A DNA stretch of 64,000 bases from Lepidodermella squamata (taxonomy: Eukaryota > Animalia > Gastrotricha): contig JBLDXI010000015.1 in the NCBI GenBank assembly GCA_047495785.1, forward strand, positions 4,836,001-4,900,000, in the 5' to 3' direction. Below are positions 1 through 64,000 of this stretch, one piece after another. Numbering within the stretch: position 1 is the first letter of the stretch; every line of letters starts with the position of its first letter. Both the position numbers and the translations under genes were made by a program. The notes beneath the pieces are model-generated. The model saw only the letters and a program-made list of their open reading frames with translations. It was not told the DNA's origin and made no database searches.

Positions 1-482
1 GGAATGGCAGTGATAGCTGAATGTGGCTTCGTTCTCAGCCAAGTTATGTGACGTTTATCCGCGTTTCTGCAGTGAAAATACAGCGATATGGAAAGGACGA
101 CGAGGCAAAATATCAAAAAGCCGAAGCCGAAGAAGGGAATGGGTAAAATGGAAATATCGCTGTTGCTAATATCAGTAGCATCAGGCCGGGCTGTGAGTTC
201 GGCAGATGCAGCTCGCAGTTGGAGTGGAAGCCCACCCTCAGCAGGGTAGTAATGTACAACGGTTGACCGAGTAGGACTGACTGATATCGAAGTTTCAAAG
301 GCCTGAGCCATAGCCGATGAAACGGTCATAACGGCACGGGCGCGTTGCCGTGAATTGGCCGCTGCCGATTTTTGACGGGCTCGTCCAATTCCAGTTCGAT
401 TAGCTTTACTCGCCTTGTTGTTGTTCAAACCTCGGCGATAGTTGGCACTACTTATCATATCGACCTCTCCTCGGTCGCTCAT
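1..482 (-). CDS. Putative membrane protein, runs off the left edge of the window
   Basis: Manual translation from the ATG at 482 gives an open frame of about 160 codons to the window edge (MSDRGEVDMISS...ILPIPFFGFGFLIFCLVVLSISLYFHCRNAD...) with one hydrophobic segment. It is absent from the ORF track, presumably because it has no stop in the window. No homology recognised. Confidence 0.4.
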   Translation of the reverse strand, partial: MSDRGEVDMISSANYRRGLNNNKASKANRTGIGRARQKSAAANSRQRARAVMTVSSAMAQAFETSISVSPTRSTVVHYYPAEGGLPLQLRAASAELTARPDATDISNSDISILPIPFFGFGFLIFCLVVLSISLYFHCRNADKRHITWLRTKPHSAITAI

Positions 483-2156
483 GTTGAATTAATTCATGAA
501 AGCTCTCCAAATGTAAGAACAAGTGCACTATTCAAAGGTGAAAACTTCCTATTAAAATGGGGCAGGTAGAGAGAAGTATTTAGAACGCGTGGCAAGAGTC
601 GATTTCAAAAATGGAAAATCAAATCACACCCGCCAACGACATTCGTCGATAATAACTCGAGTTTTTCCGCTACGGCTGGCAATTCAAATACGCACTGGCG
701 GGCCGCAGCTATGACGCCTGGTTTTCGATTTTAAACAAAGGAAAGGAAGCGAAAATAACGAGACGTTCAATTACCTTTCTAAGCGGAACGAAGTTGGCCC
801 ATTACAATATTAGTATAAGCGAAGAAGTAATCATAGAATTTGTATCGTAGAATATATCGTAGAATGGCATTAGTTTTGTGCTTAAAATGTTGAGGTTTGG
901 CTGTGACTTTATTGATGAAGATGAAAATCGAAAGAGGGATTAATCATCACCGATGTTTATTATATGTATAACGTATGGGCGTGTGTGACAGGTGAAAAGG
1001 TGGGTATTCCGAGCATTAAATTAAGTAAAGCCTTATATGAAAGCGATCTTTGCAGTTCTAGTTACGACAGAGCGTGTGCATACTTATCAGCCATTGAAAA
1101 CATAGGTTAGAAATTGCTGTCTCATGATGTCGTTAGTGAGGCTGTACCATTATGAGAAAATAATAACGCTGCGACGGCGGAAATTTATACATGGGGAAAG
1201 TGTAAGTCGCCTACCGCGAATGAGCCGATAGGAGTCGCGTGACCAACTATCGATTTTGATCGCTTAATCATTAAAATAATAATGAGTCGAAGAAGCGACG
1301 TAAAAAAGCGATTCACGCGGCTTTCATCTTCGAGGTTATTTGGCAACAGTTGCTCGTCCTTAATCCCCTGCATTTCTCAGATAATTATCTGCGCGCAAGT
1401 GCGATTGTAATTTTATTCATCGCGACAACTACCCTTGAGAAGCCCTAAGCATGCTGGCTAATCATATTGCCGCGAATTTTTTTGGGGACGCAGCGTAATA
1501 TAAAAGACTTATTTCGTGCTTGAAATGCAAATTGATATATAATGCAATTTTGCTAATGGGTTTCGTTTCGAATTTCATGTTATGAAGTTCCGCCTGTTTT
1601 TTTACGAGCCTTCAATCGACCTGGAAAATAATGAAAAATGGCACTCCCTCATCTCCAGTAGCCCGAATTGCATCAGCATCAAATCGTGGTTCAACCCTCG
1701 CGTCGAAACTTAGGTATGGGCGGAACGGAATTTCCTGTAGTTTTTGTTTTGCCAATTTTCGAGTCACGATTTACTCCTGAAGCCCTGTAATTTGATCCAA
1801 CTGCGGATGAGCTAGTGCAGCTTAAAACAGAAGGACAACATTTTCAATTCAACTTTATTTTCGAATTGCACTGCCGAAACATGAAAATATTGAAAATGTA
1901 GACATTCGAGCTTCCTTAAAATTATTATTATTATCAATTTTTGATGCAGAGAACCACCAACGCGAATAAAGAGAAAAACGCGAAAAAACTGAACTTGAAT
2001 ACAATAATAGTTGACCGAAAACGAGATATCACGGCGCGCTTCGAACGACCGTCGTCACAAACCAAAACAAAGTAAAAGCTACAAAACACGCACAAATAAT
2101 TGTACTAGCTGCATTGCATCGGGCGGGAAATTTGTCGTGATTCCATGAAATCGGCC

Positions 2157-3327
2157 TCATATCAGAAAGAACCGGTCGATGAAGCGGGTTATCGTCCAAG
2201 CCAGCAGGATGATAGCGAAAAGGAACGCCGAGGCGCGGCGCTCGCGGTGTTGCTGCTGCGCTATCAGATCCGCTGGTGTCAAATTTTGAACCGGAGGCGG
2301 CGGCTGGGCAGGCTGAGCTGCCGGACCCTCAAGTCGCGGCTGGTTAACTGCACCGGCCACAACCGCGGCCACGGCGGCTTGGTGGGCGTAGTAGGACGCA
2401 TAGTTGAAAATCGACTGGTAAAGAAATGGCAGATACGCCGCGGCTACGTAAGGTGGTGGCGTGTTTCCTATATTTTGATTACCAAATGACGGAAAGGCGG
2501 CTTGAAATTGAGAAAAAGCCGATGTTAAGTTGGGCGGCTGGTTTTCGCTGGTTGACGCCTCGGTTTGAGCCTGAGCTGGTTCGTTTCGTACTTCCTCCTG
2601 TTTAGCAACCGGTTCGCTAGGCGCCGGTTGTTGCGCCGCACTCGACGACTCTGAAGCAGCAGAACTGGTCGAGCCGGGGGCTGGTTTGAGCAAATGGCCC
2701 GAAAGCGCGCCGCAGTCCGGGCAGGTATAAGACCGTGATTTCGCGGCTAATTTCTTCCGCTCGTCCACCGGATAGTCGAGGCTGCCAATCGCACCAGCGC
2801 CGGGGGTAGGCAAGAAAGCTATAAGTGCAACTAAGGCGGTTCGGATCGACCACGACGGCTGCCAGGTTTCCGGGTGATGGCCTGAGATGGACAGGCAGAT
2901 TTTGCGATTTGTTTCAAACCTGCCATTATGAGTCAGCAGAATGAAAGAGGGAGGGCTGAGCGGGTAGTTGGCGGGTAAAATGATACGGCCGTGATAAAGT
3001 CCACCTAAAAATAAACCATCCAGGTCAAAGTTAACCGAGATAAGTCAACAAACCTTCAAATTCGCTAGCATTAGGCCCGGCTATGGTGAAATGCCACTCG
3101 AACAAGTTATCTTCCAGCGGGCGCGCCTGATATGACAAAAACAGAAATGTTATCAAATGCTGCGACTCAAAAATAGCGCCACGTACCCAAAACTGGTCAG
3201 TAGGATTTTGTAACTCGCGAGCTTCGTGCAAAAGGCGACGAACAGCCGGATTTCGGGTGTTGTAAGACGGGCTATTCAGATTTATAGGACGTGGACCAGT
3301 CGCATTTTCTCCGCTTTGCTCAGACAT
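2157..3327 (-). CDS. UBE2J1: Ubiquitin-conjugating enzyme E2 J1 (Ubc6 family, tail-anchored ER E2), 3 exons
   Basis: Exons 3327-3187, 3126-3054 and 3004-2157 joined by GT-AG introns give YNTRNPAVRRLLHEAREL...PLEDNLFEWHFTI...GGLYHGRIILPANYPLSPP...NGRFETNRKICLSISGHHPETWQPSWSIRTAL...GAIGSLDY, plus a C-terminal transmembrane helix. Confidence 0.93.
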
Positions 3328-3485
3328 ACTCAGCTAAAAGATCTAGCCAATAAAAATTCTGCAAGTCCCAAGCAATGAAAAAAATTACACCCATTTATTG
3401 ACTGAAAAATCGGCACGTAAAATTCTTTGATCACATAAAATTTGAATCATCATCTCTGAAAGATTTCGATTAATCACCAATAAAG

Positions 3486-5144
3486 TTAATCGGCAAGCAG
3501 CTCATCATCACTGCTATCAACATCGAGCTCTTCATCAATCGCATAAATCGTATGCGGGTGATAGACAGGCCGGTTGTTGTTGCAGGTAGCTGCTCGGTAG
3601 CAACCGGACTTGCGACCTCTCGAAATCGGGTGCCCAATGACCAGCTTCGAACGCTGCGCCTTTCTAACGGCACCCAGGCGGCAAATAATGGTAACAACAA
3701 AGGCTAGCATGAGAACAGCTCCGAAGAACAACAGAGTAGCGGCGAGTAGAGGTCGTGAAGATCGATCAACTCCAACCATGTCTGAGATCATTTTTTCAAT
3801 ATCATCCTCGGGGGACTCGTACAAGAAGGACGGCCATTCCTCGGGCGGGTTTTTCAACGCCTGCCGCAGCACTTCTTGCGTTTCACGCCGCGTGCAATCG
3901 GCATCGGGGTGCGGATCTACCGACCACATGGCGCAAATCAAGCAGTACACCTGGGTGTTGTTGAATGGTTGAATGTTAACTCCGTCGGCGAATGACGGGC
4001 CAACGCCCAAGAAAGTCGGGTACATGTTAGCGTAGTGATTGTCGTAGCCATGATTGCCCCACGAAGACACCCCAACAGGCCTTCGCCGCAATTCATGCGA
4101 TCGCTTATCATTAACAACAATTTCGGTCAAAGGTTGCTTGCCCTCAGGGGTACTCCACGATAAATAATAGCCGTCGTCCAAGAAGTAAACCAGGTCGAAA
4201 ATTCGGCGGTTATGGCTGAAATGTTCCGAAGCCGGGGCAGCCTCCCATTTGTGGTAAACTCGCATGTTGTTAGCCAGGCTCAAATTTTGAAAAACTGCGT
4301 TTTCGTAACCCTGCTTGACATCGATCGTTGCATCGTAAACTGTGATAACCGAGGTATCGACGAACATTGGTAGATAAATAACTTTATTCGAATCGACTTC
4401 GCTCATTCCGTGATCAGCTGTAATGATAATGCTAGTATCATCTGAAAGACCTGCCTTCTTCAGCGAGGTTAACAAATAGCCAATGACCTGATCGATCCGT
4501 TTAATGGCGGTGACGATCTGAGGCGAATTCGGCCCGTAAGAATGGCCTACATTGTCCAGCTCTTCGAAGTACAAAATTCCGAGAGAATAGTCGTCTTGAA
4601 CTAATTTCGGAATCAGCATATCAATACGGTCTTCATACGCGACCGAACCATTCCACGGAACGTAGTAATCAGCTGCCTGGCCTTTGTAGTAGAAACTGGC
4701 GAAAGGCCACATTATGACTGCAGATTTTCCGACATTTTGCCGGGACAGAGTTACCCAAATCGGTTCCGCCGAATCATTCATCCAGCGGGTGTCCTTCACA
4801 AAATTACCATCGTCGTAATTTTGCTCGGTTCCGTTGATTTCCGCCCACGCTGAGAAGCTTTCCTTCAACACCGGGTCATACATGTCGTTGCCGATCATGC
4901 CGTGATCGTCGTTGAACCGGCCCGTTGCCAAGGTTACGTGGTTTGGTATCGTGATGGTCGTGTACTGGTTTCGGATTCCTTTGTAAGCGAACGTGCCTTT
5001 AGCCTTTAGAGCTTGCAAATTCGGGGTCGGGTGAAGCATCATGTAGTCCCAACGAAACGCGTCGCATGAGATTAGAATAGTTTTCATACGACCTTGCGCA
5101 GCGCAAACCGTCGAAAGAAAGGCAACGACGAGTAAAAGCTTCAT
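3486..5144 (-). CDS. Ectonucleotide pyrophosphatase/phosphodiesterase (ENPP4/5/6-like), type I membrane protein, intronless
   Basis: Signal peptide MKLLLVVAFLSTVCAA (ATG 5144), SCDAFRWDY, catalytic TITIPNH, ELDNVGH, ITADHGM, GNHGYDN, then a TM helix and an acidic tail. Confidence 0.92.
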   Translation of the reverse strand: MKLLLVVAFLSTVCAAQGRMKTILISCDAFRWDYMMLHPTPNLQALKAKGTFAYKGIRNQYTTITIPNHVTLATGRFNDDHGMIGNDMYDPVLKESFSAWAEINGTEQNYDDGNFVKDTRWMNDSAEPIWVTLSRQNVGKSAVIMWPFASFYYKGQAADYYVPWNGSVAYEDRIDMLIPKLVQDDYSLGILYFEELDNVGHSYGPNSPQIVTAIKRIDQVIGYLLTSLKKAGLSDDTSIIITADHGMSEVDSNKVIYLPMFVDTSVITVYDATIDVKQGYENAVFQNLSLANNMRVYHKWEAAPASEHFSHNRRIFDLVYFLDDGYYLSWSTPEGKQPLTEIVVNDKRSHELRRRPVGVSSWGNHGYDNHYANMYPTFLGVGPSFADGVNIQPFNNTQVYCLICAMWSVDPHPDADCTRRETQEVLRQALKNPPEEWPSFLYESPEDDIEKMISDMVGVDRSSRPLLAATLLFFGAVLMLAFVVTIICRLGAVRKAQRSKLVIGHPISRGRKSGCYRAATCNNNRPVYHPHTIYAIDEELDVDSSDDELLAD

Positions 5145-5704
5145 TTTTACCAACTAGATTTAACAATAGGCTGAATTTAATTGCTGCAAAATTTCACAGG
5201 CAAGCAAGCGATTCAGGGCGGGAAAATGTAGGCCGAAAATTCCACTCGAGAAAAAACGTCCAATGAATCGGCAGATAAGGCGCGCAGGGCAAGCAGTCCG
5301 ATAAGCTCAGGGCGTGTAAACATCTCCATTTCGATGAATTTATCAGCCAGCTTGAAAAATAACAAGATAACACGGGAAATTCTAGAAAACAAAAAGAAGA
5401 CACAATTACACAACGAACTTTATTGTTTAAAATAGGACAGTTGATGCACGAAGGACGCGGATGTAACCGGTAAAACATTAAATTCCACATGTAGCAAACG
5501 AGTTATTTTTACCCAAATAGGTTCAGATTGCATCACAAAAAAAGAAAAGAAACAGATTCATTAAATTTCCATCAGCATCGTGTGAAACTTCCGCAAATTG
5601 TAGCAGTTTACAACATATAAGCGCATACAACCAAGGAATTCGCCGAATAAAATGAGTGAATGTGTCCATAAAATTAAGATCACAGAAATAGAATTGGTAC
5701 CAAA

Positions 5705-7327
5705 TTAGTTGACACACGAATCATCGTCGTCGAAATTGCCGCTTTCTTCGTTGACCTTAGCAAGAAGAGGGTCTGGCTTGTGGCATCCCATACGGTACCT
5801 TGGTTTCGGGCGATTGCCGTTAACCATCTGACGTCTAGCCTTGCGAAACATAGCGATTCCACACATGGCGACAATGATGCTCAAACACATGAACAAAGCG
5901 CCCAAGGAAATAAGGAACACGGCCAGGAGAACGCTGTGCTCACGATTAGGATAGCCAAAGTATTCAAGAATGTACTCGCACGAAGATTTGCGCGGCCAGT
6001 CAGTCGGCGGGTCTGTCAAAACTTGGTGCATAACATGGGGTGTTTCATCGTTACCACACTCAGCAAGGGGATGCGGTTGCACACGGTTAATGGCGCAAAT
6101 CAAACAGTAGATTTGCGTGTTATTGAACGGCCTGACCTCAACACCCTTGTGAATCGAAGGCCCAGCGGCGATGAAAACCGGCCACATGGTTTCGTAGCGA
6201 TTGTCATAACCATGACTGCCCCAAACAGAGCTTTTCAATGGCTCTTGTTCTGAACGACGATCATTTATCTCAACTTTGGCATCGCCGACAACCGGCTTTT
6301 TGTCTTTGGGGTAGCTCCACGACAAATAATAGCCTTGGTCGAGGAAGTAAACGATGTCGAAGATACGGCGATTGTGGCTAAAATGCTCCATTGCGGGTAG
6401 GGCTTCGTACTTTCTGAAAATTCGCAGGTTCGGGGCTCGGCTCAAATTGGCGTAAACTTCGTCGACAAATCCCGGCTTCACCCATATATGCTGGTCGTAA
6501 ACCGTGATTTTAGACGTATCAACGTAAAGCGGCAAATAGACGGCGTTCTCCGACTTGATTTCAAGCATTCCGTGATCAGCTGTTATGATAATGTCGATGT
6601 TCTCGGGCCACATGCCGGCGGATGACAGGGTTGACAAGAGGTAGCCAATGACGTCATCGATTCTATAAATTGCTTGAACAATTTGCGGCGAGTTTGGGCC
6701 GTAAGCATGACCTACATTGTCCAGCTCTTCAAAGTACAACACGCCAAGAGTGTAATCGGGTTGGCGCAATTGCGAAACCAGCAAGTCGACTCTTCGCTCG
6801 TAAGTAACCGAGCCATTCCAGGGGATCACGAAATCAGCAGAGGCGTCATTGTACTTGTACGTAGAGAAGGGCCACATCACAACAGCGGATTTGCCAGCAT
6901 TTTGACGTGCAAGCGTGACCCAGATCGGTTCAGCCGTATTGTTCATCCAGCGTGTGTCTTTGTCGTAATTGCCATCGTCGTAATTTACCTCGGATCCATT
7001 GATGTTTGCCCAAGCGGTAAATGATTCGTTCAACACAGAATCCCACATATCATTGCCAACGATACCGTGGTCATCGACATTACGACCAGTAGCTAAGGAG
7101 ACGTGATTTGGGAGAGTTATCGTCGTGTATTGATTGCGAATCCCCCATTTAGCATAAGCACCTTTAGAAATCAAATAGCCGATGTTTGGAGTTGGCTTGC
7201 CCAGTACTTGCATGTAATCCCAGCGAAAAGCATCACATGATATTAGCAGTGTCTTTTTCGATCCAGCCAGCACCATGGAGAAAAGAACGCAGCATAATAT
7301 ACAGACTCTGATCACCGGAGAAACCAT
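5705..7327 (-). CDS. Second ENPP4/5/6-like ectonucleotidase, tandem paralogue, intronless
   Basis: Signal peptide from ATG 7327 (MVSPVIRVCILCCVLFSMVLA), SCDAFRWDY, TITLPNH, ELDNVGH, ITADHGM, GSHGYDN and a TM helix. Colinear with the neighbouring copy. Confidence 0.92.
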   Translation of the reverse strand: MVSPVIRVCILCCVLFSMVLAGSKKTLLISCDAFRWDYMQVLGKPTPNIGYLISKGAYAKWGIRNQYTTITLPNHVSLATGRNVDDHGIVGNDMWDSVLNESFTAWANINGSEVNYDDGNYDKDTRWMNNTAEPIWVTLARQNAGKSAVVMWPFSTYKYNDASADFVIPWNGSVTYERRVDLLVSQLRQPDYTLGVLYFEELDNVGHAYGPNSPQIVQAIYRIDDVIGYLLSTLSSAGMWPENIDIIITADHGMLEIKSENAVYLPLYVDTSKITVYDQHIWVKPGFVDEVYANLSRAPNLRIFRKYEALPAMEHFSHNRRIFDIVYFLDQGYYLSWSYPKDKKPVVGDAKVEINDRRSEQEPLKSSVWGSHGYDNRYETMWPVFIAAGPSIHKGVEVRPFNNTQIYCLICAINRVQPHPLAECGNDETPHVMHQVLTDPPTDWPRKSSCEYILEYFGYPNREHSVLLAVFLISLGALFMCLSIIVAMCGIAMFRKARRQMVNGNRPKPRYRMGCHKPDPLLAKVNEESGNFDDDDSCVN

Positions 7328-8542
7328 CTCACAACTTATTAAGAAACTAAAGAAAAGTTTGAGAACCGATAAATACAAGTCTGTCAATAGATTCACGACT
7401 TGAGGTAGCAGTAATGCCTAATTCCCAATACAAATGCGGTATGCGGTAAATACCAAAAAATTATGGGAGTATTCCACCTCTATACTCTTTATATTCTACT
7501 CTTAAGAAAAACTGTAAAAAGCAGTAGATACCATGTATCTTCGATCTTCGCAATTCGCAATCCAAATCGGGATGAAGTTGAGGACAATAACCATAGGATG
7601 GAATAAATGGCGGGATTTGAAGACAATTTTGCTATCCTGCTATCGTGCTAACAAAAACTTCTGCTGAAAACTGAAAGTTCTGACGATAAATCCAGGATCT
7701 AAAACTCTCAACCTTTGACCTGGTTGATCGTAGAAATATATGTCAGCTTTTTTACAAAAATTACAATTTCAAATTATTTATTAAAATGCAAGAAATGGTT
7801 GAAATAAAAATTTAATATTAATTTTTGTCGTACGTCCTTGCTGCGTCATTTCGGTGAAAAAGTCCGCGATGCGCGAGGTGCGATCTCTTAACCTCGGCCT
7901 GTGATCCGTGATTTGCATGTTATTAGTAAAAATGTTATTCTTGTTACACCACTGAAGATGATCATATTCTTTTGAGAGGAACACTGCGCGAGTAATTCCG
8001 GCCTGCTGGCTCTGGCAAACTAGTCGCAGGTCGTTAGGGAAAATTCTTTTTGCATTAAATTTCGCCTGAATCTTAGGCGTACATGGCCTTTCATGGAAAC
8101 GAAGATTACCTAAATTGTAAGTGGCAACCTTAACATCGCTGACTCGTAGAATATGCCTGACGTTTTGCTGCGGTTGAAAGAAGCGAGCTTTGAAGAAGAT
8201 TAGGATTATGAATTAGGATTATGAATCAGCGCGGTTTATAGCCGAAACGCCGATTACTTTATTGTTATATTTTTCCGCTACAGTTACTGTTCTCCTGATT
8301 CGAGAGCTACTTCTTAGAAGTTCGAAAGCATTCGATATTTGATAGCTGTGAACCATCAAGGTGTTCCATTTCCCTTGTTTTTCGGTCTTAAGTTGATCCC
8401 AATCCCAAAAAGCCGAAACGCTACGCTGACTGCTGTCATCTTGCTTCAAGCATAAGCAAGACCAAAATAACTTCAAAGACTAAGGGCAGAATGAGTGTGA
8501 TATCTGCGCAGAACATATCGACACCTATTTATTCGTCATTGG

Positions 8543-8726
8543 AACAAGGACCGACGAAAAACGGGTTAAGAACATAAGGAATGCTTACCGAGATAATAGC
8601 TCAAACTAATGCGCGAAACTCCGGCATGAAATTGAATAGTCTCGTGATTGCTATGATGACAAACCTGATGAAATTATTAGGAATTAGGAATTGTGTCTTC
8701 AGCATAACTTCTGCATCGTCCTGTAT
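8543..8726. mobile_element. Degenerate relative of the MITE at 59286-59506
   Basis: Shares GCGAAA(c/t)T(c/t)CGGCATGAAATTGAA and the terminus ATAACTTCTGC...CCTGTATGC with that MITE; the left end ACAAGGACCG resembles ACAGGGACCG. Confidence 0.45.
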
Positions 8727-9214
8727 GCTGTAACTTTCTTGTTTCTGCAGATTTTGACGCATCACCTCTTTCACAGCATGACATGTCCCAACAACAATAT
8801 TTTGTGTTGTAATACCAATGAGAGGGTCAGGGAAATGTTTTAATAGGGAGACCGCGCGTAATGAAAATCAATGATACGTTTTTCCTACTCGCGCTGATAA
8901 GGCGCGCTTTTACACCTGCGTGAGCTTTCGCATTCAAGTACCTTTGCTGCTATAGCAATATTACATTATTACAACTACTCTAGAACTAAAAACCGCGACA
9001 CGGCGCTCACGTTATTTTTTTGCTTCATAAATGCGACATGAATTCGCGGTCTAGTTTTGCTGGACATTTTTACGTTAATAAATAAAAAATGTCCTGTCCT
9101 CTTATTCAGGGTCGACAGCTGATCCCGGCGCGTCGCCTATAAAAGAAGCTTCCATTCAGCTTGAACATCATTTCATCACAACTTTAACATTCTAAGATTA
9201 TTGTTTACAATTAA

Positions 9215-12000
9215 ATGTCAGTTGTAACGGTTCAGCCTAAGGAGGCAGTTACCCTCTCTTGGGAAAACATCAATGTTACTCTCCCAGCGAAAAAATCATT
9301 CTTCAGCCGCAAAGTGACCGCTGATGCGTTGCCAATCCTGCGCAATGGTAGAAATATTAAATTATCACCAGTGAATTATTCGTTCATTTGACCCTTTTTT
9401 TAGTTTCGGGCACCGTCACACCTGGCACCCTGCTTGCTATCATGGGCGCCTCAGGTGGTGGCAAGACAACTCTGCTGAACGTTCTCACAAGCCGTGTGGC
9501 TTCTGACCTGAGAATCGAAGGCTCAATCAAAGTTAACGGACGGGAAATTGGGTCAAATATTACAAAAATGTCGGCATACGTACAGCAGGACGATTTGTTT
9601 GTTGGAATTTTAACAGTCAGGTAGGACAGGCCAATTTATCATCGCTCCAGCTCTATAATCAATCGCAATAGGGAACACTTGTGGTTTCAGGCAATGCTAC
9701 GGATGGATGAAAAAATTTCCAACGAAGATCGCAATAAGCGCATCGACGAAGTGATTCTCGACCTTGGTCTTACGAAATGTAAGGACAGCGTGATCGGCAT
9801 ACCCGATAAGGTCAAATCGATAAGTGGAGGCGAGCGAAAACGTCTGTCATTTGCTTCGGAAATTCTCACTGATCCGGCTCTCATGTTTTGCGACGAACCT
9901 ACTTCGGGTTCGTAAATTTTATTGCTTCCAAGTTTTTTTAATTTTAATTTTATATACTTGAAGGTCTGGACTCTTTCATGGCTGAGAACGTTGTACAAAC
10001 ACTGCGAAATATGGCTAGCAAAGGGAAGACCATTCTTTGCACAATTCATCAGCCGTCTTCGCAAATTTTCAATCTTTTTGACAAGTATGTTCCTAACACG
10101 TGGTCGATGAAGTAGATTTAACATGTTTCGTTTAGTTTGCTGCTTCTTTCGCGAGGTCAAGTTGCTTACATGGGTCCGACGGCAAAAGCTGCTGAATTTT
10201 TCTCAAAACAAGGGCTGAATTGTCCGGCTAATTACAATCCAGTTGGTTTTATACCTCACACACTTGTTTGATTAATATTTTATTGATTTCAGGCTGACTT
10301 CTACATAAATAGCTTAGCCATTGTACCGGGCCAGGAGAAAGACAGCACAGACAAAATTGAGGTTAATAATTATGATCCTGCAGAATAAGATGTTTTATAA
10401 ATTTGTGCACGTTTTCTAGAAAATATGCCGCGCCTTCGAAGATTCAGAAGCTGGAAAAGCGGTGATGAAGGGTTCGCACTTGGAAGGAGCTAATCAAACG
10501 AAGCACGAAATTCACGTTGATTATTCGAAAACCTCGGACTTTCGAACTGGGTTTTTCAATCAATTCCGCTGCGTTGCTTGGCGATCGTTTGTCGTTGCTT
10601 TTCGGGACCGAAATTTATTCTTCGCACGCTTTGGTCAAACTTTGGTTATTGCTCTATTCGCCGGTAAGATTTAAAAATTCTGTTAAAAAATTAAGCCAAG
10701 AACTCATGTTTTAGGCCTACTTTACCTGCGCCAATCCAACGACCAGAAATCGATTCAAAATATTAACGGTGCAATTTTCCTAATAATTGCTAATTCCACG
10801 TTTGGAAATGCTTTTTCTGTCGTCTCGGTTTGTTGGCAAAATTTCTATTATAATTTACTGTAAATAATGTGACATTTACCGCGAACAGTCATTCCCTCTG
10901 GAGATGCCTGTTTTCAAGCGCGAACACCAAAACGGAATGTATTCAACAGCCGTATATTTTATGACAAAAACCATGGCCGATGTGCCCGTCTTCACCTTCT
11001 TGCCGATACTATTTTCTGTCGTGAGTTGAAATTTGTTTCCATAAGGCGAATTCTAGCTTTCTGACAATCAATTCGTAGATCATGTATTGGATGGTTGGAC
11101 TGAGAGATGACGTTAGCGCGTTTTTCATATTTGTCGGCACAATGGTCTACATCACCCACGTTGTCGTTTCATTCGGGTATTTCATTTCCTGCGCAGCCGG
11201 TGACGTGACAATAGCCACTGCTTTGGGCGGGCCTCTTGTCGTCCCATTTATGCTTTTCGGTGGTTTTCTGCTTAACGATGCGTCGGTTCCAGTTTACTTC
11301 ATATGGCTACAATACATGTCGTGGTTCAAGTATGGTAATGAAATTTTGGTCGTAAACCAGTGGCGAAATTTCGGAGCTATCGGCTGCGAGTACGATACTA
11401 CAGCGACGACGATGAGCCCCGAAAAAGCGCAGCAAATGATGATGCAGGGTGGCAACCCGTTTTTAAGGTCGAACGCTACCGTTACGCCACCAATGTCCAT
11501 GGCGGCATCAAGGTGTTTCAAAACCGGCGAAGAAGTCCTGACCAGTCTTAACTACTCAGTGGTAAATAATCTCCCTTAAATTTGAGATTTGATTCTAAGT
11601 TTTCAAATGTCAACAAAACAATTTTTCATTAGAATGGCGTAAGTTGGGAAGTTCGAAGTTGTTCATATAAAGCTATAGGCTAAGATGAGCAAGTGATTTG
11701 CTCTCAAATATGTTGTGCCTATAATTATTATAGGGGCTAAGGTTTGACTAAGAATGTTACCATGTAACAGTCGTATCAAATGTATAAAATCATTGCAACC
11801 TTAACGCCGTTTTTGTCATTAAACAGGACAACTTCCCAAGAGATTTCGGCGCCATGGCAGGACTTTTGGTCGGATTTCGATTAATCGCTTTCATAATTTT
11901 GGCTATTCGTGTTAACAAGCTACCTAGTCCCAGTGCCATGCTGAAATGCGGCGGCGGCAACAACAAAGTCGACAGCAATCCTAAGAGTGAACCGGTGTAA
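9215..12000 (+). CDS. white: ABCG half-transporter of the white (eye-pigment precursor transporter) family, multi-exon
   Basis: LSWENINV, Walker [34 protein letters not shown], signature [34 protein letters not shown], and TMD motifs [10 protein letters not shown] and [10 protein letters not shown]. Short GT-AG introns; last exon ends in TAA at 12000. Confidence 0.88.
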
Positions 12001-12851
12001 AAAGCAACGCATAATACTCGATATTTAGCGATTTTAATGCTATTTTGTCAAATAGTAAAGACTGCTGCTGTAAAATTCATTCATTTGCTCGAGAATAATA
12101 ATTTTTATTTCGATCTGGCCAATGATTATTGTCTCATTTGATCTTCTGAAACTTATTTACAAGTAATAAAACCCGTTGATGTAATAATTTTGCGTGAGTC
12201 ATGTAAATGCGCCAACCTGGGCTGGAGGCGATGGCGTTGAAAGTCTCCGCCGCCGCCGTATTTTTTTCGCGCTTCACTTGACCCATCGCCTTGCATGTAT
12301 AAAAAACAGCGATTACACTACGCGCTGTTGCTAAAATGTCTCAGCTTATTTTTCATTAAGGTGTCTATATATTTGTAATAATATGCGGCACCTCATACAA
12401 CACCGCTGCGTTTAATGACGCGTTTTATCTGCTTGCGCGTCGGTTTTTTATGCTCGAGGCGACACCGGCTACGACAAAAAGCGCGCGGGTGGCTGTCAAA
12501 AGCTGCACCCGAGATGCCGAGAGATAGTAATGCCACGGCTACTTTTTTGCGACGCATCGGCTGCTACGCATATCGTCATCGTCGCCATCATCATCTTCAT
12601 TTTTCGGCGCTCCAAGTCTGCCCCTGCTGTTGTTAACACGTGCGGTGCCGCATTTATAAATAATAAAAATGCCAATGTTTACCGAATAAAACGAAAAGAC
12701 ACCCGGGCGTAAATAAACCTAAACCTCCTTATATACAGTCGCGGCTTTATTGTCGTAGAATGAACTAATTCTTCACGTGATAGCCTGCGTTACATCTTTT
12801 GTGAAATGAGTTTGTTTTTAGGGTGAATGAACTTATTGCTTAGGTTCCCAC

Positions 12852-15800
12852 ATGGCGTCTGTTTTATTCGTAGCACTACTGGGATCGGTCACTTTTTCGA
12901 TCACAGGCGGCCAGGATATCACATTTAGAGGAGAGCGCCGAACCCGCCTAATGTATGGATGGCCACGGCTTGACAACGCTACTTACTACTCAGCACCCGG
13001 CGATTGCATGTTCGATTTGACTATTGATCTTAATGATGATCGAATACTAGCCGGTAAAACGTTGAGAGAATGTTCGGCCGCTTGCGATTTGCTAATCAGC
13101 TGTCGAGCTTTCGTCTACGACGTGATTGCACGGACCTGCGAGCTCAAGGATGGCTACCACAGTTGCACGAGTAGTCCTATATCGGCTACAAAAGTCTACT
13201 TCGTTAAAGAGGGTATTTTTATTAGTTCCTGAAGCGATGTAGAATATTTTCACGAAAATTTTGATAGCCGCATACGTGGAGGCTGGAACTTTCAGTGGGA
13301 GACGAAACTGTAAATCGTCAAACGCTGGTCAGACTTTCTACACCGTTTTCATGGCCAATCGCCCCGAGGTTTTAAACGCGAAAAAGCCTCCCTTGGAACT
13401 CTGGTTGACCCAAGATTCTAGTTTATCATCGGTCAAAATCTCCTACGAGACAGTCAACAGTTGGTTCAATGTCAAAAACGTTGATTCTTATACATTTATT
13501 TATTTAACAGGATCGGGAGATTTTGCCCTGGGCTATCGCAATCTTTTAGGTCTTAGGTTCAGGTCTGAAGATTATCGTCTTACAGATGGAAGCTTTCTCA
13601 ACGACCTTTGGGGCTCGTTGGTCATCGAACCAAAAGTTATCAAGGTCTACACGACATCTCCTTTCCCTTTCGTCATGTATGGTGTCAATAAGGAGTACTT
13701 CACTTCCGATGCTTTTCTAAGCTACCCCGTTGAGTCGTTGGGCAGCCGATATTACGCGTCTTGCCATTGGCCACCAACCTACAGCTGCGTTATTGCGATC
13801 GCATCTGCGAAAGATGTAGGAGTTACAAGAGTTAATATCACGCTGCCAACGGTTAACCAAACCCAAAACGATCGCGTCTTCCACTTTGATGACCCTGACG
13901 TAGCCGCTTGTTACGTTTTTGTCAACGGATCTGGCGAGAGTAAGACTTACATAGCTGGCGATACGATTCAACTGGTTTTGAAGCCGTGGGAAGCTGCTCA
14001 AATTATGGCTTACTGCGACCTTACCGGTGCGCTTATTGTCGCTGATTCGCTTATTGCGGTTTGGTCTGGAAATGTTCGAGCTGCTGTTGGCGATGGAATG
14101 GACACTCGCGACATTCTGACAGACCAATTACCGCCTGTTAAATCATGGGGAAACGTTTGCGCTGGTATTATGAATGCTTTAAAAATAAAATTGTATAATT
14201 TTCCAATATTTACACAGCATTTCCGACCCCGAACCGAACTATCGGCGATTATTGGACCGTTACAGCATCAGAAGATGATACAATAGTTACGCTTTATCAG
14301 TGGTCGAGAGACCGAAGACCGGGCGATTTCGCCCCGCCCACTGCTGTTAGGCTAAGGCTGGATGCTGGCCATAGCTATCGATTTCAATCAAATACGTCGA
14401 AAGATTGGATGCTTTTCCGTTCTGATAAGCCTTTCATGGCTGTTTCGTACATTCACAGTCAAATTAATATTGAAGAGCCTGCTGATCCTAGCATGACAGT
14501 TTGTATCCCGACTTCCCACTTCCCTAGCAGCAATGAAGACGATTTTGGTTATACTTTTGTTACACCGACTGGAGTCGCGACTAACTACACGAATTACATG
14601 TCGATTGTCATTGAGAAAGGGAAACAGCGCAATTTACAGCTGAATTCAGTTCCGCTAGACCGCTTGTACGATATTGAATGGCGCGATGTGCCGAACTCGA
14701 CTCTCGTCGGTGGATGGTTGCGTCTCGATGCTCCGGCAGAGAAGCAAGAATTTTTCTTAGGAGTTCGGCGTAGCGGCATCCCTTTCACGGCATACATATA
14801 CTCAGCAGGTGATCGCGAGTCGACAGCTTATGCTGTTGGTAGTTGCGTGTCGCCAAATTTCGTAAAATCAATTTAAATATCGCAATAGCAAAACTTGTTA
14901 TTTAACAATTTTTTCAGAATTGCGAAGACACAGTTGCCAAAATGGTGCCGGGAGATGTCATTGATAACGACTGCGATGGCTATGTCGATGAAGAAATTTG
15001 CGGGAACAATATGGGTATAAGCCATCTCGAATATTTCTGATTATAATCCTAGAGCTATTCTTGAACTATAGATGATGATTCGGATGGCCAAATTGACGAA
15101 GATTGTTTTATGACGATTACTGAAATCACAGAAGTGATTAGAATTAATGGCCAGACTACTGTCATACCTGTTGAAACGACTACTTGGTCATCGACGAGAT
15201 CTACCTTCACATCAACAGTGAGCACTACTCAAAGGACGTCAACCACACCTGTTCAAACGTCGCCTCGAACTTCAAGCCCTACAACAACAATAACTTCAAC
15301 GTCTACGACTTCTCAAACCATTCCTGTTAGATCGACAACATCACCGACCCCATCAACAACCCCAGCAACAACAACAACTGCAACAACAACAACAACTAGT
15401 AGGTCAACTTCTGCGACAACCTCAACCAGCAGGACGACCACCGAAGAATTGACGACCCCGAGGACAACACTTCCACCAACTTCCACAACGGAATCTTCTA
15501 CAACGCGCAATTTGCCTCAGACTACTCCGCCAAATGATTCCAACTGCCGACGTAATTTCACTATTTGTTTTCTTTTAATTTTCCAAAATATTGCGACTAC
15601 CCTTCAGCGCTCAATTTTGCTTACGCGTGTTACGGCAATCCTTTGAGCTTGACTTGCCGACCGGGTACAGTCATCCGCGTTATTTCGGCCCATTTCGGCC
15701 CTGTTGAAGACCTGCCAGCGAATAACACATGCTCCACTCCTCCGGTGATAAGTCCAGGACGACAAGCTTTGATGGATTTGCCTGGTTAGTTGAAGCTTCG

Positions 15801-17170
15801 TTATTGTCAAATGAAATTCCGAATTTTTGTAACATAGCCTGCTCTACAATCGATGTTTACGGTGTTGTATCGGCTAATTGCGACGGCGTTGAAAGCTGCA
15901 CCAAATTTTCTGCAACAGCAGCGAAACTCGGTTCGCCATCAATGGCGCGAAGTTGCCGGTTATGCTCGATGAGAGCGTCAGTCCATTACATGTGCATAGG
16001 TTGTTACAGGCTTTTGATGCCCTTAATATTTAATGACTTATTTTTGTTTCAAGCTCAATCGGAAGCATTCTCAGTTTTTGTCGCGTCCAGAGCTGGATAT
16101 CTATCGCCTAATCGGTACACTGCGAGCAGTTGGATGGCACCAGAGATGCACACATTGCTAAGCAATGCCTGCCCTAGTTCACCTGGAACGCGCACCTGTG
16201 ATTGTAAGAAACTGTGTATCCTCATATATTTGGTTTATCACAATTTCAATAAGATTCATTGGTCGACTACGCCTATGCTGCCTATGAGCGAAACGCCCCG
16301 CATCAAGCCAATTTTGCAGCTCAACAGAAAAATGGCTGGCAATGGGACGTCTGTGACACGGACAAGCCTTGGTTACAAATCGATCTGGGCGGTAATTTTG
16401 ACATCATGGGCCACATTGTCCAGTCTTGCCCGACCCCACTTGACTGGACAGCCACTTTCTCAGTTCAAGTCTCAAATGATGGCGTCACGTGGTCTCCTAT
16501 CGTCGACGAAAATGGTCGATCGGTCGTAAGTTTGTCCTCCATCTTCAAAATCATACCCATCGATAACTCTTTTGCAGGTTTTCAATATGAATAGCGACAT
16601 GACTAGGTTATCTTACTGCCCGTTTTCGAATTACAATGCACTCGGTCGCTACGTCAGGTTTGTTTTCCTGAATTGGAGCGCTAAACCATGCGTTCGTGTG
16701 GAAATCATTCGCGGCAATGCCATCCGGGGCTGCCCTCCAGTGTCAGTTACCGGCAGTGAAAACTTCGAATCTAACGCTTCAGCAGCATTAGGGGAAACCG
16801 TCACTGTTCGATGCCGGTCAAACCGGGCAACACAGGACGGTTTATCTACGTACCAAGTGCGATGTGGTGATGATGGCCGATGGGGAGGCCAATTCAAAGA
16901 TTGCTCAAGTTTGACTTTTTTCTTGCAATGGTGAAGATATTCAATGTTTTCTTTGTTTATTTAGCCGTTTTCCACTGCCCAGACATTCCTCAGCTACAAT
17001 ATGCGTACCATAACGGAACAAACACGTTTTTAGGGTCGAGGATAACCTACAGATGCCTACCCGGGAGTTACTTGTCGACACCCGGCCGGCCGTCGACGAT
17101 TGTTTGCGAGGCCAGTGGCCGATGGGCGCCATCACCAGACAGCCTCATCAGATGCGTACCAGACTACTAA
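12852..17170 (+). CDS. Secreted mosaic protein: signal peptide, PAN/apple-like, IgGFc-binding N-terminal domain, two DxDxDG motifs, Thr-rich mucin tract, SUEL-like lectin, F5/8 type C (discoidin) and two sushi domains
   Basis: ECSAACDLLISCRAFVY...TCELK (PAN); SDAFLSYPVESLGSRYY, DLTGALIVADSLIAVWSGN, DQLPPVKSWG, DPSMTVCIP (IgGFc-binding); DNDCDGYVDEE and DDDSDGQIDEDC; poly-Thr; YACYGNPLSLTCRPGTVIRVISAHFG (SUEL); PWLQIDLG, FSVQVSNDGVTW, GRYVRF (FA58C); CP...YRCLPG...CEASGRW (sushi). Exon junctions approximate. Confidence 0.72.
15170..15535 (+). repeat. Thr/Ser/Pro low-complexity coding tract (ACA/ACC-rich, mucin-like)
   Basis: TTTPATTTTATTTTTSRSTS encoded by (ACA)n runs. Confidence 0.8.
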
Positions 17171-17485
17171 AACAATAGTCTCAATGTACATAGCATAGAA
17201 TTTTTAGCCCACGGCAAATTTATACAGTAGTTGCATATTTTTAGCTTTACATTGATATATTTTTCATGTTACTCTTTATAGCATTCAATGTTTGTGTTCA
17301 ATTATATTCCCGCCGCCACTGCTGGACCATATTATTTTTTGTAATTTTATCTGCGATAACAAGATGAATAAAATTGTGCCACCTTAATGTTTGCTTTTTC
17401 ACGAGCCAACTCCGCAAACGGTCGACATCCCCTCCGCATCATTCCTGGGAATTTCATCTTCTTCGTCTGTCGACTAAAAATTAAG

Positions 17486-19069
17486 ATGTGTTCGACTTAC
17501 TTTCTTGGGCTTTTATTAGCCGTAGCTGCCGTTAGTCATGCGTCACCCACAAATGAGCCATCGCCCGATGCAGATCGCCTCCGCGAAGACACGGGTGGAT
17601 TCTGTGGTCGCGACCTTTCAACCCTCAAGCAGCTGATCATGGTGCTTCGCCACGGCGATACTACTCCGATCGGAACATTCCCAACCGACATTCATCAGGA
17701 GAATACTTGGCAGACAGGGTTCGATCAACTCACTCGCCGTGGAGTAGAACGTTCATTCGAGCTTGGCGAATGGACCCGTTCATGCTACGGCAAGTCATTC
17801 CTCAACAAATTCGCCCACTCGAAGAACCTGAACGCGCGCAGTTCGGATACCGATAAAACTCTAATGAGCACCCAAGCTTTCCTAGCTGGAGCGTACCCTC
17901 CATTGACAACATTTCAAGTCGGTTATCAAGTAAGGTAACGATTGCTTGGAAGGCAACAATGTTCAAAATGCATTTTTAGGCATGGGGTGATACGAGAGGA
18001 AGTGCACTTGGCTCCCTTTGGCAACCGATTCCAGTCCACACTGTTGACGCTTATCTTGACCAATTGTTGCTTGGCCATAAGCATTGCCCACGTTATGAAG
18101 AAGTCATCCAGGACATCAACAACTCTTCAAAGACCTTGCAGATACTACAACATGACATTGAATGGCTTGGAATGTTAGCTGCGAAATCTGGTCTGACGGT
18201 CAACAACGGCGATTTAATGGTTTGACAACTTGTCATGAGTTTGCCTGTTCCTTTTCAAACAAATTTGTTCAGGAGTTGGTTTTGAAGATTCAAGAGATAG
18301 TTCTGGCTCAAGTTGAGAATGGACGAACCCCAGTTTCATGGCTGGCCGATGAGAGGTTGCTAGAAAAGCTGGCTTTCTATCGGGATCTTGCTGTCAATCT
18401 CTACGCAAATCATCCTGAAATTGCGAGAATTGCCAGTGGATCGCTTCTTACTGAAATAATGGGAATTCTGGCGTCTCGAGCGGCGCAGGCCTCGCAGTTC
18501 GAACATATCGTCTATTGCACTCATGACACTGTGATCGAAGGTCTACTTGCAAGTCTAGGCGTGCTTAGATCCCTCAACAACAGAAAACCACCTTATTCGG
18601 CTGCAATAATCTTAGAACTTCATCAATTGGACAAGGTGAGGAGGGTACATTTTAAACTGTGTTCTCAACTCTATGCAATGTTTTTCAGAACTACGCGATT
18701 TCGGCTTACTACCGTAACTCTAGCGTTTCAGAGCCGATACAGTTGGAAATTGCAGGCTGCGATAGTGCTCAAGTTGGATGCATGTTGAATGACTTCATGC
18801 AGGCAATGTCATGTAAGGCAGCTCGATCCCACGCCGACGACTGTGTGTCTAGAATACCAGTAACTACTACGGCGAAACCGAAACCGACATCTACCACGGA
18901 ATCTACCACCACGACGGTGGCACCAACTACCACAACAACAGCAACAACTACTACAGAGATTACCACCCCTACGACGCCCGCAGTTGAGACTTCAACTCGT
19001 TGCGTTAAAAGAGCTCCGCATGCCATGTTCGCTGTTCCGAGGAGGCTGGGGAAACACATGATTCCCTAA
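17486..19069 (+). CDS. Secreted histidine acid phosphatase (branch 2, ACP2/ACPP-like) with Thr-rich tail and a variant catalytic motif
   Basis: Signal peptide MCSTYFLGLLLAVAAVSHA, RHGDTTP, QLTRRG, SSDTDKTLMS, WQPIPVHT, CPRY, THDT, PPYSAAIILELH; three short introns. Confidence 0.88.
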
Positions 19070-19626
19070 AACTTGGAAGGTTTTCAACAATTTTGTTGAG
19101 ACTATGAAACATTGCTCAAGTTGTACAAATGCGCCACTGCTTATGAAATAAAACCACCGTAATTATGATTAAAACGTTGAATAAGAAAGGCTATCTAGTA
19201 TTAGGGAAGTTGGGGAAGCATTTTGCTAGTTTTAAAAACACTAAGGCAAATTGCAAAGGGTCCAATCTTGGATTTTCCCAATTTCATGTTGGCTGAAAAA
19301 ATGATTTTAATGAATAAAGCTGCTTGAAGCAATAAAGATTAGAGGGCCCGCTTCAGTATATGTTTCAGCAGATTACAAGGGTATTATTTTTCCACTTTAC
19401 CTAACCAAATAAAATTCACGCATGAAATGAAGCGCGCATACATGTGACTATATAGTCCATCCTTGAGAAAACAATAGACTTGCTTCGAATTTTGAAGGGC
19501 TGGCCGTCGTCGACGAAATTATTAATCCCGTTCTTGAGCCGACTGAACATAAAATGCCGTGGAGAAATCTGTTGGGGTGTGTTCATATTATTATTCTGTT
19601 ATAGCAGATAAATCTTTGTGAGAAAA

Positions 19627-20127
19627 ATGACTCAAGCTGTTATTGTGAACGCAGATCCCAATGCCGACGCTCATCCCTTCGATGACACAATACGTAGGCG
19701 TTCTCGAACGCTATCTGTATCCTGGTCTTCTTCCTGCAGCGAGAATGCCGACGAAGAACGACGTAATTCATCCGGTTTGGCTGACAGAAGACCTCGAGGA
19801 TTGCGGACGGATGAAGCTAGTAAAATTCTACCATCGACTGAGGAACTGCCGTCTCCTCCTGCCAAAAAGCAGCGCAAGGTCAAGATTTGGCAATTCATTA
19901 AGCGGAAGCTAAGCCACAGCAAGTCGTCTGAAACAGCTTTAGTGCAAGCGGGCTCTACTGCAACTTTTGACAAGGCCAACGCGAAGGCGCAAAACAAGGA
20001 TGACAAACCAAGGCCTCAGTCGGATTTCGGCTTTGAGAGCTTGATTTTCGAGGCGTCCGCCAACGGATACGTTGACATATTTCCGAATCATCCGATATCT
20101 GCTCAATCAAAAGCTTTGAAATTCTGA
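19627..20127 (+). CDS. Small disordered protein, GxxDI[YF] family member 1 (166 aa)
   Basis: Single ORF with ATG in AAAATG context; RRRSRTLSVSW, RRNSS, and C-terminal FESLIFEASANGYVDIF shared with five neighbours; AATAAA downstream. Confidence 0.75.
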   Translation: MTQAVIVNADPNADAHPFDDTIRRRSRTLSVSWSSSCSENADEERRNSSGLADRRPRGLRTDEASKILPSTEELPSPPAKKQRKVKIWQFIKRKLSHSKSSETALVQAGSTATFDKANAKAQNKDDKPRPQSDFGFESLIFEASANGYVDIFPNHPISAQSKALKF

Positions 20128-20534
20128 AGAGAAGCGATCCTTTGAGAGCTGATCAGCATCGAAGTTGCTCCAATTTGCCGAAAAAAACATGCCCTACATT
20201 TTATTTGACCATGCGCATTGTGCTATATGCTTTTTTGTTTTATGATCAAAACTGTTGAATAAATTATATCACAAATAGCACGCGTAAGCAGCTCATTAGA
20301 TAACTAAATCCCTAATACCCATAATATAAATATGTTAAGAGATTTTAAATAGCTCTTGTATTGTCACCTTTTAACGTGGGGTAACCATAGCTTCTGATAT
20401 TATCAGACCTGCTTTTTACATGGTTGTAAGGCCATCATCAGCAGTGTGAAATCTGGGATTTAGCAACAATTCATCGCATGTAATTTGCCGCTACCAGCGA
20501 TGCATTTGTAGAAAAACCTGAAATTTTTGTTCTG

Positions 20535-20933
20535 ATGAGCGATTTGAAGCCAGCAGATAATATTATTGAAAATGCAACCCCAACTAATGAGCGAAGTCGA
20601 TCGAACACGCTCACGGTCAGTTGGTGCCCCTCGTTGGACAACAAGGATGCTGAGGTGAGCCGCAAGCCATCGGTGATTTCCAATTATGACACGGAGAGGC
20701 AGCCCAATTTACTGCGTCACTTTCGCAACTTCCTCCGCCGGTTTTTTCAACGACCCAACTCTAGAAAAGCCTCGACGAATACACGCCACAATTCCTCCGC
20801 AAGTCAAGTTGGCGCATTTAATCCACATCAGCGATCGAAAGACTTCGAAAGATTTGTTTCGGATGTTTCAACAAATGGCTACTTGGACATCTTCCCTGAA
20901 TATCAAATTAAACAAACTTACTCGAAAACGTGA
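20535..20933 (+). CDS. Small disordered protein, GxxDI[YF] family member 2 (132 aa)
   Basis: RSRSNTLTVSW aligns with member 1; RKPS, RKAS; C-terminal FERFVSDVSTNGYLDIF. Confidence 0.75.
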   Translation: MSDLKPADNIIENATPTNERSRSNTLTVSWCPSLDNKDAEVSRKPSVISNYDTERQPNLLRHFRNFLRRFFQRPNSRKASTNTRHNSSASQVGAFNPHQRSKDFERFVSDVSTNGYLDIFPEYQIKQTYSKT

Positions 20934-21963
20934 ATGATGAATATGTAAAATTTTACCATGGGTTAAAAAGACGAGTTGACAGTCAGTAATCAACATCGCT
21001 TCCCCGAGATAACAATATTAATTGTGTCCAACAGACAAATGAATACTTACAGGTTTATACCACTTGCCAAATTTCTGATTAATTGAATGAGTACCCTACA
21101 TGAGCAACACAGCGCTTTCCTCTATATTATGGAACAACGGTGGACAAGAAGAAGAGTTTCCAACAAATGCTGGACCTTTTAGTATATCTAGGCTGAAAAA
21201 TATGCTGATCACTCACGTCGGAGAAATTCTCAACATTTACAGGCGCTGTTTTTTATCTGCGATGATTGTAATAATCCTCGCCATATCTTGATCAACACCG
21301 TCACAACCATCACTTGCGAACGACTCAATTCGGGAATTTTTCGAAGGAGTAAAGGAGTGACTTCCGCGGAAATTATAAATTATGGCTATATTTTTGAGCG
21401 CTTTCCTGTAACGATTCGGGCCAAGAAGTGTAAATGGCTCGACTTGACCTCGGGTCATAACAACATAGAGCGTCAGCTGCGCTTTGACACAAGGTCAACC
21501 TGACAGTCTTTTGACGTCTTTTGGAAGGCTGAACGCTGGGGTCAACCCTCCTTCTTAACGTTAAATATCCTGGTGGATTTTGTTAAAAACCTCATAACAC
21601 TCCTGCTAACGCGCGCAAAGGGCCACCTTTTCCTGGTAACAAATATTCTATGCTTTTTTTACCACGTGGAACTTTCTGCGCGTTCAATCTGCTACCTGTA
21701 ACAGTGCACGTTACGAACAAATGCGTCATTGGACAATCCAAGAAACAACTTTCTACAGTGTATGCACGCATTATGCACGCGGTTGACAAGATTAAAACTG
21801 GCGTGAAAGTGAGAGTGCTTGCGTCACTGCCTCGACCCCTGTCATTTGGCCACAGGTATAAAAAGTCGGCAGTTCTGCCGTCGGAACACCACCGTCTTCA
21901 GCTATACTAACAAATTTTCCTTGATTAATATTCACTGAGTTTACTTCAAACTTCAAACAAACA

Positions 21964-22629
21964 ATGCTGCCCCGTCGCAATATGGTCAAGTTCACGCTGG
22001 GTAAAATCGACCCCGAGATCGCGAAAGCAAATGAAATCATCGTGCCACCCGACTCGAAACCTACCGCAATGCCTATCAAATCAATTTTGAAGAAGGAGAA
22101 ATCCCCGGCCCAGAAGTTGCCAACACCGCTGGCAGCGTCTCTTGGCAAACAAAGCTGCCAGGCTGATTTCATGGCCCATAGGTCGGCTTTCAACATATCT
22201 GCGTCGCCAGGCAGTAAGGCTCATTGACTAGTGCGGTTACCGGGTGACGTTTCCCAGCCGGCTTCGGTCGATCGCTGGGCGTCATCCGGGTCTTCAAGCA
22301 GCGCTGTTGATAGTGACCGGAGTCCGCTGATTGAGACAGCAGATGATACACCGAAGCACTCTTTCGGACCATTGGAACCCAAGTCGCTAAACAGGCTGCT
22401 ATCCAAGTGCGAACGAAACTTGGCAAAATTGCTGAAGAAACCGTTCGGCGCGATGACACGAAGAAACGAATACAGCGAAATTGGCGGAACTGCGAAAGCT
22501 AGCCAAGCATCGAAAAGGTGCGCCAAAGCGAAAGGAATAAGGTCTTGCGCCGAAATGCCGCAAGATCTGAAATTCGAGCGGCTTATACGAGAAGCTACCA
22601 CACGGGGCTATGTTGACATTTATGCTTGA
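21964..22629 (+). CDS. GxxDI[YF] family member 3: 87-aa ORF plus in-frame extension across TGA 22225-22227 (221 aa if read through)
   Basis: TATAAAA near 21857 and ATG in ACAATG context. ORFs 21964-22227 and 22231-22629 are in the same frame, separated by TGA CTA. The extension ends FERLIREATTRGYVDIYA. Confidence 0.62.
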
Positions 22630-23114
22630 CTCTAAGATGATAACCATCATTTATTTGATAGCTATAATAAGCCTTACATTTTTTTCTCAGTTTGATTATA
22701 TATCAGTATTATTACTTGGTTTAATCTCACGAAATTCAATGTTAATTTTAGGAATGTCCTTTATCAAGTTCTCTCAGCTTCGAATAAAGTAATAATATAT
22801 TTTAAATGCGTTACATTTCTGACTTTTTGTAAATTATTTCGCAATTTTGCGTAATAAAAGCAATGTTTACTGCGATATGAGCGTTATTATAAGTAAATGG
22901 AAGGTGCTTTCTCTAGAGTGCGTACTGAACAAAGAGGTGTTTATATGGTTTTTTAGCCACGTGTTGTTTTGCACTCAGGAGCATTATATAATTTCATTTC
23001 GTGTCTTCTTATCATTTGCGTTTTGTTCCACACCTACTTCCATTCAAATATAGGCTATTAGACTTCGATCGCCCACTTTTAACAGAACAGCTTCAACTGC
23101 AAACAAACAAAAAC

Positions 23115-23531
23115 ATGGAGATGAAACCCTTGAAAAGATCGCATTCGTCATCAGCATCGGATCGAGGTATGGAGTCTTCCTCTTCAGATGCAGCAAAGGA
23201 TCGTCAGCAAACTGATAAATCTTCGAAATCGTCGTCTTCAAAGACAGCGCCTGATCACCATCAATCGGTCGATTACAGCCACCTTCCATCTTTGAACACA
23301 AATGCCTTCAAAATTGAGTACAGGAATTATTATCGCAAATATTCTCTGCCGACAATTCCAAGTTACGGTGAGCTGCAAGACCTCGAACGTGATAAGCAGA
23401 TGGCTGACGACGAAATTTCAACACGGCCTCGATGCCATACTATTCACACGGAAACCTTCGATGAAACGTACAAGAAAACACTGCAGAGTGCTACAAAAAG
23501 TGGACATGTTGACATTTACTCCATGTTTTGA
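23115..23531 (+). CDS. Small disordered protein, GxxDI[YF] family member 4 (138 aa)
   Basis: ATG in AAACATGG context; Ser-rich, KRSHS, RKYS, RPRCHT; C-terminal YKKTLQSATKSGHVDIYSMF; AATAAA downstream. Confidence 0.75.
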   Translation: MEMKPLKRSHSSSASDRGMESSSSDAAKDRQQTDKSSKSSSSKTAPDHHQSVDYSHLPSLNTNAFKIEYRNYYRKYSLPTIPSYGELQDLERDKQMADDEISTRPRCHTIHTETFDETYKKTLQSATKSGHVDIYSMF

Positions 23532-23864
23532 TATTTTTGAACCTTTCTCTTACGCAGATAGTGCATCAACTACCTGAGATAATCATCTATTATTACCTCA
23601 GGCGACATTTTTTGCATTCACATTGACGATTAATTGATGTGTTATTTATAAATAAGTTTTTAATAAAAATAAAAACCACCATTTTGCGTCATCACTCCAC
23701 AATGGGCGGCACTGCAGTGCATTTAACGTGGGGTTGCGCTTGACTGCGTTAAGAGGTTGAACGGGCTATACTGTACACAGGAGTTTCTCGTCGAGTAACT
23801 TTTCATATGTTGTGACTCGATTATTTTTTGGCGTTAAAGCATATTAATCCGGCGTTTCAGGCGA

Positions 23865-24206
23865 ATGGATAGCAAAGACGAAAAGACTACTCCACAGCCA
23901 GCTCCGATTGCCGCGAGCTTTCCCAATGCGGATGGGTACCAACAGACTATTCGACGCGTGAGCAAACTTGGCCGCAGCGATCTCGCCGATTTGAAGAAAT
24001 CAGCAAGCTGCTCTGATGCAGCCTATACGCAATTTCACAGGCAAGTGTCGACGACTGGCAGGGCCGACATAGCGGCCGAACTATCAAGTCGTCGCTTCAG
24101 TGATAGACCGAAAAAAGTACCGAGCTCCAAACCTCCGTCATTCGATGGCTTCCTCGACCGCGCGAAGAAAACTGGAAATTCAGACATTTACGCAATTCAC
24201 AAGTAG
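23865..24206 (+). CDS. Small disordered protein, GxxDI[YF] family member 5 (113 aa), with two motif copies
   Basis: RRVS, RQVS, RRFS; internal YTQFHRQVSTTGRADIA and terminal FDGFLDRAKKTGNSDIYAIHK; AATAAA downstream. Confidence 0.75.
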   Translation: MDSKDEKTTPQPAPIAASFPNADGYQQTIRRVSKLGRSDLADLKKSASCSDAAYTQFHRQVSTTGRADIAAELSSRRFSDRPKKVPSSKPPSFDGFLDRAKKTGNSDIYAIHK

Positions 24207-24518
24207 AAATGGTTCATTTATTTGCGTTTTTCTGCTGTCCTTGCTGTCTGTGAATTGGTAATAAAAGTTTTTCAAGTGCTGAATAATCTGTTTACGATGT
24301 TAAAAATAGCTAAAACACGTGATGATCCAATTAGGCCGTTAGCAGTACACAAGTTGGAAACCGAAAACTTGGCCGCTATGAATAATTAGTAAATGGCTTG
24401 AACAGCGCAGCACGACTTTCTGCATATAAGCTCAAATTTAGCCCAGATCAGTTGAACTTGTAATTATTTTTTAACACGTGAACAATCGTTCCCAGACTGC
24501 AATATAACTTCGAAGTTT

Positions 24519-24994
24519 ATGTCATCACCTGGTACGAACAAAGCCGAAACTACAGAGGCGAAAATTCCCGACAAAAAGAAAACTGGCAACCTGGTTATTC
24601 CTAATAGGCAGCGATCCACATCGCTTGCCGTCGGTGACACTAGTTATCAGTCGGTGGTCAAATTTTCCAAGGAAGTTGACCAGGTAAGAAATGATATATA
24701 AGCTTGGGAATATTTTTGACCTCGTACATTTTTTATATGAAGCTGATGGAACGTAAAAAGAACGAACTCCGAAGAGATTCTGTTGTCAGCACCAGCTCTA
24801 TTCAGTCGATAAGTCGCGATACGGTTGATGCTCGATACCGCCGGACGTCAATTGTTGCGCTAATGAACGGCAATTCGGACATTCGCCATTCGGTAGCAAA
24901 CATTGAGCCGACTTTGGTCGATTTTCAATACGAGAAGGCCATCAAGAAGGCCAAGGACATTGGGCATACAGACATCTACGCTATGGGCTATTGA
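24519..24994 (+). CDS. Small disordered protein, GxxDI[YF] family member 6 (138 aa, 2 exons)
   Basis: Phase-0 intron 24684-24742 (CAG|GTAAGA...TGAAG|CTG) joins the two ORFs in frame; RQRSTS, RRDS, RRTS; C-terminal YEKAIKKAKDIGHTDIYAMGY. Confidence 0.75.
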
Positions 24995-25463
24995 CAAGAG
25001 ATTGCCATTTTATTATTATTTTTTTTATGATATAGCTAATCACAGTTTTACTGACTAGTTATGATACCCGAATTTTGAGACATGCTCGGTGAATTAACAA
25101 AATAAAATTCCTGATTTTTTCTTAAAAAAAGGTTCTCATCTTACCATACTAAAAGGCGAAGCACAGGGTCAAAGGGATAAGAATTCGAAGGTTTGGGTGA
25201 AACACGCTTCGACTGTCACAGCACGCGACAGGCACGCGCCCAGACTCAGCTGAGAAATAATACGATTTGAAATTTCGAGGCTACAAAGCCTGTTTCAACT
25301 ATTATTCCCCCTCGGCCCATCATTTCACATTGGATACTGCTAATTTTCTGAATTTTCGATAACTGGTTCAAATGTCTTTTTTTTATTTAATATCAGTTGT
25401 TCCCTTTCGGGCAGCAGATTTTTAGGAATAGAAAATTAAAGTAAGACATAAATAATCCTCGAA

Positions 25464-27023
25464 ATGGCAGGCAGATCTCAACCAGCGACCTGTAGATTAT
25501 TACCTGTTGTCATCATGTGCATCCTACTAAGCATTTCATCAGCACAAGAGGCAAGCGATCCAAACGACGAAGATGGTAAAGATGACGAAGAACCGGATGA
25601 ATTGGAGTTTTGCAGTCGAGATATGTCTACTCTCGAGCAGCTCATCATGGTTTTCCGGCATGGCGACCGAACTCCGGAGGACATCTTCCCAACAGACATC
25701 CACAAAGAGGACGCATGGCCGCTTGGTTATGGCCAGTTGACTGAGCGGGGCATTTTGCGGTCTTACGAACTTGGCCAGTGGTCAAGGTCGTGCTACAAGT
25801 CGCATCTCAGCGATATATTAACAACACGGCGAACGTATGTTAGGAGTTCAGATTATGATCGAACACTAATGAGCATCAAAGCTCATCTTGCTGGCGCTTA
25901 TCCTCAGGTATGACTAGAACCGAATTCATAAAAACCTTGATTTCAGGAATTATTTTCATAGATTTTAGGAGGGGATTTCCCGATTCACACAGTACCTGTT
26001 AAATCTGACAGGCTGTTACGCGGTCACAAAAACTGCCCTCGGTTTTCGGAACTCGGCGAAGAAATTGACTCGTCGGAACGTGCCCGCCGCGTGATAGAGG
26101 CCGATATGGATTTCTTAAAAATGATTGCCGAGAAATCAGGTCTTAATTTTAGTAATATTTTGGTGAGTTTCGTATGGTTTTGATTTATACACTGTATTTT
26201 GAAAATTTACGGCCAGAAACCAACTTTATATGTTGCCGACTCTGTGTTGGTCGAGCTTGAGAACAACATGCCTATTGTTGAATGGCTTAACGATGATAAC
26301 CTAATCGATAAGCTGGTGTTCTACAGCGATTTCGCATTCGAATTGTACTACAACAATGCGGAGATGGCAAAACTCGTCGGTGGCCCTTTGTTGCAGGTAA
26401 ATAATTCCTTTAATTTTTCGGTCCTGGACTATTGTTGTTGCAGGAAATTATTAACCGTATGAAAGACCGGGCTGACGATCAGTCAACCTTGGAGCATCTT
26501 CTCTACTCTGGTCACAGCACGGTCATGGGTGGCTTGTTAGGCAGCTTAGGCGCTATGAACAACCTGGAGCCACCTTATGCGGCTGCGGTGATTTTCGAAC
26601 TTCACAAAATCGATAACGTAGGTTTCGTTATTTTTAGCTCAGAATTCCCAAAATCGAACTTCATTTCAGAGCTACATTGTTAAGGTGTACTATCGCAACT
26701 CCTCGGATGAAGATCCTTATCCGTTGGAGATCGACGGCTGCGACAGCCACGAAGATCATGGTTGTACGCTGGATGAATTCGAACAAGCATTGGCGCATCG
26801 CGTATCTACGACACATGATCGCGACTGCGCGCTAAATAATAACGTATCTTTGGATCCATTCGCGAGTAACGCCGAGGATTCGCGAACTGGCGATGCGCGG
26901 TCGTCGTTGACGAACAAGTCATCTGAGATGGGCGATTCTGATCACCTGCAACCTCGCGTCGACTACGTACCCCCCATCGACGTGTCATTCGTCTCCAAAG
27001 CTGAGCCCCAAATCGCCAAGTAG
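25464..27023 (+). CDS. Second secreted histidine acid phosphatase (branch 2), paralogue of 17486-19069
   Basis: Signal peptide, FCSRDMSTLEQLIMVFRHGDRTP, GYGQLTERG, SSDYDRTLMS, FPIHTVP, CPRF, SGHST, PPYAAAVIFELH; short GT-AG introns. Confidence 0.9.
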
Positions 27024-27555
27024 ATTCGCATCTCATGAAATTTTATTTTCTCCATAAAAATCATGCCTGAAAATAATCAATTTCTCGCTGTGAACAAGTT
27101 TGATCTGCTGCCTTCGTTATTACATCGCGCTTCTTAAAAGCCTGTTTCAACCCCATTTGAGGATGTTGTTGTCTCTGCGTTATTCCTGTTGAAATCTCAT
27201 CACACAGAATTCGTTAAAAATGTTATTATTCTATTCAACAGTTGATAAAATACCAGCCGGTATATACGTGTGGAACATTTTTGTATGCAATCCTTAGTTG
27301 GCATGTGATATCATGTGAAATAAAATTATTCGCCTGGATTACAGAAAATAGCCTTTATTTTCATAATAATTATATGAATTTAGCTTCAAATAGCAGTGAA
27401 GAAGACTTGTGGAGCAATCCGGCGTCGGTTTTTTTCAGAGGGCAGTACTTCTTCGAGGTTATTACCGAAAAGCCGAAAAGGTCCTCGACGTTCGATCACA
27501 ACCCCAAAGTTATTATAAGCAGCATAGATTTTTTTCAAGTTTCAGCAGTCAAATT

Positions 27556-29020
27556 TTAGTCAAAATAAAAAAGGTCGCTATTCGGCTTGTTTTCGTCGAT
27601 CTGTGTACCGGCTACAATGGCGCTTGGCCGGTTGAGCTTCGGGTTGATGCTGACGGCGACTCGCCAGAGGCCGCAAATTTCGTAAGCGTCTCGCTGTTGG
27701 TACTGCCGCGCGTCCATAGACTGCCACATCGACAGCAGCTGCAGTTTACCAGCTTCATCATAAATCACCGCAAAAATCTGAAGACGATCATTACCACGAT
27801 CAGCGACAACTAAATTTCCAACCTAAAAAAAATGAGAGAAATTAAAAAAATTGCGGAAATAAATTAGGAAAAAATTACCGGATCGAAAACTAATTCACAA
27901 GGCCCGTTTAAGAAATCGCGTTGAATTGGCCGCTTTTTGTATGATGTGACTATCGCAGCACGGTCAAAGGCTATTTGAGTGACGGATGCGCCGTTTTGGC
28001 AAGCTTCAACGTAGCTCGAAAAGGCCTTGTTGTCGGTCGAGAACACTGAAATCGTGTTGTTGATGAAATCAGACACAGCTACGACGAGCAGCTGATCTTC
28101 GTCGTTGCTGTCGAAAGTTTCTTCATAGCTAGTCGTGCTGGCAGCGGGCGGGCGGCCCATCATCAGACCGGCCATTGATGCCGACGATGTCGAAGACAGT
28201 GTCTTGCGAACATGGGCGGATTTCGACACGAGAAACGACTTTGGCATGACGTGGAAGGCGCAGAAGCGCGGATCAACAGCGTACGAAGCGTCGCCCTCGT
28301 GCGCCCATTCGATGGAGCCGATGAGCCGGGCTGCGATTAAATCATAGCCAGACAACAGCCAGATAGACACGTCTCGGTCGCAGGCACAGGCGTACAACAC
28401 GCGCCGTTTAGCATCAACCGTCAAGCTTAAAAAATAACGGTTTGCCACATCTTTAGCCGACATGACTATTCGATCGAGGTAGGCTGGGGCTTCTTTGGAC
28501 GAGGCCGCTACTGCTGCTCGGCTAACGGTGAATAGCGACTGGTCATCGTAGAGAGCGGCAAGAACGAAATAGAAGCGATCGATGAGCGAGTCGTAGACGG
28601 CGTGGTAGACGCCGAACTTCGAAGTTGATTTATGCACGTCGCCTGGTGGTGGCATAATCCGACCTTCCCATTCCACTTTGCCCCAATCAGAGCTAGAGTA
28701 ACACTGAAAAGCAAGAAAACAACCTGAAAGTTTGCTCACAGAAGAGTAAAATCTTACTGTGACTTTTCCTTCAGTATCGACGACAATAATTCCGTGCTGA
28801 CCGGCTTCCATTATTGCCGCGACTCGTGATGTCAGCTCGGGTTTCCGTCTAGCATTGCTGCCGGTTTTAGCCTTCCGTTGCCAGCGGTGATAGTATTCAC
28901 CGGCGAATAGCCGCCGCCGACTAGAGTCATCTGTCTATAAATCATCGAAATAATGATGGAAATGATTGACTTTTAGATACCAACTTGTTTCAATTTCTGC
29001 TGGACGATTACGTCGGCCAT
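27556..29020 (-). CDS. NHL-repeat (beta-propeller) containing protein, multi-exon
   Basis: ATG 29020 (MADVIVQQKLKQ), intron, long ORF 28811-27864; splicing to the last exon gives LNGPCELVFDP-VGNLVVADRGNDRLQIF, a typical NHL repeat. VAVSDFINNTISVF is a second, degenerate repeat. Confidence 0.6.
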
Positions 29021-29956
29021 TTTGCAATGACTGATTGAAAAAAATGCGAGCTTGATATCTTGTTATTTTTTAGCTCTAGCGTAGAAAAAAATGATCGGCT
29101 TTCATCAAGTAATTCTTCGCAGTGGTAGTAGTAGTCGTCGTAGTGAGAATAAAACGTGTTTTTTTATGTGCAAATTTACGATGGGCAGCCTGCTAACACA
29201 CAGGTGTACTGCAGCATGGCTAATACGAAACCATGCATACAAAAAAGCGTAATAATATTGCTAACAAGTCTGCCCAGCTCGAGTAAACATTATCAGGGCC
29301 AGAGCGTATGTATAATGAAAAACCGCCGGTACACCGGTGTAATTTTATGCCGCAATAACCGCATGCTCGCATAGAGAGTAAGTAACGACGACGTATTTTT
29401 ATGAGTTTTCTTAATTTCGAATTTTGGTATCTCAACTTTTCTTGTCCGTTGTTCAGTGTAGCATGTGATAATGATGTTTAGTGAGTGACAGACACGGGGA
29501 CATATGTAATAAGCGCTCTGTTCATGTGGGTACTCCCTTTTGATTAGAGGGCGAAAATTGAAGCCGGTAATTGGCAGTCTTAACACGCCATAACTTATTC
29601 AACGAGCCAAATTTGCGACAAATTACTCGGCCTGCGTTGACATTCGATACGCAACAGATGACAACGACGTCGATTGATGGCCGGCGTAAAATGGCCAGCA
29701 GGAAATCCAAGACGACAATGCGATAAATAATAACTTTTGACTCTTAAAGACGCGAATCAGATAATAGCGCATGACGATATGGGCGTTGCGTGTTGAATAA
29801 TTAATGAAACCAGCGTTAATCAAATCATCGTCGTCGTTGTGCCATCGAAAGCTGTACAGCCGCCGAATATTAGCACATTTTGTACTTTGGTCGCCAAATA
29901 ATTTCATTGTTTTTATTGTTGTTTCTCATAATATCCGCTCTATTATTGTGAAAAAC

Positions 29957-30739
29957 ATGACGAACAACGACTCGAAAAACAACTTCAGCCGGTTTTGCGT
30001 CGAAGAAATTTTGCGTAAAAATAACGACGCAGCTGCCGGTGATACGGGTGAAAGTTCGAGTAACACTGATGATGATGATGATGAAGACGGACCTGTTGCT
30101 CCATCGGCAGCGAGACCTGATCTTCAACAATTGGCGAGACTATTTTCCAGCTGCGATCGGCTAGGTAAAACCGATATGAATAACTTCCCGCCAGCGCTTT
30201 TTCCCATGCCCCAGCAAATGTCGCCGCAAAACTTTCAGCAACTCCTCTACAACCAGTACTGCTTCCATCAAACTCCAAACAGCATGCCTTCGATCAGTGA
30301 CTATCTGATGATGTCAACTACTGGACGACCAAACCCGTCATTCCCTACAGGTGATGCGTCATCGGCCGCTATTATCTCTGCGCTGGCTGCCATCGCCGCC
30401 CAAACAGCGTCAGTTGTGCCTGGCAACGATCATCAGAACGGCGATAAGCAACCGAACGCTGCCAATAATCCTAATTACAAGTTGTACCGCGGGCGCCGCA
30501 AGGCTCGAACAGTTTTTACGGAAAGTCAACTGCGAGGCTTAGAGCATCGCTTCCGTGAGCAACGCTACCTGTCAACCCCGGAGCGACTCGACATCGCCGA
30601 GGCGTTGAATTTGTCAGAGACGCAAGTGAAAACCTGGTTCCAAAATCGGCGTATGAAGGACAAAAAAGTGGAGCGACGTGGCAAGGGTAGTGTTACCGCT
30701 GCACCCAGTTCGCCGACACCTTCGAGCCGAAATTCGTGA
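29957..30739 (+). CDS. bsx: Brain-specific homeobox (Bsx/Bsh family), intronless
   Basis: eh1-like FCVEEIL near the N-terminus; homeodomain [55 protein letters not shown] with Bsx-type YLSTPER and SETQVKTW. Confidence 0.88.
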
Positions 30740-31603
30740 AAAATTGTGTGAAAAAATATATTTCATGTTCAATCTTTTTGTTGTTGATTTTTGTCGCTCG
30801 TCCGAGAGTAAAAAAGTTTCAATATATCTATATCAGAAGCAATATTTGTTCACTCTATTGTTGGTGAAAGCTTTTCATATGCGAAAGTCGCGCTCTTATA
30901 AATAAAATTTGATAATTCAACGTTTTCCGTGTGTTCTCATTCATATGGAGTTGGCTTTTGCGACAATTTTTCGAAAATTGCGGCGATGCGACTAAGGAGG
31001 AGTTTTTTGGCTAATTTTTCGTTCGGTATCGAAAAAGGGCTCATTCTGGCCTCTCGTAAAATTGTTAAATAAGGGAATACTCTATGGCTAGCCACGGAGA
31101 AATACAATTTCCCCTCGATCTGGAACCCTGGGTTCCAGGGAGTAATCGAACATGAAAATAGCATACAATTTTGAAATAAAAATTCCGCCTTAAAAATTTT
31201 AATTCAGCCACAGAGAATTTCCCAATTTCCCAATTCCACAATTTCCCAATGAGAAAATTTTACCATGCGCATGTAGGAATCATTATGCCACCTGTTGATA
31301 CCTGACTGATCTTAGACGTGTACCTGGCAGGTGAAATTTGACCGAATTTATAACTAAAACCGCGAACCAGCTGCGTCACGAAAAAGGAATTTTTCGAAAT
31401 GATAAAACTTGACAAATTAAAATTGAAAAAGAGAATGCCGCGAGACTTGGAACCGTTATATGGAATTTATTTTGCTTCAAGTGTTGTTTAAAGTGAATCT
31501 TCACATCGCAATTATAAACAGAGAAATAAATCGGCCGCAACAAGTTTTTCGTTTTTCAAAGTTTTCAATATTATGCGGCTGGCTTTGCTTCAGATCTGAA
31601 AAT

Positions 31604-34600
31604 TCAGTTCACGATGCGAATATCGCCCCAACGAATCTGCAGGTTTCGCGCAATTGGTCGATACAAGTAAGCAGCAATCGCGGCGCCGGTGAGTAGGGCG
31701 GCGCCAACACGGGCCTTGTGAAGGACGGAATCCTGCCAGGCGCGGTTGAGGCGGCACACCGAGTACGGCATGCGCGTGTACGAAACCGAGACGTAGAGCG
31801 GCACCCAGGCGCTGCTGGCGCCCAGCAGGCGGTACAGCGCGTAGTCGAACGATTTGCGCCAGCGGAACCACCACAGGTTGACCAGGTGGCGCATCTCGAC
31901 GTAGTTGTACTCGGCCAGGTCGCAGATCGCGTGCGCATCGACGACGCGTCTCTCCGCGTAGTTGATGATCGCGCGGCGGAACAGCTCCTTCGACACGGCC
32001 GTCTCGCCGGACCGCTTCAGTTCGGCCTCGACGGCTTCGTCGAGGACTTGACAGTCTTCAAAGCCGCAGTTCATGCCCTGCGCGTAGAAGGGCACCATAG
32101 CGTGAGCCGAGTCGCCCATCAGCAGAACGCGCCCGTCGGCGGCGTGATGCGGGCTCACGCGAACCGATGGCAGCCGGCCAGGCTTTGCTTTCGTCACTTT
32201 GTATTGGTCCAGCAAGCCTTGACGTCCACCTAAAACATAAATTAAATTAGTTTTAGCCTATGCACCCGTGAATATAGCGCAAAAAAAGCCTAGCTTTAGG
32301 TGACGAAATGTTGGAAATAAGCTATTTCTCATATTAAAAACTCGGAACTTGGAACAAAAGGTAATTCCACAAATTTTAGAAATTTTCTACTCTTGGCAGT
32401 TTTACTAACCATAGTCAATTAGTGGGTAATTTACTGAACGCTTCGTGAATTTTAAGACTCGGCATAGATTCTGGATTTGGATTTTGAAGAAAAATGAAGG
32501 AAATAAATTCTTCCCACATTTACGAAGTCGAAAATAAAACCCAACTTTTCACCTGATTTTCAGGTAGATCCTCTACTACTATTTTACTCTACATCGGTTT
32601 TCATGAGAGAAAGACAAGATTCAAGGAAACTTTCACCAATAAGATTCAACAATGCAATGCCCGTCTTGTTCTTCGAATCCTGAATCCGTAATGGCTATAT
32701 TGCAACTACTGCCTCCGTCGTTACTCCACCTGGAGCAGTGGCTGTGATTCTGGCCGTCCTTTATAAATTCAAACAAGAGAAGACCCATGCCGATTTCTAT
32801 TTTAGAAGGTCTCAGCTCGTAAATTTTCTGAAAATCAAATTTTGCTCCACTCTCAAATGCAAGTTTAATCTCAAACTACAGCTGATTAGGTGGAGAATGT
32901 ATTCAAAAGGCCATTTTGAAACGCATAACCCTTATAAATTGATCACCTGCTAGGTCTTAAGTGTCCACGCATCAATGGTGATCTCTTTATTTGGATTTCC
33001 TCTAATCTCTCCAATCGTTCTCAATTCGTAGTAGTTGATGATTCGTCAGGCTCTCATTCACCAGTAGAACGCGCTTAAATGTTTCAAATTTCGGTCATTT
33101 TTCATGTTGTTAATTTCACCATTTATTCCATGGTAATGTACTTATCAATGATCGGTGATGTACGCAATGCGGCAAATTCGTGGAACAAGCGAAAAAAGAT
33201 ATTGACGAATCCATCGAGACGACAGTTTCAAATGCCTATTCATTCTAATGTAATGTATCAACGATAATCAATTTATAAGGTATGTATTTCGGCCACCTCC
33301 GCCGCTTGTCGAGCGTTTGAAACAACAATCAAAATTAACATTCTTCATTTCGCATCAGGTAGCTAATTGTTTCAGAGCAACACGGCTTTTTTCTTCGCAA
33401 ATCCACCGCTTCCCATATGCTAGAATGCTCGTAGAATGACTGGTTTTACGCCATTGAATGCGACGAGTTCGTAGACATCATTTACTTAGATTTCGCCAGA
33501 GCATTTGTTACTGTTTGTCATTCTAAACTTCTCAACTTCTCAAAAAGCTAGCTCGAATAGGCTTCAATGGTGATCTCTTATTAGAGTAGATTTCCTTTCA
33601 TCTCTCCAATCGTTCTCAATTCGTAGTAGTTAACAATTCTTCAAGCGCTCATTCGCCGGTTACCAGTCGGGTACCTCAAGGTTCTGTCCTAGGTCACCTG
33701 CTCTTCCTTATATCTGATATCGTTCCTATTTTACCTGCAGGAGTCTCGATTAAGCTCTTCGCCGATGAAATGGCAAGTCATTCTGCTGAATTGCGATCGA
33801 TTAGAATCTGACATCCTCAAAACTTGACATTGATAAAAATCATTGACAACTTCGTCGAGCTGAAATTTCGCAACAAGTGCTTCTGAGACTCACTGCCTTG
33901 TTATGTTATTAATTCAATTTGTGATTCTTATGTTTTTAGATTTTTAAACAAAAATGGGGCATTTCTAACAGCGCCTCATTTCTTCTTCTTCCAAATTATC
34001 ATTAGCTCTCGATAACATTTTCACGTGGAACAACTTGGCCTTTCCATCGATAAGTCCTCCACCTGGGCCGTAGAAATCCTCATTTTTCCTATTCTCTTGG
34101 TCCGCATCAACTTCCTACCTTGTCTGATTATTGACGACGGTCTCACTTTTCGCCCTCATCTTAATACTATTATTACCAAAGCCTATAACTGAGTTAACGC
34201 TAACAATACTATTTCAAGTTGAATTTTCTAGGTGATCGCTTTGAATAACTCACCAAGTAAAGGCATAGTATCAGGAAAATTGGCCTCGAAGAAAGAAACC
34301 AGCTTATCAGCCGAATTCAGGTCGTCGAAAATGCTCATCGGCATGAAGAGGGTAGCTGTGAAGCTGTTGTCAGGGTTCGGCAGGCCCATCAGCATGAACT
34401 GGTCGCGCGCCCACAGGTGCAGGTAGTTGAGTTCCAGGGCGGGTTTGCCGTCTTTCAGCGGCGCAATGGTCAGCTCACGGTATCCATGTTCGATGTACTT
34501 GATTTCGAAATTCGTGCAACTCGACTCGATGACGCGATTTCGCAGGGCCGAGTAGGCACCATCACAGCCGAAAATGAAGTCGAATTCGTCGTAAACAGTT

Positions 34601-35164
34601 TCCTCCGAGCCGTCAGAGCCAGTCGTGAAAGTCAGGGTCAAAGCCTAGCAATAAAATTCAACAATTTCCCCGATAATTTAATCGATTTATTCTACCTCAG
34701 GATTGAACGTAGCAGAGTTGAGGCGGTGTTCGAAGCACAGTGTTACGCCCTTTTGTTCGATCGAGTCGAGCAGCAGGCAGTTGAGACGACGACGGTCGAT
34801 GGCGTAGTTGAACTGGTCGGGTAGCACGCCGTACTTCATCTCGTGGGTGTTCCCGTTCAGGTCGTGAACCATGCGACCCTTGACAGGGACTCCAGCCGAA
34901 ATAACGGCCTCGTCCAATCCAACTCGCTTCAACGCCGACAAACCCCTGTAGAATGAACCTTTGAAGTTGAAAGAATTATATCAGCAGTTGCAATGCTAGC
35001 CTTAGAGACAGGGCCAAATTGATCGATCGGCCTGCGACGGTGTCATCTTTGCGCAGGTCTTGCCTTTTATCAAATATGGTAACGCGGTGACCCCGTTCTA
35101 CCAGGTAAAACGCCTGCAAACAGCCGACCAGGCCAGCACCAACGACAGCAACATTACACGGCAT
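31604..35164 (-). CDS. KMO: Kynurenine 3-monooxygenase (cinnabar), 4 exons, intron 3 about 2 kb (34253-32230)
   Basis: [13 protein letters not shown] motif, [79 protein letters not shown]. Confidence 0.95.
33400..34200 (+). mobile_element. Decayed non-LTR retrotransposon reverse transcriptase fragment (CR1/L2-like) in the KMO intron, antisense to KMO
   Basis: Frameshifted translation gives [49 protein letters not shown] and [21 protein letters not shown]. About 90 bp of it is duplicated near 32972-33065. Confidence 0.8.
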
Positions 35165-36286
35165 GACTTTTTTATATCAAGTAAAAAATTTCTAATGTAA
35201 GGAAGAGCTGTGTCGTAAACAATAGCGTGGCGCATGGTGGTTTTGGACGTGTTTTTTTTCTTCCACCACACCATCTGGGCTAAATGCCAACATTTTTTTC
35301 GACCTAAAACAAGACTTGACCGGAAAACAACTGAAAACTTCCTTTTATTCGATTATTTTTTTACAAAAAACACATTGATTGTAAATAATTTCTTAGCTTA
35401 GAAACAAATTTCATTTTTTTTCGTTCGCTAAAATCGATCAGAGAGACAGGATATTCTCAAACCGTCTGTCATTTTTTCGTAATCGATTTCCGTGATTATC
35501 AAGAGAGAAAAAAGAAAAGATGTGCGAGAAGATCAGTTGAACCTTGTTGCAGACGCTTTTACGTTTCAACGATGTCAACAAGGCGTGACTAAGGCGACTA
35601 TTGAAACACAAACACACCGAAGAAGAGTGGTTGAAGCAACACTGTTAACGCTACACAAGCATTAACAAACAGGCGCGATTAAATTATAATAATAATAACA
35701 TGGAGACAACGTTCATCAACAAGGCACGCACTCGGATTTTCATTTATTGTAATCATCTAACGAGAGATTTCATTCGAAGCACGAAGTAAACCGGAATGGT
35801 GAACAAAAAAGTGATCGTGTGTACAGTGACAATTTTTTGCGACGGGATGAAATGTTTAAAATTATTAAGTATGTATTCAAGTACAGGCTATTAATACTGA
35901 AACAACTCCGATCGATATTTTAAACACATCATGTAAAACAGAGTAAGATTCGATTAATTACCAAAATCGCCTTATACACCTTAACGAAGGCTAGAAAAAA
36001 AAAAACTGGGCAAGTGAAAACTAAGTAGAAGGCGATGGTTTTATAGCCGGGTTTCAAGACTTAGCACGGTATAAAGGAATCGATCTTAAAGAGTGCCGCT
36101 GAATCAATTATTCACAATAAATATCAGAAGTAGCCCGATAAAAGAAATCCCACAACAAATCGGTAACAAAATGCACTAGTATTTCCGGGTGATTGAAATT
36201 TCAACATGATTTCAAAATATATTAAAAATATTTTTGTATTCACTCGAAAGAAGGAAGAACCTGAGGTTTACTGTCAACTCGCGCGG

Positions 36287-38246
36287 CTAGATAGTTTCGA
36301 CGTAACGCCGCATCGCACTTCGCGATTCGTTCCAAAACAGATCGAGAAGCTCGCTTTCCGCGTTCACAGCGCGCATAATCGCAGGTGAAATAGGCACTTT
36401 ATCAGTGATCGGGGTTGTTATATCGGCGGGGTCTTCACTCGTCGCCGCCCGCATTAGCAGCTTCGTAGCGTCGAGTGCCGGGCTGCTCGACCCGGATATG
36501 ACATCGAGGCGGATCTGTAATTCTTGCACGAAATTAGTGGGCCACAGAACACGGGAGACGAGACCAGCTCGAAGGGCCTCGACTGCTGTTATACGACGGC
36601 CAGTCAGGAGCATGTCGGCAGCCATAGCCCGCCCGACTGCCTGCTGCAGGGTCGTCGAGAGACCAGCCTCGGGAATGTGGCCGAGTTGCGCGTATGGCGT
36701 GGAGAAGGTCGCTTTTTCGGTGGCAATAACCACGTCAGCGAGGCAGCAAATGCCGACACCCAGTCCGACGCAAGGGCCGTTGACCGCAACAAAAATCGGC
36801 TTCGGGCACGACAGCATGACTTGGCACAACTCAGTTATGGCATTTGAGAGTTCCCGCCCGGCGGCAGCAGGATCTTTGGCTACAAAACAGAATAAAATCG
36901 TTAACAAATCCAGCTTAAAAATACGATAATGACTAACCGTCTAGCAGATAGTTGAGGTCGATTCCCGATGAGAACGTGGGGCCTGATGACGAAATGAGAA
37001 TGAGAGAGGTGTCATCGTCGGCAATACAAGCTTTCAGCGCGGTGATTAGCTCTTCGCAGACCAGCGGGTTAATGGCATTAGGCATTCGACTAGTCGTGAA
37101 CAGCCACAGCTGCGTCCAGCCAGGCCGGTGGCGTAAAACGATCTGCGAATAGCGCAACTGAGACAACTGACCACTAGCCGCCTGCCGCCGTGGTCCACGC
37201 CTAATCGAAGAGTAGCGACCAGTGTTTGAAATCGAGGACGACGAGGCGTCTTCACTAGCAGCCTCGGAGCTAGAGACGCTGTCAGGCTGCGACATGAAAG
37301 AATGCACGGCAGGGTGGCTGAGCATCCCATTCAAGCGGGGCGCATTTTGCGGGCTCTTACTACGCCCGGGTGACACCTGGATTGTTGACCTTATCAACGA
37401 TTGCCGCACTTCTATCAAGTAAATTGTTAACAAATGGAAAATTAAAATTTGTTTAGTCTTACTCGGTGCGGGTGTGATGTTGATGGTGACTGGTTTTAAC
37501 TTGCTCGCTGTGAGCGGGTCAATACCGTTCAGAAGACGCCGGTGTTGTTCGCGAAGCAGTTGCTGATTCCTCGCAGACACAATCTTTTTCCGCATCAGCT
37601 CCTGAACCGTCGGAGCCTTTCGGTTTTTGTCAGTCGGCACAGTCGGCAGCGGTGACTGTTTCCTTGCTGAACTTTTCGTGCTGGATATCGTGATGGCCGG
37701 CGAAACAGGCGCCGACCTTCGCGCAGCTTTGGCATTAGACGAACCGTGGCTCGGGGAGGCAGGTCGCTTCTTGCTAGAGCTAGATGACGATGGTATCAGC
37801 AGACCGCTGCTGTGATTGAAACCATTCAACATATATCGAACGTTATCGTCGCCTAGAGATGCGGTTTCAAGGCTTTTCAATTTTGAAAGTTTCCCAGGCG
37901 CAGCAAGACGCGCTTGGCGGAACTTTTTCACCGGTATTCTAGTCATGGCGACCCGGGTGACTGATTCGGTTTCGCTCGACGTCGAGCCAGTTGCTGCCTT
38001 CTTCGGACGGCTTTGGCTTGACGGAGCTGGTTTCGGCGACGGAGGAGCAGGAGGAGGCGGCTTCCGTCTAACCTCGCGATGGCTCGGCTGGGCGATGTAT
38101 TTTTTGACTAAATCGCCGAATTCGCGTTGAAATTTCGCGTCATCGGCGTAATGCCACTCGGAGTAGCCGTTTCTCTCCAACGAATACTGCAACCTGCCGG
38201 TTTCTGGCTCTAAACGGGTCGCCTTAATGTGTCCTCGGCTACTCAT
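36287..38246 (-). CDS. Chromodomain Y-like (CDYL-like) protein: degenerate chromo-like N-terminus, basic linker and crotonase-fold domain
   Basis: RYSQIVLRHRPGWTQLWL, NAINPLVCEELITALKAC, FSSGIDLNYL, PKPIFVAVNGPCVGLG, FSTPYAQLGHIPEAG, GLVSRVLWP match the CDY-type crotonase domain; N-terminal GRLQYSLERNGYSEW is chromo-like. Confidence 0.75.
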
Positions 38247-38362
38247 TATCGTTTAAAATAACTATAAGAATAACGAAAGAAAAATTTCAAATAAGATAAT
38301 CCTGTACAGATAATTCTCATAGAACCAAATCAACAGTTTTCAAGTCAAGTTTGGAGCTTCAT

Positions 38363-39724
38363 TTAGAGCTTGGAGCCACCTTTACGGGACATGAAATTAG
38401 CAATTGCGTTCACGCATTCCTCGCTCTGCCACTGCTGGGCGAGGACCTTGCACTCCTCGCGGCTGACATTGAGCAGCGTTTTCAGGCCCAACGGCTGCCC
38501 ACTGTTGCCACGGATCAGCTTCTTGGAAGCAATCAACGATCCGATCGGCAGGGAAGCAGCGTGTTTCACAAAAGCTTGCGCGCTCGCTTCAAAAGTCGCA
38601 GCCGGCAGAACGCGAGAGACCAACCCAGCACTCGCAGCTTCTTCGGCGTTCAAAACGCGACCAAACAGCAGAACATCGCTAGCAACTAGCGCACCCATCG
38701 TCAGCGGGAATGTCAACGACGAACAACCCTCAGGTGACTGGGCCAAATTGGTGAAAGGCGTCGAAAACGTAGCCGAGTCGACGGCAAGTACCGCATCGCA
38801 CAGGGCCAGGGTGGTCACCATAATACCAACAGCGTGGCCATTCACCAAAGCAATTATTGGTTTAGGAAACTCGATCAGAGCCTCCTGAAAGACGGTCAAA
38901 ACCTCACGGCCTCGCTCGGCACTTGCAGCCAACGGGTTAGTCGACCCCTCCGGGATATTCTTCATCATCTCTGCGAAATTTTTCAAATCGTTGCCGGAGC
39001 TATAGTAGTCGCCGGTTCCTGTTTTTTAGGGTGGCTAATTACAATATGATAAAATCGATTAAACTGACCAGTGAGGACTGCAACGCGAATTTTCGGGTCA
39101 GTAGCAGCCTCTCGCAAGTTTTTGGCAATAGCCTCGTAAATCTTCGTAAAAATATTACTATTAAGGTGGCAAATCAACTTAATCAACAGACTTGGATAGA
39201 GACCGGATTCTTGCGGCGAGGACTATCGAGGCGAAATTTCAGTACGCCCTCCGCTTTCGTGATAACAAGCCCATCGATGCTCCTGTCTTCACCGGGAGCG
39301 GCCGGTTTCTTCTCTTCGGCAGCGGCGCCAGAGCCAGCACCTCCTCCCAGTTCGTTAACTAGTGCTATGTATTTGTCCTGAGCTTGTTCTTTCGGCATAT
39401 CGCCGAGTTGGCTCCACGCATCCCACTTGTACTTGCCGACAATGTCGAGCATGCCCGGTTTTTTCGTCGTGTTCTTGCCGACCGTGGCTTGCTTGTAAAG
39501 CGCGTACATCTTGAGCTTGACGTCGTTTTCCGGCTCCTTGGTCAGCTTGGTCGAAGCAGCGACGGCCGCTTTGAAAGCATCGGCTGATGCGAACCCTCTT
39601 TGCATGGTTAAAGTTGCAGTGAATCTATGAAAAAAATAACAATTTCACATGTTTCAATCGCGTAAAAATGACCGCAAGCTTACCGCTGGGCAACTGGTCG
39701 AGCGAGGTTGAATGCAGCAAGCAT
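38363..39724 (-). CDS. ECI2: Enoyl-CoA delta isomerase 2 (ACBP + crotonase), 4 exons
   Basis: Transit-like MLAAFNLARPVAQR; ACBP KLKMYALYKQATVG...KWDAW; YYSSGNDL, FPKPIIALVNGHAVGI, FSTPFTNLAQSPEGCSS; C-terminal SKL. Confidence 0.92.
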
Positions 39725-39934
39725 AATTTAATAAAACCTTGAGAAGAAAGTGAGATGCATTTTATTTGAAGCAGGTATATTTTTGGCATATACTATCATC
39801 ACAACAATAAATTGAAAAATACTGCCGTCAGTGCATAGATATCACAGCGATAAAAGATCATTGTTTTTGGCCTGTCTGCAGGCGGAGGACACGCGAGATT
39901 AAATTGATAGTTATAGTAGTTCAAATGCGCCATG

Positions 39935-42821
39935 TTATTTCGCAAAATCCTTAGAATTTCGCATTTTCACAGCTTTTATTTCCGCCGGAATAGTCTGGTC
40001 GGCTGGGACTTGTTTTGCAAGTGCTTCCAAACACGCAACTGCCTGCTTGGCCTGGCCGCCCCTCTCCATGAGTCGGCAAAGTTCGAAGTGAGCCGTCAGC
40101 ATATTTGAGGAGTGATCGCCTGGATCTGTATCTTTCGGCGCGGTTTCGATCACCTTCTCAAAAGCTTTGCGCGCCAAATCGTAATCTTTGGTGTGGTTCA
40201 AGTAGACGAATCCAAGTAATAGCCAGGCATTCGAATGATTCGGATAAGCCTTTATTAGCTTTTTCAAGTATGGCAGAGCCTCGGATGGCCGCTGCAAATC
40301 CTTGTAGTGAAGCCAGGCAATATTAAATAGCAGCGACTTCCCAGTTGGATCGCGTTTTAAGGCGGCTTTGTAATACTTGAGAGCCCCTTCGAAATTGTGC
40401 AAGTCAGTTTCGAGCATCGCGGCTCTGAAATAGGCATCGCCAATCTTTGCGTTAGTGTCCGCAGGTCCTGTCGTAGCTTTCATTGGGTCCTGGTTCTTTT
40501 CAATCGCATCTATTTGCTGCTCATGCTTTATCACTCGATGCAAATAGTCGCGCGCTCGCCCGTAATATTGAGTTACACGACGTTCCTGAACCACAGACCT
40601 GTTGAAAACAAAGCTATTAACACCTGATTTGGATCAACAATTAGTTTAATTCTTACGCAAATGCATGCATGGCGTGCCAGTGTTCTGGATCCATTTGTAT
40701 AGCCATATCGAGAAGACCCAATGCAGTCGATAGCTTTTCGGCATTATTCGGATGTTGAGTAATTTCAACTACAGCCAAGTTGTAATAGCAATTGGAGCAA
40801 CCCTGATTCCGTGCAAGGCCCTCCTTAAACATGCGTCTAGCCTAGAAGGCAAAAAATTCAAGCTGAAATGCGCACAACAAAATGTAATGCTTACATCATC
40901 GAAACGGCCAAGTTTAAACATGATTTCGCCCTTTCGCTCGAAGGCCGGCAGATAGTCAGGTCGCATTTTGAGAACTTGGCTGTACAAATCTTCAGCTTGC
41001 TCGAGTAAATCGCGCTCTCCTGACGCCGCCAATAAAGATGCGAGATCCAAGCTATAACGGCGTAAATTGCATGAAACACCATTTAACATCACAAGAAAAC
41101 ACTCACAAAGCGTCGAGATGGGCGGGCGTTACTCTCGTTTTCAACACCCCCGACGGCACAGTGGCAGCTGTTGGGATGAGGTTAACTGCGCGTCGCAACG
41201 AACGGTGTGCGAATGTTGGCTGGTTCAAATTGCTGAGTGCACGCGCGCAATTCCGGTGAGCACCAACATCAGTCGGATGAGTCCGCACGGCTTTGTAAAA
41301 ATAGGCGAAAGCTTCGTGCCATTTGCCATCTCCTTCGTAAGTATGGCCAACATTATTGAAAAGCTTCGCATTCCGCTGGTTGAAACGAAGTCCCGAACGA
41401 AACAGACTGACCTGATCTGACCAGTCGTAGTTTCGAATAAATGTTCGGGTGAAAAATGCCGCCAAGACAATAATCACGATGTAAGACAGTAACACCACAG
41501 GGTTTGAAATGTCACGTACAAAGGAACGTCGCTTGAAAATATTTTCATTTTCGCCAGAAGACTTGAATGATGCTTTGACATGAGAAATTATTCTTTCGAA
41601 ACCAAGAGCGACCAAAGCGCACCATCCAATACTGGGTAAGTAAAGAACTCGTTCGGCGACAACAAATCCGACAGGAAAGAACAGATTCGAAGCAGGAATG
41701 AAAGGAATGATGATGAGAGTCATACAAAATACCACCTGCTTGTCGAGCGGGGCCCGAAAAGCGACGAAAAGTATAGCGGCAATAAGGGTAGCAAAAAATG
41801 CACCGGTCACGATGTTGCGAGGATCTTGAAAATCCTCGACCAAGGGTACTGTTCCGAGAGCCCAATCCGCAATTAATGGCCAAGGATACAAAAGTAACAT
41901 GGCGTTCACGGGAACTAGATAGGCGAAAGTCAGCTGCCTAGCCGGACTCTTTGCATGAGCAGCTGGATTGTCGAGAATTGAAAAATGAGGCATTTGTGGC
42001 ATGATCTTGAAACGAATGTACAGGAACGAACAAGCAGTTGCAATAATAGCAGATAATCGAAAGAACGAATCTGCGTATAGCAGGCCTCGTAGCGAAGAAA
42101 ATGGAGATCTCGGCTGCCAGCCAGCATGTACAATAACCTCGTAGATGATAACTAAACCTGCAACAGTTATACCCGTTTCTTTGGATAGGGCTGCAAGTGG
42201 TATCATGAACGACGAAGTCATTATATACAGCAGTTTTCTAAATCCGGTAGATTCTGTAGATTTCACGTAGAATATTATAGCCAGAAGGAAGAAAATCGCA
42301 GACATCAGCTCGGCCCGCCCAACAACTCCAGTAACAGCCTCGGTGTGGATAGGATGGAGCGCGAACAACAGCGAGGCAGTTAGCGAAGACAGAGATGTAA
42401 ATGCCAAAGCTGATAAGCAGTAGTAGACGATAATAGAAGCGATGACATGCATGACCATGTTTATCATATGGTAGGGCATCGGATCCAATTCAGATAACAC
42501 ATAATTCAGGCGAAATGTGAGAACGCACAACGGGCGATAGCTCCCATGACTTCTCTCGTCTGTCATAGGTGTCCCCCAGAAATCGTTGAAAAATGTATCC
42601 CAGATTGGCGTTGTTGGCCGTATATCCTTGTTGGATTTGATCGCTGAAGCATCGTCAAACACAAAATCACACCCCAAGCAATTTAGATAGCATAGAGTGC
42701 AGACAATGGCGATGAAGGCGACTTGGTAAGCCTAAACAACGATAGACGTTGAATACTTATTAGCAATAATTTTTATCGAACAAACCTGCTTCTGCTTGAA
42801 ATCGAGGAAATATTTCTCCAT
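39935..42821 (-). CDS. TMTC3: Protein O-mannosyltransferase of the TMTC family (most like TMTC3), multi-exon
   Basis: FVFDDASAIKSNKD, NDFWGTPM, SHGSYRPL, FALHPIHTEAVTGVVGRAEL, SKETGI, DNPAA, PASNLFFPVGFVVAERVLYLPS, RNYDW, NAKLFNNVGH, followed by TPR repeats. Confidence 0.85.
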
Positions 42822-43560
42822 ATCTCCCTTTACGAGAGTCAAATCATATGCACAACAAAGCTAAAAACGAGAATGTGAAAAGTCTCATCATTACAAAGCT
42901 ACCATGTCAAAGCCAACGGCCAAATCATCATCCGTGAAAATTCAGGCAACATCTCCGCCTTTTGTCACCCACACGAGCCAGTAGCCAACAGCTAACCGCT
43001 AACCAGGATTTCTGACCTTTGCACTGGAAACCCTGGCGGGCGGAACTTGAGTGCATTTTTACACCCCCTCATTTTTGACCCTAAAACTTTGTAGCCCCTA
43101 TTTTCTCCAAAATCTAATCAAGCGTTATCATCTTGTATAGTTCTAGATCATTTCTAATAACAGTCAAAATTTTATAGTTATTATGCGTGATTATTGTTAT
43201 TCAAATTAGGGCGCGAAGAACTCTCTCTGCTTGTTTGGACTGCATCAAAAAGAACCCGCAGCCCCGCCTACTAGCTTTTGGATTCCAAGTGCCCTCGAAC
43301 GATCAAGGATCAAGGACAAGAATAAAGAGTGATCGAGCGTTATTGATTGTTCAGCCATTAAATGCTAGATGCTGAATTTCTGATCAATCTCTGAGCGCTG
43401 ACTGAAGTGAGAGTTGAGTGGAATCGTGGCTTTTCTGGCGGCTAGTGGCTTGGATAGTGCATTGGCCTAGTCTTGAGAATGTTACCACCTTGAGTATACC
43501 TTTCTTCTTGGTTGTTATCCATAGACTCATTTCGATTACTGTGCTGCAGTATTTAAGAAG

Positions 43561-45546
43561 ATGAAAGTGTGCGTGCCTGAAATTTCATGGCATAACTGTG
43601 AACCGGTTTACTCCATCCATATGTGCCCAGTGGTAAGTCCATCAATAGATCATACCAATCATTGGATGTAACGTCTCTGCAACAATTGTATTTAAGATAG
43701 GGCCGAATGGATGTTATTACATTGCGACCGGCGCTGCAGATCGTCTCGTTCGGGTAAATGCGTGTTTGGGATTGAAACATGAATCTTATACGTTTTTATT
43801 CCTTTTAGCTTTGGCGAATTCACTTTGAGCAAAACCAGTCAAATCCTGTCCAAGTTAATTTTGTTGCCGAATTCACTGTTCATGGATCTTCAGTTAACAC
43901 TGTTCGCTTTTCACCCAGTGGGAAATATTTGATATCCGGTTCAGATGGTATATTTTCAATTGCTTAATAAGAGGAACCTTCAATCGGCTGTTTAGATCGC
44001 TCACTAGTGTTGTGGGAAGTTGGATCTTTCGAAGCGAAATCTAATGGCAATGGTGACGAAGAAATCGAGTCTCGCGACATTTGGCCTGTAAAACGCATTC
44101 TTCGTGGCCACCTCGAAGGGATTTATGACCTGTCCTGGTCACCATGCAGTACCCGTGTTGCGTCTGCATCCGTTGACAACTCCGTTATTGTCTGGGATGT
44201 TACCAACGGAAACAAGGTAGCTGACGAGATTAAGTTATTTATTGCTAATTAATCAAAGTTGTTTTATTTAGCTAGCTGTATTGCGGGAAGCCAAGTCTTA
44301 TGTCCAGGGCGTTGCTTGGGACCCGAAGAATGAATACATTGTTACTCTTAGTTCAGACCGTCACGCCAGATTTTACTCAATCGCTAAAGGTTTTCATTGC
44401 GTTTCTCGGCTCTATCACGCGGCACCCGTTTGTGGAAGTGCCACGCCACCATCCCCTGCCCTACCGCTTTTTGCTGACGACATGGTCACCCGGTCATTCT
44501 TTCGACGGGCTGGATTCTCACCCGATGGCCGATTTGTCATTCTTTCTGGCGGTGTTGTTGAAATTCCGAGCAAAGCCAAAGAACCGACGAGCATTCCGAA
44601 AGTTGAAGCGGAGAAACCTATTGCTACTGAAAACAAGGAACCGCCGAAGTCGGAGAGCACAGATGTCAGTGAAATGAAAGCTCCACCTCCGCCCACACCA
44701 ACGCCGACGCCTACAAACGGGTCATCCTCATCACAACCATCCACTGTTCAAAGGCATGCTGCTCATTTGGTTTGTCTCGCTAAATCTGGCAAGCCAGGCC
44801 GACCGATTCTATCGTGGCCAAATCCGCGAAGAGCCATTGTATCCGCTGTTTTTTGCCCGTTAACTTTCGAGCCTCTGCACAACACCGCGAAAAAACGTGA
44901 CATCGAAGGTGTTCCGGTTCCACTGGGCAGTTCGAAAGTTCGCCGCCGTTTCGTTGCCGCCCTTGTTGCTGCTGATGCGTTGATTTTGGTGGAAACTTCG
45001 AGGACCAGCCGTCCGATCGGTTACATTGGCGGCTTACACCTCGATCAGCTAACAGACGCATGCTGGTCTGCCGATGGCCGTGTTCTTATGGCCTGTTCAA
45101 CGGACGGCTACTGCACCCTGGTTGTTTTTACGCCGAATGAACTGGGGACTCCGATGGCAGTCGAAAAACCCGCAGCTAGTGAGCCTGTCAAAGCTGCCAA
45201 AACTGCAAATTCCGAACCGACCCCAGCTGCCCAGATTGTTGAAGTCGTTGCAAAGTCTGATACAGAAAGTTCTACGGGAAAACGACGGATTGCTCCTTTA
45301 CCTGTAGCCGAGGCAAAACCGTCAGCCACGTTTTTTGGAGTTTCCGAAACCGAAACTGAAACGAAAAGCTCGTCGACTAGCGATGCAGTTGTTTCAAACG
45401 AAGCCAGCACTAAAATGGAAGTTGATGCGGGGAAACCGGCGGCCGCCGCTGAAGTATCTGTTTTGATACCGCGTCGCCGCGTCAATTTGACTACGGTTTC
45501 TGTTCAGCCAGGAGCTGCTACCGAATCAGCTCCTTCGAACAGCTGA
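43561..45546 (+). CDS. CHAF1B: Chromatin assembly factor 1 subunit B (p60/Cac2), WD40, multi-exon
   Basis: MKVCVPEISWHNCEPVYSI, VNTVRFSPSG, LRGHLEGIYDLSWS, SYVQGVAWDP, SFFRRAGFSPDG, STDGYC; B-domain-like KRRIAPLPV and RRRVNLTTV. Confidence 0.9.
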
Positions 45547-46872
45547 GCAGCAGTCGATCACCACTCAAGAATTGCGCAACGATTTGGCGCAACGAACCCA
45601 TTTGATTTTACCTACAACTACTATTGCTACTACCACTTGTAATAGATCGCCGATTTTTTTGACATGCATGTGCGTTTTTCCGGCTTCTGGCAAGCTGTTT
45701 GACTACTCTATCTATGAGAAATAAAGCGTTCGTGTTTCTTAGATCGTTGTTTTGTTGTTATACACTAGAAAAAGTGCGGGCTGTTATCACTGCCTGGCTG
45801 CTAAGATGATCGGCGTTTATAGTGCCGCGAATCGAGGCATCACCTAATGATAATAGCGGCGTTTATTGCCCGCCGATACCTGGCGGATGAAAGTGCATCG
45901 ACTTCTAATTACCCGTTGCGCGCATTAAAAAGTGGAGGCGACTGGCAGTGATTAGGCGGCGGCAGCGGGAACACAGACACGGCGCATTATCGCCAGAAAT
46001 ATCATTTAACATATATAGACTCAAGCACTGATTCGCGTTTTATTGTGCCGAAAAACCGATGTGCACCACCAACACCACCTACCGAACCTGTTGTAACAAC
46101 ACAGCGAGCGATTTTCCTGTTGATGTTGTTGTTTAGCGCCTTATTAGCATGCGTTTTTGCTGGCAATACCTGCGATAATTTCGCACGGCTCATTTTGCAA
46201 TATCGGGCTGACAGCATCAGTCTATAGGCTGGCTACCATAGCGACGCGCCGGTTTGTCGTTTCTACGCGCGTGAGTATAAGGTAACAGTAATTATGGCGG
46301 CGCCGCAGCTCCAGCCGTGTTCGTTTAATTCGGGCGCTAGTTAAGCATTGACGGGCGCGTGGCGACTCGCGCAGGTTGATTAATGAAAGACACGTAGTAG
46401 TGTTATTTTTACCGCCGCGCTTGGTAATAATGCGCGGTGCCAGCAGACGCGTTTAACCGGGCTTCGCGGATGAGCGATGAACGTGGGTGGCGCCCGCGCA
46501 TATTTCGGCTACAACTGTACCGCTGTTAATGCCTACCTGCGTGTACTTCATTATTGCTTTATACCTATACTGTAGAGCGAATTATTAGTGCTACCGTTGT
46601 GCTGTAATATGTCTAGGTTTATATCGTTTTGGCGGCGTGCGGCGGCGATGCGCCTATGATACGCCCACTTCGTCTGCGACCTCGCATCAACGCTGGAACC
46701 AATCGCAGCAGCACCATCTACCACCTCCACGTTGTTTACCACCACAACCTGAAATTTCACAACAGACGCATCGCTAATTTTCACTAACGTGTTGTTTATA
46801 CCGTGCGATTTCCTACTACGCCACACCAGTTATTCGAGCCAACGACGCAACTGGTTTTTTCCAATTTCGCGC

Positions 46873-49753
46873 ATGGCTACGCCCAGCTGTAATAAAGCCA
46901 ACAAGTGTGGCTGTCGAACGACGACGCCCGTCGACGCGCAATGCTGTAACAAGCAGGTCGAGGCGACAACTGCAGCTGATGAACAGAACAGCAATGCCGA
47001 GGAGCATTTCTCCTACATCAAACGCGTCGGCTCTTACCTGGTAGGGCGAACCCTTGGCGAAGGCTCATTCGCCAAAGTTCGACTAGGTCTGCACTTACCT
47101 ACAACAGAAAAGGTAGCAATCAAAGTGCTCGACAAGCATCGAGCAGCTAACGACAGTTACATGGAGATGACTATCCGCCGCGAAGGCCGCCTACTTCGCC
47201 GAATCCGACCTCATCCTAATATAGTACAAATGTACGAAATTATGGAAACGGCCAACTCGCTGTATCTAGTTCTCGAACTTTGCGAGGGCGGCGATTTTCT
47301 CGACTTGGTTGCATCTCGAGGGCGTCTCTCTGAACCCGAGAGTCGCATGTTTCTACGTCAGATCATAGATGCTGTTTCACATCTCCACTCGTTCGGTATC
47401 TTGCATCGAGATTTGAAAATTGAGAACTTCATGCTCGACTCAACTCTTCAGCAAATCAAAATAATAGGTAAAATTTGTTTGAGCCGAATTTGTTTTTGTC
47501 TTCATGAATGAATTTACGATGTAGATCTTGGCCTGAGTACCTGTGCCCCTGGAGGTGGAGCTTCGCGGACGCAGTGTGGTAGCCCGGCTTACGCGGCCCC
47601 TGAACTCATAAGATCACCTCATTACGGCCCAGAAGTTGATGTATGGTCAATGTTAGTTCTGATATATTTTATTGTAATTCGTTTTAAAATTAATTTCTGG
47701 TGGTTTCTTTTTAGTGGGGTCGATATGTTCGCCATGTTAACTGGCGGATTGCCTTTCACAGTCGAACCATTTTCGATAAAGAACTTATACGCGAAAATGA
47801 TTGCTCGGGACAGGAACCCGCTGCCTTCCGATACATCACCTGAAGCTGTCGATTTGCTCAACCGGCTCCTGGAGCCTGACCCCAGGCTTCGAATCACGCT
47901 TCAAGCTGCTCTAGCCCATCCGTGGCTCCGCGCGACTCGGAAGCTCCGATACAATCCAGATGCGAAAACTTCATTTCCACAACCAAACAGTATCAGTTAG
48001 TTGTTGTGAGGCTCTCCAAGAGCTCATTATAAATCGTTTTATTTTCAGAAATTATCAATAACACAAAGTCGAAAGTTGATCATCCGGGTGATCCTAGTAT
48101 TTTAGATCTGAATGTCGCTACGAGAGCAGCCGCCCTTGCTGGAGCTTCTTTGGGTAGCCTACTTCGAGATGTTGCCGCCGCTGTTCCAAGTTAGTCTTTT
48201 AAATTGGACTATGAGCTCATGTTTAAAATGCTTTCATCAATTTAGGCAATTTAGCTGCAACGTATCACCTATTAGCCCGTCATGCCCGCCGAACCTCCGA
48301 CCAGCAAGAAGCTTCAGATAACAATCACCAGGCTACAAAGCAACGTGCGTCATCTGCCTTGTCGTCGGATTCCACCGCGGGAATGTCGAGCCACCACAGC
48401 AACAGTCACGTGGTTCGCGGCTACATTCCAAACACGCCACGTCATTACGAGGTTCACAGCAGCAATAATAACAGGGACATGGAAACTAGTTACATATCTA
48501 ATATACCTGTCAAACAACCCAACGCCAATAATAACAACGTGACCCGCGTAACTATCGGCGTTCATTGTGTAAGATTTTGATTTTGATTTTGAATGCTTTG
48601 ATCGAATAATTTTGTTTTAAAGCGACCGAAACCTTCAGTTCAAACTGGTCCGATGAATTTAACAGCTGCAGCAGCCGCTCTCCTTTCAGCGGAACCCAGC
48701 CCTCGATCGGAGCCAAAGCGCCTTTTGACCGCAAGTGAGAGTGAGGCTTTAGCTGTTGCTACATTGGAACGGCGGAAACTTCAAAAACCTCGTCTCGCTC
48801 CACCTCTCGCCCGAGTCAACGACGACGACGATGATGACGAGAGAGCTGACAATGAAAAGTTGACAAATGGCAAGCAGAGCGCTAGCAACCCGGGCATCCC
48901 ATCGGAAAATGGCGGCGCGTCAATTTACGAAAAGGACAGGAACGAGGACGAAAGTGTTCAAACTACGCGGTTTTTAGGCACATCTGCTCCGCCGATCGAA
49001 GCCGAGGCAGTTCGTTGGGCTGGCGACAACGTAGCCGGGGCTATTCCGCAAAATTTGCTGACAAGTTGCTGCGGCGAACTGCCGCTAAAAACGTCTTTCG
49101 CAACGGGGATCCCTACGCAATCTCGATTGCCGTCTTCAACACCGACTCCTCCGTCTTGCATGCAAATGTCTCACATTGTGACGAAGAACGAGCTCAGCCA
49201 ATCACCTCGCCAGCCATCGACTCCCACATCGAAGCATCGGGATAATAACGACGATGGAAGCAGGTATCAAAGTTCAACTAATCCAAGGTATTTCATTCAA
49301 CAAAAACAGATCTACAATGATTTAATTGTTTTTTTTTCCAGAAAACAGCACCTGTTTGGTTGTGTAGGACGTGACCAAAGGCGTTTATCGACACAAATAA
49401 ACGATTTCGTATTTTCGGGCAGCAATCGGAAGCAATCATTCACGCCTGACATGATAGGCTACGCGGACGCTGCTGATCAGGCTCCGCCGACGCCCAACTC
49501 TAACAGTCGGTTGATTTCTTCGAAAACGCCGCCGCCTTTGGTCAGCGTTCTAACGCCGACTGGTTACCAGCTTCACCAACAGAGCCATCACCACCAGACA
49601 GCGACATCACTCATCGTTAAACCGGCCGTGCAAGCAGTCGCAGCAGCTGCTCGACGTGTGCTGTGTGGCGTATCGCCGCAGCCGCAGCACCATCACGGGA
49701 CCATGGAACGGTCGATGGCACGAAGTGTTGCCACGAAGCAAGCAGCGGTTTGA
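46873..49753 (+). CDS. HUNK: AMPK-related Ser/Thr kinase, HUNK-like, with long disordered tail, multi-exon
   Basis: KRVGSYLVGRTLGEGSFAKVRLGLH, EKVAIKVLDK, RREG, HRDLKIENFML, TQCGSPAYAAPEL, MFAMLTGGLPFTVEPF. 3' exon structure approximate. Confidence 0.8.
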
Positions 49754-49889
49754 AATTATATGGAAACAAGATCTCTTAAGGTGCTAATAGCGTAATAAGT
49801 TAATACTAAAAATCTTGCCGTTATTTTTGTTTCTTTTCGAGTTTGTTTTTGTATTAAATCTTTCTTCAATGTTTGCTTAATATCAAAAT

Positions 49890-50072
49890 GTTTGCTCTAT
49901 TTAACTATATATTAGGATCGATTGAAGTGTGCATCGAACTTCTGAAACATAATCTTCATACCAATATACAGTATAATATTGTAACTGCTGACGAAATTTT
50001 ATAAAAGCTGTAATAAAAAATAAAGGAGCGATCGTTTATCCTGTGTTTTTCGATCATTCCATAGTTATCCGC
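49890..50072 (+). repeat. Dispersed 3'-flank repeat, copy 1 (others at about 54190-54273 and 57010-57156)
   Basis: Shared GCTCTATTTAA...ATCGATTGAAGT...TTGTAACTGCTG...AATAA...AAGGAGCGATCGTTT...TTCGATCATT...GTTATCCG. Confidence 0.7.
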
Positions 50073-50358
50073 CAGTTTGTTTGAGTCATGCGATAGGATA
50101 TTTACCCCCTGGCTGGCCTATATATTTGACCCATTTGGGGACAGTATCACTGGATATTATCCCCCTAACATACCGTGGTTGTCAGAGGGGTGCATGCCTG
50201 ATAAGAAATTTTACAATACACTTTTATAATGCGCAGATTTTCATGATATACAGCGCGCCCGTTTTAGTTGAAGCACACTTCACATGCCATTTACATGCCA
50301 CTAGTTAAAAGAAGCCCTGTTGAATGGCAATCGAACATTGTCCTAACATATTTTATAA

Positions 50359-50665
50359 GGGGCTAATTGGCCAACAATTAAGGTCTCCATATTATTATCG
50401 ATGGCTCAGAAACCACAAGGCCAGACTTTGTAAGAACTTATGGGGACGATTATCAACAGACCTCGTACACGTGTGTACAATTTTAGTCAGATATGTCCCA
50501 AGATGAGGTCACGGCAAACTAGTATTCATAAGTTAGCTTAGGCAGGTAAAATTGACCCCCATGAATTAGATTATCTGGAACCAATAATGAGGTTTCATGT
50601 TCAGATGACATTTTTTTCTTAGGCCATTTTCGTCGTAAATGACAGCAAAAGAAACCGGCGGCTCA
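50359..50665 (-). mobile_element. Diverged fragment of the non-autonomous DNA element at 57602-58639, in inverted orientation
   Basis: Aligns by eye to the reverse complement of about 58305-58613 (GGGGCTAATTGGCCA, GATTATCAACA, ATGAGGTCAC, GAGGTTT.ATGTTCAGATGA, CCATTTTCGTCGTA.ATGACAGCAAAA). Confidence 0.75.
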
Positions 50666-50925
50666 AAACATATATTTTTTGCCAAATGGTCGATCTCTGT
50701 GTTCAAATTTAACTGCATGCTTCAGTTTTCGACGGAACAGCACATTCTCGATCGTATTCCTTATTTCCGTATTCCGCGATTCCGCGGTTGCCTATTTCCC
50801 GCGAAGCGTCTCAAAAACATAATACGTTGCTGCAGCTGTGCAAACCGTTTACATTCTGTTAAATGAATAACATACCATTGTCAACCCGTACATGCGATTA
50901 GAATTAGCATTACTTATTATTTTAA

Positions 50926-53910
50926 ATGCCTAATAATACTCCGCTGTTTGCACCAAGCTTCCTCGATGGCTTTCGCGTCGAAACATCCGTTTATGGGCAA
51001 AATCTCCCAGCCACTTGTTATGGTGAGTTCGAACAGCAGACATTGAAGCCAGGCAATCAATCACTTGTCGAAAATCCACTGATCACCGAGCCTGACGGTC
51101 GTCAGCTCAGCTACAAAAAGCTGAGGGAAATGATCCACGGATTTGCGGTCGCATTCGAAAAACTAGGCTTGCCTCGATCAAGTCATACTGTAGCTGTTTT
51201 TCTTCCGCCAAGCGTAGCAAGAATCGCCACGTTTTTATCATTGAATTACATGGGCTTTACGCAAGTTCCACTCGATGTGACCCAGCCGTCGGATTTGAAA
51301 AAGTACATCCTAGAGCATAGCAAAGCTCAAATCATTATTACGGTAAGAATTGCCATGATTAAGACATCCGTATCCAAGCTTTTGTCTGAACCGAAAATAA
51401 TATAGAGTGAAGATCGAAAGCAAAGTTTGCTGGAGGAAACGGGCTGGAAATTGGCGACTATTGTTATTGATCGCGATTGCGTCGTCGAATCGTGTTGCGG
51501 TGAATTTTCCTCTTCTGGCCAGGACGAAGTGGTGATTTCAAATACTGATGATAAGTGGCCAGCTTTGACGTTGTACACGAGTGGAAGCACCGGCATTCCG
51601 AAAGGCGTCGCCTTATCAAACTCAAATCTTCTGAATCGTCTCCGGTGGCAATGGGCTGAGCTGCCATTTTCCGAGGATGGCTCGGATGTTTGCCTAGCGA
51701 GGACGAATCCGCTTTTCATTGACAGCTACACTGAAATACTGGGTGCTGTTCTTCGTCTCCAGCGACTTGTGATCCTAGATCTTAATAGTGGCAGCAAACA
51801 CACCAGCGTCGCCGATTTCATAGCTGATGCCGTTCAAGCTCATGACGTCACTCGTCTTATCCTGGTGCCATCGTTACTGAAAGCTCTTCTTGAGCTTCCT
51901 GATGCAGCTGCAAAATTAGCGACTTTGCGACTAGTTGTCAGCAGTGGCGAGGCTTTACCATCAGATTTGGCAAAATCATTTTTTCGAACACTTTCGTCGA
52001 TTAAAGGAGGCCAGCCCCGCCTAGCGAACTTTTACGGTTCAACCGAAGTTACGGGCGATGTGACTGCGTCAATCTTCGCCAGCGAGGCTGACGTAACAGC
52101 TCGCACAGTAGACGGCTTTCTGTCAATAGGTCGGCCGGTTCACAACACCACGGTTTACGTACTTGACGACGAATTCAACATGCTGCCTTTCGGTGAAACT
52201 GGCAACATCTACGTATCTGGGGAGAACGTGTGCATCGGATTCGTAGGTGATTCTGGAAGCTACTTCGATCGGTTCCGTCGAAAGCCTGACTATATGAGCC
52301 ATCTAGGCTGGGGCGATAGGTTGATCAGCATGGGCGATCTTGGTCGTGTCGCTCCAGGTGGAGAATTGAGTACGTTGATGCGCGCTTTTTATTAAGAAAT
52401 ATGTATAGTTTCCTACCTAGTTTATTGTGGTCGAAGCGACTCGATCGTGAAAATTCGCGGAAATCGTGTATCGACAATTAGCGTTGAGAATGCTCTCAAA
52501 CAGATTCTTGATACGATAATGCGCGAAAAACCGCCGGCAGCCAAGTTTACGCCCCATTGCCGCGTTATTGCTGTCGAAAGCAAATCAAATGCTACATGTC
52601 GGCTGGCTGGCTTCTACGAAACCTGGCCTGAAGCTCCAGTTTGTCTTCGTCCAGATAACATTCGAAACCGATTAGCAAGGTTCTTGGCGTCCTACGCTGT
52701 GCCTGAATTGCTATTTCCGTTTGAGCTCGGCAAGTTCCCCATTCAACCAGCTACAGGCAAGACTGACCAGCGAGCTCTAAAAGCAATGGCGGCAGAACAA
52801 GCTAATGAAGGCTTACTTGAAGATTCAGATCTTGCGCTACTCAAGGCGAACAACGACGATCTACAATCAGCGTTGGAAATTGTCCGCGCTGTCGCTGCAC
52901 ATACCCTAGCTGTGCCGGTCAGCAAGATCGTAATGGAAGCTACTTTCTTCAATCAAGGCGGCAATTCGCTGTCTGTAATTCGGGCTGTAATCGCGCTGAA
53001 GAAAATCGGTTTCGAGAACGCTACTGCCGACATGCTTCTTTCGCGGAAGAACACCTTGGCGGATGCCGCAAAACGTTTGATTGCGAAGCATCAACTCAAA
53101 CAAGAAGAATGGGCGAAACCAGACTGGTTGGACTTTGTCAGCATCCGGAACCTGACAGAGAGTCAAACGAACCAGGTGAAAGAAGGGTTGGTGCGTGCCT
53201 TTATGTCCAAAGAGCAGCTGGTTACTTATTTCCATCTTGACAAAGAAGGTAATTTTCAATTCTTCATCTGTTGCCTATATGGTTCCCATTCAAATGTTGC
53301 ACGCTTGTAGTTCTTATGCGACACATTCAAGCCACGTGGCGTACATACATTGAATCCGGTGAAATATCATTCGCTGTAATTGACCGCCGATTGCCTGGAG
53401 ATGCCGCTGTGGTTGGATGCAATTTGAACGCTGATTTAACTGTAGAGGACAGTATTGATGACTGGAAAGGTATGGAGCCGATTTGTTGCATCTTGGAAGC
53501 AACAGATAAGCCTGCATTCGAGAAAATAACAAGATTATTCGCAATCGATGGCGCAATTCCCAAGGGAGTGGTAGTGAGCAACCGAGTGCTTTACGTTGAC
53601 TCGAAATGTTCTCCTGATGATGCCTCGGAGGCTTTCTCCGGATTGGAGCAAGAGCTAATTAAAAGGTGTCGTAAAGATGGTTACAAAATGATTACAGCCG
53701 TCAACACTGCCGCAGCAACCCAGGTAATGTTGCTACAATTATTTCGTATTTTTATGTCTCCAATTTTCGCAGGTGATGGAGCGCGATATTCTTGGTTACG
53801 TGGATGAGAACCAGTTGTACCCCAAGCAATTTCAAACCCCTGATGGCAAGTTCCACTTCAGCGATGCCCCAGATGACTATGCAATTCATTCCATGACCCT
53901 ACAACTATGA
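50926..53910 (+). CDS. Ebony-like single-module NRPS (beta-alanyl-amine synthetase type: A, T and amine-selecting domains), copy 1, 5 exons
   Basis: LYTSGSTGIPKGV, LNRLRWQWAELPF, FIDSYTEI, VTRLILVPSLL, VSSGEAL, NFYGSTEVTGD, MGDLG, KIRGNRV, TGKTD, carrier-protein FFNQGGNSL, and an AANAT-like C-terminal domain (AVNTAAATQ); no condensation domain. Confidence 0.88.
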
Positions 53911-54659
53911 TGTGCCAGATTCAAACCATAATTTATCTAATTTACTATAATTTATCTATTCTGAAGCAATCTATAATGCGCCCTCAATAAATGCAAAGAG
54001 TCCAAGTAAAATCGAAGTAAAATGAAACCATCGAACCTTTATTTTCTTCTCTCGAACCAATTCAACTTGAAGCGTCGGAACCATCAGAATATTGAATTTT
54101 CGTATTTTCAAAAAACCATCACTCTGTGAACTCTGTCTATCTCGAAAGTCGAAGTGCGGGAAAGGAACGGAAAGGTTCGACATGACAGGTTTTGCTGACG
54201 AAAATTTATCAAAGCTGTAATAATAATGAAGGAGCCATCGTTTTTCTGTATTTTTCGATCATTCCTGTTATCCGGCATTGCCACTTTGTCGGAGCCATGC
54301 GTACCAGCACCTCGAGAGCTTTCTACGGCATCCGGTGAGCGATTCAACGTAAGTCAGGCATATGTGTCCCTGAAGTGATCTTTTCATATCCTATGCTTCT
54401 AGACGTCATCATGGTAATATATGATTACTAAGACGGTATGAAGATTTTAATACACGCCTATCTATCACAAGAAATTAGCCCGACATCATTATTTTGGCCA
54501 ATTTTCGAGTTTATAGTGGATGGGCGTGTTCAATCTGCATTTTTAACGTCCGACCTCGATATGATTTTATCGATTATTGCGAGGTTAGTTAATAACATTG
54601 TGGATAGACAACATTTGTTTTCTTCAGTTCATATCACTCCCGGAAAACTGGAATAAAAA

Positions 54660-56945
54660 ATGGTCTTTAAGGGAACATTCTATTCACTGACGGTATTAAT
54701 CTGCTGCCTAATGTCCAATTTATCTACGGCAATCAAACCATATCGCTTGAAGCTACCAGTTCATTTGCCGGTAACTGGTCTCCTCTCCGACTTCAAGCAA
54801 GCGATATCTGCTCAACAAATGGTAGTTGATCTGGTCAACAACCGAAGCGACATTCTTCCTGATTATCATGTCGAAATCGAGACCATAAATGAAGAGGATG
54901 GAAGTTCAATGGCAGTATCATCCATGTTTGATTTCATGCGACGATTCGAGAACAGCGAAAATGTTTTCATGTCACCACTTACCTTAGGGCTTATATTTAC
55001 TCCTGGATGTAAGGCTTGGGCTGCGGTAGCTCATCATCTGAAAATGGTAACTTTAGCAGCAAGCTGTCCTCATCAATCGTTAACTGCAAATCGAGCTCGT
55101 TATCCTACATTTTATCGAGCCATTGCTCCAACGGAAACCTTAGTAATGTCCCAACTTTATTTCGTCAAAATCATCGCTAAATGGTCAAATGTAGCATTTC
55201 TGTGCTCAGCTTCATTATTCGCGTGGGAAACTTCCCGTCTGATTCACGATATATTTCACACATTTGGGGTTGATATTCAAGCTTTTGAAGTTGCTTCAGA
55301 AGCAAATGACGAATTGATGCAATCATTCAAAGCAAAGCATTTTCGGGTTTTCGTCGTGCAGACAGATGATTTTGTGTTCAATCTTGACGTTTTATGTAAG
55401 ACTTACTCGAATGGGCTACGAGGGGGTCGATACATGTTTATTCTAAACACGCTTTTGTTTTTCGACCCTAATTCTTTGCCGGAATCATTTTTACGCCCTG
55501 GTTGTAAGCCTGAACATATCAAGCAGCAGCTAGAGCAGGCGGTATTCATAGGAATTCCGGCTGGTTTTATACTCCCGAATGATCGCAAAGACGAATTAGG
55601 CCTCACGCTACAAGAATTCGAACATATTTTCAAGACAGAATATGGCGGCAACGAATTTCTCGTAGACTACTCTTACCGGCATCTACGGTACGATCTCGTC
55701 ATACAGGGTTTGCTGGCTCTGGATAGGTCGGAAATGCTACTAAAGGCAAAGAATTTGTCACTAAGAGATTACAAGAGTATCCCTGACGAAGTGATGAGTG
55801 CTGTGAATATCAGCTTGCTTCAAACCGATTTCAAAAGTCTGCAATTCGGAAAATTTTGGTATTCCTATCGCGGAGAGGCCGACTACATTCCTCAGCTCAT
55901 CGGGAAATGGAGTCGCTCGACCGGCCTACAGATAGCAGCTCAAATAAAAATGAGAGACAATGAAACTGAGCTAAATAACCTCTCGTCATATACGGCCGAA
56001 ATTTTGATGAAATTCGGGAAGATTCCAAAAGACTCGCCAAATCGATTTCTTGACCAAGGTGGCATCAGTGATGACATTTTCGCTTGTCTCGCAATTGTTG
56101 CTGCTATCCCAGTAATAATTCAGCTAGTTTCGATAGCTCTCGGACTACCCAGAGATTCATTCAAAGCAGCAGAGCTTTTGATAAGCATCTGCCTACAAGC
56201 TACCGGCTCGGTGTTAATCGTACTACCGCCACATCTGAAATCCACTGTATCATGCCAAGTTGCATTCTTCTTATTAGTTGTAGGCTTAATGTCATTCTAC
56301 ATCCACATAATAGTTGCTGTTAACATGCAGTTGTCTGAAATGAGGAGGGTGGGGAGCCGTAATTTAAGACGGATGTTAATAAGGCCACCAAAACGAGAGC
56401 ATGTGGCTCGGAAGGATGAGTTGAAGATGGCTATTCCAGTGGCTATTCTGGCTTATTTATTACCTATATTATGGCTAACAATAGACCGACAATTCTTGCG
56501 AAGTAAGGAAGTCTTTTCTCACTTTAACGAGAGGGAAGATGTTCTAGTTTTCAAGAGGCATATTTACTGTTATTCTCGCTACTTCATGGATTGGATAACA
56601 GCAGCGATTGTGTTGGATGCGGTGATCCTGCTGGCAGCCATAGTGTTCGTTTTCAAGCTGCGAGAATTTCTCAAGTATTCCATGAGGTTTAATCATCCGA
56701 AGCGCATCGCTATCTCGATCGTGATCTGTATAACTCTTTTACCGGCGACAATTCTCATTGCGTTTATCGTTAAATCCAGCACTGCCGTTGAAGTTACAGT
56801 GTTAATCGCAATTGCAGTCCAGTCATCGGTCGTTTGCAGTTTACTAAGCTTTAGAAGATTACCGAAACGCAAACCTTACCAGGTTGAGCAGTTGTCGAGT
56901 TTTGTGCTAAGCCCTGCCCCGGTCTCACGCTATCCGCATGACTGA
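54660..56945 (+). CDS. Divergent GABA-B-like class C GPCR (signal peptide, Venus flytrap domain, 7TM), intronless
   Basis: VDLVNNRSDILPDYHVEI, SLTANRARYPTFYRAIAP, LCKTYSNGLRGGRYMFIL, PKDSP before TM1; no cysteine-rich domain; seven hydrophobic segments; YCYS in ECL2. Confidence 0.8.
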   Translation: MVFKGTFYSLTVLICCLMSNLSTAIKPYRLKLPVHLPVTGLLSDFKQAISAQQMVVDLVNNRSDILPDYHVEIETINEEDGSSMAVSSMFDFMRRFENSENVFMSPLTLGLIFTPGCKAWAAVAHHLKMVTLAASCPHQSLTANRARYPTFYRAIAPTETLVMSQLYFVKIIAKWSNVAFLCSASLFAWETSRLIHDIFHTFGVDIQAFEVASEANDELMQSFKAKHFRVFVVQTDDFVFNLDVLCKTYSNGLRGGRYMFILNTLLFFDPNSLPESFLRPGCKPEHIKQQLEQAVFIGIPAGFILPNDRKDELGLTLQEFEHIFKTEYGGNEFLVDYSYRHLRYDLVIQGLLALDRSEMLLKAKNLSLRDYKSIPDEVMSAVNISLLQTDFKSLQFGKFWYSYRGEADYIPQLIGKWSRSTGLQIAAQIKMRDNETELNNLSSYTAEILMKFGKIPKDSPNRFLDQGGISDDIFACLAIVAAIPVIIQLVSIALGLPRDSFKAAELLISICLQATGSVLIVLPPHLKSTVSCQVAFFLLVVGLMSFYIHIIVAVNMQLSEMRRVGSRNLRRMLIRPPKREHVARKDELKMAIPVAILAYLLPILWLTIDRQFLRSKEVFSHFNEREDVLVFKRHIYCYSRYFMDWITAAIVLDAVILLAAIVFVFKLREFLKYSMRFNHPKRIAISIVICITLLPATILIAFIVKSSTAVEVTVLIAIAVQSSVVCSLLSFRRLPKRKPYQVEQLSSFVLSPAPVSRYPHD

Positions 56946-57601
56946 TTTTTCCTTGATTTTTATATGTACCTTGATCAGCATCGCTATCTCGCAACAATGA
57001 AGAAATGACCCGCTCTATTTAAATCTATAGGATATCGATTGAAGTTTGTATCGAAATTGTTAAACATGATCAATATGGTACATTGTAACTGCTGTTGAAA
57101 TAATAAAAAAGGAGCGATCGTTTTATGTTATTTCGATCATTTATTGTTGTTATCCGTTTTAAATCCGAAGTGACATCGATTCTCCACGTTTTCGAGAAAA
57201 CTCACTTGTCATTTGTTTCCGATACAACAATTATTTGAAAAATGGAAATGGCTCAATGGAGTTCTTATGTCATGACAAGGCTTCGCCTATATTTTTCAAG
57301 TCATATGTATAGGCTGCAGAATCTATTCACTCTTGCGAAATGAGTGAGTCAATGCACCATCAGACTGTCTTTAATTTTGCGTCTAAATATCAAAATGAAA
57401 TAGACATGAAGGGACGAGGCGAAGGGATGCTAGCGCATAATTAGCCGATAATGATCATCAATAAAGGAAAAATGGAGTAGGATCTGGCTTGCCTCGCTTA
57501 CTCTTTCAATTTAGTTGTCAAGAGGAAAAATGCTCTCAAAGTCAAAAGTGTCCGAAATTATCCTGTCCGAAATAAGGCCAGATACGCGCAATTGAAGTAT
57601 A

Positions 57602-58639
57602 CCGTAAATTGGGGCAAAATGGGCGCGGGAAAAAAATTACCCCCTGTTTTTTTCGCATTTTTACACGTTTCAGAGGGTCCTGATTCCGATTTTATAGGAA
57701 GCTCATTTTGCCCCAGGTTTGGGGCAAATTGGACAGGTGTTTTGGGGCTAATTGGCCACCCTTATCCTTATAATGGGTTTTTAATATTTGATGATTGTGA
57801 GGGTTGAATGGTCGAGTGGTTGTGATGCGTCATCAGAACTTGAGTGATCTGATGAGCGACGGTTCGAATCCTCATAAAGTAGCATTTTTTTGCTCCGCAT
57901 TTAATTATTTTAATTTTTTTGTTAATTTTCTATTTTAATTATTCCACTAACACCACGTATGCCGGGCATTTTTTTGTTCGGGAGACGTTTAAAAGTTGCT
58001 CAGCAGTAAAACTCTCAGAAAAAACGGAGAAACTAATTAAAAATTATTAAAATAAACAATTAAAACAAAAAAATTAAAAAAATTTATTGCGGCGCAAAAA
58101 AATGCTACTTTATGAGGATTCGAACCGTCGCTCATCAGATCACTCAAGTTCTGATGACGCATCACAACCACTCGACCATTCAACCCTCACAATCATCAAA
58201 TATTTAAAACCCATTATAAGGATAAGGGTGGCCAATTAGCCCCCATCATTGAGTTTTCCATGGGGTAATTTGGCCACAATCACCTAGCCATACCTGTGCA
58301 TCGCCTGGGGTCGCGGTTTTTTTTGCTGTCATCTACGACGAAAATGGTCGAAGGAAAAAAATTCATCTGAACATCAAACCTCGTGATTGGCTCCAGGTAA
58401 TTCAATTTAGAGGGGTCATTTTTACCTCCCTAAACTCACCTCTGTGCAACAACATGCTGTGACCTCATTTCGGGACATACCTGGCTGAAAATTTGCAGGC
58501 TTGTAGGAGGCTTGTTGATAATCGCCCCCGTAAATTTTTATAAAGTTTTACATTGTAGTTTTTGAACTATCGATAAAAATGTGAAAACCTCAATTTCTGG
58601 CCAATTAGCCCCAAAGGTTCATTTTGCCCCAAATGACGG
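57602..58639. mobile_element. Non-autonomous DNA transposon (Tc1/mariner/pogo superfamily type), about 1.04 kb, TA target duplication
   Basis: TA-CCGTAAATTGGGGCAAAATG at 57600-57621 and CATTTTGCCCCAAATGACGG-TA at 58620-58641 (20/22 match); no transposase ORF. Confidence 0.82.
57801..57891 (+). ncRNA. tRNA-derived Pol III-like cassette inside the transposon (inverted twin at about 58096-58186)
   Basis: A box TGGTCGAGTGG 57809-57819, hairpin TCATCAGA...TCTGATGA, B box GGTTCGAATCC 57861-57871, T7 run 57885-57891; no proper acceptor stem. Confidence 0.5.
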
Positions 58640-59285
58640 TACTTTATGTTTTGTTTTACGCATTATCGGTTAAATAAGAGAGCAAGATAGTTGGTATATG
58701 GAAAGTGGAAGTCGGGCTCTGCACCGCAAGTTTGACGCCCACGTTTCTTTTATTCCTCTTAGAGCTAATAAACACGGCTTGTTTTTCGTTAAATAAAATT
58801 TTTGCGTGCAACGTCCCAATTATTTTAACTGGCTATTTTAATCCCAAGAGACGGTTATTTTTACCCATTCGCCACCTGCAAATTATGCAAATTATGCGCC
58901 TAACACGTATTAGAGTAGATCTTATAACTAACTAATATAGGATCTTATAATTGCTACACATTAGTGGGTAGACGTAATACAAAATTACAACCAATTGAAC
59001 TTCGCATATAGATCAAGACTCTTTCCACGCCGTGAAACGAACAGGTAAGGTATGTACTGTCATTTTGATTGTCCATTCTTTGGTTGAAACGCCAGACTCA
59101 CCTTCCACTTCTTACCAAGATCCACTTCTTGTTGCATGCTACTATAGCAGCTCTCGAAGAAAATTTCAAATCCTGAATTTTGCGTGACCATGTGCTGTAG
59201 CGGAACCAAACACGAAATATGGCAAATGTCGCTTTTCAAATAGTTCTACGAATTCGAGCTAACGTATGGTAATGTTACCTAAATA

Positions 59286-59506
59286 CAGGGACCGGCAGAA
59301 GTTATTCTACAGACGCATTTGTTATAATCATTATTGTCATCATTAGGAGTCATGTGACCGTCAACTTCTTCAACTTCTTCAACCTCATACGCGAAATTTC
59401 GGCATGAAATTGAAGAAGTTGAAGAAGTTGACGGTCACATGACTCCTAATGATGACAATAATGATTATAACAAATGCGTCTGTAGAATAACTTCTGCCGG
59501 TCCCTG
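59286..59506. mobile_element. Foldback MITE, 221 bp, 97-bp perfect arms, TA target duplication
   Basis: TA-CAGGGACCGGCAGAAG...CTTCTGCCGGTCCCTG-TA; arms 59286-59382 and 59410-59506. Confidence 0.88.
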
Positions 59507-59826
59507 TATGCATAAAAATTTTCGATATTTTTCGAGCACTGGTTATTCCTTAGCAATGAGGTTCCCTGGGCTCATAATATTTTGACCATGATCGCCGAAC
59601 ATTATGAGTAAGCTCAAAATATCTCATGAGCTCATTCCTCACCGATACCGATCTATAGCGGCTCAAATTTGAAAGAGGGAAGAATTTGAAAACCTCTCGA
59701 TGGTGCCCCAAATTTGCATGAAAGCTCCACTGAGCTCCACTGAGCTTCAAAATATGAGCCCGGGGTACCTCATGGTTGAGGAATAATAAGTGTTCAAAGA
59801 ACGTCGACAGTTTTTTACACATGTAT
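59507..59826. mobile_element. Older degenerate MITE-like element with imperfect terminal inverted repeats of about 75 bp
   Basis: Left TTATTCCTTAGCAATGAGGTTCCCTGGGCTCATAATATTTTGA pairs with right TCAAAATATGAGCCCGGGGTACCTCATGGTTGAGGAATAA. Confidence 0.62.
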
Positions 59827-61120
59827 CAGGTAATCTTACCCCGCATATTATTTATTCAACTACGCCTTTTGTACACAGAATGTTACGGTGAATTTAATGC
59901 TAATCGAATCAGAATATGAGGATGGTCAACAAATGGTCTGTTAGGATGGTCTCAAGCGTTCGGATTAGTTTCAGATTGGCACAAACACTTCCAAAGTTAA
60001 TAATCTAAAGGCTTTTGACATTTTTTGAGGTGGATTAACTATATATACAGCACATTTTAAATTTCCACTTCGTTTATACACTTTCGTGTCAACGTGGAGA
60101 TTCGCTTGCTATTTGTTGAAATAAGCTCAGCTGGATGGCTCAATTAACATTGTTCTAATTTTTTGCCACCCTCACATTTCAGGCCGAGGGAGACGGTATC
60201 TATTTAAAAGTTTTAATTACAGTCTGGCAAGGGGCAAATTTTTTATACGAAATTATCTCAGAGATAAAATCTGCTGAAATCTTTAATTGCTGTCTGGGCT
60301 GTGATTCTGAGTAAACCTTCGGATGACTAAGACGCATTTTTTGTCCGCCGGCCTTCGCGAACCTTCGAAATTCCTGGTATAAAAAGCAGAAGACATGAAT
60401 TTAAAAAATGAACATTAAACGCACTATATTACTTATAGTATATGCCTTCAGTAGGCGAAAATTGATAGCTAACATTTGCGTTTATTATTTTGTCAATAAT
60501 TCCGCTTCAACAATATTATTTGTTTATTGTCTGGACAGCTTATTTAGTCATTTTGTGTATGAAGCTGGTCAAAGCATTTTTAGCTATCGAAAAGCATAGA
60601 GGGCTCGAGACATTTTTTATGTCAAACTGTCAATCTCTGTTCTCAAGTTAATGCTCCAACCTAAAACGGAACCACTCAGCCCATTGTCGATCGTATTCTT
60701 TGCCTCAAAACATGATACGTTGCTGCAGCTGTGCAAACCGTTTACATTCTGTTTTGGATGAACAACCTACTATTGTCAACACTCAACACACTCTTTGCAA
60801 TTAGAGATCGCGGTGATGCTTTAGAACTGGTTGTTGAATTTCTCTCTTAGTACTGGACAATAAATTGTCTCGAAAATCTTGAATTCGCGAATCGACCTAT
60901 TCTTGCCATTTTCGTGAATGCTTTTTATTGGGAGTGGCCGCTCGTCCATATATTCTAGATTTCATGGTTACGTTTAGCAGATTTGGGGGTCGGGTATGGG
61001 GTCTAAATGTGTCAATTGTCAGCTATTCAATCTCTTCATATGTACGAGCGATATTCGCGAATCTTGACGACGCGAGCCAAAGTCATTTCGAAAATACATT
61101 ACCCTATTAACCTCAATATT

Positions 61121-61162
61121 TCTGTCTCTCTCTCTCTCTGGCTCTCTCTCTCTCTCACTCTT
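61121..61162. repeat. Imperfect (CT)n microsatellite
   Basis: TCTGTCTCTCTCTCTCTCTGGCTCTCTCTCTCTCTCACTCT just upstream of NRPS copy 2. Confidence 0.85.
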
Positions 61163-61236
61163 TCGCATTTATTTTTCATTGTCGATATCATTTTCCTCTT
61201 TGCTAATTCTTAGATACTTATTATCGGGAATCGGAA

Positions 61237-64000
61237 ATGCCTAATAATACTCCGTTATTTGCACCAAGCTTCCTGGATGGCTTTCGCGTCGAACGATCCG
61301 TTAATGGAGAAAATCTCTCAGCCACTTGTTATGGTGAGTTCGAACAGCAGGCTTCGAAGCAAGGCAATCAATCACTTGTCGAAAATCCACTGATCACCGA
61401 GCCTGACGGTCGTCAGCTCAGCTACAAAAAGCTGAGGGAAATGATCCACGGATTTGCGGTCGCATTCGAAAAACTAGGCTTGCCTCGATCAAGTCATACT
61501 GTAGCTGTTTTTCTTCCGCCAAGCGTAGCAAGAATCGCCACGTTTTTATCATTGAATTACATGGGCTTTACGCAAGTTCCACTCGATGTGACCCAGCCGT
61601 CGGATTTGAAAAAGTACATCCTAGAGCATAGCAAAGCTCAAATCATTATTACGGTAAGAATTGCCATGATTAAGACATCCGTATCCAAGCTTTTGTCTGA
61701 ACCGAAAATAATATAGAGTGAAGATCGAAAGCAAAGTTTGCTGGAGGAAACGGGCTGGAAATTGGCGACTATTGTTATTGATCGCGATTGCGTCGTCGAA
61801 TCGTGTTGCGGTGAATTTTCCTCTTCTGGCCAGGACGAAGTGGTGATTTCAAATACTGATGATAAGTGGCCAGCTTTGACGTTGTACACGAGTGGAAGCA
61901 CCGGCATTCCGAAAGGCGTCGCCTTATCAAACTCAAATCTTCTGAATCGTCTCCGGTGGCAATGGGCTGAGCTGCCATTTTCCGAAGATGGCTCAGATGT
62001 TTGCCTAGCGAGAACGAATCCGCTTTTCATTGACAGCTACACTGAAATACTGGGTGCCGTTCTTCGTCTTCAGCGGCTTGTGATCCTAGATCTTAATAGT
62101 GGCAGCAAACACACAAGCGTCCCCGATTTCATAGCTGGTGCCGTTCAAGCTCATGAAGTCACGCGTCTTATCCCGGTGCCATCATTACTCAAAGCTCTTC
62201 TTGAGCTTCCTGATGCAGCTGCAAAATTAGCGACTTTGCGACTAGTTGTCAGCAGTGGCGAGGCTTTACCTTCAGAATTGGCAAAATCCTTTTTTCGAAC
62301 ACTTTCGTCGATTAAAGGAGGCCAGCCGCGCCTAGCGAATTTTTACGGTTCAACCGAAGTTACGGGCGATGTAACTGCGTCAATCTTCGCCAGCGAGGCT
62401 GACGTAACAGCTCGCACTGTCGACGGTTTTCTGTCAATAGGTCGGCCGGTTCACAACACAACGGTTTACGTATTGGACGACGAATTCAACATGCTGCCTT
62501 TCGGTGAAACTGGCAACATCTACGTATCTGGGGAGAACGTGTGCATCGGATTCGTAGGTGATTCTGGAAGTTACTCCGATCGGTTCCGTCGAAAGCCTGA
62601 CTATATGAGCCATCTAGGCTGGGGCGATAGGTTGATCAGCATGGGCGACCTCGGTCGCATCGTTCCAGGTGGAGAATTGTGTACGTTGATGCGCGCTTTT
62701 TATTAAGAAATATGTATAGTTTCCTACCTAGTTTATTGTGGTCGAAGCGACTCGATCGTGAAAATACGCGGAAATCGGGTATCGACAATTAGCGTAGAGA
62801 ATGCTCTCAAAACGATTCTTCATACGATAATGCGCGAAAAACCGCCGGCAGCCAAGTTTACACCCCATTGCCGCGTTATTGCTGTCGAAAGCAAATCAAA
62901 TGCTACATGTCGGCTGGCTGGCTTCTACGAAACCTGGCCTGAGGCGGCAGTTTGTCTTCGTCCAGATAACATTCGAAACCGATTATCACGGTTCCTGGCA
63001 TCTTACGCTGTGCCTGAATTGCTATTTCCGATTGAGCTTGGCAAGTTCCCCATTCAACCAGCTACAGGCAAGACTGACCAGCGAGCTCTAAAAGCAATGG
63101 CGGCAGAACAAAGTAACGAAGCTTTGATTGAAGATTCAGATCTTGCGCTACTCAAGGCGAACAACGACGATCTACAATCATCGTTGGAAATTGTCCGCGC
63201 TGTTGCTGCACATACCCTAGCTGTGCCGGTCAGGAAGGTCGTTATGGAAGCGACATTCTTCAATCAAGGCGGCAATTCGCTGTCTGTAATTCGGGCTGTA
63301 ATTGCGCTGAAGAAAATCGGCTTCGAGAACGCTACTGCCGACATGCTTCTTTCGCGTAACAACACGTTGGCGGATGTTGCAAAACTTTTAATTGCGAAGC
63401 ATCAAGTCAAACAAGAAGAATGGGCGAAACCAGACTGGCTGGACCTTGTAAGCATCCAGGACCTGACAGAGAGTCAAACGAACCAGGTGAAAGAAGGGCT
63501 GGTGCATGCCTTTATCTCTAATGAGCCGCTGGCTGTTTATTTTCATGTTGACAAAGAAGGTAATTTCAATTTTTTATCTTTTATTTTGTTCTCACTCGCA
63601 TTTTGCATGCTTCAAGTTCTTATGCGACATGTTAACGCTACGTGGCGTATATGCGTTGAATCCGGTGAACTTTCATTCGCTGCAATCGACCTCCGATTGT
63701 CTGGAGATGCCGCTGTAATTGGATGCAATTTGAACGCCGATTTAACTGTAGAGGACAGTATTGATAACTGGAAGGGAATTGAGCCTATTTGTTGCATCTT
63801 GGGAGAAACAGATAAGCCTGCATTCGACAAAATAACAAGATTATTCGCAGTCGATGGCGCAATTCCCAAGGGAGTGGTAGTGAACAACCGAATGCTTTAT
63901 GTTGACTCGAAATGTTCCTCTCATGATGCCTCGGAGGTTTTTTCCGGATTGGAGCACGAGCTGATTAAAAGGAGCCGTAAACAAGGTTACAAAATGATCA
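61237..64000 (+). CDS. Ebony-like NRPS, copy 2 (3' end beyond the window)
   Basis: Colinear with copy 1 at an offset of 10311 bp, same intron positions and the same A and T motifs; no stop or frameshift noticed. Confidence 0.87.

Follow-up and report, generated by a model that had tools for sequence, protein, structure and literature searches.

Six small genes stand in tandem on one strand between positions 19627 and 24994 of the window (the whole stretch of 64,000 nucleotides from Lepidodermella squamata analysed here), and their products resemble one another mainly at the end. What do such proteins share, and what might the shared part do? A sequence-only reading had described them as separate genes for small, disordered, phosphosite-rich proteins with variable bodies and an unrecognised C-terminal motif.

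An orphan family of expressed genes

The six tandem genes belong to a real orphan family that also comprises two dispersed loci, with proteins of 83 to 221 aa. The dispersed loci, on C55 and C3, were found by a motif-profile search of the organism's own genome. The gene models are as follows.

19627-20127, plus strand: member 1 coding sequence, 166 aa, single exon, TGA stop; ORF and low-depth cDNA contigs
20535-20933, plus strand: member 2 coding sequence, 132 aa, single exon; ORF, cDNA depth very low (about 1.5)
21961-22875, plus strand: member 3 mRNA; loose end with an A-run, read as poly-A at 22875
21964-22227, plus strand: member 3 first ORF, 87 aa, ending at TGA 22225-22227, then CTAG; predicted mostly disordered
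22228-22629, plus strand: member 3 extension, 133 codons in the same frame, bearing the motif; ORF past the TGA
23115-23531, plus strand: member 4 coding sequence, 138 aa, single exon; ORF and cDNA contig 23237-23556
23865-24206, plus strand: member 5 coding sequence, 113 aa; ORF, poly-A at 24283 (cDNA contig 23821-24283 with A-run)
24519-24683, plus strand: member 6 exon 1, 55 codons; cDNA joint 24681>24741, cut +2
24743-24994, plus strand: member 6 exon 2; cDNA contigs, poly-A near 25130
C55:552383-552463: paralogue of member 3; motif-profile match
C3:2676320-2676406, minus strand: 83-aa ORF; motif-profile match

Transcripts of these ORFs are represented by cDNA-type contigs that carry poly-A tails and lack a 59-nt GT..AG intron, the latter in member 6, whose two exons join in frame to encode 138 aa. 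Between the genes the contig depth is zero, and the combination of spliced, polyadenylated transcripts with intergenic gaps implies that the co-oriented genes are indeed separate and expressed. An AATAAA lies at about 20260 for member 1, and the 5' leader of member 4 (23095-23110) is 94% identical to that of member 3 (21949-21964). Member 3 is the most deeply covered gene of the array, with a summed contig depth per bin of 216-1797 over 21961-22945 versus 0-128 on the rest of the stretch; depth here is that of contigs from one run, whose RNA nature is not recorded and is deduced from the poly-A tails, the splice joint and a cDNA adaptor. The C55 paralogue is also represented in this run (0.51 of its sampled words).

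The proposed lengths of 113 to 221 aa stand, with the proviso that the 221 aa of member 3 require the in-frame TGA at 22225-22227 to be read through. Likewise, the bodies are mostly but not wholly unalignable. With the motif removed, the N termini of members 1 and 2 still match (E 3e-4), as do those of members 1 and 5 (E 0.004), both values coming from a tiny database. Members 1 and 2 have in common the N-terminal block R-x-R-S-x-T-L-x-V-S-W of the latter, and its core, R-x-R-S-x-[ST]-L-x-V, is found in members 1, 2, and 6.

A conserved module at or near the C terminus

A scan of all six frames with the pattern [FY]x6[ASV]x3GxxDI[YFA] returned exactly seven matches in the window, all on the plus strand between 20032 and 24979, against a mean of 0.015 per window in 200 base-shuffled windows. 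Every terminal string quoted in the sequence-only reading, six in all, was recovered as written, as was the internal copy that it gives for member 5. An eighth copy, internal to member 6 (aa 87-103), has R in place of the final Y/F.

20032-20082, plus strand: member 1 copy; pattern match, profile E 8e-12
20844-20894, plus strand: member 2 copy, V at the A/S position; pattern and profile
22573-22623, plus strand: member 3 copy; pattern match, dN/dS 0.16 versus the C55 paralogue
23469-23519, plus strand: member 4 copy; pattern and profile
24024-24074, plus strand: member 5 internal copy, ending DIA; pattern and profile
24141-24191, plus strand: member 5 terminal copy; pattern and profile
24836-24886, plus strand: member 6 internal copy, ending DIR, with an RxRxxS site inside; spliced translation
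24929-24979, plus strand: member 6 terminal copy; pattern and profile

This 17-residue module is the shared, selected element of the family, located at the C terminus or at most 17 residues from it at all eight loci. The stop follows DI[YF] by 1 to 4 residues in members 3 to 6, and Pro comes directly next in members 1 and 2. A single copy is present in members 1 to 4 and at both dispersed loci; members 5 and 6 each have a pair, spaced 39 and 31 residues apart. Pairwise identity within the motif averages 40%, and its conserved core is short and hydrophobic-acidic.

Structurally, the module consists of a short amphipathic helix whose hydrophobic face lies at positions 1, 4/5, and 8, followed by an invariant Gly, then x-x-Asp-Ile-aromatic, and finally the chain end or a Pro break. 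The AlphaFold2 model of member 1 (mean pLDDT, 55) has helices only at aa 79-96 and 135-145; the latter, a short one, sits on the motif, with a confidence of only about 70 there. The claim of disordered chains holds for the two chains folded, namely member 1 and the first ORF of member 3, both of which are predicted to be mostly disordered.

Comparison of member 3 with its C55 paralogue gave a dN/dS of 0.16 for the motif and of 0.66 for the body, and all 34 allele differences in coding sequence lie outside the motifs; the basis of conservation here is paralogues and alleles of one lineage, and the age of the family is read only from the divergence of its paralogues. These values support a motif that is more strongly constrained than the remaining protein, as judged from sequence comparison. 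For the first ORF of member 3, dN/dS against the same paralogue is 0.14.

Could the ORFs nevertheless be non-functional, that is, chance ORFs, pseudogenes, or non-coding transcripts? The databases searched contain zero homologues, members 1 and 2 have very low cDNA depth, and the C55 copy is frameshifted, all of which would suit such a view. Yet the excess of motif copies over the shuffled expectation, the spliced and polyadenylated transcripts, the dN/dS of 0.14-0.16 on conserved parts, and coding indels that are mostly multiples of three leave it close to refuted.

An in-frame UGA in member 3

The first ORF of member 3, of which the genome holds only two copies, ends at a TGA beyond which the same frame continues into the motif-bearing half. 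An unspliced cDNA contig (22093-22418) crosses this TGA with zero differences. The C55 paralogue keeps both the TGA-CTA and the frame, its indels being mostly multiples of three, so that the stop contexts read UGA-CUAG in member 3 and UGA-CUAU in the paralogue. No conserved internal ATG was found past the stop in the comparison with the paralogue, the sole internal ATG not being conserved, and no SECIS-like match was found for member 3. In other words, the stop context is kept, the downstream frame is open and constrained, and an alternative start is absent. In mammals, UGA CUAG is reported to be a context that favours readthrough (bioRxiv 10.1101/2021.04.18.440353).

The best reading of this in-frame UGA-CUA is therefore readthrough, as suggested by the sequence pattern. 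Like programmed UGA-CUA(G) readthrough elsewhere, member 3 combines the UGA-CUAG with a downstream frame that is open, conserved, and endowed with the family motif; it differs in being known from DNA and cDNA only and in having an extension as long as a whole member (133 codons) rather than a short tail. Immediately ahead of its motif, the C55 paralogue carries a 2-nt insertion, which may mark a copy in decay or an error of the assembly.

Resemblance to ankyrin repeats

No relatives came up in word-index, Pfam, Atlas, or metagenome searches. The motif had been called unrecognised, and no described family matches it, but it does resemble the centre of an ankyrin repeat. The motif-profile search of 1.84 billion representatives returned multi-repeat proteins only, and 19 of the 20 checked were ankyrin arrays; across these proteins and the PDB, the sole look-alike is the central segment of one ankyrin repeat. 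The motif fits the ankyrin central consensus A-[AS]-x-x-G-H-x-[DE]-[IV], and the likeness to the repeat (PF00023 / PF12796) extends over hydrophobic-x-x-A-[AST]-x-x-G-[HYN]-x-D-I, which corresponds to the inner helix and the Gly-His turn. The family differs from ankyrin proteins in lacking the outer helix, the TPLH, and the 33-residue array, and in the aromatic first and last positions of its motif.

The proteins do not qualify as ankyrin repeats by the Pfam models, by the complete unit, or by the tandem stack. A complete 33-residue unit would include an outer helix past the Gly-His turn, yet in members 1 to 6 a stop or Pro soon follows the motif, and the modelled helix on the motif of member 1 is a single one; a 33-residue stack does not fit loci that mostly have one copy, with the pairs in members 5 and 6 spaced at 39 and 31. 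A subtler possibility is that the module descends from, or imitates, one ankyrin repeat and consists of the inner helix, the Gly-His turn, and the first part of the outer helix. An ankyrin-repeat gene might then be the source of the family, or the half-repeat might pack against one end of a partner's ankyrin stack. We consider this very unlikely. It would account for the ankyrin arrays among the profile matches, for the best PDB match, which is a BARD1 ankyrin repeat, and for the copy spacings, which are near the 33-residue period; moreover, hhalign against repeats cut from the library matches gave a probability of 90% over repeat positions 3-23. That test is circular, however, since the repeats had been picked by the same profile, and the library matches reach significance only by summing 3-9 weak stretches. 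The PDB match to the single repeat is not significant (E 0.78), and Pfam ankyrin models match no member, or piece of one, at E values up to 1 (or 5). The early chain end or Pro that leaves out the outer helix, the absent TPLH signature, and the aromatic positions, which are not ankyrin features, also speak against it.

Basophilic kinase sites and known regulators

Basophilic sites are enriched over composition-preserving shuffles, with six RxRxx[ST] sites seen versus 1.0 expected (reached in 1 of 2,000 shuffles), six RRx[ST] versus 1.0 (0 of 2,000), and 11 [RK][RK]x[ST] versus 4.9 (26 of 2,000), the shuffles being mono-residue ones that leave local Arg/Ser clustering uncontrolled. Each of the six RxRxx[ST] sites, which are spread over four of the six tandem members, is followed by V, L, or I. 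The shared N-terminal block fits the RxRxx[ST]-hydrophobic consensus of AGC kinases of the Akt/SGK/RSK type, and other members carry RRxS of the PKA/PKG type. In contrast, no basophilic sites were found in member 3 or the C3 copy when sites were counted over the family. The label "phosphosite-rich" is thus borne out by the enrichment but does not define the family, because two of the eight loci have no such site.

Short, largely unfolded chains with one or a few short docking elements and basophilic sites are the design of PKI, inhibitor-1/DARPP-32, ARPP-19/endosulfine, and inhibitor-2. The likeness is one of design only. No member has a Pfam match to the PKI, inhibitor-1, endosulfine, or inhibitor-2 families, and the translations lack the signature strings of such families, namely the RRNAI pseudosubstrate, KIQF plus RRRPTP, and FDSGDY. 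A K-S-I-L-K in the first ORF of member 3 recalls the SILK element of inhibitor-2 and was discounted, as it is not kept by the paralogue. BAD and PRAS40 are small disordered Akt substrates in which RxRxx[ST] sites occur together with a single short motif, helical or linear, for binding a partner, and the hydrophobic-flanked RxRxx[ST] sites of the tandem members are reminiscent of them. The BH3 spacing is hydrophobic-small-Asp, and the TOS pattern places Phe three residues before Asp; neither register fits a motif with an invariant Gly three residues before Asp.

A possible docking role

We favour a single explanation that combines a docking module, variable bodies with kinase sites, and the readthrough of member 3, and as a whole we give it somewhat less than an even chance. 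As a docking element, the module would fold when it binds and grip a hydrophobic groove in its folded partner, with the Gly capping the helix and the Ile and Tyr/Phe providing a second anchor. The variable bodies would present basophilic kinase sites, of the AGC type RxRxx[ST] in some members and of the PKA/PKG type RRxS in others. As bodies differ in their kinase consensus sites, duplicates would place one docking function under different kinase inputs. On this view, the sites would be phosphorylated, and the motif might have a partner common to all members. Ahead of the motif-bearing half of member 3, the leaky UGA-CUA would most likely give rise to a short motif-free form and a readthrough form with the motif. 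A more specific version, in which the module represents a hitherto undescribed motif for docking onto a conserved cellular enzyme, such as a kinase or phosphatase, and the motif-bearing share of member 3 is tuned by programmed UGA readthrough, strikes us as unlikely.

Conceivably, the module instead directs sorting or turnover, for instance as a degron or as an element for C-terminal targeting, rather than being a handle on a partner enzyme. Its location near the chain end at every locus and its hydrophobic-acidic core are compatible with this idea, and a change in where the protein goes or how long it lasts would be served just as well by readthrough of member 3. Members 5 and 6, however, also keep internal copies, and the span includes a helix of 8-11 residues, longer than typical terminal degrons, which makes such a signal decidedly unlikely in our view. 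Alternatively, the proteins might act in bulk, as stress-protective or condensate-forming disordered proteins, with the module driving self-association. The predicted disorder of both folded chains, the polar character of the proteins, the tandem expansion, the very high cDNA-contig depth of one member, and the presence of other orphan disordered families in this genome are all in line with that view. The enrichment of specific kinase consensus sites fits regulation better, though, and self-association is without support, so that we regard bulk action as highly improbable.

Should the module prove to be a genuine docking motif, a synthetic 17-mer would be a probe for the partner in a poorly studied animal lineage, and tandem duplication would be seen to spread one binding function over different kinase inputs. 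If programmed readthrough also tunes how much of member 3 bears the motif, stop-codon leakiness would switch between a regulator with the motif and one without it. For comparative work, member 3 would add a clean example of a leaky stop, conserved in an animal, that gates a functional module. Disordered families restricted to one lineage are common, and the present value of this one is that of a well-documented lead, not a discovery. The same genome holds several further orphan families of disordered proteins.

Extent of the family

The six small proteins encoded in tandem on the forward strand at 19627-24994 (members 1 to 6) share a motif of 17 residues at or near the C terminus. A six-frame search of the whole 64-kb window with the pattern [FY]x6[ASVG]x3GxxDI[YFA] gave exactly seven matches, all on the + strand and between 20032 and 24979, and no further match in the rest of the window; the mean over 200 base-shuffled windows was 0.015. 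All the strings that the sequence-only reading quoted, six terminal ones and one internal to member 5, are present exactly as it gave them, and its list can be extended by an internal copy in member 6 (aa 87-103) whose last residue is R. The profile search that it proposed, run with 31 positions across the whole 121-Mb genome, recovered the seven window copies (E 1e-10 to 1e-12) and two further loci, so that the family reaches beyond the array, which lies on contig C15, to contigs C55 and C3.

Family loci outside the array
C55:552383-552463, motif of the C55 paralogue of member 3, whose two-part layout it shares (profile search)
L008:851-1563, corresponding to about C55:551754-552466 of this genome (G000), locus of the C55 paralogue
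C3:2676320-2676406, - strand, C3 copy, an 83-aa ORF with the motif at its end (profile search)
L009:1486-1734, - strand, ORF of the C3 member

Profile matches on contigs C33 and C26 (E 0.19 and 0.76) were rejected, as they resemble chance and lie in frames that look non-coding. Outside the gene itself, the C55 locus shows no synteny with the window; the copy is a duplicate of one gene alone. Of the words sampled from it, 0.51 are contained in the cDNA-like run described below. Directly before its motif, 2 nt are inserted (AT, within GATATCTG) and put the motif out of frame, which may reflect recent decay or an assembly error; the motif is well conserved despite this. Adjoining the C3 member in divergent orientation is a 107-aa ORF (L009:2020-2343, + strand) with the string F-x6-T-x3-G-x2-D-I-R, in which the motif spacing is kept; an RKxxS site precedes this string. 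The ORF, which does not reach the profile threshold, is possibly a further, diverged member.

Except for the motif codons and a 16-nt leader of members 3 and 4, the members have almost nothing in common at the DNA level, and the duplications are therefore probably old. Pairwise identity of the 17-mer averages 40%, and once the motif is removed similarity is detectable only between members 1 and 2 and members 1 and 5.

Expression and selection

The members are separate, expressed genes, as judged from a public cDNA-like run of 2015 (X1), whose RNA nature is inferred and not recorded. A-runs occur in its contigs at 22875, 24283, and about 25130, and a SMART-type cDNA adaptor is present as a loose end. 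A 59-nt GT..AG intron (24684-24742) is removed in them, giving a member 6 of two exons and 138 aa. Depth is zero in 19400-19596, 21370-21960, and 24325-24521, and every gene of the array has an AATAAA of its own. By contig depth, a poor guide to expression, member 3 was by far the deepest (summed contig depth of 216-1797 per bin in 21961-22945), followed by members 4 to 6 (bins of 3.6-128, mostly 15-66) and members 1 and 2 (about 1.5-18).

The sequence-only reading had also called for a comparison of dN/dS in the motif with the rest, and for member 3 this bore out constraint on the motif relative to the body.

dN/dS, member 3 versus the C55 paralogue
First ORF, 0.14
Body behind the stop, 0.66
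Motif, 0.16

Likewise, none of the 34 coding allele differences listed from two runs, about half of them synonymous, falls in any copy of the motif, which makes up about 13% of the coding sequence. The genome run contains two haplotypes at roughly equal depth, with dense clusters of SNPs and in-frame indels at 19908-19976, 21996-22056, and 23055-23129; the sequenced individual or strain is thus highly heterozygous. We consider it very probable that this is a real, expressed protein family under selection, and the notion that the ORFs are not genes at all can almost be dismissed.

The stop codon of member 3

In member 3, the motif lies behind an in-frame TGA (22225-22227) that ends a strongly conserved first ORF of 87 aa and is followed by CTAG (22225-22231 for the whole string). 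A cDNA contig (22093-22418) runs through this codon uninterrupted and with no difference in sequence, which shows that the mRNA retains the stop. The C55 paralogue has TGA-CTA at the same codon and keeps the frame behind it; indels of +15 and -3 occur behind the stop and one of +3 in the first ORF, and the open frame extends for 133 codons in member 3 and 117 in the paralogue. Because the extension can be aligned with members 1 and 2 in their N-terminal and central blocks, and the leader ahead of the first ORF matches that of member 4, the stop seems to lie within what was once a single family-type ORF. This leader, AACT[TG]CAAACAAACAA, stands directly upstream of the start codons at 21949-21964 (member 3) and 23095-23110 (member 4), is 94% identical between them, and may provide a shared context for the start of translation or transcription.

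Several explanations of the stop were rejected. An 18-nt GT..AG "intron" over the TGA is ruled out by the unspliced contig that spans it; selenocysteine finds no SECIS-like match in 19400-25300; and the sole ATG behind the stop, at which translation might start internally, has no counterpart in the paralogue. The best reading would be programmed readthrough of the UGA, and UGA CUAG is reported to be a context that favors readthrough in mammals (bioRxiv 10.1101/2021.04.18.440353). A role of member 3 as a PP1 regulator was considered in view of K-S-I-L-K and R-S-A-F in its first ORF, spaced as in inhibitor-2; it was discarded since the SILK-like string is not shared by the paralogue, a strict fit to RVxF is lacking, and Pfam IPP-2 gave no match.

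Protein architecture and candidate phosphosites

In the AlphaFold2 model of member 1, built on the family alignment (mean pLDDT of 55), a tertiary fold is absent and the predicted structure is limited to two helices. That at aa 79-96 is basic and amphipathic; that at aa 135-145 covers the beginning of the motif and is where local confidence peaks, at about 70. Most of the first ORF of member 3 is also predicted to be disordered. Conceivably, such proteins might act in bulk and associate with themselves, a reading that we regard as quite improbable; modeled as a homodimer, the last 49 residues of member 1 scored 0.00, a "no answer" that weighs neither way.

Along the motif, the hydrophobic residues at positions 1, 4/5, and 8 line up on the same side of a helix. 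The nine aligned copies all have Gly12, Asp15, and Ile16, and eight of the nine have an aromatic residue at position 17. Thereafter the chain ends within 1 to 4 residues or Pro comes next. This would be the anatomy of a helix capped by Gly and followed by a short Asp-Ile-aromatic anchor, such as might be expected of a docking element that folds on binding. To our knowledge, the EF-hand loop, GoLoco, WH2, BH3, TOS, the PIF/hydrophobic motif, LIR, and YxxPhi each misfit its register or key residues. That the motif serves instead as a signal for sorting or turnover appears unlikely.

The description of these proteins as phosphosite-rich holds in part. Consensus sites are enriched over 2000 composition-preserving shuffles, but neither member 3 nor the C3 copy has any of the basophilic sites by pattern count; the feature is therefore frequent and not universal.

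Basophilic site patterns, observed and expected from 2000 shuffles
RxRxx[ST], observed 6, expected 1.0, reached by 1 of 2000 shuffles
RRx[ST], observed 6, expected 1.0, reached by 0 of 2000 shuffles
[RK][RK]x[ST], observed 11, expected 4.9, reached by 26 of 2000 shuffles

At each of the six RxRxx[ST] sites the next residue is V, L, or I, and RxRxx[ST] followed by a hydrophobic residue is the consensus of kinases of the Akt/SGK/RSK type. Members 1, 2, and 6 have in common a block R-x-R-S-x-[ST]-L-x-V near the N terminus.

The observation behind the sequence-only reading was confirmed and extended, and its interpretation, phosphorylation-controlled regulators that dock to one partner, is supported in part. 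That the motif docks to a partner and, jointly, that the bodies are controlled by kinases is a tentative proposal to which we give slightly less than even chances. In design, this orphan family is like the known small phospho-regulated docking proteins, and orphan families of such a kind are frequent in this genome.

Search for relatives and resemblance to ankyrin repeats

As that reading had supposed, the motif matches no described family. Pfam gave no match for any member or piece. Word-index searches revealed no relative either, whether the query was member 1, the first ORF of member 3, or the alignment of full-length sequences (2828 candidates, none with E of 1 or lower), nor did ESM Atlas searched by features or metagenome contigs queried with the extension of member 3. 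The sole literature match for the motif strings, LDIY, a four-residue motif of FLASH (PMC3884669), was taken as coincidence.

Of 1.84 billion representatives searched exhaustively with the profile, 27 proteins scored E of 1e-3 or lower; each is long and matched via 3 to 9 weak stretches. Nineteen of the 20 that were checked are ankyrin-repeat arrays, and the best match in a PDB profile search, where nothing fell below E 0.78, is an ankyrin repeat of BARD1 at that value. The motif resembles positions 3-23 of the ankyrin repeat with an hhalign probability of 90%, measured against repeats selected by the same profile. On these grounds, the motif might be a half-repeat derived from ankyrin; unlike ankyrin repeats, however, the family falls short of the model thresholds and lacks the outer helix and the tandem stack of 33-residue units, which makes such a descent rather improbable. 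The likeness is a lead on local shape, a helix and then a Gly turn, and not a sign of membership.

The last of the 20, P0020 (354 aa, from a public library), is an unnamed repeat protein. Its three repeats of about 37 residues contain D-R-F-V-S-S-T-x-M-T-G-R-G-D-I-F, a string that comes near both the motif of member 2 and the internal copy in member 5; the match has an E of 1.8e-4 as the sum of three stretches. The libraries searched contain no single-copy relative with a C-terminal motif; since the proteins of this genome are apparently themselves outside these libraries, relatives may exist in unsequenced sister species.

Genomic neighborhood

Pieces of histidine acid phosphatase (His_Phos_2) genes flank the array on the same strand, which seems to place it inside a tandem phosphatase cluster.

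Neighboring genes
17387-19069, + strand, His_Phos_2 gene piece
25464-27813, + strand, His_Phos_2 gene piece with a signal-peptide-like start
3486-7396, - strand, tandem pair of ENPP-type phosphodiesterase genes with few introns, each encoding about 555 aa (Pfam Phosphodiest, E 1e-65)

Follow-up and report, generated by a model that had tools for sequence, protein, structure and literature searches.

A candidate readthrough UGA followed by a conserved stem-loop in a tandem gene family of the gastrotrich Lepidodermella squamata

The member 3 gene and its family

The window analysed here is a stretch of 64,000 nucleotides of the Lepidodermella squamata genome (GenBank assembly GCA_047495785.1, contig JBLDXI010000015.1, positions 4,836,001 to 4,900,000), read on the forward strand, and positions given without a contig name refer to it. 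It contains six tandem small genes with a common G-x-x-D-I-[YF] ending, the third of which (member 3) is described in this report. A homeobox gene and spliced genes with short introns also lie within the window, as does a tandem gene duplicate made of near-identical coding stretches about 10.3 kb apart (51256-51369 and 61567-61680; 51898-51981 and 62209-62292). The features of member 3 are as follows.

21857..21864, + strand: putative TATA-like box TATAAAAA, recognised from the sequence, inside a promoter block common to the paralogue on contig C55
21964..22224, + strand: ORF1, 87 codons, beginning at the first ATG after the TATA-like box
22225..22227, + strand: in-frame UGA, a candidate leaky stop, present in DNA and cDNA contigs and at the same codon in the paralogue
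22228..22231, + strand: CUAG context directly 3' of the UGA; CUA is kept, and the fourth position is occupied by G in the window and by U in the paralogue
22228..22626, + strand: candidate readthrough extension, 133 sense codons in the ORF1 frame, carrying features shared with the tandem family
22240..22289, + strand: stem-loop beginning 12 nt past the UGA, with a 12-bp basal stem
22573..22626, + strand: C-terminal family motif FERLIREATTRGYVDIYA, the last 18 residues of the extension
22627..22629, + strand: second stop, TGA, where the candidate long isoform would end; kept in the paralogue
22853-22858, + strand: AATAAA signal, recognised from the sequence, with poly(A) addition after 22875 marked by a 22-A loose end in cDNA run X2

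An earlier, sequence-only reading of this DNA had described the ATG at 21964, the 87 codons that follow it, the TGA at 22225-22227, the CTAG and the 133 further sense codons ending in the family motif, and our analysis reproduced both the coordinates and the content. Between 22228 and 22626 the ORF1 frame is open, and the other two frames contain 7 and 8 stops; the open frame past the UGA exceeds chance. In a DNA alignment of member 3 with its paralogue, the promoter block ACAGGTAT(A)AAAAGTCGGCAGT is kept in both copies. At the other end of the transcript, cDNA run X2 has a poly(A) tail of 22 A that begins right behind 22875, at a distance of 17 nt from the AATAAA. Member 3 has no introns, spans about 1 kb and is highly expressed. 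The word depth in X2 was 650-1800 for member 3 (21983-22875) and 1-110 for its five sister genes; at 10 to 100 times the depth of its neighbours, it was by far the most strongly expressed of the six genes in this sample. Six heterozygous SNPs were found within 60 bp of ORF1 (21996-22056); in DNA run X1 they have roughly half the depth, and they occur in X2 as well. Three of them are synonymous, and the other three, at 22040, 22042 and 22044, turn an adjacent Ile-Val into Thr-Leu. Downstream of this cluster there are zero variants for the next 1 kb, and both alleles are expressed.

The C-terminal half of the extension matched two neighbouring genes of the array by tblastn (19945-20082, E 4e-4; 20709-20894, E 1e-3), and shorter matches to the motif were found at 23460, 24015 and 24920. 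Member 6 has a 59-nt AT-rich GT..AG intron with a T tract (24682-24742), which is spliced in run X2. The coding sequence of member 6 therefore begins upstream of the ORF listed at 24704, and a view of the family based on ORFs alone is incomplete.

Word searches of protein databases found no relatives of the 87-aa piece encoded by ORF1 or of the 133-aa piece behind it. A profile built from the two N-terminal pieces had no match in a full HMMER search of 1.84 billion representatives, Pfam at E values up to 10 gave no match for the 87-aa piece, the 133-aa piece or members 1 and 2, and the ESM Atlas gave no usable match for the N-terminal piece. The omega (dN/dS) of ORF1 against the paralogue is 0.14, with a dS of 0.78. 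As judged from these comparisons, ORF1 is an orphan N-terminal module that is under strong purifying selection. Two short segments of it, RRNMVKFT (21973-21993) and KSILK (22081-22092), resemble the RVxF and SILK motifs by which partners dock to protein phosphatase 1 (PP1), as in the N-termini of inhibitor-1 and DARPP-32, and members 1 and 2 carry an SVSW close to their N-termini. We rejected a PP1-binding reading of ORF1: SILK is not kept in the paralogue, RVxF is not strictly matched, and Pfam gave it no support.

The in-frame stop in DNA, in cDNA and in a second gene copy

Four sequencing runs (X1-X4) were aligned to positions 19500-25200 of the window and compared as assembled contigs, from which rare variants drop out. 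X1 behaves as DNA, with an even depth of about 90-130, and its contig 22057-23054 contains the TGA with 0 differences and 0 gaps at full two-allele depth. X2 was recognised as cDNA by its poly(A) tails, the remains of a template-switch adaptor, the spliced member 6 intron and zero depth in the intergenic stretch 21219-21791. Its contig 22093-22418, at a depth of about 650 and again with 0 differences and 0 gaps, crosses the UGA and every candidate intron. This contig is unspliced across the UGA, and the UGA is therefore present in the mature mRNA. X1 and X2, both of which have the TGA at full depth, come from two studies. Of the other runs, X3 yielded one contig of low depth (22160-22367, depth 4.8), which has 1 mismatch and lacks 3 letters somewhere within it, and nothing in X4 aligned to 19500-25200 at 90% likeness. 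The sequence-only reading had allowed that the reads might contain a sense codon or a splice at this point; the DNA contig of X1 and the cDNA contig of X2 carry the TGA and neither of these.

The same reading had found no frame-preserving GT-AG intron of normal size over the stop: among its candidates of 18, 44, 50 and 76 nt, only the implausibly short one of 18 nt keeps the frame. In the cDNA, no splice joint over the UGA was listed at a depth of about 650, although splicing of member 6's 59-nt intron did show up in this run. The list of candidates has to be corrected, since in addition to the 18-nt pair there are further in-frame GT-AG pairs over the UGA, among them 22203-22298 (96 nt), 22182-22298 (117 nt), 22214-22339 (126 nt) and 22214-22342 (129 nt). 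A rival reading is that a minority of the transcripts lose the UGA through an unusual in-frame intron (22214-22339, for example) or have it recoded to UGG by A-to-I editing. Both copies of the gene carry a good GTAAG donor at 22214, in-frame acceptors lie at 22231, 22339 and 22342, and rare variants of this kind would be dropped by the contigs. However, besides the lack of a joint in X2, the candidate introns have 52% GC whereas the real intron nearby is rich in AT and contains a T tract. The paralogue has lost the acceptor at 22339/22342 by a deletion, and the cDNA contig has no A>G change at 22227. We consider removal or recoding of the UGA to be very unlikely.

A single other copy of member 3 was found in the animal's own genome (121 Mb), at G000:C55:551784-552470, with 82% nucleotide identity. 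It is a dispersed duplicate of member 3 alone, extending from the promoter block through the final stop; no neighbours were copied with it, so that it does not belong to a homoeologous block. The N-terminal ORFs of the two copies have 79% protein identity, and their 3' UTRs are unrelated in a DNA alignment. At exactly the same codon as the TGA-CTA-G of the window, the paralogue has TGA-CTA-T. The 60 bases around the UGA are 87-90% identical between the copies, against 57-70% further downstream.

The dS between the two copies is about 0.5-0.8. Because the UGA was kept over this distance, the stop predates substantial divergence and can be put down neither to an assembly error nor to a nonsense allele of recent origin. 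Orthologues with a sense codon at this position had been named as the mark of a recent nonsense allele; in the sole relative at hand, the C55 paralogue, TGA-CTA is kept, so that no recent nonsense allele is indicated. The TGA in X1, X2 and the paralogue and the omega of ORF1 all speak against a recent nonsense allele, an assembly error or a pseudogene.

Three indels separate the extensions of the two copies. Two of them (+15 and -3) are in frame. In the third, the paralogue has gained 2 bases (AT; G000:C55:552400-552401; L007:2117-2118), an insertion that shifts its otherwise well-conserved motif out of frame. The divergence of the motif is rich in synonymous changes, which shows that the motif was read in the ORF frame for most of its history and that the insertion is either a recent disabling change or an assembly error. 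The C55 copy may be dying or misassembled.

The stem-loop and the coding character of the extension

From 12 nt behind the stop, the RNA is predicted to fold into a stable stem-loop in both copies. In the window (22240-22289) it has a dG of -31.5 kcal/mol and a z score of -5.3 and makes up 82% of the ensemble; in the paralogue (L007:1780-1844) the dG is -31.3 kcal/mol and the z score -5.8, both z scores being computed against 200 shuffles. The consensus basal stem comprises 12 bp, 22240-22251 pairing with 22278-22289, and in the window the upper helix is capped by a UUCG loop. There are three one-sided changes in the basal stem between the copies, and pairing is maintained in all of them (G.U/A-U, U.G/C-G and U.G/U-A); since two sequences were compared, strong covariation with double compensatory changes is absent. 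In the upper part, the two copies are made unlike by 15 extra bases in the paralogue, and the stability is equal nonetheless. Codons 1-22 of the extension have an omega of 1.5 and a dS of 0.22, against a dS of 0.67 downstream. The amino acids encoded here thus vary freely while dS is low, suggesting that the constraint on this segment acts on the RNA and not on the protein.

A hairpin behind a UGA also recalls the elements that redefine UGA as selenocysteine, and the genome contains three tRNA-Sec genes above the Rfam cut-off (70.5 bits, on C24). A selenocysteine codon is nevertheless extremely unlikely here. No Rfam SECIS element was found in 21800-23000 at E values up to 10, with a SECIS model that matched nothing anywhere in this genome and may thus have little power in it, and the 3' UTR (22630-22900) has no AUGA...AA...GA core. 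Moreover, the 3' UTRs of the two copies are unrelated, and no Cys or redox motif is found near the site. In the same tRNA search, more than 40 loci (on C15, C29 and other contigs) had the same sub-threshold tRNA-Sec score of 41.7 bits over 81 nt; they probably represent either a tRNA-derived repeat or a long-arm tRNA gene in many copies, clustered on C15 and C29.

Taken in full, the extension is under weak constraint (omega 0.54, P 0.04) when compared with a null of 0.84 +/- 0.21 obtained by random placement of the same 110 changes. Behind the codons of the hairpin the signal is clearer: codons 23-133 have an omega of 0.44 (P 0.013), and the C-terminal motif, read in the shifted frame of the paralogue, has one of 0.19 (P 0.007). 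For codons 23-75, from the hairpin to the first in-frame ATG, omega is 0.46, which is not significant alone (P 0.12). The block EPKSLNRLLSKCE encodes the same protein in both copies, and its base differences, as read by eye from the alignment, are all synonymous. The chance that the extension would acquire no new stop under neutral change is 0.02-0.03. ORF1 and the extension each have a GC of 0.52, which drops to 0.26 only in the 3' UTR past 22629. Thirteen long ORFs of the window served to train a codon-usage score, which was +0.18 bits per codon for ORF1, +0.15 for the extension and +0.16 for the first 75 codons of the extension, before any AUG, and it was negative in the off-frames and in the 3' UTR. 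In this comparison, which involves one sequence with a late +2 frameshift, the downstream frame has the signature of protein-coding constraint while the stop is kept.

These figures bear on the simplest alternative, namely that the UGA is a plain terminator. The 87-residue protein would then be the only product, the extension would be the slowly decaying relic of a family gene that has been 3' UTR since before the duplication, and the hairpin would serve the stability or localisation of the UTR. Such a history would fit the constraint on ORF1 (0.14) being far above that on the extension (0.54), the weak third-position bias of the differences in the extension (32/34/44 by codon position) and the paralogue motif lying out of frame. 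It would not explain, however, why both copies remained open at the low probability given above, why omega is reduced in codons 23-133 and in the motif, or why the +15 and -3 indels keep the frame. Coding-type GC and codon usage also persist despite a dS of about 0.6, and the leaky CUA context is conserved. On balance, we regard plain termination as unlikely.

The downstream ORF could also be translated independently of ORF1, either by reinitiation at GUG/UUG or from an internal AUG (22453) reached by leaky scanning or carried by a shorter transcript. A near-cognate GUG in the window, UUG in the paralogue, lies one codon past the stop (+4 to +6), each copy has one in-frame AUG before the motif, the dN/dS before the AUG is not significant, and the 3' half has about twice the cDNA depth. 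This last bias, however, is expected of oligo-dT cDNA, and reinitiation after an 87-codon ORF is inefficient in eukaryotes. Independent translation would not need a frame shared with ORF1 and open in both copies, and the hairpin lies downstream of the stop, as in a readthrough arrangement, and not upstream as does the element of calicivirus-type reinitiation. No in-frame AUG of the extension is conserved between the copies, the two lying at different places. The sequence-only reading had named a separate transcript from the ATG of the window extension (22453, MTRRNEY) as a result that would speak against readthrough; this ATG is not kept in the paralogue, and the stretch preceding it has coding-type codon usage, with a dN/dS at P 0.12. 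Two tryptic peptides of the extension, LPGDVSQPASVDR and WASSGSSSSAVDSDR, sit before any AUG. We judge independent translation to be quite improbable.

Proposed readthrough and its relation to known systems

The conserved UGA-CUA, the hairpin and the coding signatures behind the stop support the proposal of the sequence-only reading that programmed readthrough yields a short isoform without the motif and a 221-residue isoform with it. Programmed readthrough of the UGA to give 87-residue and 221-residue isoforms is the best-supported explanation of the locus, and we consider it probable. The mRNA of member 3 would then hold two ORFs in one frame with a single UGA between them. Most ribosomes probably terminate at the UGA and release the 87-residue protein, whereas a fraction may decode the UGA with a near-cognate tRNA, aided by the leaky UGA-CUA(G) context and by the stable stem-loop 12 nt downstream. 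Ribosomes that read through would continue for 133 codons and produce a 221-residue protein, in which the orphan N-terminal module would be joined to the family body and its C-terminal G-Y-V-D-I-Y motif. That ribosomes pass the UGA, how often they do so and what either isoform does are matters of inference.

If confirmed, member 3 would be a clear cellular example of a virus-type readthrough signal consisting of UGA-CUA and a 3' stem-loop. Instead of a short tail, the signal would govern the larger part of the protein, the ancestral one (133 residues), behind an 87-residue head, and a lineage-specific ORF could accordingly become fused to an older gene through a leaky stop. The cassette of about 70 nt at 22225-22289 would then suit reporter tests of the cooperation between stop context and hairpin in an invertebrate. 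For annotators of this genome, it would mean that some in-frame UGAs with a hairpin behind them are not marks of pseudogenes.

A similar layout was observed elsewhere in the genome, in a candidate eRF1-like gene, diverged in sequence, with Pfam matches to eRF1_2 and eRF1_3 (G000:C21:391787-391848; L018:1729-1790). It has one in-frame TGA at 391787, followed by CTG, and a hairpin 13 nt past the TGA (dG -19.9, z -2.7), arranged as in member 3. A second apparent TGA in this gene falls inside a GTAAGA...AG intron. One may speculate that in member 3 a family member without its own start codon came to lie downstream of a new 87-codon ORF, with the virus-like UGA-CUA and hairpin as the coupling between them, that this module (UGA-C, a stable hairpin and between them a spacer of about 12-13 nt) also sits in the eRF1-like gene, and that this animal lineage uses hairpin-assisted UGA readthrough routinely for two-part proteins, perhaps in connection with a diverged copy of the release factor. 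Taken as one joint claim, this is a long shot; if true, hairpin-assisted UGA readthrough would be a routine way to build or regulate two-part proteins in the lineage.

Among cellular genes, the readthrough genes of insects are marked by conserved in-frame stops with a preference for UGA-C and by extensions that evolve faster than the main ORF. They are mostly long, conserved and often neuronal, with evidence from many species. Member 3 shares with these genes a conserved in-frame UGA-C and an extension that evolves faster than ORF1. Unlike them, it is an orphan gene, compared with its paralogue alone. The insect genes were found by comparative genomics in Drosophila and Anopheles (Jungreis et al. 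2016, PMC5100048).

Viral type II signals consist of UGA-CGG or UGA-CUA and an extended stem-loop placed some 8 nt 3' of the stop, and occur in alphaviruses, coltiviruses and tobraviruses (Firth and Brierley 2012, PMC3542737). Member 3 likewise has a UGA, a CUA directly after it and a long stable stem-loop past a short spacer. At the level of sequence, it carries the elements of a type II readthrough signal, with a spacer of 12 nt and a predicted role for the stem. As in the viral replicases, a large part of the protein is encoded behind the stop; this part is functional in the viruses, and its function in member 3 is putative. Unlike the viral signals, that of member 3 lies in a cellular animal gene, and its spacer is longer than the typical 8 nt or so.

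In animal cells, UGA-CUAG drives 1.5-31% readthrough, and UGA-CUA alone about 1.5% (PMC4132726). Vertebrate genes with UGA-CUAG readthrough include OPRL1, OPRK1, AQP4, MAPK10 and MDH1 (Loughran et al. 2014, PMC4132726). Member 3 has the same seven-base signal as these genes, with its first six bases kept between homologues, and as in the vertebrate genes the conservation just past its stop is seen in the nucleotides, not in the amino acids. The vertebrate extensions have a short length of 13-30 residues, and for most of them about 12 nt of 3' context is enough, whereas the extension of member 3 has 133 residues and is accompanied by a hairpin. Member 3 is unlike most cellular cases in that its candidate extension is longer than its 87-residue main ORF and holds the ancestral body of the family.
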